64,000 nucleotides of DNA from an uncultured Terriglobales bacterium (GTDB lineage Bacteria; Acidobacteriota; Terriglobia; Terriglobales; Acidobacteriaceae). Made by a program: the position numbers and the translations under genes. The notes under the pieces are model-generated. The model was not told the origin of the DNA. It saw only the letters and a program-made list of their open reading frames with translations, and did not search any database. Positions 1 through 64,000 of the stretch are shown piece by piece. The stretch is from contig CAZLJE010000013.1 in NCBI GenBank assembly GCA_964559835.1, positions 54,209 through 118,208 of the forward strand, given 5' to 3'. Position 1 is the first letter of the stretch; every line of letters starts with the position of its first letter.

Positions 1-507
1 TCCTTGAAAGGCCGTGTCTTGGGCGGATGGCAGATCGCCGGCGTTTCGACATTCCAGTCGGGTCAGCGGCTATCCGTCACATATACGAACTCGACGAGCG
101 TTTACGGCATCGCCAACGACTTCCCCTTGGTTGTACCAGGTTGCACGAGTTACACCACCATCGGTCGTGTGGACCGCAAGCTGGGTAACTACATCAATGG
201 GACATGTTTCGCCAAGCCGGCTGTCATCGGTGCCGACGGGAGCGGGACTGACTTCGGCAACGCCCCGGTCGGCATCATCCACGGGCCGGACCAGCGGAAC
301 ACCGACATCGCGTTCATTAAGCGCACAGCGATCCGGTGGCCGAATGAAGCGGCGAACGTGGAATTCCGTACGGAGATGTTCAATGCGTTCAACACACCTC
401 AGTTCGCGAATCCGGGTACCGCGTTCTCGACTCCTGCCTTCGGACATATCTCGAGCACCGCAGTCAGCCCCCGCATCGTGCAGCTCGCGTTAAAGGTGAA
501 CTTCTGA
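1..507 (+). CDS. TonB-dependent receptor, C-terminal part (5' end lies off the window)
   Basis: Frame is open to the window edge. C-terminal barrel signature FNAFNTPQFANP and terminal RIVQLALKVNF. Same family as the full-length receptor at 31831-35331. Confidence 0.8.
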   Translation, partial: SLKGRVLGGWQIAGVSTFQSGQRLSVTYTNSTSVYGIANDFPLVVPGCTSYTTIGRVDRKLGNYINGTCFAKPAVIGADGSGTDFGNAPVGIIHGPDQRNTDIAFIKRTAIRWPNEAANVEFRTEMFNAFNTPQFANPGTAFSTPAFGHISSTAVSPRIVQLALKVNF

Positions 508-562
508 TTGTCATGAAAACGAAGCCGCAGGCGAACTTTATCGCCTGCGGCATTCCCCTTTT

Positions 563-3331
563 ATGGGAGGACAGGAGCTCATGCTCGTCCGTCGGTTTTG
601 TGCTGCGATCATCGCGGCAATTCTCGCCACCGCGACCTACGCCCAAGAATCATCTCCGGCGATCTATGACGTGGTCATTCGTCACGGCCGGGTGCTGGAT
701 GGAGCTGGGAATCCTCCGATCTTTGCGGACGTCGCGATTCGCGACGGACGATTTGTCCGTATTGGAGTGGTCACCGGACGTGGACGGCAGGAGATCGATG
801 CCGCCGGCAAGTACGTTTCGCCCGGCTGGATCGACATGATGGACCAGTCCGGCAGCGCACTACTGAAGAATGGACTCGCAGAGAACAAGCTCGAGGAAGG
901 TGTGACGACGGCAATTGCTGGCGAGGGAGGAACGCCCGTACCGGCGGACAAGATCGGCGAGTATTTCTCGACCCTGCAGCGACAAGGCATCAGCCTGAAT
1001 TTCGGAACGTATTTCAGCGAGACACAGGCGCGAATCGCGGTGCTGGGACAAGAGAGCCGCGCGCCGAATGCGGACGAACTCCAACGTATGAAGGCGATCA
1101 TGGAGCAGGCGATGAAGGCCGGCGCGATGGGAATGACCACCGCGCTTATCTACCCGCCGTCGAGCTTTGCTGCGACGCCGGAGCTGATCGAGGTGGCCAA
1201 ATCAGCGGCGAAGTACGGCGGCATCTACGCGAGCCATATGCGCGGTGAAGGCAAAGAAGTCGTGCAGGCGGTCGACGAGTTGATAGAGATCAGCGAGAAG
1301 GCCGGACTGCCCGCGGAGATCTTTCACCTGAAAGCTGCCTACAGTCCCGGTTGGGGCACGCTCATGAAGGAGGTCGGGGAGCACGTCGATGCGGCGCGTG
1401 CCCGCGGAGTCGATGTGGCCGGAGATTTGTACGTCTACACGGCAGGCGGTACGGGCCTGGAAGCCACGATTCCGTCGTGGGCACACGATGGCGGGCGAGA
1501 GGCGCTGCTCAAGCGTCTGGCCGATCCGCAAATCCGCGAGCGCCTCAAACGCGAGATCAAAGAGGGCTCGCCGGGGTGGTGGAACATTATCGAGGCGTCC
1601 GGCGGTTGGGATGGAGTTGTGCTCGTCAACGCGAGCAATCCCGATAACGCTCGTTACGAAGGAAAAAAGATGACGGAGGTCGCGCGCGAGATGGGGAAGG
1701 ATCCCGCCGACGCCGCGTTCGACCTGGTAGCGCAGGGAAAAGGGCGCGTTATGGCGCTGTATCACATGATGAGCGAGGACGACATTGAGACAGCCCTGCG
1801 CTTCCCCTGGACCAGCATAGGCAGCGACGCGGGCAGTGCGCTCGGACCGAACCAACCGGATGCGATCGGACTGCCGCATCCTCGCTCGTACGGGAACTTT
1901 CCGCGCGTTCTGGCCGAATACGTGCGACAGCGCCATGTGCTTACGTTACCCGAAGCCATCCGCAAGATGACCTCCTGGCCCGCGACCCGCATGCGGCTCA
2001 GCGATCGAGGAGTCATCCGCGAGGGCATGTGGGCGGATGTGACCGTTTTTGACTTCGATAAGATCCAGGACCGTTCCACCTATCAGAATCCCAATGTGTA
2101 CCCGGACGGCATCGACTGGGTGCTGGTGAATGGACAGGTCGTTATTGATCACGGTCGCCACACCGGCGCACGTCCCGGCAAAGTGCTGTACGGGCCGGGA
2201 CGCAGGATGGCGCAACTCCAGTCCGAAGCTGCGGCGCCGATCATTGCCGGTCCACTTGATGTTCGTGTGCCCGAGCCCCCTACACCCTTTCACGCCGACG
2301 GCAAGACGCACCTCGTGTACGAGTTGAATCTGACGAATCTTGGCGCCAGCGAGTGCGTGCTCGAAAACGTTGCGGTGCAGCCAGCCGGAAGCGATCAGCC
2401 GCTCGTGACCTACGAGGGGCAGCAGCTCGTCGACGCACTCTCCCGCCCCGGTATGCCCGACCTGCGTGGAACGTCAAAACTCTCGATCAGCCCCGGACAG
2501 CGCGCGGTGCTGTACGTGTGGGCATCGCTCGCAGACGGCGCGCCTGTACCAAGCGCTCTGTCGCACAAGGTCACGGTGCAGGTCGGGGAAGGGCGCCGCG
2601 AATTTTCTACCGGAACCGGACGAGTTGCCGTGCAGCGCAAGGCGAAAGTCATAGCTCCACCGCTCCATGGCGATGGTTGGCTCGCTGCCAACGGCCCGTC
2701 GAATACTTCCGGACACCGCCGCGGTGTCATAACCATCGACGGCCAGGCACGTATTCCGCAGCGCTTTGCGATCGATTGGTTACAGATACGGCCGGACGGA
2801 ACTACCCACCAGGGCGATGCCAAGGACAATAAGAACTACCGCGCTTACGGGCAGCCGGTCTATGCGGTCGCCGATGGCATCGTTTCTGAGGTAAAGGATG
2901 GTATCCCGGAAAACGTGCCTGGAGCGACGTCACGAGCCGTCCCGATCACACTCGAAACTGTTGCCGGCAATCACATCATGCTGAACGTCGGCGACGGCGT
3001 GTACGCGCTTTACGCCCACGTCCAGCCCGGCTCGATCAAAGTCAAAGTCGGTGACAAGATACGTCGCGGCCAGGTTCTTGCGCTGTTGGGCAACTCTGGA
3101 AACTCGACGGAGCCTCATTTGCATTTCCACCTCATCGACGAGAACTCCCCGCTCGGTGGCGAGGGCGTGCCGTATGTGTATCCCGCGTTTGAAGTAGAAG
3201 GACGCGTTGCCGCGCTCAGCGCATCCGGCATGAACTGGAAGCCGCTCGCTTCTCCCGAACAACACAACATGGAGATCCCGCTCGAAAACGAAGTGGTGAG
3301 CTTTGAGAGCGCGCCGGCTACCAAAAACTAA
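563..3331 (+). CDS. N-acyl-D-amino-acid deacylase-family amidohydrolase fused to a C-terminal M23 metallopeptidase domain; secreted
   Basis: Signal peptide MLVRRFCAAIIAAILATATYAQ (alternative start 581). N-terminal YDVVIRHGRVLDGAGNPP..DVAIRDGRF..SPGWID, YASHMRGEG and EIFHLKAAY are typical of D-aminoacylases. C-terminal GNSGNSTEPHLHFHL is the M23 HxH motif. Confidence 0.8.
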   Translation: MGGQELMLVRRFCAAIIAAILATATYAQESSPAIYDVVIRHGRVLDGAGNPPIFADVAIRDGRFVRIGVVTGRGRQEIDAAGKYVSPGWIDMMDQSGSALLKNGLAENKLEEGVTTAIAGEGGTPVPADKIGEYFSTLQRQGISLNFGTYFSETQARIAVLGQESRAPNADELQRMKAIMEQAMKAGAMGMTTALIYPPSSFAATPELIEVAKSAAKYGGIYASHMRGEGKEVVQAVDELIEISEKAGLPAEIFHLKAAYSPGWGTLMKEVGEHVDAARARGVDVAGDLYVYTAGGTGLEATIPSWAHDGGREALLKRLADPQIRERLKREIKEGSPGWWNIIEASGGWDGVVLVNASNPDNARYEGKKMTEVAREMGKDPADAAFDLVAQGKGRVMALYHMMSEDDIETALRFPWTSIGSDAGSALGPNQPDAIGLPHPRSYGNFPRVLAEYVRQRHVLTLPEAIRKMTSWPATRMRLSDRGVIREGMWADVTVFDFDKIQDRSTYQNPNVYPDGIDWVLVNGQVVIDHGRHTGARPGKVLYGPGRRMAQLQSEAAAPIIAGPLDVRVPEPPTPFHADGKTHLVYELNLTNLGASECVLENVAVQPAGSDQPLVTYEGQQLVDALSRPGMPDLRGTSKLSISPGQRAVLYVWASLADGAPVPSALSHKVTVQVGEGRREFSTGTGRVAVQRKAKVIAPPLHGDGWLAANGPSNTSGHRRGVITIDGQARIPQRFAIDWLQIRPDGTTHQGDAKDNKNYRAYGQPVYAVADGIVSEVKDGIPENVPGATSRAVPITLETVAGNHIMLNVGDGVYALYAHVQPGSIKVKVGDKIRRGQVLALLGNSGNSTEPHLHFHLIDENSPLGGEGVPYVYPAFEVEGRVAALSASGMNWKPLASPEQHNMEIPLENEVVSFESAPATKN

Positions 3332-3350
3332 CGCGATTCGGAGCGACGGC

Positions 3351-4256
3351 ATGCGAGACACTCCAAAAACCGCGACCGCGATGTACCTGCTGTTCACGTT
3401 GGCGTTCAGCGCGGTTCTGTGGGCTGTGATCATCTGGTCCGGTCACCTCGGAATGGGTTTCGGCATGGCGGTGATGTGCCTGATGTGGTGCCCGGCGCTG
3501 GCGGCATTTGTGACCTGTCGCCTGCTTGGCAGAAGTCTTCGATCGTTGCCTTGGCGCTGGCCGGCAGGCCGCTACGTTGCGGCTGGCTATTTCGTACCGC
3601 TCGCCTACGCGACGCTTGCGTATGGAGTCGTTTGGGTCCTGCGGCTCGGCGGCTGGAATGCGGATTTTGTCGCCACCGTCGTCCAGCGCTTTCAACTTAG
3701 GGGCTTGCCTGCGGAAGGCGCATTGGTTCTGTACATCTTATTCATGGCGACATCCGGGGTTATCCGCAGCTTGGCGTCGGCACTGGGTGAAGAGATCGGG
3801 TGGCGCGGCTTTCTGGTGCCGGAACTGGCGAAACAAATGTCATTCACCAAGCTCAGTCTACTGAGCGGCGTTATCTGGGCGGCGTGGCACAGCCCGTTGC
3901 TGCTCTTTGCCGATTACAACGCCGGCACTAACCGCTGGTACGCCCTCGGCTGCTTCAGCGTCATGGTGATCGCCCTGAGCTTCATCTTTGCGTGGCTCAG
4001 CCTCAAGTCCGGCAGTTTATGGACTGCCGCGTTACTCCATGCCAGTCACAACCTGTTTGTCCAAGCTATATTCGATAACCTGATGCGCAACACAGGGCGA
4101 ACCCTGTGGTACACGACGGAATTCGGAATCGCTCTGGCGCTCGTGGCGGTGGTGTTCGCCGTGTACTTCTGGTCGCGACGCAACGAAGTCAGCGAGACCC
4201 GGACAGCGTCATCGCGTGCGGCCAGCATTGCGGAAGGGCAGCGGTTTGTAGGCTGA
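3351..4256 (+). CDS. CPBP (CAAX) family intramembrane glutamic endopeptidase
   Basis: Multi-pass membrane protein with EEIGWRGFLVPEL and HASHN motifs. Start moved to MRDTPKT to avoid overlap with the upstream gene. Confidence 0.75.
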   Translation: MRDTPKTATAMYLLFTLAFSAVLWAVIIWSGHLGMGFGMAVMCLMWCPALAAFVTCRLLGRSLRSLPWRWPAGRYVAAGYFVPLAYATLAYGVVWVLRLGGWNADFVATVVQRFQLRGLPAEGALVLYILFMATSGVIRSLASALGEEIGWRGFLVPELAKQMSFTKLSLLSGVIWAAWHSPLLLFADYNAGTNRWYALGCFSVMVIALSFIFAWLSLKSGSLWTAALLHASHNLFVQAIFDNLMRNTGRTLWYTTEFGIALALVAVVFAVYFWSRRNEVSETRTASSRAASIAEGQRFVG

Positions 4257-4600
4257 AAGTGTAACGATCAAAAACTGTTCCAGGAGAGGGTCAGTCTATG
4301 GGAGTGTAGATAGAAATGTAGCTGCGAAAGCATCCAGTTTCAATCCGATCCAACAACGTTTCAAGAAGGCGGCCGCAAGCCGTTCCATCAGAAGCACTTC
4401 GACACCACAAATAACAACACGTTCGACAATGTCTTGTACCTGGTTCGGGACCGGGCACCTGGAATTACACGAGGTCGTTGTTAAGACTTTGCTTTGTCAG
4501 GCCACTGCGCAGAGGGGCGGACAGTGGGACGGCGGAAGACATGATCACGCCAGCGGCAGATCGGACGCGGTTCTTGCCCTATTCCTGCACCACACGTGGC

Positions 4601-5233
4601 TCATTGTCGCGCCGCGGAATAGATCAGTCGCTGCACATTCTCGACGTACGCCTTCGCCCACTGCCGGTTCGACCACCAACGGTCTCCGAACACACTTGGG
4701 TCCGGTACCGCCGCCACATACCAGGAGTACTCTGGCAGATGGCGTTCATAGAGCATTAACAACCGGCGGCTCTCTACCGCGGGAGTAACCAACAACACAG
4801 TATGGGCATGGAGCACCCCAAGGCATTTGTCTACGGAGCCGTATTCATCATTGTTTTCGGGGCATACGGAGACACTTTCTCGTTGCGTACCGGCCGTCGT
4901 TTCAATGAAGTTCTCAGCTTCGTCCGCCTCGGTGTCCGGGTGTTGTCCACTTGCGTCAGCGGGCAATAGAAGATGCCTCCCATAATTGCTGTGGAGCAAG
5001 TGCAATGCGTTGCGGTAGTACAAGTCATCGCGGTAGACGTCGCCAGTCGCCACGACGATGGCATCGGCACGCCGTGGATGGTTGAGAACCAACACACTGG
5101 CGGTTCGAGGCAAGCTCGCAATTCCAAGTGGTACTGCTATGAGCAAGGACGAAAACGCGAACACAAGAGAGCGCTGACGCGAGATATCGCCCCAAATACG
5201 CAGCGCTAGAGGGCGGCGCATCACGCCGTCCAT
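4601..5233 (-). CDS. DUF218/YdcF-like protein, divergent paralogue
   Basis: Colinear with the neighbouring DUF218 protein (ADAIVVATGD.., LLVTPAVESRRLLMLYERHLPEYSW) but lacks the SDFHxxR motif. Alternative start 5221 overlaps the upstream stop by 1 nt. Confidence 0.55.
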   Translation of the reverse strand: MDGVMRRPLALRIWGDISRQRSLVFAFSSLLIAVPLGIASLPRTASVLVLNHPRRADAIVVATGDVYRDDLYYRNALHLLHSNYGRHLLLPADASGQHPDTEADEAENFIETTAGTQRESVSVCPENNDEYGSVDKCLGVLHAHTVLLVTPAVESRRLLMLYERHLPEYSWYVAAVPDPSVFGDRWWSNRQWAKAYVENVQRLIYSAARQ

Positions 5234-5877
5234 CTCTCAACAGCTTCCCACCACACGAGTTTTTGCCACTCGTGCATCGTGGTGCAAAGCCATTGCACGT
5301 GCCGCCAAGATGGGGTGCCAAATGTATCTGGGTCCTCAACAGGAGCAACGGCCCACTGATAGCGTGGAAGTACATGGCGAAAGATTGAGAGAGCGCGACG
5401 TGTATGGAAGTCGGAGGTCACGATTGTGATCTTGGTAGCTGGAATAGGCTGAATACAGCGCTCCACCTCCTTCGCTTCCGTAAAAGTTGAAGTCGCAGCT
5501 GTCATCGCACAGACGTGAACGCGTGGAGCAACGTCGCCTCTCGAAGCAATCGAGGACGCAAGCCTCTCCGCTTCTGTGCGACCGAGCCAATGCTGCCTCG
5601 CATCGGCGTCAACGATGAGTTCTTTCCCAAAACTGCTGTTCAAAAGCTGCAGCCCTTTTTCGAGCCGGTTACCATTTTCACCGTCGAGAACGAGGATCAC
5701 GTCGCATGGCCGTGCGGTATCGACGACAAGCAATCTGCCTGCAAGGCTCAGGATCAAGAGGGCAGCAACTGAGACCAGGCCAAGTATGCAAAACGTGCGC
5801 AGCGGACGCGCGCGATGGGGGTATGAACTTGACCCTGGCTGCTGAGCAATCTTTCTAGCTTGCAGCCTAGTACCCAT
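5221..5877 (-). CDS. DUF218/YdcF (SanA/ElyC-like) domain protein
   Basis: N-terminal TM segment; CDVILVLDGENG and IVTSDFHTRRALSIF motifs. Confidence 0.7.
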   Translation of the reverse strand: MGTRLQARKIAQQPGSSSYPHRARPLRTFCILGLVSVAALLILSLAGRLLVVDTARPCDVILVLDGENGNRLEKGLQLLNSSFGKELIVDADARQHWLGRTEAERLASSIASRGDVAPRVHVCAMTAATSTFTEAKEVERCIQPIPATKITIVTSDFHTRRALSIFRHVLPRYQWAVAPVEDPDTFGTPSWRHVQWLCTTMHEWQKLVWWEAVERWTA

Positions 5878-5993
5878 GCTCGAATCCTAGGTTATTCGAG
5901 TCCGTTTGTATGTCAGGGGAATCCAGAGTTGATGTAGGGATATCTACGACGTGTGTAGGATAACGTCCTACGCATTCAGAGCAAGTATGACGA

Positions 5994-7028
5994 GTGCGTA
6001 GTGGCAAATCACTGGTCATTCGATTTTCGTCCGACACAGTGATGGTATGTATGCCGATTGTGCAACCTTGCTGCTGCCGTCATGCTTGGGATCTCAATCC
6101 ACACCTTTCCGGAAATGCTTTCGGCTACCGCACGCGAGGAGCAGAATTGATCAACGACCCTGGCGACAGCTCACGACGGGAGCTTAGTCGTGGCCTGGCT
6201 CAGATAACTCGGCGTGAGATCCATCTATGGTCCATGCTCCTGCTCACCTTCGCAGTGACCGCTGCCGCATTCTTGAGCATGGTTGTTCCGAATTTGACAT
6301 GGAAGTCGGAATCAGTTCGGATGGAGGCTCGTTATCTTCCGCAGCTGATCTTCGGTTTCATCGGCTTGATCGTTTTGTTCAATCTGTATGTCTTCGAGCA
6401 GAAGAGGAAACTCGATCGTGTCCGCGAGCAGCTCACGATACGGCTGGTGTGCCCAGACAGCGAAGACACCTGGGTGGCGGTAGATCCTCAGACCAAATTG
6501 TTCCCTCGAGAATTTGTGAGTGAGCTGCTATCGAAAGAGGCCCACCGTGCTGAACGCGCGCGCAGCCCCTTAACGGTCGTCGTGGCCGAGATCAAAGACT
6601 ACGAACAAATCACCCGGGAGCACGGCTCGCTGGCCGCCGACCACCTTTTGCTGGTCACAGCACGCATCCTGAAAACCACGTTTCGGGGATCGGATACCCT
6701 CTGCCGTTATGGACACCAGGAGTTCCTGGTGATATTGCCCGATACGACCCCCACCCTGGCTCAGTTCGCCATCGCGCGACTGGAACGCGCTGTCGAAGGA
6801 TGGAACAGCACGACGGAGTTTGGGTACAAGATCAAGTTGCTGATCGGTGTCGCAGCCCATACTCTGGAGATCCGGAGCGCACCGTGCGAGACGCCGCCGA
6901 TAAAGCGCGCAAAGACCGTCGCCTGCATGTGGTCACATCCAAGCCGTCGTGAAGGGCGCTCGCCCCGAATCAGTCGCCCGCAATGCTTAACGGGAAGTCA
7001 TCATCGCTGTTCGGGTTGTCTGCGGTGA
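5994..7028 (+). CDS. Membrane-anchored GGDEF-domain protein with degenerate active site (GHQEF); apparent frameshift near 6862
   Basis: TM helices, coiled linker, then RGSDTLCRYGHQEFLVILPDT. RxxD I-site is intact and GG(D/E)EF is degenerate. The expected C-terminus (GDPERTVRDAADKARKDRRLHVV) is in another frame and ends at TGA 6950-6952. True start is probably later (6042 or 6051). Confidence 0.65.
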   Translation: MRSGKSLVIRFSSDTVMVCMPIVQPCCCRHAWDLNPHLSGNAFGYRTRGAELINDPGDSSRRELSRGLAQITRREIHLWSMLLLTFAVTAAAFLSMVVPNLTWKSESVRMEARYLPQLIFGFIGLIVLFNLYVFEQKRKLDRVREQLTIRLVCPDSEDTWVAVDPQTKLFPREFVSELLSKEAHRAERARSPLTVVVAEIKDYEQITREHGSLAADHLLLVTARILKTTFRGSDTLCRYGHQEFLVILPDTTPTLAQFAIARLERAVEGWNSTTEFGYKIKLLIGVAAHTLEIRSAPCETPPIKRAKTVACMWSHPSRREGRSPRISRPQCLTGSHHRCSGCLR

Positions 7029-7647
7029 GCAGCCCGGTTGCAAGTGCATACTTGACGATCTCTGACCTGTCGCGCAATTGCAGCTTTGTGGCAATCCTGT
7101 GCCGGTATGTATCCACGGATTTTCTGCTGATTGAAAGTGCCTCCGCGATCTGCTGGTTGGTAAATCCGTACGCAAGCATCTTGAGCACCTGGCACTCACG
7201 TCCACTGAGAACCTCGGACCGTTCCTGTCCCGAGCGAGCCAGGACCTCGATCATCATGTCGTGCAGGGAGGCATCAATGTAGCGGTGGCCATGTACGACG
7301 AGGCGCAGCCCCGAAAACAAGTCTGCCGGATCGCCACTCATAAGCAAATACCCGCGGGCCCCTGCTGCCAAGCACGAGCGTACGTATGCCGGATGCCTCT
7401 GGCGGGTCAGAATACCCACGCGAGTAGAGGTGGCGACGGACTTTATTGTCGCGAGCGTGGCTCCATTTGGGCTCGCCGAATGGAGTAGCGCGATGTCGGG
7501 ACGTCTTTCTTCGACCTGGTACCTGGCATTCGCCAAGTCGCATTCGCCAACCACGACGAATGCGGGTGCAGTTCCTACCAGCAGACGGAGCGCGGAACGA
7601 GGGATTGCTTCGTCGGCGGCGATGATGACCTTTATCTCTCGTCTCAC
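6970..7647 (-). CDS. LuxR/NarL-family regulator with atypical (pseudo-)receiver domain
   Basis: REC-like N-terminus plus C-terminal LSGRECQVLKMLAYGFTNQQIAEALSISRKSVDTYRHRI HTH. Phospho-acceptor position reads LLHS (His, not Asp). Conserved Lys position reads YLLM. Confidence 0.8.
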   Translation of the reverse strand: MRREIKVIIAADEAIPRSALRLLVGTAPAFVVVGECDLANARYQVEERRPDIALLHSASPNGATLATIKSVATSTRVGILTRQRHPAYVRSCLAAGARGYLLMSGDPADLFSGLRLVVHGHRYIDASLHDMMIEVLARSGQERSEVLSGRECQVLKMLAYGFTNQQIAEALSISRKSVDTYRHRIATKLQLRDRSEIVKYALATGLLTADNPNSDDDFPLSIAGD

Positions 7648-7937
7648 GATTTAACGATACCTCAATCTCAAAAGGGACAACGTCAGGCGAATTTGCAATC
7701 GTCGTAGGGTGAATACGGGAATTCATGTAGGGAAAATCCTCCCAGTTCGTAACGGCCCCCCGTGATGGCCATAATGGGACAATGATCCTAACAAACCTTT
7801 GTGTTGGTTTTTTGGTTTCAAGTCAGAACACGCGCCGGCATCCGACCCCTTCCGTTCCGCCGTCCCCGGAACTTTCGTGTGCGCCGTGCCGGCCTACGTT
7901 GACGCAAAGGCCTGGGCGGTCGTCGGACAATGATCGC

Positions 7938-8201
7938 ATGCTCGCGCCGCTCAGTGAAAGAGAGGAGCAGGTGCTGAAGCAGATCGCGCTCGGTTACACG
8001 CATAAGGAGATCGCAGGGTTGCTGTCGATCAGCGAAAAGACCGTGGACACGTATCGCGCCCGCATTCTCGAGAAAACCAAGCTGCGCAGTCGGGCGGAGA
8101 TCGTGCGTTGTGCCATCGCCGTCGGGTCGTTCTGCGCACACCCCGATACACATGAGTGGTTCTCCGCGGCTTCGAAGGGACCGTTCAAGCCTCTCACGTG
8201 A
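7938..8201 (+). CDS. Stand-alone LuxR-type HTH protein
   Basis: LSEREEQVLKQIALGYTHKEIAGLLSISEKTVDTYRARILEKT. The ORF-track N-terminal extension (from 7782) is P/S/R-rich and looks non-coding. Confidence 0.55.
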   Translation: MLAPLSEREEQVLKQIALGYTHKEIAGLLSISEKTVDTYRARILEKTKLRSRAEIVRCAIAVGSFCAHPDTHEWFSAASKGPFKPLT

Positions 8202-8224
8202 AGGTGTCGTAGGAGTCTCTATGA

Positions 8225-10285
8225 CTAGGAGTAGTCGGCGCGAGCGATGTTGAGCCGCCGCATCTTGTTCTGGAGGGTTGTGCGCTTGAGGCCGAGATTT
8301 TCGGCCGCTCCGCCTGCCCCAGCAATCCTGCCGGAAGCAGTTTTTAAAGCATCGATGATGGCCTGCCGCTCGGCGTCGTGGAAGGTGGACCCGGAACTGT
8401 TCCGAGGCGCTCGCATCGCGTTCTTCAGTTGTGGAATCGGCACGTTCAACTCGCTGCCCTGCGTCAGGATCACGGCGCGTTCGATGAAGTTCTCCAACTC
8501 GCGCACGTTGCCCGGCCAGGACGCTGTCGCCAGAGCTTCCATTGCGTGTTTGGGAATCGTCTTGATGTTCTTTTGCATCCGGCGAGCGAGTCGCGACACA
8601 AAATAATGCACGAGGAGCGGAATGTCTCCGGGACGGTCGCGCAGCGGTGGGATCTCGATCGGGAAAACGTTCAGGCGGTAGAAGAGGTCTTCGCGAAATT
8701 GATTGTTGCGAATCATCGCGGCGATATCGCGATGAGTCGCTGCGATCATGCGAACGCTGACCTGGATGGTCCTCGTGCTGCCCAGCCGCTCGAACTCCTG
8801 TTCCTGGACCGCCCGCAACAACTTCGGCTGCAACTCCATACTGATGTCGCCGATCTCATCCATGAATAATGTGCCGCGGTCGGCAAGCTCGAACCGACCC
8901 TTTTTCTGCATCAATGCCCCGGTAAACGCGCCCTTCTCATGCCCGAACAGTTCGCTTTCGAGAAGACCAGACGGAATCGCGGCACAGTTGAGCTTGACGA
9001 AAGTCCGCTCCTTCCGTGGGCTGCCCATGTGGATTGCGCGCGCAAACAACTCCTTTCCGGTGCCCGTCTCGCCATGCAGCAGCACCGTGGAATCGGTCGG
9101 GGCCACGATTGCGACTTGCTTCATCACATGCTGGATGGCGGCGCTGTTACCGACAATATCTTCGAAGTTGAATTCGGAGAGGATCTCCGATTCCAGGTAC
9201 AAGCGCTCTTCCTTAAAGCGATCTCTGGCCTCCGCGACACGCCCATAGGCAATCGCATTTTCGACCGCCAACGCAATTTGGGTGCTGATCTGCGACAGGA
9301 GATCCAAGTCCTCTTGACCGAAACTGTCCGGCCGGCGGCCGCCCATGGTTAGAACGCCGATAGGACCGGTCGCAGTTACCAACGGAACCATTGCCAACGA
9401 CACGATGGATTCAGCTTTGAGGTTCTCAACGACTGACGGCGGAAGCTTCTCGAATTGTTCGGTCGACCACAGCTCAGGAGTTCGGGCGCGCAAATTGGCG
9501 TGATCGGCATCTGTAAGTTCGGACCGCGTGTCCGGTTTCAAGAAACCTTTGCCGCTGGGGAAATCCAGCAGGACGCATTCCACGTGGTTCGATTGTTTAT
9601 TGATAAGCCAGAATCCGGCGAAGTCGTTTTCGAAGTAATTGCGAAGCGATGCCGATGCAGACCGGAACAAATCGTTGATGTCCAGCTTGGAAACAATATA
9701 GTTGTTGATTTCCAGCAGAAGTCTCAGCCGGTCGCGCTCTTTAGCCACTTGTTGCTGGTAAAACTCCGCGGTGTGTCTGGCCACGGCGCACTCGAGCGCG
9801 ACGGCAACGTGCGATGCTACTGAACGTAGCAACTCGACGTCTTCGCGGACAAACTCCTGCCCCCGGTCTTTCGTCACGACGAGGATCCCGAATCGTTTCT
9901 GGGCGGTTGAGACCGGAAACACGTATGTGCTTCGGCCGACAGATTCGGCCGCGAATGGAGCCAACTCAGGATGTTTCAACATCTCCTGCGATACGTCCGG
10001 GAGAAAGACTGGTTCTTGGTCCTGAAGCACTCTCGCCGCCGCGCCAATGCGTGAGATCCTGGTTCCAGTGGCGATCGCGGGCGCGTCCGCTTCTCGATCG
10101 AACTCCAAAACGTGCAAGCTTTCTCCATCGTCGCTCAGGACGTAGAGGAAAGCTCCGTGGATCCTACAAGTGCTGGACAGAAAACCGCGCAGGCTGTGCA
10201 AGACAGCTTTTACCGTGGGTTGATCGGCCACGGCGCTGGACGCATCCAGCAATGTTCGATATCGGTCTTCGGCGGTCGTCATCAA
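8225..10285 (-). CDS. Sigma-54-dependent transcriptional activator, GAF-GAF-AAA+-HTH (FhlA-like)
   Basis: Two GAF-like N-terminal domains. GETGTGKE Walker [16 protein letters not shown], and a Fis-type HTH at the C-terminus. ATG at 10282 is the likely start. Confidence 0.9.
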   Translation of the reverse strand: MMTTAEDRYRTLLDASSAVADQPTVKAVLHSLRGFLSSTCRIHGAFLYVLSDDGESLHVLEFDREADAPAIATGTRISRIGAAARVLQDQEPVFLPDVSQEMLKHPELAPFAAESVGRSTYVFPVSTAQKRFGILVVTKDRGQEFVREDVELLRSVASHVAVALECAVARHTAEFYQQQVAKERDRLRLLLEINNYIVSKLDINDLFRSASASLRNYFENDFAGFWLINKQSNHVECVLLDFPSGKGFLKPDTRSELTDADHANLRARTPELWSTEQFEKLPPSVVENLKAESIVSLAMVPLVTATGPIGVLTMGGRRPDSFGQEDLDLLSQISTQIALAVENAIAYGRVAEARDRFKEERLYLESEILSEFNFEDIVGNSAAIQHVMKQVAIVAPTDSTVLLHGETGTGKELFARAIHMGSPRKERTFVKLNCAAIPSGLLESELFGHEKGAFTGALMQKKGRFELADRGTLFMDEIGDISMELQPKLLRAVQEQEFERLGSTRTIQVSVRMIAATHRDIAAMIRNNQFREDLFYRLNVFPIEIPPLRDRPGDIPLLVHYFVSRLARRMQKNIKTIPKHAMEALATASWPGNVRELENFIERAVILTQGSELNVPIPQLKNAMRAPRNSSGSTFHDAERQAIIDALKTASGRIAGAGGAAENLGLKRTTLQNKMRRLNIARADYS

Positions 10286-10413
10286 GGGGTAACCGGAACC
10301 CGTAGCAAAGGATCAAAAACTGGGAGCACATGCAGAGACCATAGTCAGCAGCCGTGCAATACCCTGGTTCGCGGGTTTGGCGTCCGTACAGTAATCAATT
10401 CCACGCAGCAATA
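10195..10413. repeat. Left arm of a ~215-bp inverted duplication (5' end and upstream region of the GAF-sigma54 regulator gene plus the last codons of the sigma-like gene)
   Basis: Reverse complement aligns by eye with 11133-11345 at roughly 85-90% identity, with small indels. Confidence 0.85.
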
Positions 10414-11048
10414 CCCGCATCCTGTTCCAAGTGAGCCTCGCAGTCGATCACCTCGAGCGATTCCAATGCCGCGCAGTATGCTCCTTCCACAGCAAGCGGG
10501 CTGATGCGGAGCCACCGGGCGGCTTCGACCCAACTGAATTTCTCGATACCACAAATGACCAGAACAAAGCGGCACAGGGTGTCGAGCCTGGACCGGATCA
10601 ACTCGGACTCCGCGACGATGAACTCAAGCGACTCAGGAGGCAGTAGCTCGTGAGCGGTATGGAAACAATCGCGGGCCTTGTAAATGTGCGAGAGCTCGGC
10701 GATCCGCGTCCGCTCAATCTCGAAGGAGCAGTCGATGACAGCAAACACCGGCGATACCGGCATAAAGGCCGGTGTTGGTTCGGACGACGCTTGCGTGAAT
10801 GCGCACGCATTAACGAGACACGCTTTCGCCATTTCGTGGTTTCCGGTAAGAAAAATCGCCAGCCACCTGAGCTCCTCCTGGTGTTCGGCGAATGTTCCGT
10901 GAGTTTCCTCAGCTGCTTTGGGAAGGTCCGAGTAGATGCCGCATTTTCCGGCGGTGATCATAACTGCCTCTACCCTGGAGTAGCAACTTCCGTTCCACAT
11001 CACGACTCCCGGCAAACTGTTGAGAAGGTTCGGATAATTACAAGCCAT
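10395..11048 (-). CDS. Hypothetical protein with sigma-70 region-4-like HTH (divergent ECF-like)
   Basis: LDTLCRFVLVICGIEKFSWVEAARWLRISPLAVEGAYCAALESL resembles sigma region 4.2. LRWLAIFLTGNHEMAKACL is a weak region-2-like stretch. Start is uncertain. Confidence 0.4.
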   Translation of the reverse strand: MACNYPNLLNSLPGVVMWNGSCYSRVEAVMITAGKCGIYSDLPKAAEETHGTFAEHQEELRWLAIFLTGNHEMAKACLVNACAFTQASSEPTPAFMPVSPVFAVIDCSFEIERTRIAELSHIYKARDCFHTAHELLPPESLEFIVAESELIRSRLDTLCRFVLVICGIEKFSWVEAARWLRISPLAVEGAYCAALESLEVIDCEAHLEQDAGIAAWN

Positions 11049-11132
11049 TCAAGTTGGTTACTGTGCCGATGCCCGTATGTGGGCACTCTGACATTTTACG
11101 CCGTAACACTTGGGAAACATGCCCGATCGCCA

Positions 11133-11345
11133 AATTGCAGCGTGGAATTGATTGCGCGCTCTACTGTACGGACGCCAGGCCGGTCCGCGATCGATGGTAT
11201 TGCACGGCTGGTGATAATGGTCACTGCATGTGCTGCCAGTTTTTGATACTTTGCTGAGCGTTCCGTTTACCCCTTGATGGTGACGCCGAAGACCGATATC
11301 GAACATTGCTGGATGCGTCCAGCGCCATGGCCGATCCACCACGGT
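11133..11345. repeat. Right arm of the inverted duplication
   Basis: Contains a copy of GCGTGGAATTGA (tail of the sigma-like gene), the intergenic region and the first ~70 nt of the regulator gene. Confidence 0.85.
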
Positions 11346-11400
11346 AAAAGCTGTCTTGCACAGCCGTCTGTTGGTGGGAATACTTACCGATCCACGGGGC
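11277..11400 (+). pseudogene. Decayed 5' remnant of a GAF-sigma54 regulator gene
   Basis: ATGGTGACGCCGAAGACCGATATCGAACATTGCTGGATGCG matches ATGACGACCGCCGAAGACCGATATCGAACATTGCTGGATGCG of the 8225-10285 gene. At least two 1-nt indels and a premature TAA. Confidence 0.75.
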
Positions 11401-11428
11401 GAACCGGGATGAAGTTGAGGAGGTAAAT

Positions 11429-12514
11429 ATGGCGCACGCAACGTTTGGATTTACGAATCCCGAAGGCCTTCCGGGAGCGGGTTTTGCTGTGCCGTGCGGG
11501 GCTGAGGGCCAGCAACTGTGCCCGGGCCCAGTAATGACCTCTCAGTCGCGCTTTCAAGGCATCATCGGCAAGAGCCCGGCCTTTCAGAAGGTGCTGGAAG
11601 AAGTCGAGATCGTTGCGCCGACAGATGCGACCGTCCTCCTGCATGGCGAGACGGGCACAGGGAAGGAGTTGATTGCACGAGCCATTCACAACCTGAGTCC
11701 AAGGCGCGACCGCACCTTTGTGCGTGTGAATTGCGCCGCTATTCCCTCGGGACTGTTGGAGAGTGAACTCTTCGGGCATGAAAAGGGAGCGTTCACCGGC
11801 GCCTTGATGCAAAAGAAAGGCAGGTTCGAGGTAGCGGATCGGGGTTCGCTCTTCCTGGACGAGATTGGCGACATCAGCCTGGAGCTACAGCCGAAATTGT
11901 TGCGGGCGCTGCAGGAGCGAGAGTTCGAACGCCTCGGAAGCGCCAAGACGATCCGCGTAGACGTACGCATTATTGCGGCGACCCACCGCGACCTTGAGAC
12001 GATGATCGAGGAGAAGACGTTTCGCGAGGATCTTTTCTATCGATTCAAAGTTTTTCCCATCGAGATCCCGCCGCTGCGCGAACGTCGCGAAGATATTCCG
12101 CTTCTCGTGCATTACTTCGCCTCGGTTGTGGCTCGCCGGATGCATAAGAACATTACGAACATACCGAAGCACGCGATGGAGGCCTTCGTGAATGCTTCGT
12201 GGCCGGGCAACGTGCGCGAACTCGAGAACTTCATCGAACGCGCGGTCATTCTCAGCCAAGGAAGTGAGTTGTGTGTCCCGATGCCGGAGCTGACGAATCT
12301 CGTCCGATCACCTCACACCACCTCCGTGTCCACATTTCACGATGCCGAGCGGCAGGCCATCGTCGGCGCTTTGAGAGCTGCCTCTGGACGCATTGCGGGC
12401 AGGGGAGGAGCCGCCGAACGGCTCGGACTGAAGCGTACGACTTTGCAAAACAAGATTCGCCGGCTTGGAATCACAAAAACAAATTGCCTGCAGTGGATGA
12501 GACAAAGCGCGTAG
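11429..12514 (+). CDS. Sigma-54-dependent activator lacking any sensory domain (AAA+-HTH only), paralogue of 8225-10285
   Basis: Strong RBS GAGGAGG before ATG 11429. About 80% identity by eye to the AAA+/HTH part of the neighbour ([33 protein letters not shown]). The first ~40 aa are unrelated. Confidence 0.9.
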
Positions 12515-12578
12515 CGTCGCGCTGAAGTGTTGGTGCGGGCAGAATGTCATGAGGTGGGCGTACTCCAGTTTGCTCAGC

Positions 12579-14717
12579 TCAATCTTGATGATCTTTGCTT
12601 GCAATCATTACCACCACGGACCGTGCGCCAGCGCGATAGGTTCCGCCCTTAACCGGCAGCGCGACTTTCCATTCACAAATGTCCTGCGGTGGGTCTAACG
12701 CAGTATCAATCCACCGCCGCCAGTTTTCCGTACCGTTCTCCACTTTCGGAAGTTCAAAATCGAGAGGTTCCCAATATGAATTGAGGATGAGGTGCAGCAA
12801 GAGTCCTTCACCCTTCAGTTCCGCACGCATGGCGAGGCTGTGCGACTCTGGTGACCAGTCCGGCTGATTGAGTTTGACGCCGTGCCAGGCATATTTCGCC
12901 TCGCGAAGAACCTGGCTTAGACTCACGCGCCGGCGCTCATGTTCAACATCCCGCATAACACGCCGCTGGATCAGCAGCTTCACAAAACGGAGGACGTCGG
13001 CGTGTCGGGACAGCAGCTTCCAGTCGAGCCAGCTGGTCTCATCGCCCTGGCAGTAGGCGTTATTATTGCCGCGCTGAGTACGCCGCACCTCGTCGCCCAT
13101 GGCAAACATGGGCACGCCTGCCGCAAGCATCGTCACCGTGAAGAAGTTCTTTACCTGCTGGTTGCGCAGCCTCTCGATCACGGGGTCATCTGTTGGACCT
13201 TCGAAGCCGCAGTTCCAGCTTCGGTTGTCATCGCGGCCGTCGCGGTTGCCTTCACCATTTTCTTCGTTGTGCTTGCGATCGTAGGTGACGACGTCGTTGA
13301 GGGTGAAGCCATCGTGGCAAGCAACAAAATTGACGCTCTCCTCGGCTTCGCGCTCCCGACGACCATAAATGCTCGGACTACCGAGCAGCCGGTCGGCCAT
13401 TCGCGTTACCGTATCATTCGAACCTCGGAAGAAGTCGCGGACATCGTCGCGAAAGCGATCGTTCCACTCCTTCCAGCTATCTCCCACGAAGCTGCCGACC
13501 TGATAGAGTCCTCCGGCATCCCAGGCTTCTGCAATCATCTTGGCGCCGGCTAGCGCCGGATCGGATTCGATGTCCCAGAGCACCGGTGGATTTGCCATAA
13601 CGGCTCCGGACGAATCGCGAGCGAGGATCGATGCCAGATCGAAACGGAAGCCATCCACATGCATTTCGTTCACCCAGTAACGGAGGCTGTCCACAATCAT
13701 GCGCCGTACTGCTGGATGATTTCCGTTCAGCGTGTTTCCTGTACCGGTGAAGTTCGCGTAGCGTGACCGGTCTTCACACAGGAGGTAGTAAGTCGGATTG
13801 TCGAGACCACGCAAGCACTGGGTTGGACCATCGTGTGCATTTTCCGCCGTGTGGTTGAACACGACATCGAGAATGACTTCGATGCCGGCCCGGTGGAGGG
13901 CCTTGACCATGTCCCGAAATTCATCCACCGCGCCCAGGGGGTCCTGACGCGAGCTATAGGCCTGGTGCGGTGCAAAAAATGAAACCGGTGAGTAGCCCCA
14001 GTAGTTCGTCCGGCCTGGGGGCGCGTCCTGCGGATCGAACTGAAATATGGGAAGCAGCTCGACGGCGGTGACGCCCAGTTGCTGAAGATAGGGAATCTTC
14101 TCGATGACCCCGGCGTATGTGCCACGTTTCGATTCCGCCAAACCAGAGCTGGGATGTGCCGTAAAACTGCGCACATGCATCTCGTAAATGATGGTGCGCG
14201 ACCAAGGCTGCTTCAGGGGCACGTCACCTTCCCAGTCATACGCGAGTAAGTTGCCCAAGGTGGCCGCGCCGTGCGGATCCGTAACCACGCTCTTCATGGC
14301 CGTCGCGGTGTTGTCGAAGCCTTTCAGGCGGGCTGCATCACGGCTATAGTTTTTCGGAACGACGACCGCACGCCCATATGGGTCGAGCAGTAACTTGGAC
14401 GGGTCGAACCTGAATCCCCTATCTGGCTCAAACGGCCCGTAGGCCCGGAATCCGTAGATTTGTCCCACCTCCACTCCGGGAACGAAAACGTGCCAATAGT
14501 GATAGGTGCGGTTCGCTAGCGGATCGATGGGAATGACGCGCGAAGGACGCGCATCCTCCACCCGATCGAAGAGCAGAAGTTCGATGCCGGCCGCGCTCCG
14601 GGAAAAGACTGAAAAGTTGGCGCCGCCCGGGACCAACGTAGCGCCTATAGGAAAGCTGCGGCCGGTTGCCGGGGCTGCAAGTGGCTTCAGTGTTGCCAAC
14701 ACGATTCGCGCAGTCAA
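12579..14717 (-). CDS. glgX: Glycogen debranching enzyme GlgX (isoamylase, GH13)
   Basis: VILDVVFNHTAE, VDGFRFDLASIL, IAEAWDAGG and FVACHDGFTLND motifs. TTG start preceded by GGAGGAGG. Confidence 0.92.
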   Translation of the reverse strand: MTARIVLATLKPLAAPATGRSFPIGATLVPGGANFSVFSRSAAGIELLLFDRVEDARPSRVIPIDPLANRTYHYWHVFVPGVEVGQIYGFRAYGPFEPDRGFRFDPSKLLLDPYGRAVVVPKNYSRDAARLKGFDNTATAMKSVVTDPHGAATLGNLLAYDWEGDVPLKQPWSRTIIYEMHVRSFTAHPSSGLAESKRGTYAGVIEKIPYLQQLGVTAVELLPIFQFDPQDAPPGRTNYWGYSPVSFFAPHQAYSSRQDPLGAVDEFRDMVKALHRAGIEVILDVVFNHTAENAHDGPTQCLRGLDNPTYYLLCEDRSRYANFTGTGNTLNGNHPAVRRMIVDSLRYWVNEMHVDGFRFDLASILARDSSGAVMANPPVLWDIESDPALAGAKMIAEAWDAGGLYQVGSFVGDSWKEWNDRFRDDVRDFFRGSNDTVTRMADRLLGSPSIYGRREREAEESVNFVACHDGFTLNDVVTYDRKHNEENGEGNRDGRDDNRSWNCGFEGPTDDPVIERLRNQQVKNFFTVTMLAAGVPMFAMGDEVRRTQRGNNNAYCQGDETSWLDWKLLSRHADVLRFVKLLIQRRVMRDVEHERRRVSLSQVLREAKYAWHGVKLNQPDWSPESHSLAMRAELKGEGLLLHLILNSYWEPLDFELPKVENGTENWRRWIDTALDPPQDICEWKVALPVKGGTYRAGARSVVVMIASKDHQD

Positions 14718-14735
14718 CCTGCGCCTCCTCCCGTC

Positions 14736-15278
14736 CTACTTATTTGGCTGAGGCGGATAATTCTTGAAAAGCTTGGACATGGCCTTTTGCAGGTTCTTGT
14801 AATTCTTATCCGGGTCTTTCTTGAGGTCGATAGTCTTGGTGGCATCTCCGCGCCAGATCAGCTGCTTTCTTCCGACGTCATATAGATCCACCAACAGTAT
14901 TCCGACGGGAATGGTCGAAGTCTGGCCCTGCACTGTACGTGTGCCAAGCCCGCCCCAGTCGCCCGGGCCGTCGCCCATGCTCGACAGGTTGACGCTTTTT
15001 TCCAGGTTGACCACAGCCTGGTAGCCGACGTAAAGGTCGGCATTCTTCTCCACCCTGGTCAGACCTTTTTGGGCGAGCTGCTCGTCGATTGCCCGCTTAA
15101 TGGCCTGGTCGATCAACTGATCCGGCACCGCGCCACCTGGGATGTCGACCCATTGATAGCTCTTGTAGGTCGCGAAGTTGGCGCCTCGGTCGTAGTTGTA
15201 GTGAGTATCCTGGCCGTAGGCGCAAGCGACCATGAACAAAAAAGCTGCCAGCAATGCCAGCTGTTTCGTGAGCGTCAT
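14736..15278 (-). CDS. DUF4136-type lipoprotein
   Basis: Lipobox-like LFMVACAYGQ. DTHYNYDRGANFATYKSYQW is typical of DUF4136. RBS AGGAAGG before ATG 15278. Confidence 0.65.
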   Translation of the reverse strand: MTLTKQLALLAAFLFMVACAYGQDTHYNYDRGANFATYKSYQWVDIPGGAVPDQLIDQAIKRAIDEQLAQKGLTRVEKNADLYVGYQAVVNLEKSVNLSSMGDGPGDWGGLGTRTVQGQTSTIPVGILLVDLYDVGRKQLIWRGDATKTIDLKKDPDKNYKNLQKAMSKLFKNYPPQPNK

Positions 15279-15329
15279 CGCAATTCCTTCCTGTTGGGCC
15301 GTCGTCCGTTCCACCGGAACAAAGCGCCC

Positions 15330-17831
15330 TTAAGCCCTGTCTGGCACCGGACATTGCTGCACGTTCCAGATTTCTGCCGCGTATTCGGCGATAGTGCGGT
15401 CGCTGGAGAACTTGCCCGAGCCCGCCACGTTCAGAATGGCCCTGCGCGCCCACTCATCGGGATCGGCGTACAGCGTGCGCAGCCGCTCGTCTGCTTCAAG
15501 GTAAGACTTCAGGTCCGCGAGGTGCATGTAGTGATCCGTCATTAACGTGTCGCGCAGCGGGGCGAAGACGTCCGGTTCGGTACGGCTGAAATGGTCCGAG
15601 AACATCAGGTCCAAAGCTTCGTGAGTCTCGGGCTCGTGTTCGTAATGCCAGCGCGGGTTGTACCAAGCGCGGCTGCCGGTCACCTCTTGCGCTGTCAAAC
15701 CAAAAAGGAAGAGATTCTCCTCGCCCGCCTCCTGTGCCATCTCGATGGTCGCACCGTCGCGCGTGCCGATGGTTAAGGCGCCGTTCATCATGAATTTCAT
15801 ATTGCTTGTGCCGCTCGCTTCATAGCCCGCAGTCGAGATCTGGTTGGAAACGTCACTGGCGGGAATCAGGTGCTCTGCAAGGGAGACGCAATACTCGGGC
15901 AGGAAAACCACCTTAAGCCGACCGCGTACTGCGGGGTCGCCGTCGATCGTGCCGGCAAGATTATTTATGAACTTGATAATCAGTTTGGCGAGGCGGTACG
16001 CAGGAGCAGCCTTGCCGGCGAAAAAGAAGGTCCGCGGATGCATATCCAGCCCAGGGTTCTCCCGCAGCCGGTTGTAAAGCACTATGATCCTCAACGCGTT
16101 CAGCAACTGACGTTTGTACTCGTGGATGCGTTTGATCTGACAATCGAAGATCGCATCCGGATCCAGGACCTGCCCGGTCGACCACTTGAGCCAATCGCAG
16201 AATTGCTGCTTGGCGTTTCGTTTGGCCTTGCGAAAGTCGTCGCGAAAACTTTTCTCGCCTGTGAATACCTTCAGTGTGCTTAATTTGCTCAGGTCACGTA
16301 TCCAGTCGTCACCGATCGCATCCGTGATCAATCTGGACAGCTCCGGATTGCACAGCAGCAGCCAGCGCCGGGGCGTAATTCCATTCGTCTTGTTGTTGAA
16401 TCGTTCGGGAAAGATCTCGGCCAGGTCTTTCAGGGTTGTCTCGCGCAGGAGATTCGAATGGATCGCAGCCACTCCATTGGTACTGTGGGAACCCACGACG
16501 GCGAGATTGGCCATTCGAACCTTTTTCCCGGGTCCCTCTTCGATGAGGCTCAGACGCTGAATCCGGCCTTCGTCTCCCGGAAACCGCCGGTGAACATCGC
16601 CTAGAAAACGGCGATTGATCTCATAGATAATCTCGAGCTGCCTTGGCAGCATGTCTTCGAAAAACCCCACCGGCCATTTTTCGAGGGCTTCCGGCAACAA
16701 CGTGTGGTTCGTGTACGCCAGCGTGTTTTGGGTGATTTGCCAAGCTTCGTCCCATCCGAGGCGCACCTGGTCAACCAGGATCCGCATGAGTTCCGGTACG
16801 GCCAGAGTCGGGTGCGTATCGTTCATCTGAATCGCCACTTTGTCTGCAAACAAACGCCAGTCCGAGTTGCCGCGTTGGAAGCGGCGCACCGCATCCGCCA
16901 GTGAGCAGGCGACAAGAAAGTACTCCTGCATCAGGCGCAGGCCTTGCCCGATGAATCTTGAATCATCCGGATAAAGTACCCGGGTCAGCGTTTCAGCCGA
17001 GAGGTTTTGAGTAAAAGCCTCTACAAAATCTCCATGAGAGAACTCTTCAAAGTTGAAGTAGTCGTGAGCGCCCGCGGCCCAGAGACGGAGCGTGTTGATC
17101 GTGGAACCACCGTATCCGATCACTGGGCGGTCAAATGGAATGCCGATCAGAGTTGATGGACGACCGGGTATGGGCCGCAGACTGCCTCCACTGAGCTCAA
17201 ATGAGCACCCTAAGCTGACTTCAACCTTCTCGTTCGGACGAGCGACCTCCCACGGATCGGGAGAACGGAGCCAGTTGTCCGGCATTTCCTGTTGCCAACC
17301 GTTGCGGATCGATTGCCTGAAGATGCCGTACTCGTATCGCAATCCGTAGCCCATTGCCGGCAGTTGCATGGTCGCGGCGGATTCCATGAAACAGGCCGCC
17401 AAACGTCCGAGTCCCCCGTTGCCCAGACCGGCATCGGGCTCCTGTTCCAAGATCTCGATGAGATCCAGTTTGTTGTCCTCGATAACCTCCTTCGCCAGCG
17501 GATTGAGCAGAAGATTTGTGACGTTGTTCGCGAGCGAGCGGCCGATGAGGAATTCCATCGAGAGGTAATAGAGTCTCTTCGGATTCTGTTGTGCGTAGGT
17601 CTTCTCGGTTAACAGCCATCGCTGAGACAAAATGTCGCGCACTGACCGGGCAAGCGCCTCGAAGCGGTCGCGCGCCGTCGCCGCCGCCAAATCAACCGCA
17701 CCATCGAACAGCAGGTGACGTTCGTACAGCGCCTCGCTTGTTCCTGAGAACTGCACTGGGCCACATCCATAGCGATTAATGAGTCTGGCAGCATCCAGGG
17801 TCTGTCGTTTTGCTGCAGCCTTTGTCATCAT
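15330..17831 (-). CDS. glgP: Glycogen/maltodextrin phosphorylase
   Basis: PLP-site EASGTSNMKFMMNGALTIGTRDGA; full-length GT35 layout. Start set to ATGATG 17831 with RBS AAGAGG. The ORF-track extension overlaps the DedA gene. Confidence 0.92.
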   Translation of the reverse strand: MMTKAAAKRQTLDAARLINRYGCGPVQFSGTSEALYERHLLFDGAVDLAAATARDRFEALARSVRDILSQRWLLTEKTYAQQNPKRLYYLSMEFLIGRSLANNVTNLLLNPLAKEVIEDNKLDLIEILEQEPDAGLGNGGLGRLAACFMESAATMQLPAMGYGLRYEYGIFRQSIRNGWQQEMPDNWLRSPDPWEVARPNEKVEVSLGCSFELSGGSLRPIPGRPSTLIGIPFDRPVIGYGGSTINTLRLWAAGAHDYFNFEEFSHGDFVEAFTQNLSAETLTRVLYPDDSRFIGQGLRLMQEYFLVACSLADAVRRFQRGNSDWRLFADKVAIQMNDTHPTLAVPELMRILVDQVRLGWDEAWQITQNTLAYTNHTLLPEALEKWPVGFFEDMLPRQLEIIYEINRRFLGDVHRRFPGDEGRIQRLSLIEEGPGKKVRMANLAVVGSHSTNGVAAIHSNLLRETTLKDLAEIFPERFNNKTNGITPRRWLLLCNPELSRLITDAIGDDWIRDLSKLSTLKVFTGEKSFRDDFRKAKRNAKQQFCDWLKWSTGQVLDPDAIFDCQIKRIHEYKRQLLNALRIIVLYNRLRENPGLDMHPRTFFFAGKAAPAYRLAKLIIKFINNLAGTIDGDPAVRGRLKVVFLPEYCVSLAEHLIPASDVSNQISTAGYEASGTSNMKFMMNGALTIGTRDGATIEMAQEAGEENLFLFGLTAQEVTGSRAWYNPRWHYEHEPETHEALDLMFSDHFSRTEPDVFAPLRDTLMTDHYMHLADLKSYLEADERLRTLYADPDEWARRAILNVAGSGKFSSDRTIAEYAAEIWNVQQCPVPDRA

Positions 17832-17833
17832 GA

Positions 17834-18481
17834 TCAAACCTCTTGAACGATCGTCGGATCCGCTGCTGTGACCTGCACGGTTCTCGACTCGCGTACATGG
17901 CGCTGAACCAGCCTGTGGACCACGTAAATACAGATTGAAACGACTGCAACACCTGCCAAGACGGTTCCTGCTCGGCGAGCGTAACCAGCCGCGCGGTCCA
18001 AGTCGTGACTGAAGACGTATCCCAGTCCCGTGTAGGCGCATGAATAAATGCCCGCGCCAAGCGCGTCACAAGCCAGGAAGCGGAGCCGGCTGGTTCGGGA
18101 AGTTCCAGCCAGGGGCGGCGCTACCGCGTCCAGTCCTGGGACGAATTTGGCAAGCACGAGCAGCGGAAGGCCAAACCGGGCGAACGTCTCTTTGGCCCTG
18201 CGATCGTGGGCGTCGGGGTTGCGTGAGAGGCGGTGAATGAAATGCAAGACCTTGTCCCCGCGCCGCCGGCCCGCCTCGTACCACACCCAGTCAGCCAGTA
18301 CACAGGCAATGACAGCCAGACAGATCGAGGCGGTCAGGCCCAATTTACCGGCGGCTGAGAGCGCGCCGGCGGCGAGCAGGAAAAGAGGTCCGGGTAACGG
18401 TAACCCTATCTGGTGCGCGAATAACGCAGCGAACAGGATGGCGTAGCCATGCTTCAGAACGAATTGGACAATCACATTCAT
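17834..18481 (-). CDS. DedA/VTT-domain membrane protein
   Basis: KHGYAILFAALFAHQIGLPLPGPLFLLAAG..RFGLPLLVLAKFVPGL. Confidence 0.8.
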   Translation of the reverse strand: MNVIVQFVLKHGYAILFAALFAHQIGLPLPGPLFLLAAGALSAAGKLGLTASICLAVIACVLADWVWYEAGRRRGDKVLHFIHRLSRNPDAHDRRAKETFARFGLPLLVLAKFVPGLDAVAPPLAGTSRTSRLRFLACDALGAGIYSCAYTGLGYVFSHDLDRAAGYARRAGTVLAGVAVVSICIYVVHRLVQRHVRESRTVQVTAADPTIVQEV

Positions 18482-19335
18482 ATTGAATTCAGCCTACGCA
18501 GCCAATCTCTACGGAGATCCGCGCTTTCCAGGTAGACATAAGGCACGCGTCTGGCCGAACGTCGATCCCGGCTAACTCATTGCGCAAATTGAGATTCAGG
18601 AACTGGATGCAGGAGCAGATACGAAAGTGACTGCCCGCGGAAGGGCAGTGTCGACCAGATCGGGTCAGGGATGGAAATCGGGTTTATACGGCGCGGGTAA
18701 TCGGCAATGCGCCAGCAACCTGCCCACATTCGGTCGAGTGTTCGCATGAGGTCAATTCATAGTTGGAACATGCTCGTAGTCCGCTGCTAACACCTCCGCT
18801 CACGATTGCAGGCGCTCGCAGGTCTGGCTGTGGAACGAACTTCTGCTTCGGCGAGCGATATGACTGACTTTGAGATCTACGCCGATCCTACCTGCATCGT
18901 CTGCTCGCCGGGCGACCAGCGGCCGTGCGTCACTGTCAGTATTTACGTCCGGAGCCGAACGGATCGCTCAGCCTCGAACGGAACGGCTGACGGCATTTCC
19001 GAGATCAAACATGTTCTCGCTGAGCTTGGCATTCGCGAGAGATAGCGAAGGAATGCGGACGACATGGCAATGGTCGGAACAACAGCAATATTTTTCACGG
19101 CCAGCAACAGCGCTGTCCCCTCCGGTTCGCTTGAGGAACGCTCACTGTCGCAGCCATTCTCCGCGTGGCCGGCCGGACACTTGCCGACGTCATTATTCTG
19201 GGAGTCTCGGAAAAAGAGTACCTGGCATTTTATCCGTCACGGGTCGATACAATCGAACTGATCTGCTAAGCAGGTTACGCGTAACCCGGCAGCACTCATG
19301 AGTTCGTGATAAGTCCGCGTGCAGAAGGAATCAAG

Positions 19336-19761
19336 ATGCCGAAGACTGCGTCCGAGCAAAACAAGGCCGTCGTGCTGGAAGCGTTCGACACCCTATTCAA
19401 CAAGCGCGACTATGCGGCGGCAGAGCGTTTTTGGTCGCCGGAATACATTCAACACAGCGCGCATATCGAACCCGGACGAGACGGGCTCTTCAACCTCATC
19501 AAGGCCGCGCCGTCGTCGCTCAAGTATGAGCCTGGATTGATTCTTGCAGAAGGTGACTACGTCATCGTTCATGGCCGGTTTTCGAACATCGGACTGCCCG
19601 TGAACTGGATCGCAGCAGACGTCGTTCGCTTGAAGGATGGAATTCTCGTCGAGCACTGGGATGTCATTCAGGACGAGGCGACCGAAGAGCAATCGAAGAG
19701 CAAGGCGCCGATGTTCGGGTCGTCGTTTCCCGTTTATGAGCGGGAGCAAACGATTAGATAA
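19336..19761 (+). CDS. SnoaL-like / NTF2-fold protein (predicted ester cyclase family)
   Basis: NKAVVLEAFDTLFNKRDYAAAERFWSPEYIQHS..HGRF..VEHWDV. RBS GAAGGA before ATG 19336. Confidence 0.7.
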   Translation: MPKTASEQNKAVVLEAFDTLFNKRDYAAAERFWSPEYIQHSAHIEPGRDGLFNLIKAAPSSLKYEPGLILAEGDYVIVHGRFSNIGLPVNWIAADVVRLKDGILVEHWDVIQDEATEEQSKSKAPMFGSSFPVYEREQTIR

Positions 19762-19858
19762 CTGCTCAATTTTGCGATTCTGACGTATGCAGATGGACGA
19801 ATGGGTAGCTAAAAAACGCATCGAAAGAAGAGCGTCGAGGACTGTTGGCTAAGCGGCT

Positions 19859-22009
19859 ATGGCAATCGAAGTAACCGTCGGCCCACTGCAGATCACCATC
19901 AACCGGGGGTACACGTTCGTCTTATCGCAGCCGGACGGCTCGGTCCAACCGTATACCGATGAAGGGTTCTATTCTCGGGACACCCGTTACGTTAGCAGCT
20001 ACAAACTGTATGCGGATGGCGAGCACTGGGTGCTCCAGAACTCTAGCGCAATCGCCTATTACGCCTCCCGCGCCTATCTCATCAACCCGCGCCTTCGGAC
20101 CGAGTACGGGGAAATTGAACGCTCAGCCCTCAGTCTCGTGTTCACTCGCGCCGTGTACGACGGCGTGATCGAGGAGTTCGAGGTCCGTAACTACGGCATC
20201 GAGCGCGCGCGGTTCAACTTTGAAATCGCCCTGCGTACCGATTTCGCGGATATCTTCGAAGTCAAGTCGAGGCAGGTCATCCGCAAGGGGCACGTCACCA
20301 CGGATTGGTCGCTCGATCAGTGTCAGCTGATCAGCAAATACGAGCACAACGGCTTTGTCCGGTCGCTGGTTTCGACTTTCGCCAAAACCAGCTCCGAACC
20401 CGTTTACAACAACGGTCGCATCAGCTTCGGCGTGGATATTCCGCCACGCGCGATGTGGCGGAGCGCGGTCGAACATGCGTTTGTCGAGGGCGAGCCGAAT
20501 TCGAGGCCGTCGCGCAACACTCATGCCGTGCACCAGTGCCAGAGCGCAGCCGAACGCGAAATGGAAGAATGGAAGAAGGCGACGACTTCCCTGACCAGTT
20601 CGAATGAAGACATTTATCGGCTTTTTAAGCAGTCGTTGGAGGACATGGCAGCGCTGAGATTGCCATACGGCACCAACTCGCCCAATGAAGCAATCCCGGC
20701 GGCGGGTGTCCCGTGGTTCGTCGCCGTGTTCGGGCGCGACAGCCTGATCGTCAGCCTGCAGAACATGATCGTGCATCCCGATTTTGGACGAGGTGCTCTC
20801 AAGGTGCTCGGCGAACTGCAAGCCTCCGAAGTTGACGACTACCGCGACGCTCAGCCCGGCAAGATCCTGCATGAGATCCGCGTCGGCGAATTCGCCGCTC
20901 GCAAAAAGATTCCGCACACGCCATATTACGGAACCGCTGATGCCACCGCCCTCTATCTGATCACGCTCCACGAGGCCTGGCGGTGGTTGGGAGACGACTT
21001 GCTGTTCCGCCGCCACGAAGAAACCGCGCGCCGCTGCCTGGAGTGGATTGACCGCTACGGTGACATGGATGGCGACGGACTGCAGGAATTCCAGACACGT
21101 TCGCCGGATGGCTACGAAAATATGGGGTGGAAAGACGCGGGCGATTCCAACGTCGCCCCCGACGGCACTATTTTCAAAGGTCCCAAGGCGCTATGCGAAT
21201 TACAGGGATACACCTACGACGCCTGGCTGCGCATGGCCGACGCATTCGCCTATTTCGGTGACGAGGCGCTCGCACGCGCATTGCGGCAGAAAGCCGCCGC
21301 ACTCCGTGAGAAGTTCGAAGAGCTGTTCTGGTGTGAGGACACCGGGTTCTACGCTTACGCGCTCGACGGCGACAAGCGGCCGGTGAAGACGATCGTATCG
21401 AATCCTGGCCACCTGCTTTTCAGCGGCATTGTCAGCCCTGAAAGAGCCGCACGCGTGGTCCAACGATTGATGCAGCCGGACATGTGGAGCGGTTGGGGCA
21501 TCCGCACCCTGTCGGCGGAGAACCCGGCCTACAATCCGTTCTCATATCAGAACGGATCCGTGTGGCCGCACGACAACGGCATCATCGCAATGGGATTCCG
21601 CCGTTACGGATTCGCCAAGGAAGCTGCCATGATCGCACGCGATATCAGCGAGGCGGCGAGCTACTTCGTGTTTTATCGCTTACCGGAACTTTACGGCGGC
21701 ATTCGCCGCGAGCCCGGGAGCTTCCCAGTCCAGTATCTCGGCGCCAACGTGCCGCAGGCCTGGGCTGCGGGCAGTGTCTTCCACTTGGTGCGCGCTATTC
21801 TCGGCCTTGAAGCCAACGCGCACGCGCGAACTCTTTATGTCGATCCTGTTCTTCCGCGTTGGTTGCCGGAAGTTACCTTGCATGATCTCCGGGTCAGTGA
21901 CAGTACTGCCACAATCCGTTTCTGGAGCGAGGGCAGCCGCAGCCGGTTCGAAGTCCTCTCGTGTGATGGCGAACTGCACATCGAGCAAGGACCACCCCAA
22001 GACGACTGA
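19859..22009 (+). CDS. Amylo-alpha-1,6-glucosidase (GDE_N/GDE_C type glycogen debranching enzyme)
   Basis: VPWFVAVFGRDSLI, GKILHEIR, YYGTADATALY and WGIRTLS..YNPFSYQNGSVWPHDN. Confidence 0.85.
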   Translation: MAIEVTVGPLQITINRGYTFVLSQPDGSVQPYTDEGFYSRDTRYVSSYKLYADGEHWVLQNSSAIAYYASRAYLINPRLRTEYGEIERSALSLVFTRAVYDGVIEEFEVRNYGIERARFNFEIALRTDFADIFEVKSRQVIRKGHVTTDWSLDQCQLISKYEHNGFVRSLVSTFAKTSSEPVYNNGRISFGVDIPPRAMWRSAVEHAFVEGEPNSRPSRNTHAVHQCQSAAEREMEEWKKATTSLTSSNEDIYRLFKQSLEDMAALRLPYGTNSPNEAIPAAGVPWFVAVFGRDSLIVSLQNMIVHPDFGRGALKVLGELQASEVDDYRDAQPGKILHEIRVGEFAARKKIPHTPYYGTADATALYLITLHEAWRWLGDDLLFRRHEETARRCLEWIDRYGDMDGDGLQEFQTRSPDGYENMGWKDAGDSNVAPDGTIFKGPKALCELQGYTYDAWLRMADAFAYFGDEALARALRQKAAALREKFEELFWCEDTGFYAYALDGDKRPVKTIVSNPGHLLFSGIVSPERAARVVQRLMQPDMWSGWGIRTLSAENPAYNPFSYQNGSVWPHDNGIIAMGFRRYGFAKEAAMIARDISEAASYFVFYRLPELYGGIRREPGSFPVQYLGANVPQAWAAGSVFHLVRAILGLEANAHARTLYVDPVLPRWLPEVTLHDLRVSDSTATIRFWSEGSRSRFEVLSCDGELHIEQGPPQDD

Positions 22010-22015
22010 GCCACG

Positions 22016-22306
22016 TTATTCAGGTATGACTTCGATCGCGTTGATGGACGGATAATTCACGACGGGCGTGAAGTAGATCTCGATCTTCCCCTGGGCGGTT
22101 GGCTGAATGTGGGGAAATGACCGGACGATCGGTGCAGAGTTGGCCTCGGCGAGGATATCGAAATTCTTCAGGATCACTGATCCATTACAAGAAACATCGA
22201 ACACGCGGCTGCCGACGCCATTGATGTTGCCGTTCTGAGATCCGAACCAATGTTCGCGGAAGTGCAGTTTCAGTGTGTATGTGTGTTGCGGCGCGACAGG
22301 GATCAC
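22016..22306 (-). pseudogene. C-terminal malectin-domain fragment of a larger protein
   Basis: GSRVFDVSCNGSVILKNFDILAEA..GKIEIYF..PSINAIEVIPE is the end of a malectin-like carbohydrate-binding domain. No upstream part exists in this frame. Confidence 0.6.
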
Positions 22307-23243
22307 ATAATGAAAATGGCCAATACTTGGCCTGTTTGTAAGTGAGTTGAGAGAAGGAGAATATTGCGTGGCCGCAGTTGGTCGAAGCCCACTGCAGGCG
22401 GAAGAGACGGGCTAGTTCGGGGTGGAGTTTCGCGCGGAAGATGCGGCGGGCATAGGCGGCGTAAGCGGCCTGGAGTTCGCGGACCGTCTTCTTGCCGACG
22501 CGGTTTTTGCCGAAGCTGCCGACCGCCGCGGCTTCGATGCGATCGATGGATACGGCTGTGGCCGGTTCGTCAGAGGTCGCGGCTTCGAGCGCCTTGAGTT
22601 CGCACTCGGTGATGATGGGGATGCCCCGGCGTTTGAGTTCTTCCTCAAGGCTTGGGGGTAGTTTGGCTCCTCCGGTTATGTGGACGTTTCTCATAATGAT
22701 CAGTTCCTCGTTTGAGCGATTTTCGAATTCGCTCTTGGGTTTATCTTCGTTCTTACTTCTTATTTCTTTATTAGGTCGGGGTTCACTCGGGGCAGCGCCG
22801 GGGTTCAGTCGGGGGACAGTCGCGTTAGCAGTCACGCGCTCGTATTCAGGCCTGCAAGCGGCCCCGTGTTTCCATGCGTTTAGCCGGTAACCGAACCACC
22901 TGCCCACAGTCGGCTCGTACTTATGAATAAGCATTTGATAGCCGCCTCTTGCACCAACGCCTCGTGGATAGTTGATGTAGCGCTTCTTTTTGAGGGAGGC
23001 GAGGACGGCTTGGACGTGTCTTTCGTCGCGGGGGTAGCCGATCTGGTGAGCGATTCCGAGCGCGGTACCCTTGTAAATGCCGGTTTCGAAGTTGGCGCGC
23101 ATGTGGAGCGACATGTAGACGAGGAATTGAAAGGCATTAAGCTTCCCGGTCTCCAGGTGCTCCGCTAGTCCGCGACGAATTTGGACAAAGCCTTCCATGC
23201 GCGCCGTCGCCACAACAGGTTGTGGAGCAGTGCAGGTGCGCAC
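22185..23243 (-). CDS. Hypothetical winged-helix protein, phage/plasmid-like (probably 3'-disrupted)
   Basis: MEGFVQIRRGLAEHLETGKLNAFQFLVYMSL..GIAHQIGYPRDERHVQAVLASLKKKRYINYP resembles wHTH replication/regulatory proteins of mobile elements. Low-complexity K/E/N linker. The C-terminus reads through into the malectin fragment. Likely start 23198. Confidence 0.45.
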   Translation of the reverse strand: MRTCTAPQPVVATARMEGFVQIRRGLAEHLETGKLNAFQFLVYMSLHMRANFETGIYKGTALGIAHQIGYPRDERHVQAVLASLKKKRYINYPRGVGARGGYQMLIHKYEPTVGRWFGYRLNAWKHGAACRPEYERVTANATVPRLNPGAAPSEPRPNKEIRSKNEDKPKSEFENRSNEELIIMRNVHITGGAKLPPSLEEELKRRGIPIITECELKALEAATSDEPATAVSIDRIEAAAVGSFGKNRVGKKTVRELQAAYAAYARRIFRAKLHPELARLFRLQWASTNCGHAIFSFSQLTYKQAKYWPFSLCDPCRAATHIHTETALPRTLVRISERQHQWRRQPRVRCFL

Positions 23244-23322
23244 AACCTGTCGTGCGAAGGGAGCACCTTAGAGGGGCGTGGCGAAGTAGTCAATAAGGCG
23301 CGCTTGACAATCGAAGATTTCT

Positions 23323-23826
23323 GTGGAAATCGTTCCCGCTTCGGGAATCGCGGGCGTTAAACTAGCGCGCGTGTTAGCAAACTGGCGGCGTGGTGGAATC
23401 CTGGAAAACGTATACGTACCGCACACAGGCATCAGCGCCGGTCGGCGGGCGATGCTTGTCCCGGGGCAGCCAACCGCGTTTAGCGGCACATGTACCAACC
23501 TGCACGCAATCTGCTGGGTTAATCCGAACGCCTTTACCGCCCCAACCCAACTCGGCGCCGGCAACGCTCCCATCAACAACATCATCGGACCGAATTTTTC
23601 TGCGGTGGACCTTTCATTGCGAAAGGCAATCATCTTGCCTTTCAGGGAAGGCATGCGCTTGCAGTTCCAGGCGGATGCGTTTAATGCTTTGAACCATGCC
23701 AATTGGAACAATCCCGGCGTCGGGAACGCCCCCAGTCCAGGAAGCGCCAGCACCTCTACGTTCGGGCAAATCACGAGTGCCGGTCCGGCGCGGGTCCTGC
23801 AGTTCGGAGGAAAGTTTGTCTTCTGA
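23323..23826 (+). pseudogene. 3' fragment of a TonB-dependent receptor gene
   Basis: Only the last ~130 residues are present (FQADAFNALNHANWNNP..ARVLQFGGKFVF), colinear with the C-terminus at 1-507. No plug or N-terminal barrel upstream. Confidence 0.75.
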
Positions 23827-23827
23827 T

Positions 23828-23864
23828 TGCTTGCGGCTCCTTTCCATCGAGTCGGAGCCGCAAG
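23828..23864 (+). terminator. Stem-loop after the receptor fragment (12-bp stem, no clear U-tract)
   Basis: GCTTGCGGCTCC-N13-GGAGCCGCAAGC starts 2 nt after the stop. Confidence 0.4.
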
Positions 23865-23975
23865 CTGCACTCCTATTCACTAACGATGTCGATCGCCGCG
23901 CCATTGTGCCCTAGGGCAGGGGACCGAAACGTAAAGTTAAGGCTTCGCGAACGGCGCTCGCTGTAAGGAAAATCG

Positions 23976-25826
23976 ATGCTCAAATGCTGGCGACTTCTCT
24001 TGACGCTCGGGATATGTGTGACGCTCCTGGATCTCCCCGTAGTTGCGCAGGTTGCGCCGCTGATCGCCAATATCGCTGCTCGTCGCACCACGAGTCTGGA
24101 CGGTCCCTGGCGGACCATTGTCGATCCTTACGACGTAGGTTCCCTCGACTATCGCGCTGAGCCCCTCCACAACAACAATGCGTTCTACAAAGACTACAAA
24201 CCGAAATCGAAATCCGAACTCGTTGAATACGACTTCGATCATGCCGCACAACTCACCGTCCCCGGTGATTGGAACACCCAGCGGGAGACGCTGTTCTTTT
24301 ATGAGGGGAGTGTTTGGTACAAGAATGCCTTTGACTATTCACTGAAACCCGGAAGCCGACTATTCGTGCATTTTGGAGCAGTCAATTACAAGGCCTCGGT
24401 CTACCTGAATGGTCAGAAGTTGGGAGAACACGAAGGCGGATTTACGCCGTTTGATTTCGAGATCACGGACAAGGTGCGTGCCCAGAACAACGTACTCGTC
24501 GTTCTGGTGAACAACGTCCGCAAACCGGAACAAGTCCCCACCACCAATACCGACTGGTGGAATTACGGCGGTATCACGCGGCCGGTGACCTTGGTCGAAA
24601 CCCCGGATACGTTCATTCAGGACTACCTGGTACAGCTTGCGAAAGGATCGCAGCGACAAGTGCGGGGCTGGGTGCAACTCAACGGACCGCGCCGTCAGCA
24701 ACAGGTTGTGCTGCGAATCCCGGAGGCCGGTGTGACCCAGACTGTCCAGACCGACGCCTCCGGCAGAGCCGAGTTTTCGATCCCGGCGAAACTCGAGCTT
24801 TGGTCGCCGGAAGAGCCAAAACTCTACGACGTAGAGATCGCGTCGGAGACCGACCGCGTCATCGACCATATCGGTTTTCGCACCATCGAAGTGCGCGGCA
24901 CAGACCTGTTGCTGAACGGAAAACCAGTTTTCCTGCGCGGCGTCAGCATGCACGAAGAGGCGCCATTCCGCGGAGGACGGGCCTGGAGCAATGAAGATGC
25001 GCGCACGCTCCTCACGTGGGCAAAAGACCTGGGCTGCAACTTCGTACGGCTCGCGCATTATCCCCACAATGAGGAGATGATGCGCGTTGCCGATCAACTT
25101 GGCTTGATGGTCTGGGAAGAAGTGCCTGTCTATTGGACCATTCAATGGGACAATCCGGACACCCTCGCAAACGCCGAGAACCAGTTGGATGAGGCGATTA
25201 CTCGGGACCGCAATCGCGCTGGCCTCATCATTTATTCAGTCGCGAACGAAACTCCAGTGACCGACGCGCGCAATCGCTTCTTGCGCGCACTCATCCACAA
25301 CATTCGCTCGCACGACGACACTCGATTGGTTTCCGCGGCCCTCCAGAATCACGAGACAACGGCACAAGGCCGCATCACCATACGCATCGATGATCCCGTC
25401 GGAAAAGATCTCGACGTGATCGGCGACAACGAGTACATCGGATGGTATGTCCACACGCCGGAAGATGCCGATCGCGTCGATTGGGTGTCAGACGTCGGCA
25501 AGCCGCTGGTTATGAGCGAATTCGGCGCGGATGCGCTGTTTGGCTATCACGGCGACGCCGCCACGCGCTGGACCGAGGAATATCAGGAAAATGTCTTCCA
25601 GCATCAAATCGCGATGCTGAAGCGCGTCCCGTTTTTGCGCGGCATGTCTCCGTGGGTGCTGAAGGATTTTCGCAGCCCGCGGCGTACCCTCCCACATTTT
25701 CAGGACTATTTCAACCGGAAGGGCCTTTTGACTAATAATGGCGAAAAGAAAAAAGCTTATTTTGTCCTGCAGGACTTTTACCGCCACATGCAAACCAGCG
25801 AGCATGCAACGGCGATCCATCCGTAA
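23976..25826 (+). CDS. Glycoside hydrolase family 2 (beta-glucuronidase/beta-galactosidase-like), secreted
   Basis: Signal peptide. DWWNYGGITRPVTLV, NFVRLAHYPHNEEM, SVANETP (acid/base) and VMSEFGAD (nucleophile). Confidence 0.85.
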   Translation: MLKCWRLLLTLGICVTLLDLPVVAQVAPLIANIAARRTTSLDGPWRTIVDPYDVGSLDYRAEPLHNNNAFYKDYKPKSKSELVEYDFDHAAQLTVPGDWNTQRETLFFYEGSVWYKNAFDYSLKPGSRLFVHFGAVNYKASVYLNGQKLGEHEGGFTPFDFEITDKVRAQNNVLVVLVNNVRKPEQVPTTNTDWWNYGGITRPVTLVETPDTFIQDYLVQLAKGSQRQVRGWVQLNGPRRQQQVVLRIPEAGVTQTVQTDASGRAEFSIPAKLELWSPEEPKLYDVEIASETDRVIDHIGFRTIEVRGTDLLLNGKPVFLRGVSMHEEAPFRGGRAWSNEDARTLLTWAKDLGCNFVRLAHYPHNEEMMRVADQLGLMVWEEVPVYWTIQWDNPDTLANAENQLDEAITRDRNRAGLIIYSVANETPVTDARNRFLRALIHNIRSHDDTRLVSAALQNHETTAQGRITIRIDDPVGKDLDVIGDNEYIGWYVHTPEDADRVDWVSDVGKPLVMSEFGADALFGYHGDAATRWTEEYQENVFQHQIAMLKRVPFLRGMSPWVLKDFRSPRRTLPHFQDYFNRKGLLTNNGEKKKAYFVLQDFYRHMQTSEHATAIHP

Positions 25827-25834
25827 CGGTGACG

Positions 25835-28120
25835 TTATCTGATCTTGAGTTCCGCCGGCGTCCCCTCGTCGGAGCTCCCGGCGATCCAGATGCTCACATC
25901 GGAAGGTTCGACTACTTTCTTCATGTCGATATTCCAGAACGCAAGTTCGTTATTTCCAAGCGAAAATTCGACGCGCTGGGATTCCCCCGGGTTCAACAAT
26001 ACTTTGCGGAAGCCTTTCAACTCGCGCACCGGTCGAGCAACACTCGTTCCGCGTTCGCGGATGTACACCTGCACGATCTCCTCTCCTGCGACGGACCCGG
26101 TATTTTTCACTTCCGCGCTCAATTGCAAAGTCGTTTTGCCCGCGTTGAGGTCGGCAGCGGACAGCGATGTTGCTGAGAGTGACGGGGGCGAGTACTGGAA
26201 AGTCGTATAGGAGAGGCCGTAGCCGAACGGAAACAGCGGTGTGACCTTCTGGTCGATGTAACGGGAATGATATTTTTCAGTTTCGCCGCGGGGCGGCCGG
26301 GAATCGTCGACTGCGCCGAGCGGGCGACCGGTGTTGAGTTGGCTGTAATAAAGAGGTTCCTGTCCCACTGACCTGGGAAAGGTGACGGTCAGCTTGCCCG
26401 ACGGGTTGTTTTCACCAAATAGGGTCCGCACCAGGGCTGGTCCTGCTTGTACTCCCGGGTGCCACGCTTCGATGATTGCGGAGATGTTCTCGGCCGGCCA
26501 GTCCAGAACGAGGGGACGCCCGCTGAAAACGATCAGCACGACAGGTTTCCCGGTCGAAGCTACGGCTTTTAAGAGATCAAGTTGACGCCCGGGCAAGCCG
26601 AGATCTACGCGCGATGCGGCCTCACCCGTCATCTCCATAGCATCTTCGCCGAGAGCGACAACGGCAACGTCGGCTTGCTGAGCGGCGCGTACGGCTCCTG
26701 AGATCTCATCGACGCCGGTATCGAGCACATCGGTCCCTTTGACATAGACGACGTTAGCACCGAGCCGATGTTGGAGCGCCGAACGTAACGTGACGACATC
26801 TGTCGGATTTCCTTGGGCCTTCCAGCAACCCAGCATGTCATCCGCGCTGTCGGCCAGCGGACCGATCAGTGCTACGCGCTTCTTTCCCTTTAACGGGAGT
26901 ACCCCATCGTTTTTCAAAAGAACGAACGATTTTTCCGCTACGGTTCGGGCAAGCTGAAGCGAGTCCGCCGATGGAGTCGGTTTGGACGCGCCGGTCGAAT
27001 ATGGGTGGTCGAATAAGCCGAGCGCGAACTTCACACGGAGGATGCGCCGCACGGCGTCATCAACTACCGATACCGGAACCTGGCCGCTCTTCACCTGGTC
27101 CTCCAGCGTGGAAACGTAGAGGCTGGATTCCATATCCATATCCACCCCGGCCATGATCGCTTTCCGGGCCGCGGTGCCGCCGTCCAGAGCGATGCCATGC
27201 GGGATCAATTCCTCTATCGATGTCCAGTCGCTGACGACGAAACCCTGGAAGGCCCATTCCTTGCGCAGCACCTGGCCGAGCGTGAAGGAATTCGCGGTTG
27301 CGGAAACGCCGTTCACAGCGTTGAACGCACTCATGAACGTCGCCGCTCCTTCGTTCTTCGCCGCATGGAAAGGCGGCAGGTAAACCTGGCGCAACAAGCG
27401 CTCGGGAATCTCGGTCGTGTTGTAATCCCGCCCACCCTCGGCGGCGCCGTAGCCGACATAGTGTTTCGCACATGCGGCGACAGACGTCGGTTCGCCGAGC
27501 GATTTGCCCTGGTATCCGCGAACGTACGCGCGGGCAATGGCGGAGCCGAGGAACGGATCCTCGCCCGCGCCTTCGACGACCCTGCCCCAACGCGCGTCTC
27601 GAGCAATGTCCACCATCGGCGAGAACGTCCAGCGGACACCATCGGAACTCGCCTCGGTGGCCGCTACCCTTGCCGCCTGTTCGATCAGTCGAATATCCCA
27701 AGTCGCCGACATGGCCAGCGGGGTGGGGAAGATCGTTCGGTACCCGTGGATGACATCAAGACCGAAGATCAGCGGGATCTTGAGCCGAGACTGCTCCACG
27801 GCGATCTTCTGCAATGCATCCACGCGCGGGCCGGTGACGTTGAACAGCGACCCGACCTGCCCGTTGCGGACCATCTCTTCATAGTTGCGTCCATGCTCCC
27901 TCGGCCCGGTGAGAGTCCCCGCAGAGTACTGGTTCAACTGCCCGATTTTTTCCTCCAATGTCATTTGCTGTAGGAGGGAGTCGATGCGGGCCTCGATGTT
28001 GGGATCGTTTGCCCAGGATTGTGCCAGGGCAGCCGGCACGAGCAGGACCAACGCTACGAGTGAACCAACATATCGCTGGAGTCTTCTGCGGCAGATGGAA
28101 CGCGAATCGTAAGAAGGCAT
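25835..28120 (-). CDS. bglX: Glycoside hydrolase family 3 beta-glucosidase
   Basis: GH3 N-terminal, C-terminal and Fn3-like layout; GFVVSDW nucleophile motif; signal peptide. ATG 28120 has RBS AAGGTGA. Confidence 0.9.
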   Translation of the reverse strand: MPSYDSRSICRRRLQRYVGSLVALVLLVPAALAQSWANDPNIEARIDSLLQQMTLEEKIGQLNQYSAGTLTGPREHGRNYEEMVRNGQVGSLFNVTGPRVDALQKIAVEQSRLKIPLIFGLDVIHGYRTIFPTPLAMSATWDIRLIEQAARVAATEASSDGVRWTFSPMVDIARDARWGRVVEGAGEDPFLGSAIARAYVRGYQGKSLGEPTSVAACAKHYVGYGAAEGGRDYNTTEIPERLLRQVYLPPFHAAKNEGAATFMSAFNAVNGVSATANSFTLGQVLRKEWAFQGFVVSDWTSIEELIPHGIALDGGTAARKAIMAGVDMDMESSLYVSTLEDQVKSGQVPVSVVDDAVRRILRVKFALGLFDHPYSTGASKPTPSADSLQLARTVAEKSFVLLKNDGVLPLKGKKRVALIGPLADSADDMLGCWKAQGNPTDVVTLRSALQHRLGANVVYVKGTDVLDTGVDEISGAVRAAQQADVAVVALGEDAMEMTGEAASRVDLGLPGRQLDLLKAVASTGKPVVLIVFSGRPLVLDWPAENISAIIEAWHPGVQAGPALVRTLFGENNPSGKLTVTFPRSVGQEPLYYSQLNTGRPLGAVDDSRPPRGETEKYHSRYIDQKVTPLFPFGYGLSYTTFQYSPPSLSATSLSAADLNAGKTTLQLSAEVKNTGSVAGEEIVQVYIRERGTSVARPVRELKGFRKVLLNPGESQRVEFSLGNNELAFWNIDMKKVVEPSDVSIWIAGSSDEGTPAELKIR

Positions 28121-28152
28121 TTGTCTGTCACCTTTCAAGTTGCCACGTAACC

Positions 28153-28208
28153 GAGGCGCAGGGCTCAGGGCGTAGGAAGCCCTAAGCCTTGTGCCCTACG
28201 CCCTAAGC
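28153..28208. repeat. Inverted array of degenerate heptads (AGGnnnC x4 / CCTnnGC x4)
   Basis: gaggcgc agggctc agggcgt aggaagc | cctaagc cttgtgc cctacgc cctaagc. AGGGCGTAGG (28167-28176) pairs with CCTACGCCCT (28195-28204). Confidence 0.65.
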
Positions 28209-28330
28209 CCCGACGGATAAAACTCTCACGGGGCGGCTGTACAAGTCGTTTATCATGCAGCGGTGGGCCCCTCTGTCAGCCGCAAGTTCATGATCTTTGT
28301 ACCGATTCCTTTCGCGATGCGAGCGACACG

Positions 28331-29527
28331 GTGAAGATTCGCATCGCCGTCATTCACCTCGGATTTGCTCTTACCGGCGTGGTGACCACGCTCCTGGGTC
28401 CCATCCTTCCTCTTCTCTCCTCGCAATGGAACCTGAACGATGCGCAAGCGGGAAGCCTGTTCACGGCGCAGTTCGTATCGGCGGTCGCCGGATCCTTCGT
28501 GGCCAGCCGAGTGCTTGCTCGTTGGGGGACCGGCTGGACGGTGGCAATTGGAATGTTTTCAATCGCCGCCGGAGTTTCCGCGTTAGGGCTCGGCAATCCA
28601 TCGCTCGGTGTCGCCGGGATCTGTCTGTTTGGCGTCGGCTTGGGATTCGCACTTCCGGCCACAAACCTGCTCATTGTCGAGTTAATGCCCGAGCAAAGGG
28701 TCGCCGCCCTCAACATCCTGAACTTTTCCTGGACGGTCGGCGCGTGGAGCGGACCTCTCATGATCGCTTCCGCCCAGGCGTCGATCGGTTTGCGAAAGTT
28801 CTCTTTCGTGCTCGCTGCCGCCTTTGTCGTCATTTCCATCTTCGAATTCGCGGTGCTACCCAACGCCAAGGGAACCATGATAGGGACGAGGGGCGCGGGA
28901 CGAGGGGCGCGGCAAACCAACCCCCCCACGCCGACCCAGGCCGGAAACCTTCCGGCAGAGAAGCGGCTTGTTTTCGCGGTGCTCACGTGCCTGTTCCTCA
29001 TGCTTTATGTCGGTGTCGAGAATGGTTTCTCGGGGTGGTTATCGGTCCTGACTGGCCGGATCCATCAGGGTTCCCCCCACACGATGGCTTTTGTGCAATC
29101 AAGTTTTTGGGGCGCCCTGCTCGTCGGCCGCCTGCTCGCGCCTGCCGTCGTTCGCTTGCTGCAGCCGGGTAAATTGATGATTGCAGGACTCGCGGGCGCT
29201 GCAGCCGGCGTCGCCGGTACCATTGTTTCGAGCGGAGTGGTCACGCTGGAAATGGCAGTCCTGCTCTGCGGACTGGGTATGGCCCCTCTGTTTCCGACGG
29301 CGGTGGCGATCTTCACGGAGGGGTACGGAACGGGCGCGGGAGGGAGCATAGTCCTCGGGCTCTGCGGAATCGGCGGTGCTACGATTCCATCGCTCGTGGG
29401 GCTTGTCGCCGCGTATTCGAACAGCCTGAGGACCGGCTTCATGGTGACGTTGTGCTGCGTAATGTTCGCGCTACTTACATTCGGGCGGCTGCAGGACCTG
29501 GCGCGCTCAGAATCACGATCTGCATGA
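28331..29527 (+). CDS. MFS transporter (sugar importer candidate)
   Basis: 12-TM pattern in two 6-TM halves with a central hydrophilic loop; located in a glycan locus. Confidence 0.8.
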   Translation: MKIRIAVIHLGFALTGVVTTLLGPILPLLSSQWNLNDAQAGSLFTAQFVSAVAGSFVASRVLARWGTGWTVAIGMFSIAAGVSALGLGNPSLGVAGICLFGVGLGFALPATNLLIVELMPEQRVAALNILNFSWTVGAWSGPLMIASAQASIGLRKFSFVLAAAFVVISIFEFAVLPNAKGTMIGTRGAGRGARQTNPPTPTQAGNLPAEKRLVFAVLTCLFLMLYVGVENGFSGWLSVLTGRIHQGSPHTMAFVQSSFWGALLVGRLLAPAVVRLLQPGKLMIAGLAGAAAGVAGTIVSSGVVTLEMAVLLCGLGMAPLFPTAVAIFTEGYGTGAGGSIVLGLCGIGGATIPSLVGLVAAYSNSLRTGFMVTLCCVMFALLTFGRLQDLARSESRSA

Positions 29528-30610
29528 GCCGGCAATGTTACGGCGCACGCGGGCAGTAGATTCTCGAACGATCAATTCCGCATGGACCCTGATGTTCTTC
29601 TGCGATTGTTCGGGATTCGCTATCCGTTTCAATAATGTCATTGCGGCTAACTCGCCCATTCGACGCATGGGCTGACGCACGGTAGTAAGCCGAGGATTCT
29701 GGAACGATGCCGCCTGGATATCATCGAAGCCGACTACCGAAATGTCCTGCGGCACCCGGAAGCCGTGGTCCTGAAAAGCCCGGACGGCTCCAATCGCTGA
29801 CATGTCATTGAAGGCGACGAGTGCGGTGAAAGGCTTCTTCCGGTCGAGAAGTTTCTGCCCGTATAGATAACCCTCATCGGGAGTGGAGGGTTCTTCACCG
29901 CCATGGTTGCCCTGCAACTGGATCGTCAATTCCGACAGTACTTGGATGCCAAGGTTGTGCGCGGCTTTACAGATCCCCTCCCAACGCTGCTCCGTATCGA
30001 CGCTGGATGGGTGTCCTTTGAAGAAAGCAATGCGTTTGTGCCCCAGGGCGACCAGGTGCTCGAGCGCGAGTTTGACGGCTTTACGATTGTCCACTGAAAC
30101 CGTGGTGATGCCGGCAATGTTGGTTTCGCCCGAAACGGCGACGACGGGCACAGGCAAAGGAGTACTGACGGGTGTATTGACGCAGATCAGGCCTTCGACG
30201 CCGCGCTCGATGAGCAGGCGGGAATACTCGTCGATCAAATCCTTTTTGCCGCGGTGGCTGACCACGAAATAGAAATAGCCTTCGCTAAGAAGGCGGTCTT
30301 CAATGCCGCGCATGATCGAAGCGGCGTACCCTTCGCTGATCTCAGGCAGCACCATCCCAACCATGAAGCTGCGCTGCTGGCGTAGCGAACGCGCGAAAAA
30401 GTTGGGCCTGTAGTTGAGCTCCTGCGCTGCTTTTAGGATCCTGTCCTTGGTTTCCTGGGAGATCGCCTGGGCGGCCGGTGCGTCGTTGACCACTACGGAA
30501 ATGGTGGTCGTAGAAATGCCCAGGTGCTTGGCGATGGACTTGAGACTCACGCGCTGCCGAGAGCGCGAAGTGCTTTCAACCTTAACGGTCCTGATCGCCG
30601 TCGTCTCCAT
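29513..30610 (-). CDS. LacI-family transcriptional repressor
   Basis: VSLKSIAKHLGISTTTISVVVN HTH plus a periplasmic-binding-fold sugar domain. ATG 30610 preferred over TTG 30631. Confidence 0.88.
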   Translation of the reverse strand: METTAIRTVKVESTSRSRQRVSLKSIAKHLGISTTTISVVVNDAPAAQAISQETKDRILKAAQELNYRPNFFARSLRQQRSFMVGMVLPEISEGYAASIMRGIEDRLLSEGYFYFVVSHRGKKDLIDEYSRLLIERGVEGLICVNTPVSTPLPVPVVAVSGETNIAGITTVSVDNRKAVKLALEHLVALGHKRIAFFKGHPSSVDTEQRWEGICKAAHNLGIQVLSELTIQLQGNHGGEEPSTPDEGYLYGQKLLDRKKPFTALVAFNDMSAIGAVRAFQDHGFRVPQDISVVGFDDIQAASFQNPRLTTVRQPMRRMGELAAMTLLKRIANPEQSQKNIRVHAELIVRESTARVRRNIAGSCRS

Positions 30611-30694
30611 CCACCTGCCTGCCGATCGCAAAAACCTAAGAATTGTAATTTTCTGTTGACAATCCTTAACCCGTAGCTCACACTGCGTGAGATT

Positions 30695-30712
30695 TACAGA
30701 AACGTTTCTGTA
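30695..30712. promoter_or_regulatory. LacI-type operator, perfect 18-bp palindrome TACAGAAACGTTTCTGTA
   Basis: Central CG and AAACGTTT core typical of LacI/GalR operators. Lies in the divergent LacI-GH16 intergenic region. An imperfect second copy ACAGAAACGATTCTT follows at ~30716-30730. Confidence 0.7.
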
Positions 30713-30819
30713 TGGAACAGAAACGATTCTTCCACAAAAGGCTCAAAGAAGCCAGCGTTTTTTGCTCCTTTGTTCCACTGCCGGCGAGCAACGGCTGTAA
30801 CACGAGAACGCGGTCCATC

Positions 30820-31671
30820 ATGGGAAGCATTCTAATCGTCGCACTGCTGTCGAGCATCTGTGCCTTCTGCGCGGGTCCGCTTCCGCAGTCTGGCGCGGCT
30901 CCCTCTCCGTCGGCGCGGAGCGCCGATCGTTGGACTTTGACGTGGAGCGATGAGTTCAACGGACCTGATGGTTCACCGCCCGACACGGCCAAGTGGATCA
31001 TTGAAACAGGCGGTGGCGGATGGGGCAATAACGAACTCGAGTACTACACCGCCCGGTCAAAGAACGTCTACCAGCAAAATGGGAACCTGGTCATAGAGGC
31101 CCTGAAAGAAACATTTACAGGTCCCGACAAAGTGACACGCTCGTACACCTCCGCGCGTCTGAAGACCGCGGGTGTATTCACGCAGGCGTATGGACGATTC
31201 GAGGCCCGGATCAAGATTCCTTACGGGCAAGGGATATGGCCTGCTTTTTGGATGCTCGGCGATGATATCTCCACTGTCGGGTGGCCCAAGTGCGGCGAGA
31301 TCGACATCATGGAGAACATCGGCGCTGAGCCGAACAAAGTTCATGGCAGCCTCCACGGTCCAGGCTACTCCGGCGAACATCCTCTGACCGGCGAATACGC
31401 CCTGCCCTCGGGTCGATTCGCCGATGACTTTCACGTCTTCGCCGTCGAATGGGAGCCGAGCGCGATCCGGTTTTACGTGGATGATGTCCTCTACGAAACG
31501 CGCGCGCCTGCGGACCTGCCTCCGGGAACACGATGGGTCTATGACCATCCTTTCTTTCTCATCCTGAACGTCGCTGTTGGCGGGAATTGGCCTGGGAATC
31601 CCGATGCTTCCTTGAAATTCCCCCAGCGGATGTTGGTGGATTACGTTCGGGCGTATTCGCGCAAGCCGTAA
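30820..31671 (+). CDS. Glycoside hydrolase family 16 (laminarinase/beta-1,3(4)-glucanase), secreted
   Basis: GEIDIMENIG (ExDxxE catalytic motif), WPAFWMLG; signal peptide MGSILIVALLSSICAFCAG. Confidence 0.88.
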   Translation: MGSILIVALLSSICAFCAGPLPQSGAAPSPSARSADRWTLTWSDEFNGPDGSPPDTAKWIIETGGGGWGNNELEYYTARSKNVYQQNGNLVIEALKETFTGPDKVTRSYTSARLKTAGVFTQAYGRFEARIKIPYGQGIWPAFWMLGDDISTVGWPKCGEIDIMENIGAEPNKVHGSLHGPGYSGEHPLTGEYALPSGRFADDFHVFAVEWEPSAIRFYVDDVLYETRAPADLPPGTRWVYDHPFFLILNVAVGGNWPGNPDASLKFPQRMLVDYVRAYSRKP

Positions 31672-31830
31672 TGACTGTCAAGATTTGCGGTTGGGCCCCC
31701 AAGAGTCGTTCAAAAGTCCTGTACACGTGGTGAAGCGTGCCCCGGTTTCGAATTGTTTCCCGGCTGCCGTGGTTGAAAGCAATGACGACTCAGCTTTCGA
31801 GTCCGGATAAGGCGGGGATATAGGAGCTTT

Positions 31831-34800
31831 ATGAAGATTCAAATTACTCTCACTCTTATCGTTCTTCTACTGGCAGGAACCATGTTTGCGCAATCGGACC
31901 GCGCCTCGATCACCGGTACGGTGAAGGACACGACAGGCGCCGTTGTGCCGGGAGTGTCAGTCACCGTCACGAACGTGGGAACCAATGAACAGACCAGCAC
32001 GACGACCAATGCCCTGGGCCTGTTTACCGTACTGAATCTCCCTATTGGCGAGTACAAGGTACTGGCCAGCAAAGATGGGTTTGGCACGTCTGAACGCAAA
32101 GGGATCAATCTCGCGATCAGCCAGGTCGCGGAGATCAACTTCCAGTTGCGGGTTGGCGCCACCGCTGAAACCGTCACGGTATCCGAAGACGCTCCACTGC
32201 TGGATACGCAGACATCATCAGTCTCGACCAACCTGCACAATGCCGCCGTTAATGAGCTTCCGTTGAATGTCCAGGGTGGCCGCAATCTCTCGAACTTCAT
32301 GTTTGCCTATGTCCCGGGGGTCGAGGGATCTGATTACGACTCTCACATCGGCGGCAGTATGAGCAAAACGAAAGAGGTCATGATCGATGGCACTTCTGCC
32401 GTGGCGCAGATCGGCGGCTATTTGAGCGAATCGAGCCCGCCCATGGAGGCGGTCGAAGAATTCCAGGTCAGCACCAGCGGGTTGCGTGCCGATGAAGGCC
32501 GCAGCGGTGGTGGCGTCTTCCGTTACAACATGAAGTCGGGCACCAATAGCTGGCATGGCAGCGGCGTTTATTTCATGCACGATGCTGCGTTCAACGCCAC
32601 GGCATGGGATAAGAAGTACAACAGCGTCCTGTGCGTGAAAAACGCCGGCTCCAACAGCGCCCAGGCAGCTGCGTGTGGACGCGTGTTCGGCAAACCCGAC
32701 GACAGTCTGTTCGATTACGGCGGGAGCGTCGGCGGAGCCATTGTGAAGAACAAGTTGTTCTTTACTGCCGCCTGGGAACGTTACACCTTCGCCAATTACG
32801 GACTCGGCGGGCTTAATTCTACCGTCCCGACAACCGCGTTCCTTAACGGCGACTTCAGTTCCTTGCTGGATAAAACCAAGATCCTGGGCGTGGACAGCGC
32901 CGGCAGGACCGTATACAAGGGAGCGATCATCGATCCCAACACGGGCAATGCGTTTCCAGGGAACATCATTCCTACGGCACGCATCAGCTCCGTCGCGCAG
33001 AAGATCGCGGCCCTTTATAAGCAGTACTATGCGCCACTCTCTTCCAACCTTACCAACAACAACGCTATGCCTCTGAACAACCCAGCGACGTGGTATCAGA
33101 GCAACCAGTACAGCGTCAAAATCGATTACCTCCTCTCTCAAAAGCATCACCTGAATGGGTCGTTCATCTACGCCTACATTACGCGCCTTCTTTCCGACCA
33201 GGGCGGAATCTGGTCGCCAGGTTCGAAGGATGGCGGACCGATGGCCAACGCGTACGACCACAACACTACGGCGCCGTCGGTGCGGTTGAGCGATTCATGG
33301 ACCATCTCTAACACCGTGCTCAATGTCTTCAACGTGACGTTCAACCGCTTCCACAACCCCAGTTCTGCCCGGTCTCAACAGGGGAACTGGTCTAAGACTC
33401 TGGGCCTGGGTGACTTTGGCGCGGGCAACTTCCCGATCATCAAGTTCCAGGGTGTGAACGGCGATCAGCACACGAAGGTAAACGGGAAGAATATCGACGA
33501 AAGTTCGCTGGGAAGCCAATTCAACGACTTCTATACCGCCAACACTTACGTTTTTAACGACAACCTTTCCTGGGTGAAGGGGCGGCATACCTACAAGTTC
33601 GGCGGCGATCTGCGCATCATGCAGTTCAACTCGCACGGCGATTACGGTGTTCCGACTATCACCTTCGATCCTGCGCAGACAGCGGGCTCTTACGGCAGCG
33701 GCAACGCGGGTTTCGGATTTGCCAGCTTCATGCTGGGCGCGGCGAACCAGGGGTCGGTAAGTGTCCCGAACAACACGTATGGACGGCGGAAGGCGCTGTC
33801 GCTCTATGCCCTGGACGACATCAAAGTCACTTCGAAGCTCACACTGAACCTCGACCTGCGGTGGGACTTCAACGGCCGCTACCACGAGAAGTTTGGTCAC
33901 TGGTCGAACTTCAATACGACCAAGATCAATCCGGCAACGGGTAAGGCTGGCGCGCTGGAGTTTGCGACCGGGGGCGGCGACTCGTTCGAGCGGAATCAGA
34001 ACTACCACAACTTCTCCGGGCATATAGGCGTGGCGTACCAAGTCACTCCGAAGACGGTGGCGCGCGCGTCGTTTGGCGTCTTTTATGTGCCGCTGAACCT
34101 GAACACGTGGGGCGCGATTCCTTACGGGTTCAATCCTGGATTCGTGGCCAACAACCAGGTGTTGACGTCCTTTAAGGTGGATAGCGGATATCCGGGGAAA
34201 CCGGTCGATGTGGGCAAAGACCCGAACTTCACAAGATGGGGCATGGTGTCGATCGATCCCCGCAGCCTGGAGCTCGGCAACGTTCAGCAGTGGTCGGTGG
34301 GCGTTGAGCGCGAGTTGAGCCGTGATCTGGTGCTGAACGTCGATTTCATGCAGAACCACGGGTACCATCTGGAAAGCGGATACCTGGCCGCGAACCAGCC
34401 GAAGTTGCCGGCGTACAGCGCCATGTCGGACGCCGGACAGATGTGGAACTGGATCTCGTCGCCAACATTCAACGGCTTTGGTTGGGCGGCGGTTGCGCCC
34501 TTCCCGAATGTTGCCATGACTTGGGGACCGCTGTTCTATGTGGGGTCACCCCTGGGCAATTCCGATTACCACTCGTTGCAGTTCACGGTGAAGAAGCGGG
34601 CGTCGCATGGCCTGTCTCTGTTGGCCAGCTACAATCTGTCGTCTTCGCACGGTGACACCGACAACGCCTTCCAGGAACTTTGGTGGGCCGGGCCGCTGCA
34701 GGATGTCTATAACTTGCAGCAGGAGCGCAACACCATCTCCCCGTTCGACCAGAAGCACATCGTGAAGGGATACATCGTGTACGACCTGCCATTCGGCAAG

Positions 34801-35331
34801 GGGCGCGCGTTCCTGGCGAATGGCGGTTCCGCTCTGAATGCCATGGTCGGCGGATGGAGTCTCAGCACGGGGTTCCACTACAACTCGGGTACGCCGATGC
34901 GCATTACGGCAAACACCTGGTACCCCGGTATCACCAACGTCTATTCGAACATTGCTCCGAATTGCAGCTTTAGTCAGACCAACACCAGTGCGGTCGGTGG
35001 AACGTATTTCAATACTGCCTGCTTCTCCAACCCCGCTTACGGCCATTTCGGCAATGCTCCCGGTTACCTCGCTGACCTGCGTTGGCGTGGGTTCGCGACG
35101 GAGGACATGGGCATAAACAAGGCCATCCAGTTTGGCGAGCGCTTCAACCTGAGTCTGAAATTCCAGATGTTCAACGTGTTCAATCGTCGCGGATTGGGCG
35201 GTCCGAACACCGGTATCGGTAATCCGGAATTTGGCAAGGTTGGAACTCCTGACGGCAACGGAAACTTCTACGCCGTTGGGGGCGCTCCCGGACCTCGGAT
35301 CGGACAATTCGGCTTAAGGTTCACGTTCTAG
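31831..35331 (+). CDS. TonB-dependent receptor with N-terminal CarboxypepD_reg-like domain
   Basis: Signal peptide. ASITGTVKDTTGAVVPGVSVTVTN..GLFTVLNLPIGEYKV, then plug, a long barrel and terminal RIGQFGLRFTF. RBS AGGAG. Confidence 0.9.
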   Translation: MKIQITLTLIVLLLAGTMFAQSDRASITGTVKDTTGAVVPGVSVTVTNVGTNEQTSTTTNALGLFTVLNLPIGEYKVLASKDGFGTSERKGINLAISQVAEINFQLRVGATAETVTVSEDAPLLDTQTSSVSTNLHNAAVNELPLNVQGGRNLSNFMFAYVPGVEGSDYDSHIGGSMSKTKEVMIDGTSAVAQIGGYLSESSPPMEAVEEFQVSTSGLRADEGRSGGGVFRYNMKSGTNSWHGSGVYFMHDAAFNATAWDKKYNSVLCVKNAGSNSAQAAACGRVFGKPDDSLFDYGGSVGGAIVKNKLFFTAAWERYTFANYGLGGLNSTVPTTAFLNGDFSSLLDKTKILGVDSAGRTVYKGAIIDPNTGNAFPGNIIPTARISSVAQKIAALYKQYYAPLSSNLTNNNAMPLNNPATWYQSNQYSVKIDYLLSQKHHLNGSFIYAYITRLLSDQGGIWSPGSKDGGPMANAYDHNTTAPSVRLSDSWTISNTVLNVFNVTFNRFHNPSSARSQQGNWSKTLGLGDFGAGNFPIIKFQGVNGDQHTKVNGKNIDESSLGSQFNDFYTANTYVFNDNLSWVKGRHTYKFGGDLRIMQFNSHGDYGVPTITFDPAQTAGSYGSGNAGFGFASFMLGAANQGSVSVPNNTYGRRKALSLYALDDIKVTSKLTLNLDLRWDFNGRYHEKFGHWSNFNTTKINPATGKAGALEFATGGGDSFERNQNYHNFSGHIGVAYQVTPKTVARASFGVFYVPLNLNTWGAIPYGFNPGFVANNQVLTSFKVDSGYPGKPVDVGKDPNFTRWGMVSIDPRSLELGNVQQWSVGVERELSRDLVLNVDFMQNHGYHLESGYLAANQPKLPAYSAMSDAGQMWNWISSPTFNGFGWAAVAPFPNVAMTWGPLFYVGSPLGNSDYHSLQFTVKKRASHGLSLLASYNLSSSHGDTDNAFQELWWAGPLQDVYNLQQERNTISPFDQKHIVKGYIVYDLPFGKGRAFLANGGSALNAMVGGWSLSTGFHYNSGTPMRITANTWYPGITNVYSNIAPNCSFSQTNTSAVGGTYFNTACFSNPAYGHFGNAPGYLADLRWRGFATEDMGINKAIQFGERFNLSLKFQMFNVFNRRGLGGPNTGIGNPEFGKVGTPDGNGNFYAVGGAPGPRIGQFGLRFTF

Positions 35332-35355
35332 AACGGCCGATCGTGCGAAATCCCC

Positions 35356-35387
35356 CAGGGCAGCTCGCCAAGAGCTGCCCTGTTTTC
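35356..35387 (+). terminator. Rho-independent terminator
   Basis: CAGGGCAGCTC-GCCAA-GAGCTGCCCTG followed by TTTTC. Confidence 0.8.
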
Positions 35388-35413
35388 ACTCCGGACAGCT
35401 ACAGGACCGATCG

Positions 35414-36103
35414 CTAGAACACCGCTTGCGAACTGGTGCCGACGGCTGCGAATACGTTGTTGCGTTCTTGTTCGGCGATGGGAATGAAGATGTTCACGAT
35501 CTCCGTGTCGAACTGCGTGCCGGAGCCGGCGAGGAGGCGGCGTACCGCCTCCTCATGAGGCAGTCCCTTGCGATAGCAACGGTTCGATGTCATCGCGTCG
35601 TAGGAATCGATGACGGAGACGATCCGCGACACCGTCGGGATCTCGGTTGCCTTCAGGCCGGCGGGATAACCCTTCCCGTCGAAAGCTTCGTGGTGGTGCA
35701 GAGCGTAAAGGCTGGCGGGTTGAAATCCCGGGAACAGGCGCAGGATCGACCAACTGTATTCCGGATGTTTGTTGATCACCGCGCGTTCATCCGGCGTCAG
35801 CGGCCCGTTCTTCTTCAGGATGGCGTCGGGTACACCGATCTTGCCGATATCATGGAGGAGGGCGGCGACTTCCACCTGGTACATGTGCTCCTCGCCGATG
35901 CCGAGCTTCCGCGCCACACGCAACGCCCATTCCGCCAGCCGCGTACTGTGCACGCCGGTGTTCATGTCCTTCAGGTCCAAAAGTTGGTTGAAGGCGCAGA
36001 TCAGCGAGGTCCGTAAGGTCGCCTGCTGCTCTTCCAGTTCCTTCACCTGGAATTGGGCCGGCGACCAGGACGCGGCCAGCGGATTGTTGAGCGATGCGAG
36101 CAT
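35414..36103 (-). CDS. Stand-alone HD-GYP domain protein (c-di-GMP phosphodiesterase family)
   Basis: LLHDIGKIGVPDAIL and HHEAFDGKGYPAGL motifs. Confidence 0.85.
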   Translation of the reverse strand: MLASLNNPLAASWSPAQFQVKELEEQQATLRTSLICAFNQLLDLKDMNTGVHSTRLAEWALRVARKLGIGEEHMYQVEVAALLHDIGKIGVPDAILKKNGPLTPDERAVINKHPEYSWSILRLFPGFQPASLYALHHHEAFDGKGYPAGLKATEIPTVSRIVSVIDSYDAMTSNRCYRKGLPHEEAVRRLLAGSGTQFDTEIVNIFIPIAEQERNNVFAAVGTSSQAVF

Positions 36104-36125
36104 GGAGTTATCTTTCTACTTCGCC

Positions 36126-37451
36126 TTATTGCCGGCAGTACTGAACTGCCTGGTAGGTGTCAACGCGAAGGTTGTTCAGGTTCGCGTTGCCGATCCAAAC
36201 AGCCTTGGACAGCCCGGTTGAGACTTCACTCGCCAAACAAGTGCCGTTCTGACCGAGCATGATGGCAGCAGTGCCCGCCACCAGCGGCGTGCTGAACGAC
36301 GTTCCCCAAGCCGCGGCGTAAGTGCCCCACGGATACGGCGCCATGATCGCTTCGCCCGGCGCAGCCAGTTTCACCGGCGGTGCTCCGTAATTCGTGAAGG
36401 ACGACTGCACGTCGTAGTTATTGGTAGACGCAACGTCAACGACGCCAGGGAGTGCGGCAGGATAGACCGCCACATTCTTGCCGTCGTTTCCCGCAGACGC
36501 GACGCAAATAACACCCTGTTTCTGGGCATAGCTGACTGCATTTGCCAGTTCGCCAGAGCTGCTGGTGAAGCTAAAACTCATGTTGAGTACGTCCGCGCCG
36601 TTCTTGACGGAGTAATAAATGGCGCGCAGAACGTCCGACTCATAACCCGTGCCGTCCGCGCCGAAGGCCTTGAGCGGCATGATCTGCGCCGTCGGGGCGA
36701 CGAGGTGCACCAGGCCCGCAGTCATCGTGCCGTGACCGAAGGCAGCATAGCTGCCACTCCCATCGAGCAAGGCGACGGTGGATTGATCCAAAAGGGCGAC
36801 CGTGGATTGGTTTACCTGTCCAGGCTGGGCGTTGCTCAGATTCGGCGAAGTGCTTACGTCGTTCTTTTCCGAACCGCCATTCGTATTCCGGGTGAAGTCA
36901 TAGCCGGAGGTAAGAACGCCTTGCAACGCGGGATGCGTCGGGTCCACACCGGTATCGATGACGGCAACGATGACGCCGGATCCGGCAGCGTTGAACGTGG
37001 AATGAGCCTGGTCGATGCGGATCTTCGAATAGGCGGGTTGCGCCAGGAAACCGTGCCACACCGTCGTGCCATAGTAGTTGACCGGCGTCTTGTCGGTGAG
37101 GTACGACGGCACCGGGCCAACAGTCGCGCCTGCCGTTCTGACTTTCTGGTCAATCTCAACATCGAGAATGCCGGTTTGCAGGCTGAGAGTAAGCGGGCTG
37201 AGCAGCGATCCCGTGGGAAGCGTGACCAGGAACAACTGTCCTTGGGGGTCGCCCAGGCTGTAATTGACCTTACAACCGAGCAGGAGACAGGTCAGGTTCA
37301 GACCGCTCAAGCCGAGTGAATCGCGCACGATCAACCGCGTCTGGGCCTGTGCGGCGGGCGCGAATAAGCTCGCCAGCAGGATCACCGCAACGGCCAGGAA
37401 GCTGCTGCGCCCCTTCGCCGAAGAAATCATATTTTCAGTAGTGTTTCTCAT
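36126..37451 (-). CDS. Secreted S8 (subtilisin-like) serine peptidase
   Basis: Signal peptide. Catalytic triad contexts VAVIDTGVD, FGHGTMTAG and WGTSFSTP. Confidence 0.9.
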   Translation of the reverse strand: MRNTTENMISSAKGRSSFLAVAVILLASLFAPAAQAQTRLIVRDSLGLSGLNLTCLLLGCKVNYSLGDPQGQLFLVTLPTGSLLSPLTLSLQTGILDVEIDQKVRTAGATVGPVPSYLTDKTPVNYYGTTVWHGFLAQPAYSKIRIDQAHSTFNAAGSGVIVAVIDTGVDPTHPALQGVLTSGYDFTRNTNGGSEKNDVSTSPNLSNAQPGQVNQSTVALLDQSTVALLDGSGSYAAFGHGTMTAGLVHLVAPTAQIMPLKAFGADGTGYESDVLRAIYYSVKNGADVLNMSFSFTSSSGELANAVSYAQKQGVICVASAGNDGKNVAVYPAALPGVVDVASTNNYDVQSSFTNYGAPPVKLAAPGEAIMAPYPWGTYAAAWGTSFSTPLVAGTAAIMLGQNGTCLASEVSTGLSKAVWIGNANLNNLRVDTYQAVQYCRQ

Positions 37452-37554
37452 TCCATCCTCTCCTGGAGCCGTTCCAGGTTTCCCACGTGTTGGGGAGTTT
37501 AGTGTCAGTTCTGGAACTGGCCAAATTACGTCGGTAACAAAAATGTTAGGGTCC

Positions 37555-38172
37555 TTATTTTGTTAAGAGTTTCGGGTCTCCCAGGGGTACCTGGACTCGT
37601 TTTGTCGATGTCAATTCCAGCGACAAGCGCAAGCGTTCGCGAATATCGCACTCAAACTGAAATTCACCAAAATCGGTGGTCATGGTTTCCAACACCGCGG
37701 CGCCGTTCTCGTTGAACAGGATCACCGGTACCGGCATCGGATAGTGGTTCTTGTTTTCGAGCACTTGCCCGACGACGATCAGGCGCTGCGGCGGTTGGAA
37801 TTCGAACCGCATGTCGATGGTGACCCCATTCGCCTCGTAGAGAAGCTGACGGGCATTGCTCGCGGCCGCGGCACGAATGCCGAGGGGCGCTGCTTGCGCG
37901 AAGCTGTCGAATACGAGGCTTGCGAGCAAGGTTTCTTTCTTTTCTGCCTTGGGATACTTGATCTCAAACTCCTGTTTCAACATGCGCACCAAATCTGCCG
38001 GCGGGTCGTACGTACGGTCCTGACTGGCTGAGGATCGCATCCACTGCCAGGTCGCGAATGCCTGTCGGCACTCGACGCAGCCCGTTTGCAGGTGCTTTTC
38101 CACTTCGGCCTTCGTGGCCTGGTCGACTGTTCCTCGAACCAGGTTCACCCAAACTTCGTCTTCGAAATGCAT
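37555..38172 (-). CDS. Soluble anti-sigma-like protein: N-terminal zf-HC2-like motif plus C-terminal CarboxypepD_reg-like beta-sandwich
   Basis: EKHLQTGCVECRQAF (HxxxxCxxC, one residue longer than the canonical HxxxCxxC). No TM segment. C-terminal VGQVLENKNHYPMPVPVILFNENGAAVLETMTTDFGEFQFE. RBS GAGGAA before ATG 38172. Confidence 0.45.
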   Translation of the reverse strand: MHFEDEVWVNLVRGTVDQATKAEVEKHLQTGCVECRQAFATWQWMRSSASQDRTYDPPADLVRMLKQEFEIKYPKAEKKETLLASLVFDSFAQAAPLGIRAAAASNARQLLYEANGVTIDMRFEFQPPQRLIVVGQVLENKNHYPMPVPVILFNENGAAVLETMTTDFGEFQFECDIRERLRLSLELTSTKRVQVPLGDPKLLTK

Positions 38173-38296
38173 GTTTTCCTCGCTTGGGGATAGCGGGGCG
38201 CTTTCCGCGCCGTTGAGTCGACGGCCAATTTCACCGTCATCTGGAGCAAAAGGGAGTCGAGGCGAGGGAAAAATATAGGCGGGAAGAAAAAAAGTT

Positions 38297-41158
38297 CTAA
38301 AGCCGTCCGACGAGCACAAATGGCGCCCAATGATAGGGATGCGGATATTCTGCCCGTAGTTCGGTCATTGCGTCCCGCAGGGCTTCCGCTTTCGGGGCGC
38401 CCGACTGGAGGCGGCGGTAGAAGGCGACCATGAATCCGGCAGTAGTGCGGTCATGAACATCCCACAAACTGAGGACGAGCGACTGGGCTCCAGCCTGCAG
38501 CAGCCCACGGACCATGCCCATCAATTCATCGCCCGCGGTAACCACATTCAAGCCGGTTGCACATCCGCTCAGGACCACAAGTTCGGCCGGGAGCCTCAAT
38601 TGATAAAGGTCGTACAGGCTGAGATAGGAATCCGCGAGGCGGATCGACGAGAACATCGGATTGTCCTGGCGGAATTGCCCGTGCGTTGCAATGTGCACGA
38701 TGCGGCTGTCCGGCCCATGCCGCCGAAGCGCGCTTTCGGTGGCATCGCTGCCCAGGCAGGTCACCGGGTTGGGCAGGATCGATTTCAGCGCTTCGACCTC
38801 CTCGCCGATCGACGGAGCCGCCGCATCAGGAATGCCCATCAATAGCGAAGTGTCCGAACTAGATGCGGGGAGCCGCTGGCAAAGCGTGAAGATGCTTGCG
38901 CTCGGGGCATAAGAAACCGTGAACCGGTCGATCAAGTGGCGCTCACCATCGAACAGCGCCTGGAACGGAACGTGATGCAGCACTCCATGAGGAACGAAGA
39001 TCAGGTGATCGGCCCGCAAGCGTGGTTCCAGGGGAGCGATCAATTCGGCGTAAAGTTGCTGGAGATGGGACTGCGTGGCCTGCATGATCGGTCCCTGAAA
39101 GGCTTCCAGGTAACCGCTATCGAGCCGGAACTTCGACATCTGGAATTGAACCAGGCGCAACAGCGACTCGATCCGCGACTGGAAGGTGACAGGGGCGATC
39201 TCGACTGAATCGTGGGTGACGACGCAAGCTACGAACCGGTCTTTGACCGCGAAGTATTCGACCAGAGCAGCCTCGGCGGGGAGCGACTGCCGAATCTCGT
39301 CCAAGGGCAGATGCGTTGGCAATTGAATGCCGGCCTGGCTTGCCTCGGAAAGGCTCGCTTCCTGCAGGACACGCAGCAGGTCCGTTTCGCGCGCGCGTAC
39401 CTGGCGTTCGAGGAGGTCGACGCGCTGCTGGGATTTTTCCTCCGGACGAAGTTGCTCGCGCTCGATCAGGTTGTAGTACCAGTTCAACTCCTCGCGCAGA
39501 TTGCGGATGTTCCGGACGAGTTCACTCTGGCCGGATCCGTCCTCCGCCTGGCGCTGGATAGGCTGCAGTAGCATGTCCATCAGGCTGCGCGACTTGGCCT
39601 GTTCGATGAGCCCGAACGCCTCCTCGGCCTTGCCTGGATTCTGGACTTCTCGCAGACACGCGATCACCAGGTTTTCGTACACTTCCAGCTTGTTCTTGAA
39701 AAACGAGATTTTCAGCTCTTCGCCGCGCAGGTTGCCTCGTAGCGTTTCCAGCGCCTGTTGCGCGGACAGATAACTTTTGTATGCGCTCGAAACGTCGCCC
39801 ATGGCGTCATACACCTGGCCGCTGACGAATTCTGCCTGGTAGATAAGCACCGGCAATTGCAGTTCTTGCGCGCCCGCCAGCGCGGAACGGCAGTGCTCCT
39901 GCGCCGCAGGCAGGTCGCCCATGCTCAGCGTTACTCGTGCCAGGAGAAGTTGCGCCAGCACGGCCTTGCTGCGGAACGACGACCGAAACGCCTCATAAGC
40001 GGCGTTGGCCAGGCGTCGAGCCTCGAACAACCGGCCTTCATTGAAAAGGACCAGTGCCTGGTAGAGGTCGATCAGTGAGGGCCAGACCAGGTTGTTCTCA
40101 CGCAGGAACACCTCGCGTGCCTTGCCGAACCGTTCGACAGCCTGGAACGGCTGTCCCATTTGGCTGAGCGCAATCGCAGAAAAAGCAAAAGCCTTCGCAC
40201 TCTCATAGGCCATTCCCAGTGCTTCAAACCCGGCATGGGCTGCGTCGGCGAGTTCAGTGGCCTCGGCGTGGAGATTCAACTCGAGATAGATCTCGGACAG
40301 GTCGAGGTTGCACAACGCGCCGTGGTACGCGTCGTTCAAATCTTTTGCCTTGATGCGCGCCGCCCGCAGCATCTCGATTGCACGGCCGTATTCGCCGCGC
40401 AGAAAATAGAGGTAGGCGATGTTGTAATCGGCCTGCACGACCAGGAGCGGCATCTGGTGCGTATCGCTGAAGGCACGCGCGTCTTCATAGTTGGCCAGCG
40501 CTTCAGTGAAGTGATTGAGGCTGATGTTGCAGACGGCGAGATTGCTCAGGGCGCCGGCAATACCTTCCGCGTCATCGTGCTTCAACAGTTCGACGTACGC
40601 GCGCTGGTAGGCTTCGAGCGCGTCCTGAAATCGGTCCTGGCGATAAAAAATGTTGCCAATGTTGAAGTCGACGCGCGCGATTCGCCAGAGATTGCCTTCT
40701 TCGCGAAAGATCTGCCGCGCGCGTTCGCCGGCGGCCAACGCTCGCTCGTAGCTGCCCAACAACAGCAGCGGCTGGATCGACGTGCTCAACGTACGCGCAA
40801 GCTCGTGCCGGTCTCCGGCCTGTTCGAATAGTTCAGCCGCGCGCAAGTGCAGGTCGGCAGCGGCACCGTTCTGGCCACTTGCAGACAGAGCGTTTGCCTT
40901 GGACCGCAACCCTTCTGCCAGAGCGGCCGGCGTATTCAGCGACTCGGCTATGGTCACGGCCGCTTCGGCGAAGCGTAACGCGTCCGCCGTACTCACTCGG
41001 ATCTGTCGCAAAACGCGGGTCGTCAACGAGGACAATATATCCGCGTCGCTCAGACAAGGATGTGATTGCACGAAGGCGCGCCGCTCTTCCGCCGAATCTA
41101 AGGCGCACAATCGCTCGACGAGTGCGTCGCGGTCGGCAATGGGGGCGGGGGCGCTCAT
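38297..41158 (-). CDS. TPR-repeat / CHAT-domain (caspase-like) protease
   Basis: About 600 aa of TPR-like repeats, then CHAT with HIATHGQF (His) and VVLSGCATG (Cys). Start ATG 41158 overlaps the sigma stop (ATGA). The ORF-track N-terminal extension is the Arg/Gly-rich out-of-frame shadow of the sigma gene. Confidence 0.88.
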   Translation of the reverse strand: MSAPAPIADRDALVERLCALDSAEERRAFVQSHPCLSDADILSSLTTRVLRQIRVSTADALRFAEAAVTIAESLNTPAALAEGLRSKANALSASGQNGAAADLHLRAAELFEQAGDRHELARTLSTSIQPLLLLGSYERALAAGERARQIFREEGNLWRIARVDFNIGNIFYRQDRFQDALEAYQRAYVELLKHDDAEGIAGALSNLAVCNISLNHFTEALANYEDARAFSDTHQMPLLVVQADYNIAYLYFLRGEYGRAIEMLRAARIKAKDLNDAYHGALCNLDLSEIYLELNLHAEATELADAAHAGFEALGMAYESAKAFAFSAIALSQMGQPFQAVERFGKAREVFLRENNLVWPSLIDLYQALVLFNEGRLFEARRLANAAYEAFRSSFRSKAVLAQLLLARVTLSMGDLPAAQEHCRSALAGAQELQLPVLIYQAEFVSGQVYDAMGDVSSAYKSYLSAQQALETLRGNLRGEELKISFFKNKLEVYENLVIACLREVQNPGKAEEAFGLIEQAKSRSLMDMLLQPIQRQAEDGSGQSELVRNIRNLREELNWYYNLIEREQLRPEEKSQQRVDLLERQVRARETDLLRVLQEASLSEASQAGIQLPTHLPLDEIRQSLPAEAALVEYFAVKDRFVACVVTHDSVEIAPVTFQSRIESLLRLVQFQMSKFRLDSGYLEAFQGPIMQATQSHLQQLYAELIAPLEPRLRADHLIFVPHGVLHHVPFQALFDGERHLIDRFTVSYAPSASIFTLCQRLPASSSDTSLLMGIPDAAAPSIGEEVEALKSILPNPVTCLGSDATESALRRHGPDSRIVHIATHGQFRQDNPMFSSIRLADSYLSLYDLYQLRLPAELVVLSGCATGLNVVTAGDELMGMVRGLLQAGAQSLVLSLWDVHDRTTAGFMVAFYRRLQSGAPKAEALRDAMTELRAEYPHPYHWAPFVLVGRL

Positions 41159-41736
41159 CGGTTCCTTATCTTTTCGAGTTGCTTGCGCAGTTTCTGCAGG
41201 CAACGTCCCCGAATAAATCCGATCGAACCACTGGCAAGATTCAACTTCTGCGCGACCTCGTCGTAACTGCGGGGCGGGTCTTCGTAAAAGAGCATTTGCA
41301 CCATGCGCCGGCAGCGCTCCGGGAGCTCTCGGACGGCATTGCGCACTGCCTCTTCCTCCTCCAGTTCCGCCAGCATGTCCTCCGGAACCGCCGGTTCGAC
41401 ACCGATCGGAAGCTCGTCGTCTTCGACGTCCACGTGCCGTTCCGCGCGCCGCTGGACAGCCAGACACTTGTGATAGCAAGTCTGGATCAGCCACTTCGGC
41501 AACGCCTTGGGCTCTCGCAGGCCCGCAAGTCCCGAAAGCAAGTCAAGGCACACCGACTGAAAAATATCGTTGGCGTCCTGGTGCAGGCCCAGCCGGACCG
41601 GAATGGAATAAATGAGCTTCTTATAGCGATCGATCAATACGGCCCAGGCTTCACTGTCGTGCTTCAGGCAGGCGGCAACCAACCGCTCATCCGACCATTC
41701 TGCGGACTGGGCTGGGGCGGGTGCGGGTGCGGTCAT
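41155..41736 (-). CDS. ECF-type sigma-70 family RNA polymerase sigma factor
   Basis: Region 2 (AWAVLIDRYKKLIYSIPVRL..DIFQSVCLDLL) and region 4 (LPERCRRMVQMLFYEDPPRSYDEVAQKLNLASGSIGFIRGRCLQKL). Start ATG 41736 shares 1 nt with the upstream TAA. Confidence 0.88.
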   Translation of the reverse strand: MTAPAPAPAQSAEWSDERLVAACLKHDSEAWAVLIDRYKKLIYSIPVRLGLHQDANDIFQSVCLDLLSGLAGLREPKALPKWLIQTCYHKCLAVQRRAERHVDVEDDELPIGVEPAVPEDMLAELEEEEAVRNAVRELPERCRRMVQMLFYEDPPRSYDEVAQKLNLASGSIGFIRGRCLQKLRKQLEKIRNR

Positions 41737-43493
41737 TAACGACCTCGCAGGGAAGCGTCGCGCCAGTACAGTTCCTCGGCATTCCACAGCGTGTAATGAT
41801 CGAGGACTGCGGGATGGAAATTGCCGAGCTGGGATTTTGCCGCCGATAGCACGTTCGGAGTTGCGATGAAAACGAAGGGCAAGTCCTCGGCGATCAGCTG
41901 CTGGGCACGGTCATAAATCTTCTTGCGGTCCTTATAGCTGGTGGTGACCATCTGCTGCTGCATCAATCGGTCGAGTTCCCGCTCCCAATCCGGAGCGCCC
42001 GTGGTCTCGCCGAGATGCCACAGGTGCATGGTCCCCGAATTTGTCCAGACATTCACCTCAGGGTTGGGGTCCGCGTCGCCTCCGCCGAAGCCCATGATCG
42101 CGGCGTCGTAATCGTACGTTTGCAGTAAGCGGTCGAGCATGGAACGGAAGTCCATGGGCACAACGTTGACCTTCATCCCGATCTGCTTGAGGTCTTCCTG
42201 GAGCAGCGTAGCCATTTTGGTGCGTTGCGTGTTCGAAGAACTGGTCAGGATCGAGAACTCGACCGGATTGCCACCACGGTCGAGCAGCGTACCGTCGCCG
42301 GACCAGCGGAATCCCGCGCCCCGCAGCAGCGTACGTGCTTCGTCCGGCGATCTCGCCGGGTGTGGCAGCGCACCGTTCAACCACATCTTGTTTCCCGGAC
42401 TGACATTCCCCCACAGGGGCGTTCCATATCCGCCGTAGACCAAGCGCACAATGCCGGCCCGGTCGATTGCGTCGGACACCGCTTTGCGGAATGCAAGCTC
42501 TCGAAACCAGGCCTGCTTGCGTGCGACCTGCTCCAGTTTCCGCCCGCTCACGTCGTTCTGGTTGAACACGAGGAAGTTGTATTCGAGACTCGGGCCAAGG
42601 TCGGAAAGCTGGTAGCTCTTGCTCTGCGCTGATTTTGACAGGAGCGCGTAGTTCTCCGCGCCGAGGCGGCTGATCATATCCGTTTCACCGGCTTGGAAGC
42701 GGATCAGTTGGGCGTCCTCGCTGCCGACGAACAGGAAGGTAATCTCGTCCAGGTAAGGCAACCTGTGTTTCTGCGAGTCCGCCTTCCAATAATACGGATT
42801 GCGCTCCAGCACCAGCCGCTGGCCCGCGACGTATTGCTTGACGCGGAACGGTCCCAGCCCGGCTACGTCCTGCGCCGCCAGTCCCCACATCTGGGCGAAC
42901 CGGCCATCGCGATAGGGCTTCTCCAGGATGTGCTTCGGCATGATCGCCAGGCTGTCGAATATCCGCTCCGCGGCGGCGTACGGCTGAGGAAGAGTGAACC
43001 GGACGGTGTACGCGTCCACTTTCGCGACCGTCATGGGTTTTCCGCCGATCACGAGCAGATCGCGCTGAGGCGAGTGGACCTGCTCGTCCAGGTACACCTG
43101 GTAAGAGAACACGACATCATCGGCATCGAACGGCCGGCCGTCGGAAAAACGAATGCCGCGCCGAAGCTGCAGCGTGAAGGTTCGGCCGTCGGGGGAAAGC
43201 TTCCAGCTCTTGGCGAGCGCGGGTTCGGTCTGTTGGGAGGCGCGGTTGATATGGACCAGGTCCGCCATGACCCTGCCGATCACTTCGCGAGACGCAGCGT
43301 CGGCGGACAGCACGGGATTCAGGGTCTTCGGTTCGGCACGCTGTCCCACCGTCAGGCGGCCGCCGTACGCTCCCTGCACGGAGCTGACCAGCACTTCTTC
43401 CCCGCGTTGCACCGGTTCCGCAGAGGGCCCAGTTGCCCACGCTTGCGACAAGACACACAGAACCAAAGAGCCGACAACGAGAAAGCGTCTCAA
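41736..43493 (-). CDS. ABC transporter substrate-binding protein, family 5 (peptide/nickel type)
   Basis: Signal peptide; DppA/OppA-like length and layout (LTVGQRAEPKTLNP.., NPYYWK). Confidence 0.85.
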   Translation of the reverse strand: MRRFLVVGSLVLCVLSQAWATGPSAEPVQRGEEVLVSSVQGAYGGRLTVGQRAEPKTLNPVLSADAASREVIGRVMADLVHINRASQQTEPALAKSWKLSPDGRTFTLQLRRGIRFSDGRPFDADDVVFSYQVYLDEQVHSPQRDLLVIGGKPMTVAKVDAYTVRFTLPQPYAAAERIFDSLAIMPKHILEKPYRDGRFAQMWGLAAQDVAGLGPFRVKQYVAGQRLVLERNPYYWKADSQKHRLPYLDEITFLFVGSEDAQLIRFQAGETDMISRLGAENYALLSKSAQSKSYQLSDLGPSLEYNFLVFNQNDVSGRKLEQVARKQAWFRELAFRKAVSDAIDRAGIVRLVYGGYGTPLWGNVSPGNKMWLNGALPHPARSPDEARTLLRGAGFRWSGDGTLLDRGGNPVEFSILTSSSNTQRTKMATLLQEDLKQIGMKVNVVPMDFRSMLDRLLQTYDYDAAIMGFGGGDADPNPEVNVWTNSGTMHLWHLGETTGAPDWERELDRLMQQQMVTTSYKDRKKIYDRAQQLIAEDLPFVFIATPNVLSAAKSQLGNFHPAVLDHYTLWNAEELYWRDASLRGR

Positions 43494-43527
43494 CAGAATC
43501 TCCCCACAAGCGATTTTCAGGTCAGGG

Positions 43528-44538
43528 TTAGCGGGATTGTAACCGCGTTTGCAGCGCGTCGGCGAGAAAACAATAGGTGATCGAAATCGTGATCAGCGCC
43601 ACGGCGGGGCCGAGCATCCACCAATACGACGTGAGCACTTGATATTGCTGTAGCGCCGCGAGCATGTTGCCCCAGCTCGGAGTGGGTTCATTCACGCCGA
43701 GAGCGAAAAAAGATAGACTCACCTCGGCGGCAACGTATTGTGGGACCAGCAGCGCCGCCTGCGTGAGCAGGACCGCGAATACAGACGGCAGAACATGCCG
43801 GCGAACCAGGTAGAACTCCGACGCGCCGAACCCTCGCGCGGCGGCAACGTAGTTCTGCGTCTTCGCGCTCAGCACGACGCCGCGCACCAGCCGAGCCGGC
43901 CGTGCCCATCCCAGCAGCGAAACCACACATACGATCAGCAGAAACGACTGGGCCGCGCCCAGATGTAACGGCAGCGCGGCGCGTAATGCCAACAGCAGGT
44001 AAAGCCAGGGCAACGTGAGCAGCAACTCAGAAGAGCCCATCAGGACCTCGTCCGCCCACCCGCCTCGATAACCCGCGATCAAGCCGATCAACAGCCCGAC
44101 TGCGAGCGAGATGCCCGTCGCCAGCAATCCCGCGCCGAGGGAAATTTGGCCGCCGTAAAGCAGTCTTGAGAATACATCGCGGCCGTAGCCATCCGTTCCG
44201 AGCAAAGAAATGCGTACAGCAGTATCGGTACAAAACAGGCGCCGCCGCGACCGGAAAACTCCCATGAAGGAATAATCCGCTCCCTTACAGAAGAATCGCA
44301 CCGGGGCGATCGTGCCTGGGTCTTCTTCATACACGCCGAAATCGACGGATCGAAGGTCGCGGACAAACGGACGGAGGTGATAACCGGACGCATCGCGGAA
44401 ATGCACCCGGGTGGGTGGCGCATAAGCGTGCATGCGATCCTGCTCGCCGGGATCGTAGGGAGCAAGGAACCCGGCGCCCATAACGGCCACATGCGCCGCC
44501 AGCAGGAAAGCACCGGCGATCCACAGAGTCCTACGCAT
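43528..44538 (-). CDS. ABC transporter permease (DppC/OppC-like)
   Basis: Six-TM permease; GTDGYGRDVFSRLLYG N-terminal motif. Confidence 0.85.
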   Translation of the reverse strand: MRRTLWIAGAFLLAAHVAVMGAGFLAPYDPGEQDRMHAYAPPTRVHFRDASGYHLRPFVRDLRSVDFGVYEEDPGTIAPVRFFCKGADYSFMGVFRSRRRLFCTDTAVRISLLGTDGYGRDVFSRLLYGGQISLGAGLLATGISLAVGLLIGLIAGYRGGWADEVLMGSSELLLTLPWLYLLLALRAALPLHLGAAQSFLLIVCVVSLLGWARPARLVRGVVLSAKTQNYVAAARGFGASEFYLVRRHVLPSVFAVLLTQAALLVPQYVAAEVSLSFFALGVNEPTPSWGNMLAALQQYQVLTSYWWMLGPAVALITISITYCFLADALQTRLQSR

Positions 44539-45505
44539 GCGCGCTCCTCGTAGTGATGCGCGGGTCGAACGCGAGCAGAAGCAAGTCAGCGAGCAGAGTT
44601 CCCATGGTCACCATCACGGCGGACAACATCACGGCCCCGATGACCACGTAAGGATCGCGCGCCAGCGTCGCCTCCAGAACGAGTGGGCCGAGGCCAGGCC
44701 AACCGGTAATGACTTCGACCGTCAGAGAACCGCTTAACAGCACCGAAAGAGAAAGCCCGAATAAAGAAATCGCCGGATTGGCCGCTGCCGGCAGCACGTG
44801 CCGTAGCAGCAAACGTGCTGTGTGGATCCCATTGCCGCGGACCGCCTGGATGTAAGGGCTTTCCAGCACCTCCGCCATGCTCGACCGCACATGTCTTACT
44901 ACGATCGCCACGATCCCGAGGGCGAGTACGCTCGCCGGGATCACGAGGTGTGCGGCGATGTCGCGCACCTGACCCCACCACGTAAGCCCCTCGAACGAGG
45001 AAGAAGTCAGTCCGCCGACCGGCAGCATCCGAGTGCGGACGGCGAAGGCCAGGACCGCCAGCACTACGGCAATCTCAGGCACGGACAGCATGAACGAACT
45101 CGCGACGGTGACTACACGGTCGATCCAGCCTCCGCGACGCAGCGCGGTCCACGCCCCCAGCGGGACGGCCAGCAACCACGCGAGCAATGTTGCGGAAAGG
45201 GTCAGCAGCAGCGTATTGCGGGCGCGCGCCAGCAGCAGTGGGCGCACCGGCGCGTTGTATGCGAACGAGTATCCAACATCTCCACGCGCCGCCGAACTCA
45301 ACCAGAGCCAATATCTCGCGGGCAGAGGCCGGTCCATCCCATACTGCGCACGAAGGCCGGCGATCGTCTGCGGCGACACCTGCGGATTCAAGCGCAGTTC
45401 GTCGAAATAAGAACCGGGCACGATATCGCTCAGGACGAAGCAAAAAACTGATGTCGCCAGGAGCACCAGGATGGCCCGGGCAAAGCGTCGAAACGCGTAA
45501 CTCAT
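44531..45505 (-). CDS. ABC transporter permease (DppB/OppB-like)
   Basis: Six-TM permease with an EAA-like loop; 8-nt overlap with the downstream permease. Confidence 0.85.
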   Translation of the reverse strand: MSYAFRRFARAILVLLATSVFCFVLSDIVPGSYFDELRLNPQVSPQTIAGLRAQYGMDRPLPARYWLWLSSAARGDVGYSFAYNAPVRPLLLARARNTLLLTLSATLLAWLLAVPLGAWTALRRGGWIDRVVTVASSFMLSVPEIAVVLAVLAFAVRTRMLPVGGLTSSSFEGLTWWGQVRDIAAHLVIPASVLALGIVAIVVRHVRSSMAEVLESPYIQAVRGNGIHTARLLLRHVLPAAANPAISLFGLSLSVLLSGSLTVEVITGWPGLGPLVLEATLARDPYVVIGAVMLSAVMVTMGTLLADLLLLAFDPRITTRSAHA

Positions 45506-46344
45506 ACGCCCTCCCCGGCAGCACGTGCGAACAGGCGGTTACCCGCTTCGGCCGCATCCAGCAGCACCCGGGTGGCATGCGCTTGCGGAGCATCGAACAC
45601 GCGGCGGATGGGGCCGCTCTCTACCACGCTTCCGCCGGAAACCACCGCGATCTCGTCGGCGAATTGCGCGGTGAGGGCGATGTCGTGAGAAATGACGATG
45701 TACGTAAGATCGAGTGCGGCGCGAAGATCAAGTAACAGATTGGCGATCTGCGCGGCTGTCGAGAGATCGAGTCCGGTGAACGCTTCGTCGAGGATCAGCA
45801 GGCGTGGCTCGATCGCCAGTGCGCGCGCGATCGCAATCCGCTGCAACTGTCCGCCGCTAAACTGTGAGGGCCGCCGGCGTCTCCAGTCCGGCGAGAGACC
45901 AACCTGGCGCATCAGCCGGACCACTATTTCAGCGCGCGAGTCGCGCGTGCCGCGATTCTGTACGACGAGAGGTTCGGCGATCAGCTCTTCTGCCGTAAGC
46001 CGTGGATTGAGCGCCGTCGATGGGTCTTGAAATATGAGCTGTATCCTGGGGCGCACTCGCCGGAGGTCGCTACCGGAGAGCCGCGTCAAATCGACGTCAT
46101 CCAAGAAGATGGATCCGGAATCGACCTTCTCCATGCCGGCGATGCAGCGAGCGAGCGTGGTTTTGCCGCCTCCGGAATCGCCGACAACCGCCAGGATCGA
46201 GCCGCGGCGAACCGCAAGGGCAACATCGTGCAGGGCGACAACCTCACGAGTGCGCCAGCCCTCGCGTCTCGAATAACGCTTTTCCAGCGATTGAACGCGG
46301 AGCAGAACTGGATTGCTCTGCCAGCTTTCCCCGATGCTATTCAT
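45502..46344 (-). CDS. ABC transporter ATP-binding protein (DppF/OppF-like)
   Basis: GDSGGGKTT Walker A, FSGGQLQRIAIARAL signature, LILDEAFTGLD Walker B. Start trimmed to MNSIGES. Confidence 0.85.
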   Translation of the reverse strand: MNSIGESWQSNPVLLRVQSLEKRYSRREGWRTREVVALHDVALAVRRGSILAVVGDSGGGKTTLARCIAGMEKVDSGSIFLDDVDLTRLSGSDLRRVRPRIQLIFQDPSTALNPRLTAEELIAEPLVVQNRGTRDSRAEIVVRLMRQVGLSPDWRRRRPSQFSGGQLQRIAIARALAIEPRLLILDEAFTGLDLSTAAQIANLLLDLRAALDLTYIVISHDIALTAQFADEIAVVSGGSVVESGPIRRVFDAPQAHATRVLLDAAEAGNRLFARAAGEGV

Positions 46345-47317
46345 AGATGAGGCAGCGGACGTCGTGCCCGGCATACTGGCTAACGATGGGGTGACGCGCG
46401 GCGCATGCAGCCATGCGTTTTGCACAGCGGCGCTCGAAATAGCAGCAATCTTCGAACTGCGCAACGCTGGCCTCGCCTTCAATGACGGTAAAACGTCTCG
46501 AGTTCTTTCCGCTGTGGATCGCGCTGCGCTCGCGCGCGAGCTGGACTAGCGCCTGGGTGTAAGGGTGGAGCGGTTCGCGCAGCACGGATGCAGTCGGCCC
46601 TGTTTCCACGATCTCGCCGGCGTACATGACAATCAGCCGCTGAGTCACAGCGGCAACGGCACCCGGTTCATGCGAGATAAAGAGAAGAGCCATACCGTAC
46701 TGCGCGCGCAAAGCGCCGAACAATTCCAGCAATTCCGATTTCAGCCGCACGTCCAGCTTCGAGGTGGCCTCGTCGGCGATCAGCAACGCCGGACGACACG
46801 CAATTGCCTGCGCGATCGCGGCGCGCTGTCTCTCGCCGCCGCTGAGCTGGTGAGCGTAACGGCGGCTGATCGTTTCGGGATTGGAGAACCCGACACTTCG
46901 CAAGGTCTCGATCGCGCGGAGGCTTCGTTCCGCACCCGGTAATCGAACGTGACTGCGAAGTACTTCGGCAACCTGCACACCGATCGTGAGGACTGGATTC
47001 AGAGATTGGGCAGGGTCTTGGGAAATGAGAGCAATCTGCCCTCCGCGGATCGAGCAAAGCTCGTCTTCGGTTGCGGAGGTCAGTTCCTTGTCTTGAAAGC
47101 GGATCCTACCTTCCGCATGCGCGCCGGGAGGAAGCAGGCCAAGGATCGTCCGGGCGAGAGTCGATTTTCCGCAGCCCGATTCGCCGAGAAGCCCAACCGC
47201 CTCTCCAGGGTAGATTGTGAACGAAGTTGTGGAAACCGCCTGGACTGCAACCGGCGCTCCTCCATAACGGACGGACACCTCGCAAAGTTGCAGCAATGCC
47301 TGCCCTGGATTCCCCAC
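46337..47317 (-). CDS. ABC transporter ATP-binding protein (DppD/OppD-like) with Cys-rich C-terminal extension
   Basis: GESGCGKST, LSGGERQRAAIAQAI and LIADEATSKLD. C-terminal FEDCCYFERRCAKRMAACAARHP. Confidence 0.85.
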   Translation of the reverse strand: MGNPGQALLQLCEVSVRYGGAPVAVQAVSTTSFTIYPGEAVGLLGESGCGKSTLARTILGLLPPGAHAEGRIRFQDKELTSATEDELCSIRGGQIALISQDPAQSLNPVLTIGVQVAEVLRSHVRLPGAERSLRAIETLRSVGFSNPETISRRYAHQLSGGERQRAAIAQAIACRPALLIADEATSKLDVRLKSELLELFGALRAQYGMALLFISHEPGAVAAVTQRLIVMYAGEIVETGPTASVLREPLHPYTQALVQLARERSAIHSGKNSRRFTVIEGEASVAQFEDCCYFERRCAKRMAACAARHPIVSQYAGHDVRCLIYE

Positions 47318-47467
47318 ACCTGTCCCCGATAGCGCAGACCATATAACAGCCCCCGCTCATCATTCAAGCGGTATCTGCTGTTGACCCATACTTGCTCCGC
47401 GCGGCGTTGCATTCGAATTAACGGGCGGGTAGGCTTCGGATTGCGCAAGCTCGTCCTGCGCTGTCAC

Positions 47468-48565
47468 ATGCCGCTCGAGCACAACAGTTCGGACGCGATC
47501 CATGGTTCGGTCCTCGCGATGGTCCTCTACGACGTTGGCGAGGAGATCCGTGTCGACGATCTCCTCGCCCTCCTGTCTGCCGACCGGCAGCGTCCAGCGC
47601 TAAAACATCCCGCCGCCCAGCAGGTCCGTATCGAGCGTCCGCCGGCTGTCGAATATCTCGGCGCAGTCGAGTCGGGAGACGGAGACTCGTTCGACACCCA
47701 CATCAAGTACTACGACTATGGCGTGGTGAGTGTCATTTTTCAGCGCGCCTTCCAAGGAAGTTGGGACGACCTGATCCGGCTCTCGGCAACGTGGATCGCC
47801 GCGCCTCAGTTGGAGCAGTTGGCGCATTCTCTGGCCGACAAGAGGCTCGCGCGGGTGCGATCGGCGATGGTCAAGCCTTACAAGCAGTGGCTCAGCGAGG
47901 ACTACTTCATTTTTGTGGTCGATTCGCCTCACGATGGCGCCGATGCAAGCACTCTTATCACGCGATATGGCAGCGAGATCGCTCAAGTCGTGCGCGGCGA
48001 AACCTCGGTCCTCTCCAACAGCGAGCAGCAAGAGGTCCTGCAGTCCGCGATCTCCTACTATCCCGTCGATATCGCCGTTATCGGCTGGAACGCTGCATTT
48101 GTCTACGACACTCCCACGGGCGCGACGACGGCGATCCAACTGCTCGAATATGCAAACTCGCAGTTGCTGGAGTTCCGTCACTACGACGAGTTCCTCACGC
48201 GCGAGTTGAACGCCGCGCACGACCTGGTGGAGCGCGGAACGGGTATGGCGGCACGATGGAGATTGGCCAGGGCAGCATCCCGCTTGCAAGACGTTGCGCT
48301 TGAGGTAACCAGCCTGGCAGAGCGGGTGGACAATGCGATCAAATTCCTCAGTGATATGTTTTCCGCCCGCCTGTACCGGCTCGCCGCCGTCAAAGTCGGC
48401 GTTCCGGATTACAAGAACCTGGTGGACGAAAAACTAGCTACCGCGCGCGAACTCTACGGCTACATGATCGAAGAGTTTCACCAGGGTCGAGCTTTTGTCC
48501 TGGAGCTCATCGTGGTCATCATCCTCGTCATCGAACTGGTATTTCTCTTCCGCGGCAGGTCGTGA
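47468..48565 (+). CDS. Hypothetical protein, possibly RMD1/DUF155-like, C-terminal TM anchor
   Basis: YYDYGVVSVIFQRAF resembles the DUF155 core. Terminal hydrophobic helix LELIVVIILVIELVFLF. Weak assignment. Confidence 0.4.
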   Translation: MPLEHNSSDAIHGSVLAMVLYDVGEEIRVDDLLALLSADRQRPALKHPAAQQVRIERPPAVEYLGAVESGDGDSFDTHIKYYDYGVVSVIFQRAFQGSWDDLIRLSATWIAAPQLEQLAHSLADKRLARVRSAMVKPYKQWLSEDYFIFVVDSPHDGADASTLITRYGSEIAQVVRGETSVLSNSEQQEVLQSAISYYPVDIAVIGWNAAFVYDTPTGATTAIQLLEYANSQLLEFRHYDEFLTRELNAAHDLVERGTGMAARWRLARAASRLQDVALEVTSLAERVDNAIKFLSDMFSARLYRLAAVKVGVPDYKNLVDEKLATARELYGYMIEEFHQGRAFVLELIVVIILVIELVFLFRGRS

Positions 48566-48642
48566 CCGTTCCGACGCAGCCATCTTTCCTGGGAGCGTTC
48601 GGCATCTCCTGAGCATCTGTAGACACGACACGCCGGGAGGAT

Positions 48643-49458
48643 TTGGGAAGCGTGCACGAAACCGTCGCACAACTCGCGAAGCACGGCTACGTCGTACTAT
48701 TCGCGTGGGTCGCGGCCGAGCAGCTGGGGCTGCCTATCCCCGCCGTTCCGGTCCTTATCGCCGCCGGCGTGTTGTCCGCGCTGGGGCAACTCACGCTGCC
48801 GGGCGCGTTTGCCCTCGGTGTGCTGGCTTGCGTCATCGGTGATAGCGCGTGGTACGGAATCGGCAAGTGGAAGGGAACCGCGGTCCTTCAGACGCTCTGC
48901 CGGATGTCGCTCGAGCCTGAGTCGTGTGTGCGTCAGAGTTCGAACTTCATCTCGCGTCATGGCGCGCGCGCGCTGACGATCGCAAAGTTCATCCCCGGCA
49001 TCGGCGCAATGGCCGTTCCGCTGGCCGCGAATTCCAATGTCGCGCTTGTATCTTTTATCCTGTACGACCTCCTCGGCTGCGTGGCTTACGTCGGCGGGTA
49101 TCTGGTGCTCGGCCGGCTGCTCGGAGATAAGATCGACCAGCTCGACGTAGTCGCGGGATCGTTGAAGACCGCGACGGCAGGTTTCGCCGTACTCGGAACT
49201 GTGGCCATCCTCGGTTGGAGATACCGGCAGCGCCGAAAATTTCTCAGCGACCTGCGCATGTCGCGCATCCAGCCCGAGCAACTCATGGAGATGCTCGATC
49301 GCGGAGAGAACCCGTACATCGTCGATCTGCGGCATCCGCTGGATTTCCTGCCCGACCCGCGCGTGATTCCCGGCGCCGTCCGCATGTCTCCCGACGAAGT
49401 GACCGCCCGCCAGCAGGAGATTCCGCGCGATCGCGAGATCATTCTCTATTGCACTTGA
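48643..49458 (+). CDS. DedA/VTT-domain membrane protein fused to a rhodanese domain; ends at an in-frame TGA inside the rhodanese active-site loop (frame continues to 49617)
   Basis: KHGYVVLFAWVAAEQLGLPIPAVPVLIAAG (DedA); C-terminal IVDLRHP..EIILYCT-TGA. The next 52 in-frame codons encode the rest of the rhodanese fold. Confidence 0.8.
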   Translation: MGSVHETVAQLAKHGYVVLFAWVAAEQLGLPIPAVPVLIAAGVLSALGQLTLPGAFALGVLACVIGDSAWYGIGKWKGTAVLQTLCRMSLEPESCVRQSSNFISRHGARALTIAKFIPGIGAMAVPLAANSNVALVSFILYDLLGCVAYVGGYLVLGRLLGDKIDQLDVVAGSLKTATAGFAVLGTVAILGWRYRQRRKFLSDLRMSRIQPEQLMEMLDRGENPYIVDLRHPLDFLPDPRVIPGAVRMSPDEVTARQQEIPRDREIILYCT

Positions 49459-49463
49459 CCCAG

Positions 49464-49499
49464 CGAAGCCTCGAGCGCCAGTCTGGCGCTCAAACTTCG
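49464..49499 (+). other. SECIS-like stem-loop directly 3' of the in-frame TGA
   Basis: CGAAG/CTTCG lower stem, internal loop, GAGCGCCA/TGGCGCTC upper stem, apical loop GTC (49481-49483). Confidence 0.45.
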
Positions 49500-49644
49500 G
49501 AAGATGGGGGTCGTTCGCGTGCGGCCGCTGCTGGGCGGATTCAAGGAATGGAAAAAGCGCGGTTATCCGCTGAAAGAGACGCTATACGCCGTCGAAGCGC
49601 AATCCAGCGCGAAATAAGAAATAAAGCCTGAGCGATGAGGGCTG

Positions 49645-50535
49645 CTATTTGCTCGCGAGCGCTGCCTCTACCCGTTTGGCCTGCACGATCCCCGCAGCGT
49701 ACGCTCCCGCCAGCGCGACCAGGCATGCATGCCCCAGTTGCCAGTACCGATGGATCAGGACGTAGACGGTCCATCCATACAAGGTGGTTAATTGCATCAT
49801 GTCGCTGGGCCCGCGCTCGTCGGTGTCTTCGAGGAATTGGGAGATGTTCTCGAACCCGCCGGCCCAGCGCGAGTACACGCTCCAGAACGCCATCCCGCCC
49901 AGTATCAACAGTCCCCACCGAACCTGGTTACGCGAGATCGGACTGTCCGGACGCGCGTAGAAAGTCATCATCAGCAGAGTTGAGAGCACGTAGGCTCCGC
50001 CATCGCCCCAAAACGTAAAAAGCATCCTGGAATGAAAATCCGTTTGCAGGTTTCCGGCGATGATGAGGACGAGGACGACAGCGCTGACCCCCACCCAAAA
50101 CCAGCGCTCCATGCGGAACGCAACGTATCCGCCGGCGATCAATATCGCGCCCAGGATCACGCTGATCCAGCGGCTGCGTTCGCCGATGATCGTGAACCAT
50201 GCGGTAGGGAAGGCGTTATAGCCGCAGAACCATGCCGAAATGGCGTGCCCGCTTTCATGCACCCACATCGCCAGGAACGCCGTCATCGTGGGCATCGCCA
50301 GATTGACCACCCACCCGAACAACAACGCTCCTGGCACTGCAAACACTCGGCAGAGGAACTCAGTGTGCGCCTTTCGTTGTTCGATGGCGATGTCCACGGG
50401 CGATCGTTCCGGCGTGACGTCGCGCACTGCCGCCACCGCTTCCTGAAACGCCAGGTATTTGGAGAAGATGACACCGCACTTCAGACATTCATCCACTTGC
50501 TGCGGATGATCGAACTGACATTTCGGACATTGCAT
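49645..50535 (-). CDS. Zinc-ribbon plus polytopic membrane protein with HExxH motif (putative intramembrane metalloprotease)
   Basis: N-terminal CPKCQFDHPQQVDECLKCG, then several TM helices, one carrying WVHESGHAISAW. Confidence 0.5.
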   Translation of the reverse strand: MQCPKCQFDHPQQVDECLKCGVIFSKYLAFQEAVAAVRDVTPERSPVDIAIEQRKAHTEFLCRVFAVPGALLFGWVVNLAMPTMTAFLAMWVHESGHAISAWFCGYNAFPTAWFTIIGERSRWISVILGAILIAGGYVAFRMERWFWVGVSAVVLVLIIAGNLQTDFHSRMLFTFWGDGGAYVLSTLLMMTFYARPDSPISRNQVRWGLLILGGMAFWSVYSRWAGGFENISQFLEDTDERGPSDMMQLTTLYGWTVYVLIHRYWQLGHACLVALAGAYAAGIVQAKRVEAALASK

Positions 50536-50701
50536 GGGGGTCGGGCGGATTTTATCGCAACCAATACGGAGGAACCCAACGGATCCACGGCGAGAGAGAT
50601 TCCAACCGTGTCCGTCAGGTTCCCCGGCCGGGCGCCGCCGCCTTGCGCTGCGGAGACGCCCGGCTTCCCTACATCTCGAAGCGGGTTACGCGCCCGCAAA
50701 C

Positions 50702-51019
50702 TTACCAGGGTGCATCGTCGCTGTTCTGCACCCGGGGAAAGTCTTTGCAGTCATGCGCGGCGTAACGTTCGTGCGCCAGGTCCACTTCGCGCCGCGACAG
50801 CGTTCCATCGGGCTCGCTGCTCGTGAACACGTGGAACCAATCGCAGGAACTGCACGCAAATCCATCGACGCTCGTCGTCCCTGGCTCGAAATGTAAAACG
50901 ATGGATCGCATGTCCTTGTCGTCCCTGACGTCTCCTGCCGCTGGTCGGAACTGCTCGCGTCTGATTGGCAGGACCCAGTGCATAACCGCGTACTCCCCTC
51001 CGCCGGCGAGGTCTGACAT
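50702..51019 (-). CDS. Hypothetical small protein (weak call)
   Basis: Only plausible frame in a 700-bp gap. Cys/His-containing (CSSCDWFH..HERYAAHDC). No recognisable family. Confidence 0.25.
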   Translation of the reverse strand: MSDLAGGGEYAVMHWVLPIRREQFRPAAGDVRDDKDMRSIVLHFEPGTTSVDGFACSSCDWFHVFTSSEPDGTLSRREVDLAHERYAAHDCKDFPRVQNSDDAPW

Positions 51020-51242
51020 ATACTCGGTTGCCCTCGACCGTCGTTCGTAGTTGTCCAAATGCAATGCGCTCGCCAAACATGAAGTGGCGCTAAGCTGCTG
51101 ATTCTTCGTAGGCTGAGGTGAAAAAGGTTTGGCGCACAGCGACACTGTGTCGCTCGAAGCCGTCCGCTTGCGACAAGTTGTCACCCTGGCGTGCCGGTGC
51201 TGCCATTGACAGTGGCGCTAAATAGGAAACAATGTCGTTTAC

Positions 51243-52667
51243 TTGAAGGAGAGTTGTACGGCTACCCCGGACGTGATTCACGTGCATGACCAGCAGGCGG
51301 TCATCTCCAGCGAGCCCATGCGCAAGCTCATGGCGATGGTGGACCGTGTCGCCACCGGCGCCGCATCGGTTCTGATCACCGGCGAGACCGGCAGTGGCAA
51401 GGAAGTCGTTGCTCGTGCCATCCACGCCCGCAGCCTGCGCGCGAACAAACCCTGGGTAGACATCAACTGCGCCGCGTTACCCGAGCACCTGGTCGAGAGC
51501 GAACTCTTCGGTTACGAAAAAGGTGCGTTCAGCGGCGCCGACGCGGTCAAGCCCGGCATGTTCGAACTCGCCGACCAGGGAACGTTGTTCCTCGACGAGG
51601 TCGGAGAACTCGACCCCAAGATCCAGGTCAAGCTGCTGCGCGTACTCGACGGAGCTCCGTACTACCGGCTGGGCGGCAGCCGCAAGGTCGCTTTCGACGT
51701 CCGCATCGTCGCCGCCACCAACCAGCCGCTGGAGGACGCGGTCAAGAGCGGACGTTTCCGTAGCGATCTCTTCCATCGCCTGAGCCAGCTCCAGCTCCGG
51801 GTGCCCCCGTTGCGCGAGCGGCCGGACGACATCGTCGCCCTGGCGCGGTTCTACCTGGAGCAGGCGCGGCCCGGCGCATCGTTTATGCCGGACGTTCTCG
51901 ATGTACTCGCCGGGCAGGCTTGGCCGGGAAACATCCGCGAGCTGCGAAATGTTGTGATGCAGGCCGCGACCATGGCCGCGACGAACAAGATTGCCATCGC
52001 CGATCTTCCCGAAGATCTCCAGCGGGGTGCCCCAGTGGGTGCCCTGGGTAAGCCCCGTGTTGGCTTACCCGGGGACGTTTCCAGCCCCTACGCCCCCCCT
52101 ACCGCCCTCGACGATATGGAGAAACAGGCGATCCTTCGCGCGCTGGCCGCGTGCAACGGCCACCAGGGACTCGCCGCCGAACAACTGGGCATCTCTCGCC
52201 GCACCTTGAGCCGCAAGCTGAAGCAATTCCGCATCGAGTCCGGCTCCGACAGTAGCGCTGGCGTCTCGTCCGACCCTGCGCCCTCCGCCCTCCGCCCTAC
52301 CCCCCTCGGCAAACTCAGCTTCCAGCAGCACGAGTGTTTCCGCGCCTCCGTCGAACTGCCGGTGCGCGTACACGCCGAATCCGGCTTCTTCACCCTCAAG
52401 ACGCTCAATATCAGCGTTGGCGGCATGGCCCTGGAGGGCATCTCGGAACCGTACCGTCTCTCCGGTGATCTGAAGGTCGAATTTCATCTGCCGGCCGGAT
52501 TCGGATTCATCGTCGCCCGTGCACGACTGGTGTGGGCCGACGCACACGGCAAGGCCGGCGTGCGCTTCAACGATCTGCCGCCGGAGTGCCGCACCGCACT
52601 GAACCAATGGCTCGTCGAAGTGGAGCGGCAGGAAGGCTGGACCGTCGAGGAGACGGCCAACCGCTAG
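51243..52667 (+). CDS. Sigma-54-dependent activator with AAA+-HTH-PilZ architecture (no N-terminal sensor)
   Basis: [23 protein letters not shown], and a Fis-type HTH ([19 protein letters not shown]). C-terminal ~105 aa are PilZ-like ([31 protein letters not shown]). Exact start is uncertain. Confidence 0.85.
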
Positions 52668-52692
52668 CCGCACGTCGTGTACCAGTCGTGTA

Positions 52693-53748
52693 CTAGCCAG
52701 ACTTGCCTGGCGGCGTGGTGTTAGGCTGAAGACGTTTCTCTGCGAGATGGTCGGCTGCCGCAGCGGGCGTCAGCCCTTCTTGTGCGGCGATATCGAAGAT
52801 GGCGACGATCGTGTCGTGGATCGCATCCACTTTCTTCAGTGTGCGCTCGCGGTCCCATCCCAGCCGCTCGACGCAGCAGCCCCAGATCACTCCTCCGGCA
52901 TTGGCGGCGTAGTCGGGGGCATAAAGGATGTTGCGTGTCTGCAGCGCATCGGCATGGCGCGCTTCCGGCAGTTGATTATTCGCGGCGCCGGCCACGATCT
53001 CGACCGTGAGTTGCGGGATGGTGGAATCGTTCAGCACCGCTCCTAACGCGCAGGGTGCGAAGATGTCGGCGTTGGCGGCATAGATACTTTCGCTCGCAAC
53101 CGCCGTAGCGCCGAAGTCGGACACGGTCTTGCGAACGCGTGCTTCATCGACATCGCTGACGATCAACTTCGCGCCCGCCTTGTGCAGCCATTCCGCCAGG
53201 TGATATCCGACGTGCCCGCAACCTTGAATGGCAACCGTCTTTCCCGCCAGATCCTCCGTCCCCCAGCGCAATCTCGCGGCTGCCTGCATCGCCCGGTACA
53301 CCCCGCGAGCGGTGATCGGCGACGGATCTCCCGATTTCCCCGCCAAACCTCCGACATGTTTTGTTTCCATCAGGACGAAATTCATGTCCGCGGTGTTCGT
53401 GCCGACGTCCTCGGCAGTGATGTACTTGCCGCCGAGCGATTCGACTAACCGCCCGTGCGCGCGGAAGACCGCCTCGCGGTCGATGCGTTTGTTATCGCCG
53501 ATGATGACCGACTTGCCTCCGCCGAACGGCAGTTCGGCAAGCGCATTCTTGTATGTCATCCCGCGCGCCAGGCGAAGAGCGTCTGTCAGCGCGAGTCCTT
53601 CGCTCTCGTAATTCCAGAAACGCGTACCGCCCACCGCCGGACCAAGGACGGTGCTGTGCACGGCGATAATGCCGCGGTAACCGGCGGCGATGTCCGAGCC
53701 GAAGACAACACCCTCGAACCCTGGGACTGTCTTTTCGTGGATCTGCAC
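52693..53748 (-). CDS. Leu/Phe/Val dehydrogenase (Glu/Leu/Phe/Val dehydrogenase family)
   Basis: IIAVHSTVLGPAVGGTRFW..RLARGMTYKNALAELPFGGGKSVIIGD and Rossmann GCGHVGYHLA. Confidence 0.88.
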   Translation of the reverse strand: MQIHEKTVPGFEGVVFGSDIAAGYRGIIAVHSTVLGPAVGGTRFWNYESEGLALTDALRLARGMTYKNALAELPFGGGKSVIIGDNKRIDREAVFRAHGRLVESLGGKYITAEDVGTNTADMNFVLMETKHVGGLAGKSGDPSPITARGVYRAMQAAARLRWGTEDLAGKTVAIQGCGHVGYHLAEWLHKAGAKLIVSDVDEARVRKTVSDFGATAVASESIYAANADIFAPCALGAVLNDSTIPQLTVEIVAGAANNQLPEARHADALQTRNILYAPDYAANAGGVIWGCCVERLGWDRERTLKKVDAIHDTIVAIFDIAAQEGLTPAAAADHLAEKRLQPNTTPPGKSG

Positions 53749-53770
53749 GGGCGGGATTATGACACGAGAT

Positions 53771-54286
53771 CTAACTGGCTCGGCTGACCGGCGTCCATGC
53801 GCGGCCGATCGACCAGAGTTTCACCGTCAGGCGATCGTAGGAATCGACCACGCTGCCGGCCGACACAGCGGCGCCGGGAAAGAGGACGCCAACGTATGCC
53901 TGGATGAGCGCTAATAGGCAATAGAGTCGTACCGCGGCAGCGGCGGACGCGAGTTCGGTGCCTTGCGATGCGACGGAGGGTTCATGGCTCGCGGACGCCG
54001 CCTCACCTAGCCGCGTCATGATACTGGCGTTAGCCGCAACGCACCGGAGGTACTCGGCAATGGCGAGGTAGCGCGCGCGCTGCACGCGGCGAAAATCGCC
54101 TGGCGAAAGCCGTTCGCGCAAGAAACGTTCCTGCTGTACGTCGATCAGATTCCGGAATGCCTCCAGGTCGACGGGAACAATCGCCTGCTCGGCCGCTCTC
54201 ATATCGTCCACGTGGCCCGCTCGGCCGCGCACCAACATCCAGAGAAGAAGCAGCACTAAGCCGGTGATGGAGAATACGATATACAC
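53771..54286 (-). CDS. Hypothetical protein with N-terminal TM anchor
   Basis: MYIVFSITGLVLLLLWMLV helix, then a helical soluble part. Tightly packed between neighbours. Confidence 0.5.
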   Translation of the reverse strand: MYIVFSITGLVLLLLWMLVRGRAGHVDDMRAAEQAIVPVDLEAFRNLIDVQQERFLRERLSPGDFRRVQRARYLAIAEYLRCVAANASIMTRLGEAASASHEPSVASQGTELASAAAAVRLYCLLALIQAYVGVLFPGAAVSAGSVVDSYDRLTVKLWSIGRAWTPVSRAS

Positions 54287-54287
54287 G

Positions 54288-55043
54288 TTAACGATTCAGG
54301 AACTGGAGTACGGCTTGATTCCATTCTTCGAGCTGAGGATTGCGAAAACTTGCATCGCGGACTGTTTGCTCCGCCCGATAGAAGTAGACTGTCCAGATAG
54401 CCGCCGTTATTACGCCCAGGATAGGTTGCGTCGCAGAGTGTAGCTCCGCCACCTCGTTGCCGAAATGTGTCAGTAAGCTCATGCCTGCCAGCGCCGTACT
54501 GCAATAGAAACACGTGCCTACGGCAATGCCGAAAACACATTCGCGCCAACCCAGCGCAAGGGTCTTTGCAAAAATGAACAACAGAACAATGAGCCCGAAC
54601 TCCACGATACGTGCGCTGTAGTTGACCTTCAAAATGCTGCTGTATACCCAGTCTCGGTCCGCCATGGGAGATGCAAGCGCGGTCGAGATCGCCACGACCA
54701 CCAGCAGCATGAAGGCCCACCGAAAGATCATGCTGCTGAGCGTGCGCAGGCCCTCGTACCGATACAGCACGGTTGCATAGATCTCCTGGATGACAAAGAA
54801 CATCAGCGTAATCTGGACTGGGAATTCTAACCAGTAGGTCAAGAAGTACGGCACCGAACGGAATCCGAAATGGTTAAGGACCGCGACCTGGGAGATGCTC
54901 TGACACAGTGTGAATGCCGTGTAGGCGAAGAACATCCGGAACTCGCGGGCGAGACCCTTGTTTTGCATACGAACCAGTATGGCGACCTGGAGACTCCATG
55001 TCACGAAAGCAAGAACGTTAAATAGCGTTGGCTGATTCAGCAT
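54288..55043 (-). CDS. Hypothetical polytopic (about 7-TM) membrane protein
   Basis: Alternating hydrophobic helices throughout. Its stop abuts the next gene's start. Confidence 0.6.
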   Translation of the reverse strand: MLNQPTLFNVLAFVTWSLQVAILVRMQNKGLAREFRMFFAYTAFTLCQSISQVAVLNHFGFRSVPYFLTYWLEFPVQITLMFFVIQEIYATVLYRYEGLRTLSSMIFRWAFMLLVVVAISTALASPMADRDWVYSSILKVNYSARIVEFGLIVLLFIFAKTLALGWRECVFGIAVGTCFYCSTALAGMSLLTHFGNEVAELHSATQPILGVITAAIWTVYFYRAEQTVRDASFRNPQLEEWNQAVLQFLNR

Positions 55044-55090
55044 AGGCTGAGCGGGAAAGCAGAATAACTCTCGTACCGCCAGCCTTCAAG

Positions 55091-55237
55091 CTATTTTACG
55101 GTCGGCTTGCACTGAGGGTCCGTAATGGGATTACAGGTCGGTTGCGGACCGTCGCCGAACGATGCCGTAGTGATCGCGCGGGCGGAAGCGAGCAACATCA
55201 CGATCGTTACGATGGTAAGCAGAAGTCTCTTTTTCAC
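55091..55237 (-). CDS. Unannotated small secreted peptide (48 aa, two Cys in the mature part)
   Basis: GTG 55237 preceded by AGGAGAG. VKKRLLLTIVTIVMLLASARA signal peptide, then ITTASFGDGPQPTCNPITDPQCKPTVK. Below the 60-aa ORF-track cutoff. Confidence 0.5.
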   Translation of the reverse strand: MKKRLLLTIVTIVMLLASARAITTASFGDGPQPTCNPITDPQCKPTVK

Positions 55238-55344
55238 GGTGTCTCTCCTTCTTCTTGCTGTCACACCGTGCTAATCTGCTACCCATTCCGGCCCGGGAAA
55301 CTACACCCTGTGGGTATTCCGGATTCCGGAAATTGGAACAAGCG

Positions 55345-55752
55345 ATGAATTTCTTATCCGCCCGCGAGGATTTGTGCTATCGCACCCTGGGAGTGTTCGA
55401 AGGGGCGTTGGAGAAAGTCGCCTATCTCGCCAGCCTTCGCAATGAACCCGGCGCGTACTGTCACTGGGGCATGAACAAGACTTTCGGTGAGACTCAAGCG
55501 GCGGCCGCGATGGCCGAAGTGCACACCCAGGTTTGGATCGAGGTGTTGCGCACACCTATTCCCGATCTATTGCGCCAGATGAGCCGGATGGAACCGACTA
55601 CTCGGAGGAAGGTGATCGAGGAAGTCAGGAACTATCGAGCTTTGTCCTGTCCCTCGGACCGTTCCGGCGGCGGGATACAGCACTTCAATTCAATTCTTTT
55701 GGCGTTGGAGAGCCTTTGCCGGTCAATGGACGCCACTCGCCCAGCCGCATAG
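55345..55752 (+). CDS. Hypothetical protein
   Basis: Coherent protein-like composition from MNFLSAREDLCYRTLGVFEG. No family recognised. Confidence 0.45.
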   Translation: MNFLSAREDLCYRTLGVFEGALEKVAYLASLRNEPGAYCHWGMNKTFGETQAAAAMAEVHTQVWIEVLRTPIPDLLRQMSRMEPTTRRKVIEEVRNYRALSCPSDRSGGGIQHFNSILLALESLCRSMDATRPAA

Positions 55753-56500
55753 CCAGACCCACTACTTGTCCGATCACTTCCGCCTCGCGCGAATATTTCA
55801 GGATGCGCGGAGCTACCGGCGACAAAGGATGCGGTTGCAGAACCAGCTGGTCGTCCTTCAAGGAACACCAGGAGCAGATGTGTCCCTCCCGCGTCTCGAC
55901 AAAGTAGATGGGCCGTTCGTACTCCGATCGCCACGCTTTTTCGATGATCTTGTTCCTGTGCTCGTCTACCTGGATGAAAGACCCGGGTACGATCAACGGG
56001 TACATCGTGAAGTCTTCCGTGCCGATGTATCCATACGTGAATTCCGAGTCTGCCATCCGTTCTAGAAAGGCGAACGGGAGCGCGCCCCATTTCTCGATCA
56101 AACGGCCCAGGTCCGAAGTCTTCGCCAGCTTGAACGCGGGGTCCATCTTTACCGGCATCTCGACCGCCCGCAGCGCCAGCTTCGCCGGAACGATGCGCGT
56201 TTTCGGCCGCGGCAGCACGTCGTTTTCGAAGGCGGCATTGTCCGGGTCCACCCCGTAGAGCGCCACCAGTTCGTAAAAGCTCACGCCGTAGATGGCGGCC
56301 ATGGAGTACAGTTTAAAGATGTTCGGAACTATTCCCTTGGTCTCGAAGTCCGACAGCCGGGCCACCGGGATAAAGAAGTCTTCATTGTCGTACTTGGTGG
56401 CCAGGCGCAAACTCGCCGCCTCGACTTCGCGCAGATTGAGGTTGTTCTGCTCGCGCAGAGTGCGCAGTCGGTGGCCGGTGGCAAGCCGTGGCTGTTCCAT
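55685..56500 (-). CDS. XRE-family HTH regulator with C-terminal CI/LexA-like beta domain
   Basis: GHRLRTLREQNNLNLREVEAAS..SDFETKG HTH_3-like N-terminus. C-terminal PLIVPGSFIQVDEH..IYFVETREGHICSW. Confidence 0.65.
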   Translation of the reverse strand: MEQPRLATGHRLRTLREQNNLNLREVEAASLRLATKYDNEDFFIPVARLSDFETKGIVPNIFKLYSMAAIYGVSFYELVALYGVDPDNAAFENDVLPRPKTRIVPAKLALRAVEMPVKMDPAFKLAKTSDLGRLIEKWGALPFAFLERMADSEFTYGYIGTEDFTMYPLIVPGSFIQVDEHRNKIIEKAWRSEYERPIYFVETREGHICSWCSLKDDQLVLQPHPLSPVAPRILKYSREAEVIGQVVGLAMRLGEWRPLTGKGSPTPKELN

Positions 56501-56580
56501 GTGTTGCGCCGATTGTATTCAGGGAATCGCAAAAAGAGAAGAGTCGCCAATCCCGCCATGCTAAAGCTGGTGTGCTCGGC

Positions 56581-56669
56581 GAATGAAGAGGTAAGAACTC
56601 AGGAGGAAGAACGACCCGACTCCACGCTTCGTTTTTCATTCTTCATTCTGACTTCTTCATTCTTCATTT
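56581..56669. repeat. Inverted array of degenerate heptads (GAATGAA-type x5 / TTCATTC-type x5), AT-rich
   Basis: gaatgaa gaggtaa gaactca ggaggaa gaacgac ...spacer... ttcattc ttcattc tgacttc ttcattc ttcattt. The 13-mer TTCATTCTTCATT occurs at 56635 and 56656. Confidence 0.65.
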
Positions 56670-56706
56670 TTAATACTCATGGACTTAGACAGCTACATAG
56701 GATTTA

Positions 56707-56970
56707 ATGGTTGGGCTGTTTCACTTGCGTACTAACTTGCGAACGGAGACTATTGTGACCATCGACAAAATCATTTCGGAGCTACGAGCAGAACGTGACC
56801 GGTTAGACCAGGCAATCTCAGCACTGGAGGGACAGGGCGGCCGAGGGCGAAGAGGTCCGCATGTGGGTGGTCCGCGCCGCCGGCGCCGGATGTCTCCCGA
56901 CGCCCGCCGCCGCATTTCGGAAATGATGAAGAAACGCTGGGCGGAACGGAAACGCAAGAAATCGGCGTAG
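56707..56970 (+). CDS. Small, highly basic hypothetical protein
   Basis: Coiled N-terminus (IISELRAERDRLDQAISALEG), then an Arg/Lys-rich tail. Followed by a clean terminator. Alternative GTG start 56755. Confidence 0.5.
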   Translation: MVGLFHLRTNLRTETIVTIDKIISELRAERDRLDQAISALEGQGGRGRRGPHVGGPRRRRRMSPDARRRISEMMKKRWAERKRKKSA

Positions 56971-57000
56971 ACTTCCCTCCGCTTTGCGAAACAGAACCAG

Positions 57001-57030
57001 GACCCCGGTTGCGCGCGGGGTCTTTCTTCT
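57001..57030 (+). terminator. Rho-independent terminator
   Basis: GACCCCG-N8-CGGGGTC followed by TTTCTTCT. Confidence 0.8.
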
Positions 57031-57077
57031 ACTGGTCGCGAAATGTGCGTGCATCGCATCACTTCGCACCCGATCGT

Positions 57078-57159
57078 AGGTCGTGCGTCGTAGGTCGCAA
57101 GTGCAGCGTCGTTTTTCACGTTTCCGACCTACGACCTACCGCCTACGACTTACGCGCGC
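57078..57159. repeat. Inverted array of degenerate heptads (AGGTCGT-type x5 / ACGACCT-type x5)
   Basis: aggtcgt gcgtcgt aggtcgc aagtgca gcgtcgt - ttttcacgtttc - cgaccta cgaccta ccgccta cgactta cgcgcgc. Perfect 10-bp core 57088-57097 / 57125-57134. Confidence 0.65.
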
Positions 57160-57177
57160 GTGCATCCAATCCGACTT

Positions 57178-58494
57178 ATGAAAAAGCGCCTTCGCACTCC
57201 ATTCATGTCTCTGGTTGTGTTCTTCGCAGTAGCCACAGCCTTCGCACAGCAATCCAATTCCGGCGGTGCCTCTGTCAGCTATGACCAGCAGCAGCCCGGC
57301 CGTACGCACCACATCACGGTGGCCGACCTTCCTGCGCCGTACGCTACGCCTTCCGTCGACAACGGTTCGCGCGTGGTCCCCCGTCCCGCGGATGCTTGGC
57401 CCAAGGCGCCCGCTGGTTTCAAAGTCCAGCTATACGCGGACGGCTTGGTTAATCCCCGCCTCATTCGCACCGCTCCCAACGGTGACGTCTTTCTCGCCGA
57501 GAGCCGCAGCGGCGAGATCAAGGTGTTCCGCGGCATTACGCCCGACGGCAGGGCCCAGCAAACTTCCGTATTCGCGACCGGACTCGATCAGCCGTTCGGC
57601 ATCGCCTTTTATCCGCCCGGCCCGAACCCGCAATGGGTCTACGTCGGAAACACAGGTTCGGTCGTGCGTTTTCCGTACGCGAATGGCGACCTGAAGGCGC
57701 GCGGCGCCGAGCAGCACATTGCCGATCTGCCCGGCGGTGGACGCCTGCGCGGCGGCGGCCATTGGACCCGCGATATCGCATTCTCGCTCGACGGCAAGAA
57801 GATGTTCGTCTCCGTCGGATCGCATTCCAACGTCGACGATACCGACAATAACCCGTCCGAATTCCACCGCGCCGACGTTCTCGAATTCACGCCCGACGGA
57901 AAGAACGAACGCGTCTACGCCTCCGGCATCCGCAATTGCGTCGGCATTGCCGTACATCCGAAGACGGGCGAAGTGTGGTGCTCGGTCAACGAGCGCGACG
58001 AACTTGGCAACAACCTCGTGCCCGACTACATCACCCATGTCAGCGACGGCGGCTTCTACGGCTGGCCCTGGTACTACATCGGCGGCCACCAGGACCCGAG
58101 GCACAAGGGGAAGCACCCCGAGTTGAAAGACAAGGTCATCGTTCCCGACGTCCTGTTGCAGTCGCATTACGCGTCGTTAGAGATGACCTTTTATAACGGC
58201 TCGCAGTTCCCGAAGGAGTACTCGGGGAACATCTTCGCCGCCGAGCACGGATCCTGGAACCGCAGCCCCATCACCGGCTACGAGGTCATTCGCGTCCGGC
58301 TCGATGCCGCGGGCCGCGCCAACGGTGAGTACGAGGACTTTCTCACCGGGTTCGTCACCCCGGACGGAAAGGTCTGGGGACGCCCGGTCGGCGTCACGGT
58401 CGCGAAAGACGGCTCGCTGCTCGTCTCCGACGATGGTTCACGATCGATCTGGAGGGTGAGCTACGCGGGAACTCCGGCGCCGGATAAGCGGTAA
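57178..58494 (+). CDS. PQQ-dependent sugar (glucose/sorbosone) dehydrogenase, beta-propeller
   Basis: Signal peptide. GIRNCVGIAVHPKTGEVWCSVNERDELG..PDYITHV..GGFYGWPWYY. Confidence 0.8.
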   Translation: MKKRLRTPFMSLVVFFAVATAFAQQSNSGGASVSYDQQQPGRTHHITVADLPAPYATPSVDNGSRVVPRPADAWPKAPAGFKVQLYADGLVNPRLIRTAPNGDVFLAESRSGEIKVFRGITPDGRAQQTSVFATGLDQPFGIAFYPPGPNPQWVYVGNTGSVVRFPYANGDLKARGAEQHIADLPGGGRLRGGGHWTRDIAFSLDGKKMFVSVGSHSNVDDTDNNPSEFHRADVLEFTPDGKNERVYASGIRNCVGIAVHPKTGEVWCSVNERDELGNNLVPDYITHVSDGGFYGWPWYYIGGHQDPRHKGKHPELKDKVIVPDVLLQSHYASLEMTFYNGSQFPKEYSGNIFAAEHGSWNRSPITGYEVIRVRLDAAGRANGEYEDFLTGFVTPDGKVWGRPVGVTVAKDGSLLVSDDGSRSIWRVSYAGTPAPDKR

Positions 58495-58552
58495 GAGCGG
58501 GGTCGCTGTTTGCCCCGCCGCCCGCCGCCGGGGCTTATAATGCTCTCCAGCG

Positions 58553-59101
58553 ATGGACCCGCAGCAATACGCTATCGTCGCTTACCTTCGCGACCCGGCT
58601 GGACAATTTGTCGAGGCCCTGCGCGCCGAGATGCATCCCAAGCATGCGCATCTGCCCGCGCACATCAGCATTCTTCCGCCGCGCCCGTTGCGCGGAACCG
58701 AAGCGGAAGCGCTCGAAGCCCTGGAATACGTCTGCCAAAGCATCGAGCCGTTTGAGATCACGCTCGGCGAAGTAGCCACCTTCCTGCCTACGACGCCAAC
58801 AGTATTCATTCGGGTCGCGCATGCCGCGTACCGGATGCGCGAGCTACACGACCGCTTGAACATCGGCCCGTTGCACGCGGACGAGCCTTGGCCGTACATG
58901 CCTCACCTGACCATCGCCAAGATGGATAGTTCCGAGCAGGCGATGAAAGTGTACGAGGAAGCGCGCCGCCGATGGCAGGACTGCCCGTGCACCCGTCGCG
59001 TCCTGATCGACCAGCTCACGTTTGTGCGTCAGGCCGGGACCGATCGCTGGGACGACATCGCACCGGTTCCGCTGGGCCGCCGCCTCGCCCCAACGCCTTA
59101 G
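58553..59101 (+). CDS. 2H phosphoesterase superfamily protein (LigT / 2'-5' RNA ligase-like)
   Basis: Two HxS/Tx motifs: PAHISILPP and MPHLTIAK. Confidence 0.7.
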   Translation: MDPQQYAIVAYLRDPAGQFVEALRAEMHPKHAHLPAHISILPPRPLRGTEAEALEALEYVCQSIEPFEITLGEVATFLPTTPTVFIRVAHAAYRMRELHDRLNIGPLHADEPWPYMPHLTIAKMDSSEQAMKVYEEARRRWQDCPCTRRVLIDQLTFVRQAGTDRWDDIAPVPLGRRLAPTP

Positions 59102-59174
59102 AGCAGCGCTCCTACTGTATAATCGAAGCTTCGGGCCCCGGCCGAACGCCGGTTTTGCGTTCGACTGGGCAGGT

Positions 59175-59250
59175 GGTGCCCGTAGTTCAGCGGTAGAACC
59201 CCGGACTGTGGCTCCGGTTGTCGTGAGTTCGAATCTCACCGGGCACCCCA
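59175..59250 (+). tRNA. tRNA-His (GTG), with encoded G-1 and 3' CCA
   Basis: Manual cloverleaf: G-1 + GTGCCCG acceptor / CGGGCAC; D stem GTTC/GAAC; anticodon arm CCGGA-CTGTGGC-TCCGG; T arm GTGAG-TTCGAAT-CTCAC; discriminator C; CCA. Confidence 0.92.
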
Positions 59251-59260
59251 AAGCAATCCC

Positions 59261-59289
59261 AGCCTCCCGCGCGGAGGCTTTCGTTTTTG
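59261..59289. terminator. Bidirectional terminator between tRNA-His and the convergent BON gene
   Basis: AGCCTCC-CGCGC-GGAGGCT followed by TTCGTTTTTG. Confidence 0.75.
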
Positions 59290-59293
59290 CGCC

Positions 59294-59674
59294 TCAGTAC
59301 TTTTCTTTCACACGGACGTTGTCCACGATCTTTCGCGGTCCCGCATACGACTCCGCGATGCGGCGCACTGCCGTGTGTTGCGACTCGTCAGCCACCGTTC
59401 CGGTCAGTACGACCGTCGAATTGGTGACCTTCGCCTTCAGGGCTGCGTCGGCCAGCCCCGGTTCGTTGTCCATCTTGTCCTGGATCTGCTGTTGGATCTC
59501 CGCCGTCGACGGCGCCTTGGCCCGAGTATCGGGCGGCATCGCCCGGCCGACATCCTTATCCGGCTGCGGAAAGGTTGGGGGCGTCGCAGTCGGCGGCCCC
59601 TGCGGCGTGCTCTGTTGCTGGCCGGCCGCGGTCAACGCAAACGCAATCAAAAGTCCTGCCCATAGGAGTTTCAT
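59294..59674 (-). CDS. BON-domain periplasmic protein
   Basis: Signal peptide. KVTNSTVVLTGTVADESQHTAVRRIAESYAGPRKIVDNVRV. Confidence 0.75.
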   Translation of the reverse strand: MKLLWAGLLIAFALTAAGQQQSTPQGPPTATPPTFPQPDKDVGRAMPPDTRAKAPSTAEIQQQIQDKMDNEPGLADAALKAKVTNSTVVLTGTVADESQHTAVRRIAESYAGPRKIVDNVRVKEKY

Positions 59675-59778
59675 ACCTGTGCCCTCTCCTATGTGCGATG
59701 CCTCCGTTCGAGAGCTGGGTACCGGATTCCCACCTCAATTCGAGAGTACCTGGCGTGCTGAGTACCGAGTTGTGGGAC

Positions 59779-60792
59779 CTATTGGCCGCTGCCCATGTAC
59801 CCTCTGCGCCAGTAGAGTTGAAGGGGCGCCTCTTTGTCGCGGGGCGTAACCTGCACTTTGATCTTCCTCCATCCCGATCCCTGCCCGCTCTCGGGCGCGT
59901 AACCCAATACGTACTGGTTGCGCAGTTCCGTACTGATGGATCCGGCAGCGTTCGGAAGCTCGCGAGGATTGTTGACCGTCACCGTGTGACCGCCGGTCGC
60001 TTCGGTGATCTGCGTCAGCAGGCGTTTCCCCGACCACTCCTCCGGCGAGTGGAAGATCTTGCTGTAAATGCCGATACCATAGATCTGGACGTCGCTCTCC
60101 ATCACCATGTGCTTTAATTCGGCGGACGTGAACCGGCTGTGATTGTCGCCGCCGTCCGAGATCACGAGCAAAGCCTTGCGGTGATATCGCGCCGATCGCA
60201 ATTTGTGCATTCCCATGTAGATCGCGTCCAACAGCGCCGTGTGGCCGAAGGGTTTGACATCGGCGAGCTTGGCTCGGATGGTGCCCACCGATGTAGTCGC
60301 GTCCGCCAGGACATCGGGACGGTCCGAGAATGTGATCACGAAATAGTCGTCGGCTGGATTTGCGTTCTCAAAGAATTCCCCAAGCGCGGCGCGGGCCAGG
60401 TCGATCTTGTCCGTCATGCTCCGGCTGACATCGAGCAGCACGCCGATCGACAGCGGCGCGTCTTCCGAGGAGAAATACCGGATGTCGCGCACCGAGTCGC
60501 CTTCGAGCAGCTTGAAGTCCTCTTTGCCAAGTCCCAGCACCGGGCGGTTCATTGAGTCCGTGACCGTTACCGGCACCAGCACGATGTCCACGTTCACCCG
60601 CAGGGGCGCAACGTGAAGCGAAAGCTGGTCGGGTGCATGTGAATCCGGGCTCCGGGCCGCGCTCGTAGTTTGACGCGGCTCCACGTGAACATCCTGGGCA
60701 AGCGCCTGGCAGGGACAAAAGGCCAGCACGCCGGCGATCAGAAAGGGAAGCGTGTCCCCGATGTGACGGGGACTGAAAACGGGAGCTGCCAT
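59779..60792 (-). CDS. VWFA-related domain protein (acidobacterial type)
   Basis: VDIVLVPVTVTDSMNRPVLGLGKEDFKLLEGD..FSSEDAPLSIGVLLDVSRSM (MIDAS DxSxS). Confidence 0.8.
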   Translation of the reverse strand: MAAPVFSPRHIGDTLPFLIAGVLAFCPCQALAQDVHVEPRQTTSAARSPDSHAPDQLSLHVAPLRVNVDIVLVPVTVTDSMNRPVLGLGKEDFKLLEGDSVRDIRYFSSEDAPLSIGVLLDVSRSMTDKIDLARAALGEFFENANPADDYFVITFSDRPDVLADATTSVGTIRAKLADVKPFGHTALLDAIYMGMHKLRSARYHRKALLVISDGGDNHSRFTSAELKHMVMESDVQIYGIGIYSKIFHSPEEWSGKRLLTQITEATGGHTVTVNNPRELPNAAGSISTELRNQYVLGYAPESGQGSGWRKIKVQVTPRDKEAPLQLYWRRGYMGSGQ

Positions 60793-60948
60793 GGATACAG
60801 CCGCGGATCAACCGCGTGCGCGGGATGGTATCACAGCCTGCAGCTCCGCATGCGACCTAACGAATTACGAGCGCGCGGCTCGAAAGCGGCTTGCATCCAC
60901 CGTTTCGAGCCGGCATGCTCGTCAGTCCTCAGGCCCTAACCCGCACGG

Positions 60949-61578
60949 CTACCAGCGAAACTGCGGGCCGAAGCGGACAGTCAGGTTGTGCTGCACGCCG
61001 CCGCCGAAAGTCGTGCCGGCGTTGTCAGTGAACTTACCCTGCCAGTACATCGTGTCACCGGCCTCGGCGCGGATGCCGAACTTTTTGGCGAAGAACCATT
61101 CGATGCCGCCCGACGGGAACAGCGAGAAGTGTGTATCGCCGCTGGGTACATTCGAGACAGCGTTAGCGAACCCCGTTGCTACACCATTGTTCGTGAGTCC
61201 GAAGTTTTCAAAGCCCGGCTTAATCGCGATAAAGGCCTTGAAGGGGCCGACGCCCGTCTGGAACTTCGGACCGAAGTAGCCGTTCAGAATCCGGAATTTC
61301 GTGTTTTGGAAGCTACCGGTCGTACCCAAGGTGGTGCTCCCGGCGGTCACGAAATTGCGTTCGAAGTTATACGCCATCGTGCCTTCGAGCTGCACGTGCT
61401 TCCCGAGGTTGAAGCCTAATATGGCACCGGCGCCCCAGAAGTTTTGGTTGTTCAGATTGTGGAATCGGGTGTAATCGGCGAAGACGCCGAACTCACCATG
61501 CTCTTCCTGCGCCATCACGGCTGGTGCTAGCAGCGCCAAGGCCAGTATTGCGATTGCACCTCTCGCGATCCATTTCAT
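60949..61578 (-). CDS. Outer-membrane beta-barrel protein (OmpA-like barrel/OmpW-like size)
   Basis: Signal peptide MKWIARGAIAILALALLAPAVMAQ, alternating beta-strand pattern, terminal FGPQFRW. Confidence 0.7.
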   Translation of the reverse strand: MKWIARGAIAILALALLAPAVMAQEEHGEFGVFADYTRFHNLNNQNFWGAGAILGFNLGKHVQLEGTMAYNFERNFVTAGSTTLGTTGSFQNTKFRILNGYFGPKFQTGVGPFKAFIAIKPGFENFGLTNNGVATGFANAVSNVPSGDTHFSLFPSGGIEWFFAKKFGIRAEAGDTMYWQGKFTDNAGTTFGGGVQHNLTVRFGPQFRW

Positions 61579-61788
61579 CCTAGTCTCTCCCATCGTCTGG
61601 TTTTTGCAGTCACGCGGTTAGCGCTCTCGGGCGCTATCGCCTGAGGCCAGCTTGACTGAGGGGAACTGTTGCTAGGTCGGATGCCCGCAGGGTAGCGCGG
61701 GTGCGCTGGAATCGAGAGTTGCTGGCGCGTTGTGCCGCTTCTTCTGTGAGACAACCCTTTAACTCTACGGTTGCGCTACGATAGTGCC

Positions 61789-62538
61789 ATGCGACGCCTT
61801 CTCCTCGTTCCCGCAGTTTTCCTTTTCTTCGCCATCGCCGGTCTAGGTCAGGATAAGACCGACGCATCCCGCCAGTCCTTCCACATCACCCCGCTCAAAC
61901 CGGTCGAGGAACTCCGGCGCGAGGCCCTCCAGGCGCAACCTCCCGCCGAACAGGGGAAGAAGAAGTCGGAGCTGGTGGAAGTGACGAAGCTGGATCCGTC
62001 GATCAAGCTCGACATCCGCTATGCGTCCGACAACAATTTCATGGCGACGCCGTTCTATTCGCAGGCGCGCGCCTTCCTGCAACGTCCGGCAGCGCTGTCT
62101 TTGGCCACCGTGGACCGCGAGCTGCACAAGCGCGGCTACGGCATCCTCATCCACGACGCCTACCGCCCGTGGTATGTCACCAAGATGTTCTGGGACGCCA
62201 CCCCGGATGATAAGAAGAAGTTCGTCGCCGATCCGTCGAAGGGTTCCATGCATAACCGCGGCTGCGCGGCCGACGTATCGCTCTACGATACGAAGACGGG
62301 TAAGGAACTTCCCATGCCCAGCGGGTACGACGAGATGTCCGACCGCGCTTACCCGAGTTATTCCGGAGGCTCCGCCGACGAGCGCGCCCGGCGCGACCTG
62401 CTACGCGAAATGATGGAGAAGAACAACTTCACCGTTTACGAATTCGAATGGTGGCACTTCGATTACAAGGATTGCACGAGCTGGCCCATCGGCAACGTGC
62501 CCTTCGAGAAGCTGAACACTACTTCCGCCGCACGCTGA
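61789..62538 (+). CDS. ddpX: D-alanyl-D-alanine dipeptidase (VanX/DdpX, peptidase M15D), with signal peptide
   Basis: IHDAYRPW, SMHNRGCAADVSLYD and EWWHFDY motifs. Confidence 0.88.
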   Translation: MRRLLLVPAVFLFFAIAGLGQDKTDASRQSFHITPLKPVEELRREALQAQPPAEQGKKKSELVEVTKLDPSIKLDIRYASDNNFMATPFYSQARAFLQRPAALSLATVDRELHKRGYGILIHDAYRPWYVTKMFWDATPDDKKKFVADPSKGSMHNRGCAADVSLYDTKTGKELPMPSGYDEMSDRAYPSYSGGSADERARRDLLREMMEKNNFTVYEFEWWHFDYKDCTSWPIGNVPFEKLNTTSAAR

Positions 62539-63112
62539 CGATCGCCACCGGGGGTATCAGTTCCTCGCCTTTTGCAGGTCCCATATGGATCGCGCGCACT
62601 ACCTCCATCCCGCGCACGACGCGCCCAAACGCCGCAAACCCTTGCTTGTCGGCATTGCGCGCGCCGCCGTAGTCGAGCTCGGGCTGGTCGCCGATGCAGA
62701 CGAAGAAGCTCGATGTCGCGGTATCCGGACCATCCCGCGCCATCGAGATCTCGCCGTCCTTATGCTTAAGTCCGGTCTGGTTCGTCCGCTCCAGTGGGAT
62801 GGCGGCGAAGACCTGTCTCTGCTTTTCTTGCGAGCCGTCGCCCTGGATGACTGCGATCGGTACCTTCTTCTCTTTCTGGTTATCCGGCCGGACTGTGCGG
62901 TAGAACGACCCGCCATCGTAGAACTTCGAGTCCACGTAACGCAGAAAATTCGCTGCCGTCACCGGCGCGTGCTGCGTGTCGACTTCGATCTCGATCTCGC
63001 CCTTGTCAGTCTGAATGACAACATGCGACCTCTTCGCACTCTGACCGCTTGCTATCGCAGCAATCACGAGAATCAGAAACGCCGCGATAATCTGTTTTCT
63101 CATAAATGGCAA
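62519..63112 (-). CDS. Cyclophilin-type peptidyl-prolyl cis-trans isomerase, secreted
   Basis: FYRTV..GEISMARDGPDTATSSFFVCIGDQPELD..FAAFGRVVRGMEVV. Confidence 0.88.
   Translation of the reverse strand: MPFMRKQIIAAFLILVIAAIASGQSAKRSHVVIQTDKGEIEIEVDTQHAPVTAANFLRYVDSKFYDGGSFYRTVRPDNQKEKKVPIAVIQGDGSQEKQRQVFAAIPLERTNQTGLKHKDGEISMARDGPDTATSSFFVCIGDQPELDYGGARNADKQGFAAFGRVVRGMEVVRAIHMGPAKGEELIPPVAIVSVRRK

Positions 63113-64000: not shown

What the first reader, a model, noticed from the sequence alone, without database searches (positions are those of the whole stretch)
57078..57159. Family of intergenic hairpins whose arms are arrays of degenerate heptads (four loci in this window)
At 57078-57159 five heptads of type AGGTCGT are followed by a 12-nt spacer and then five heptads of the complementary type ACGACCT. 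The same architecture with unrelated unit sequences occurs at 28153-28208 (AGGnnnC x4 directly abutting CCTnnGC x4). It occurs again at 56581-56669 (GAATGAA-type x5, ~18-nt spacer, TTCATTC-type x5). At 63202-63236 a one-armed version is present (CAACTNN x5). All four lie in promoter-proximal intergenic DNA, within ~20-130 nt of a start codon. They are not copies of one REP/MITE sequence. What is shared is the period of 7 and the inverted-array design. Heptanucleotide tandem repeats are known from cyanobacteria as STRR elements. I am not aware of a description of inverted heptad arrays of this kind. They could be slippage-prone regulatory hairpins, protein-binding arrays or RNA structures in 5' leaders.
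Basis: seen in the sequence. Interest (0 to 1): 0.6.

Follow-up and report, generated by a model that had tools for sequence, protein, structure and literature searches.

The report
Cargo-less heptad-repeat foldback elements
The four hairpins belong to about 490 hairpins and 700 single arms built from 7-base repeats in this soil-bacterium genome, and the same arms bracket every copy of a small four-helix-bundle gene of the "23S rRNA intervening-sequence protein" family, which ties the long-unexplained 7-base repeats of bacteria to a selfish gene cassette.

Summary
TRF finds 1,346 period-7 arrays in intergenic DNA against 8-20 in dinucleotide shuffles. They cover 5.6% of intergenic DNA, as about 489 inverted pairs and 695 solo arms.

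They are not free-running microsatellites. Each of about 60 families has a defined arm of roughly 4-5 heptads, with shared "landmark" variant units, a fixed polarity (the GT-rich arm is 5' on both strands) and a locus-specific loop.

All 12 PF05635 (four-helix-bundle / 23S rRNA IVS protein, Avd-like) genes in the genome sit between such inverted heptad arms, each with its own family. 42% of the cargo-less hairpins share arms with one of these 12 cassettes.

For three of the four window loci I found a cassette with matching arms: one in this genome and two in same-genus genomes. Proteins and heptad families are inherited together. The bracketing recurs across phyla (53 of 77 loci against 0 of 77 controls).

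The outer end of an arm usually lies 2-4 nt after a stop codon. I found no target-site duplication, no G·U bias, few T-runs, and no link to the genome's REP/RAYT systems.

Best reading: these are non-autonomous foldback relatives of IVS-like PF05635 cassettes. Binding of the arms by a pentameric protein is inferred, not shown. I found no published statement of this link.

The parts
57075..57097 (.). 5' (GT-rich) arm of hairpin 1, AGGTCGT/CGTAGGT family
   Evidence: Sequence. TRF 57074-57097, 3.4 copies. Pairs with 57126-57154 in the fold. The family has 48 arrays and 21 or more hairpins genome-wide. No PF05635-bearing copy of this family was found in G000, G001 or G002.
57098..57125 (.). Locus-specific loop of hairpin 1
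   Evidence: Loops are unique genome-wide: 12 of 324 resemble another loop.
57126..57154 (.). 3' (AC-rich) arm of hairpin 1. It ends about 23 nt before the ATG of the glucose/sorbosone dehydrogenase-like gene (57178-58494).
   Evidence: TRF 57125-57154, 4.3 copies. Fold z = -3.1. Pfam PF07995 for the downstream gene.
56581..56613 (.). 5' arm of hairpin 2, AATGAAG family, strongly degenerate
   Evidence: Fold z = -3.6. Lies between divergent genes (55685-56500 on the minus strand, 56707-56970 on the plus strand).
56634..56668 (.). 3' arm of hairpin 2. It carries the family landmark CTGACTT (reverse complement of AAGTCAG) in the third unit.
   Evidence: TRF 56627-56668, 6 copies. The same landmark occurs in 76 arms genome-wide and in the arms around a PF05635 gene in same-genus G001:C179 (L088).
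28154..28179 (.). 5' arm of hairpin 3, AGGGCNN family
   Evidence: Fold z = -3.4. The same family brackets the PF05635 gene at G000:C21:38297-38620 and one in G001:C510 (L089).
28180..28210 (.). 3' arm of hairpin 3, abutting the 5' arm with no loop. Lies between the divergent GH3 glycosidase and MFS transporter genes.
63202..63236 (-). Solo arm, AAGTTGT/GTTGTAA family. On the minus strand it reads TGA-AAAGCA-GTTACAAGTTGTTAGTTGTCAGTTGCTAGTTG. Its outer end lies 3 nt after the stop codon (63240-63242) of the rubrerythrin/VIT1-like gene.
   Evidence: The family outer consensus AAAA.CA|GTTGTAAG is matched. No partner arm (fold z = 0). A CAACTNN array lies 3' of a partial PF05635 match in G002:C70 (L093). 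It fits the genome-wide rule for solo arms.

Best explanation
The four loci are cargo-less members of a superfamily of foldback elements. Three are hairpins and one is a single arm.

Shown:
- Each arm is about 4-5 degenerate heptads.
- The complete form of the element carries a PF05635 gene in its loop. PF05635 is the four-helix-bundle '23S rRNA intervening-sequence protein' family, homologous to the DGR accessory protein Avd.
- About 60 arm families coexist in this genome. Twelve of them have a gene-bearing copy here and others have one in same-genus genomes.
- Gene lineage and heptad family are inherited together.
- Arms have a fixed polarity (GT-rich strand 5' on both strands) and a sharp outer end that usually lies 2-4 nt behind a stop codon.
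- Loops are locus-specific and there is no target-site duplication.
- Turnover between same-genus species is high.

Inferred:
- The cargo-less copies are non-autonomous relatives. They are generated or kept homogeneous in trans by the cognate PF05635 protein, much as REPINs depend on RAYTs.
- The protein, by analogy with pentameric, RNA-binding Avd, reads the phased heptads of an arm, about one unit per subunit.
- Any effect on neighbouring genes (3'-end stem, RNase III site as in rRNA IVSs, promoter occlusion) is a by-product rather than the reason these elements exist.
For: - Period-7 excess of about 100-fold over shuffles, and 489 inverted pairs.
- Arms are defined sequences, not local slippage products. 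Landmark variant units (GATTTAGT, AAGTCAG) sit at the same position in 142-150 and 76-79 dispersed arms, with abrupt outer boundaries.
- Polarity is fixed in 26 of the 30 largest families (for example 33/33, 19/19, 18/18, 17/17). The 5' arm is GT-rich in 419 of 483 hairpins.
- Eleven of the 12 PF05635 genes in the genome show heptad arrays on both flanks and the twelfth on its 3' flank only. Each has a different family.
- 206 of 489 hairpins and 173 of 695 solo arms share at least 50% of their arm 6-mers with one of these 12 cassettes, against 0.4-3.5% in controls.
- Families that are orphans here have gene-bearing copies in same-genus genomes: AATGAAG in G001:C179 and CAACTNN in G002:C70.
- An insertion was caught. 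In G002 a PF05635 cassette with ATTTGTA arms sits between two nuo genes, where G000 has an empty TAATG stop/start junction.
- Same heptad family goes with 69-80% protein identity between G000 and G001. A different family goes with 60% or less. The paralogs closest to each other, CATGGCN and CAGGGCN, have heptads one base apart.
- Generality: 27 of 31 genomes of the order carry PF05635, and 18 of 30 loci are TRF-positive for bracketing inverted heptads. 53 of 77 loci from many phyla have a bracketing inverted repeat (0 of 77 in the control), with arm self-match of 0.74 at period 7 against 0.20-0.32 at periods 5, 6, 8 and 9.
- The Coxiella 23S IVS has a 28-bp terminal stem cut by RNase III and tandem GACAGAT heptamers of variable number (PMC4990558).
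- Avd is a pentameric, positively charged barrel that resembles S23 proteins and binds RNA (bioRxiv 10.1101/2023.10.23.563531; PMC10053308). The closest solved structure is 2GSC (XCC0516) of Xanthomonas campestris, the species in which inverted GGGAATC heptamer arrays were described.
Against: - Loops are unrelated to the interiors of the gene-bearing copies and carry no PF05635 remnants. So the cargo-less hairpins are not simple deletion derivatives, and how arms come to flank unique sequence is unexplained.
- 58% of hairpins belong to families with no gene-bearing copy in this (98% complete) assembly.
- The AGGTCGT family, which includes the finding's own coordinates, has no master in any genome I examined.
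- PF05635 gene number tracks heptad density only loosely. There are 12 genes at 32 arrays per 100 kb here, but 4-6 genes at 5-14 arrays per 100 kb in other genera.
- Arm length is 4-8 units, not strictly 5.
- No binding, transcription or mobility data could be obtained.
- Co-inheritance of protein and arms would also arise without any functional recognition.
Confidence: 0.78

Rival explanations
1. Host-selected RNA or DNA stem-loops. On this reading the hairpins exist because they serve as 3'-end stabilisers, terminators or RNase III processing sites for the upstream gene, and the link to PF05635 is secondary.
For: The outer end lies a median of 4 nt after the upstream stop. The hairpins are enriched between convergent genes (22% against 15% of intergenic length) and depleted between divergent genes. 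rRNA IVS stems are RNase III substrates. T content just 3' of the hairpin is slightly raised, 0.30 against 0.22.
Against: There is no excess of G·U over A·C mismatches in sense orientation (199 against 203). Only 15% have a TTTT run within 12 nt after the 3' arm. Some loops already contain a canonical terminator. Occupancy of orthologous sites turns over between species at 77% nucleotide identity. Three of the four window loci sit next to start codons. About 60 unrelated sequences would all have to serve one function.
Confidence: 0.12
2. The direction is reversed. Heptad hairpins are an independent repeat class, and PF05635 genes are passengers that preferentially land in, or survive inside, their loops.
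For: Cargo-less hairpins outnumber gene-bearing ones by about 40 to 1. Loops are unique and show no gene remnants. Many families have no gene copy in this genome.
Against: All 12 genes in G000 have flanking heptad arrays (11 on both sides), as do 53 of 77 loci across phyla. Orthologous proteins keep the same heptad family, and the closest paralogs have the closest heptads, which random landing would not give. The G002 insertion brought arms and gene together into a site that has no hairpin in G000.
Confidence: 0.08
3. Ordinary long simple-sequence repeats made in place by polymerase slippage. Mrázek's 2007 proposal is that 7 nt is the length that interacts with the polymerase. The inverted pairs would then arise by chance or by template switching.
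For: Heptamers are the commonest long SSR in many bacteria (cited in PMC4692102 and PMC4679880). A few arrays here are long and pure, up to 21 copies. Inner arm ends are ragged.
Against: Arms have a fixed length and fixed landmark variants shared between distant loci. Polarity is strict per family. 50% of arrays have an inverted partner. The arrays are strictly associated with one gene family.
Confidence: 0.04
4. REP/REPIN elements mobilised by RAYT (Y1 transposase) genes.
For: The genome has 7 PF01797 matches. The doublet-hairpin design, intergenic location and absence of a target-site duplication all resemble REPINs.
Against: Each Y1 gene is flanked by its own classical GC-rich palindromes (for example GGGTGGCCCACCCTAGC...GCTAGGGTGGG and CCCACAGCTGACGCTGTGGG) and not by heptads. 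There are about 60 heptad families against 7 Y1 genes.
Confidence: 0.02

Closest known systems
ORF-bearing intervening sequences (IVS) of 23S rRNA (Coxiella burnetii S23p IVS; also Leptospira)
   Same: The same gene family (PF05635) sits in the loop of a long terminal inverted repeat. The Coxiella IVS even has tandem GACAGAT heptamers of variable number at its 5' end, and its stem is cut by RNase III (PMC4990558).
   Different: The window elements are not in rRNA and carry no gene. They exist as about 60 families and about 1,200 arms in one genome. They sit behind stop codons of protein-coding genes.
Heptameric SSRs / STRR: Calothrix and Nostoc STRR; GGGAATC repeats of Xanthomonas (Rehm 2015, PMC4692102); TAACTGA repeats of Beggiatoaceae (PMC4679880); 'tandem heptamer repeats, no clear clue' (Mori 2018, PMC6344855)
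   Same: Period 7, degenerate units and an intergenic position closer to the upstream ORF. They are rare between divergent genes and vary between related species. In Xanthomonas 70-75 convergent inverted pairs have the G-rich strand first, the same polarity as here.
   Different: Those papers treat one unit type per genome and leave origin and function open. None links the repeats to PF05635. Here many families coexist, arms have a fixed architecture, and each family tracks a PF05635 lineage.
REPINs and their RAYT transposases
   Same: Non-autonomous hairpin doublets in intergenic DNA form one population per cognate protein lineage, and the protein gene is itself flanked by the repeats. There is no target-site duplication.
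   Different: The associated protein is a small four-helix bundle with no known catalytic motif, not a Y1 transposase. Arms are tandem heptads, not single palindromes. Loops are not conserved. The genome's RAYT-like genes have other repeats.
Avd of diversity-generating retroelements
   Same: It is homologous to PF05635, and it is a pentameric basic barrel that binds a structured RNA element.
   Different: I did not look for a reverse transcriptase or template/variable repeat pair next to these genes. The flanks I read hold only the inverted heptad arms, and the genes stand as single-gene cassettes.

Membership tests
Heptanucleotide tandem repeats (STRR / long SSR of unit 7) | Tandem head-to-tail copies of a 7-nt unit, intergenic, in excess over chance | tested here: met
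   TRF in intergenic DNA gives 1,346 arrays against 8-20 in shuffles. 84% of period-7 arrays are intergenic.
Heptanucleotide tandem repeats (STRR / long SSR of unit 7) | Copy number set by local slippage, giving variable-length pure arrays | tested here: not met
   Most arms have a fixed length of about 4-5 units, with landmark variants shared between loci. Only a minority are long pure arrays.
PF05635 / IVS-like foldback cassette | Long terminal inverted repeat that can fold as a stem | tested here: met
   Three of the four loci fold with z from -3.1 to -3.6. Genome-wide, 86-88% of arm positions form Watson-Crick pairs.
PF05635 / IVS-like foldback cassette | Arms built of heptads of the same family as those around a PF05635 gene | tested here: met
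   28154-28210 matches the G000:C21:38297 cassette. 56581-56668 matches the G001:C179 cassette. 63202-63236 matches the array beside the partial PF05635 gene in G002:C70. This was not met for 57075-57154, because no gene-bearing AGGTCGT copy was found.
PF05635 / IVS-like foldback cassette | PF05635 ORF in the loop | tested here: not met
   The loops of the window loci are 0-28 nt. Loops genome-wide show no PF05635 remnants. The loci are therefore filed as cargo-less relatives, not as cassettes.
PF05635 / IVS-like foldback cassette | Transcribed, with the stem cut by RNase III (as in rRNA IVS) | not testable with these tools
REP/REPIN-RAYT | The cognate Y1 transposase gene is flanked by the same repeats | tested here: not met
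   The seven PF01797 loci are flanked by other palindromes.
Intrinsic (Rho-independent) terminators | GC-rich stem directly followed by a T-run | tested here: not met
   Only 15% have TTTT within 12 nt after the 3' arm. At 57000-57030 a canonical terminator lies upstream of hairpin 1.
MITEs of cut-and-paste transposons | Target-site duplication flanking terminal inverted repeats | tested here: not met
   Direct-repeat length of the flanks is 0.31 against 0.43±0.10 in shuffles (GATT family) and 0.62 against 0.34±0.12 (AATGAAG family). There is no convincing duplication.

The most novel reading that the evidence does not exclude
PF05635 four-helix-bundle proteins are ring oligomers that read phased heptads, about one 7-nt unit per subunit. 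Each paralog lineage recognises and propagates, or protects, its own family of foldback arms. Such a protein/repeat partnership would resemble RAYT/REPIN but would use a non-enzymatic reader. It would account for the prokaryote-wide excess of tandem heptamer repeats (STRR, the Xanthomonas GGGAATC repeats and others), for the 23S rRNA intervening sequences, and for the origin of Avd in diversity-generating retroelements.
Probability: 0.3. Interest if true: 0.85.

Novelty: new variant of a known kind. Interest (0 to 1): 0.68.

Why it matters
[quoted passage not shown] PF05635, the IVS protein family, has had no known role outside DGRs.

This genome shows the two as one system, and at population scale:
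- There are 12 gene-bearing cassettes and about 1,200 cargo-less arms in about 60 families.
- The arms cover 5.6% of intergenic DNA.
- Protein lineage and heptad family are inherited together.

This makes an old open question directly testable, for example by binding assays of a paralog against its own and foreign heptads.

It also matters for annotation. These elements abut or overlap stop codons, split operons, and can be mistaken for regulatory sites, terminators or phase-variable repeats.

Tried and rejected
- Register-specific compensation between arms. An apparent excess of compensated variants largely vanished in a held-out test: 83.4% paired in register against 81.6-82.1% at ±7. The arms are two arrays of one family rather than exact mirror copies.
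- RNA-level selection. There is no G·U against A·C asymmetry.
- Cargo-less hairpins as deletion derivatives. Loops against cassette interiors gave 24 blastn-short hits against 19 for shuffled loops. tblastn with 27 PF05635 proteins gave 10 weak hits against 6 in the reversed control.
- Copy-paste of whole hairpins. Only 12 of 324 loops resemble another loop.
- Target-site duplication, or insertion into a pre-existing stem. Flanks are neither direct repeats nor complementary.
- Heptad arms as general gene-cassette borders. The 82 same-family inverted pairs 120-2,500 nt apart are about what chance adjacency gives, and they show both polarities. The PF05635 cassettes are the exception.
- Stop codons in all three frames as the reason for the polarity. 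Only 21% of 5' arms have them and 34% have none.
- A universal AG dinucleotide in the unit. It is present in 37 of 60 families against 26 expected, a modest excess.
- REP/RAYT.
- Rfam. The window has no family hit except one tRNA.
Mrázek 2007 is not held in the library.

Full report
**1. Observation**

- 57075-57097 holds AGGTCGT-type units, a 28-nt loop follows, and 57126-57154 holds ACGACCT-type units.
- 56581-56613 (GAATGAA-type, very degenerate) faces 56634-56668 (TTCATTC-type).
- 28154-28179 (AGGGCNN) directly abuts its complement at 28180-28210.
- 63202-63236 is a single arm of five CAACTNN units.

TRF reports all of them as period-7 arrays. Folded as single strands, the three paired loci are more stable than dinucleotide shuffles (z = -3.1, -3.6 and -3.4). 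The single arm is not (z = 0). Rfam finds nothing in the window except a tRNA.

**2. Is it more than chance?**

The window is C13:54209-118208 of a 5.2-Mb, 60.7% GC assembly in 88 contigs. An earlier scan note places the genome in Acidobacteriota, and the nearest named relatives are Terriglobales/Acidobacteriaceae records.
- Genome-wide, TRF finds 1,659 period-7 arrays against 217 of period 6 and 328 of period 8.
- 84% of the period-7 arrays are intergenic. They cover 5.6% of all intergenic bases (using my own rough gene calls).
- In intergenic DNA there are 1,346 period-7 arrays against 8-20 in five dinucleotide-preserving shuffles.
- Periods 8, 9, 10 and 14 are also enriched 7- to 10-fold or more.
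- Of 1,602 merged arrays, 799 have a reverse-complementary partner within 150 nt. The score distribution is bimodal. This gives 489 distinct hairpins, and 695 arrays are clear solos.
- The median loop is 25 nt (5th-95th percentile 7-87). The median arm is 30 nt.

**3. Anatomy of the class**

There are 246 canonical unit types and about 60 families with two or more hairpins.

*Polarity.* Within a family the polarity is fixed. For the largest families, 33/33, 19/19, 18/18 and 17/17 hairpins have the same strand as the 5' arm. Overall the 5' arm is GT-rich in 419 of 483 hairpins. An inverted repeat reads the same on both strands, so this is a property of the element and not of the neighbouring gene. 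It matches the "convergent" G-rich-first arrangement reported for the Xanthomonas GGGAATC pairs.

*Arms are defined sequences.* The arms are not free-running microsatellites.
- In the GATT family, 142-150 arms share ATTKGT-GATTTAGY-GATTTGT-GATTKGT-GATTG(AAA), including one 8-nt landmark unit.
- In the AATGAAG family, 76-79 arms share AATGAAG-AATGAAG-AAGTCAG-AATGAAG-AATGAA.
- Information content drops to zero immediately outside the first unit.

*The two arms are not exact mirror images.* In a held-out test, pairing was 83.4% in register against about 82% when shifted by one unit.

*Loops are locus-specific.* Only 12 of 324 resemble another loop. Some loops contain an ordinary GC-stem-plus-T-run terminator.

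*Flanks.* They show no target-site duplication and no extension of the stem.

**4. Position relative to genes**
- Hairpins: 298 lie between co-directional genes, 109 between convergent genes, 55 between divergent genes and 24 inside genes.
- Convergent gaps make up 15% of intergenic length and divergent gaps 29%.
- In co-directional gaps the median distance is 4 nt to the upstream stop and 26 nt to the downstream start. In convergent gaps it is 3-4 nt on both sides.
- Solo arms obey the same rule. An arm reading as a "5' arm" on the sense strand starts a median of 2-4 nt after the stop codon, even when about 100 nt of free spacer follow.
- In the GTTGTAA family the stop codon often overlaps the A-rich outer end of the arm (TAA-AAGCA-GTTGTAAG).
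- The window's solo arm at 63202-63236 is a textbook case. On the minus strand it reads TGA-AAAGCA-GTTACAAG..., 3 nt after the stop of the rubrerythrin/VIT1-like gene.
- The other three window loci lie next to start codons. Two are in divergent gaps and one is 23 nt before the glucose/sorbosone dehydrogenase-like gene.

**5. The link to a gene family**

I compared 200 kb of a same-genus genome (G002, 77% nucleotide identity, 25 period-7 arrays per 100 kb) with this genome. Heptad elements come and go at orthologous intergenic sites, and different families often occupy the same site.

One G002-specific insertion of about 440 bp lies between two nuo genes, where G000 has an overlapping TAATG stop/start. 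It is bracketed by ATTTGTA-type inverted arrays and encodes a 120-aa four-helix-bundle protein.

A search of the whole G000 assembly with Pfam PF05635 (23S_rRNA_IVP) found 12 genes, all above the curated cut-off.
- Eleven show inverted heptad arrays within about 30-100 nt on both sides, and the twelfth on its 3' side only.
- The GT-rich arm is upstream and the AC-rich arm downstream.
- Each gene has a different family: TTCAGGT, CCATCGA, CGTATTC, GCTNTTA, AGTGATC, GGTTGNA, CATGGCN, AGGGCNN, AGTAATA, GATTTGT, GATTTTT and GGAAATCT.

206 of 489 hairpins (42%) and 173 of 695 solos (25%) share at least half of their arm 6-mers with one of these 12 cassettes. Controls with the reverse strand or with shuffled units give 0.4-3.5%.

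The large "orphan" families are AAGTTGT, AAGAATG, AGGTCGT, ATTGCCG and AATCGGT. Two of them have gene-bearing copies in same-genus genomes:
- G001:C179 carries a PF05635 gene between AATGAAG-AATTAAG-AAGTCAG-AATGAAG-AATGAAA and its complement. This is the family and landmark of window locus 56581-56668.
- G002:C70 has CAACTNN arms, the family of 63202-63236.

The AGGGCNN locus at 28154-28210 matches the cassette at G000:C21:38297. For the AGGTCGT family of 57075-57154 I found no gene-bearing copy.

**6. Protein and arms travel together**
- Between G000 and G001, cassettes with the same heptad family encode clear orthologues. Identities are AGTAATA 78%, AGTGATC 80%, CGTATTC 69% and AGGGCNN 79%.
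- Cassettes with different families never exceed about 60% identity.
- Within G000 the closest paralogs (62%) have heptads one base apart (CATGGCN and CAGGGCN).
- The A/T-rich GATTT-type units go with one divergent protein subgroup.

- PF05635 is present in 27 of 31 genomes of the order, at 1-12 copies.
- TRF finds bracketing inverted heptad arrays at 18 of 30 sampled loci. This undercounts, because the G000:C24 locus that is visibly positive scores negative.
- Other genera of the family have 5-14 period-7 arrays per 100 kb, also partly inverted, against 32 here.
- I took 77 PF05635 loci from genome contigs. They span Acidobacteriota, Bacteroidota, Chloroflexota, Planctomycetota, Clostridia, Desulfobacterota, Proteobacteria, Verrucomicrobiota, Patescibacteria and one archaeal MAG.
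- 53 of these 77 loci have a strong inverted repeat around the ORF, against 0 of 77 when flanks are paired at random.
- The arms match themselves at 0.74 at period 7, against 0.20-0.32 at periods 5, 6, 8 and 9. A few are octads.
- Earlier notes of this scan make the same claim from the gene side. I treated them as leads and reproduced the test independently.

**8. What is known**
[quoted passage not shown] - They were studied as GGGAATC repeats in Xanthomonas and GGGGAYT repeats in Nostoc. That work found 70-75 convergent inverted pairs, a position closer to the upstream ORF, rarity between divergent genes, and variability between species (Rehm 2015).
- They were also studied as TAACTGA repeats in Beggiatoaceae.
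- The Coxiella 23S rRNA IVS carries a PF05635 ORF, a 28-bp terminal stem cut by RNase III, and tandem GACAGAT heptamers whose number varies between strains.
- PF05635 is homologous to DGR Avd. Avd is a pentameric, basic, RNA-binding barrel "similar to S23 ribosomal proteins".
- The closest solved structure to a G000 protein is 2GSC, XCC0516 of Xanthomonas campestris (E = 1e-25, five chains). This is the species with the inverted GGGAATC arrays.
- Five full-text searches found no paper that connects heptamer repeats with PF05635.

**9. Mechanism**

*Shown:*
- Arms are family-specific dispersed sequences with fixed polarity.
- The same arms bracket PF05635 genes, and gene and arms are co-inherited.
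- At least one cassette is absent from the orthologous site in G000, with no visible target-site duplication.
- Arms sit with their outer end against stop codons.
- Turnover between species is fast.

*Not seen:*
- RNA-level maintenance of the stem. G·U against A·C mismatches are 199 against 203.
- Terminator T-runs. Only 15% have one.
- Gene remnants in loops.
- A RAYT association. The seven Y1 genes are flanked by other, classical REP palindromes.

*Inferred:* the cargo-less hairpins and solo arms are non-autonomous relatives. Their uniformity within a family, next to intergenic DNA that cannot be aligned between same-genus genomes, points to recent spread or to conservation by a family-specific trans factor. 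The obvious candidate is the cognate PF05635 oligomer reading about 4-5 phased heptads.

How arms come to flank unique sequence remains unexplained. So do the fixed polarity and the preference for the first bases after a stop codon. A model in which GT-rich heptads are added 5'→3' toward a break from both sides would fit the polarity, but I have no evidence for it.

**10. Verdict**

The loci are best filed as cargo-less members of heptad-armed, IVS-like PF05635 cassettes. This is a new variant of known kinds (STRR-type heptamer repeats and rRNA intervening sequences). Confidence in this relationship is about 0.78. Confidence in the protein-reads-heptads mechanism is about 0.3.

Noticed in passing
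G000 contigs C18:29936-30436, C7:24781-25218, C59:12341-12781, C5:101950-102498, C36:33360-33908, C29:412-708, C8:64656-65126 (outside the window): Seven Y1-transposase (PF01797, RAYT/IS200-like) genes. Each is flanked by its own classical REP-type palindrome family, for example GGGTGGCCCACCCTAGC..GCTAGGGTGGG, CCCACAGCTGACGCTGTGGG and GCCCGGCACGTGAGTGCCGGG. Copies of the first palindrome also occur inside or next to heptad hairpin loops. The genome therefore hosts two unrelated hairpin-repeat systems side by side.
   Followed up: partly
window 22743-22772: A further solo arm of the AATGAAG family (minus strand: AATAAAGAAATAAGAAGTAAGAACGAAG). It lies inside a weakly scoring predicted ORF (22185-23213, minus strand). 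Either the array is in-frame in coding sequence or the ORF is not a real gene.
   Followed up: no
genome-wide; cross-phylum loci L136, L139, L154, L163, L174: Some PF05635 cassettes have 8-nt units instead of 7-nt units (AGCGAGTC, AAAGGTTC, AAGGATTC, TAGGTAAT). Period-8 arrays are also about 12-fold enriched in the intergenic DNA of this genome (201 against about 17 in shuffles). The period is therefore not strictly 7.
   Followed up: partly
window 28883-28912: A perfect 14-nt tandem duplication, GGGACGAGGGGCGC x2.1. Period-14 arrays are about 100-fold enriched in intergenic DNA (320 against 1-6 in shuffles), probably as alternating heptad pairs.
   Followed up: no
window 55685-56500 (minus strand) and 56707-56970 (plus strand): The 271-aa protein that an earlier scan note called an XRE regulator, and the 87-aa basic protein next to hairpin 2, have no Pfam match at E <= 0.001. 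Their functions are open. A canonical terminator (57000-57030) follows the small gene.
   Followed up: partly
orthologous intergenic sites G000 vs G002 (e.g. C14:41858 / L038:3033; C3:208172 / L039:4168; C40:7468 / L037:5970): In two same-genus species the same intergenic site is often occupied by heptad elements of different families. This suggests recurrent targeting of particular gene junctions, or in-place replacement of one family by another.
   Followed up: partly
G002 loci L033, L037, L039, L041, L042: Runs of about 100 N interrupt several G002 contigs. They produce false period-7 signals at their edges and had to be ignored in the synteny comparison.
   Followed up: yes
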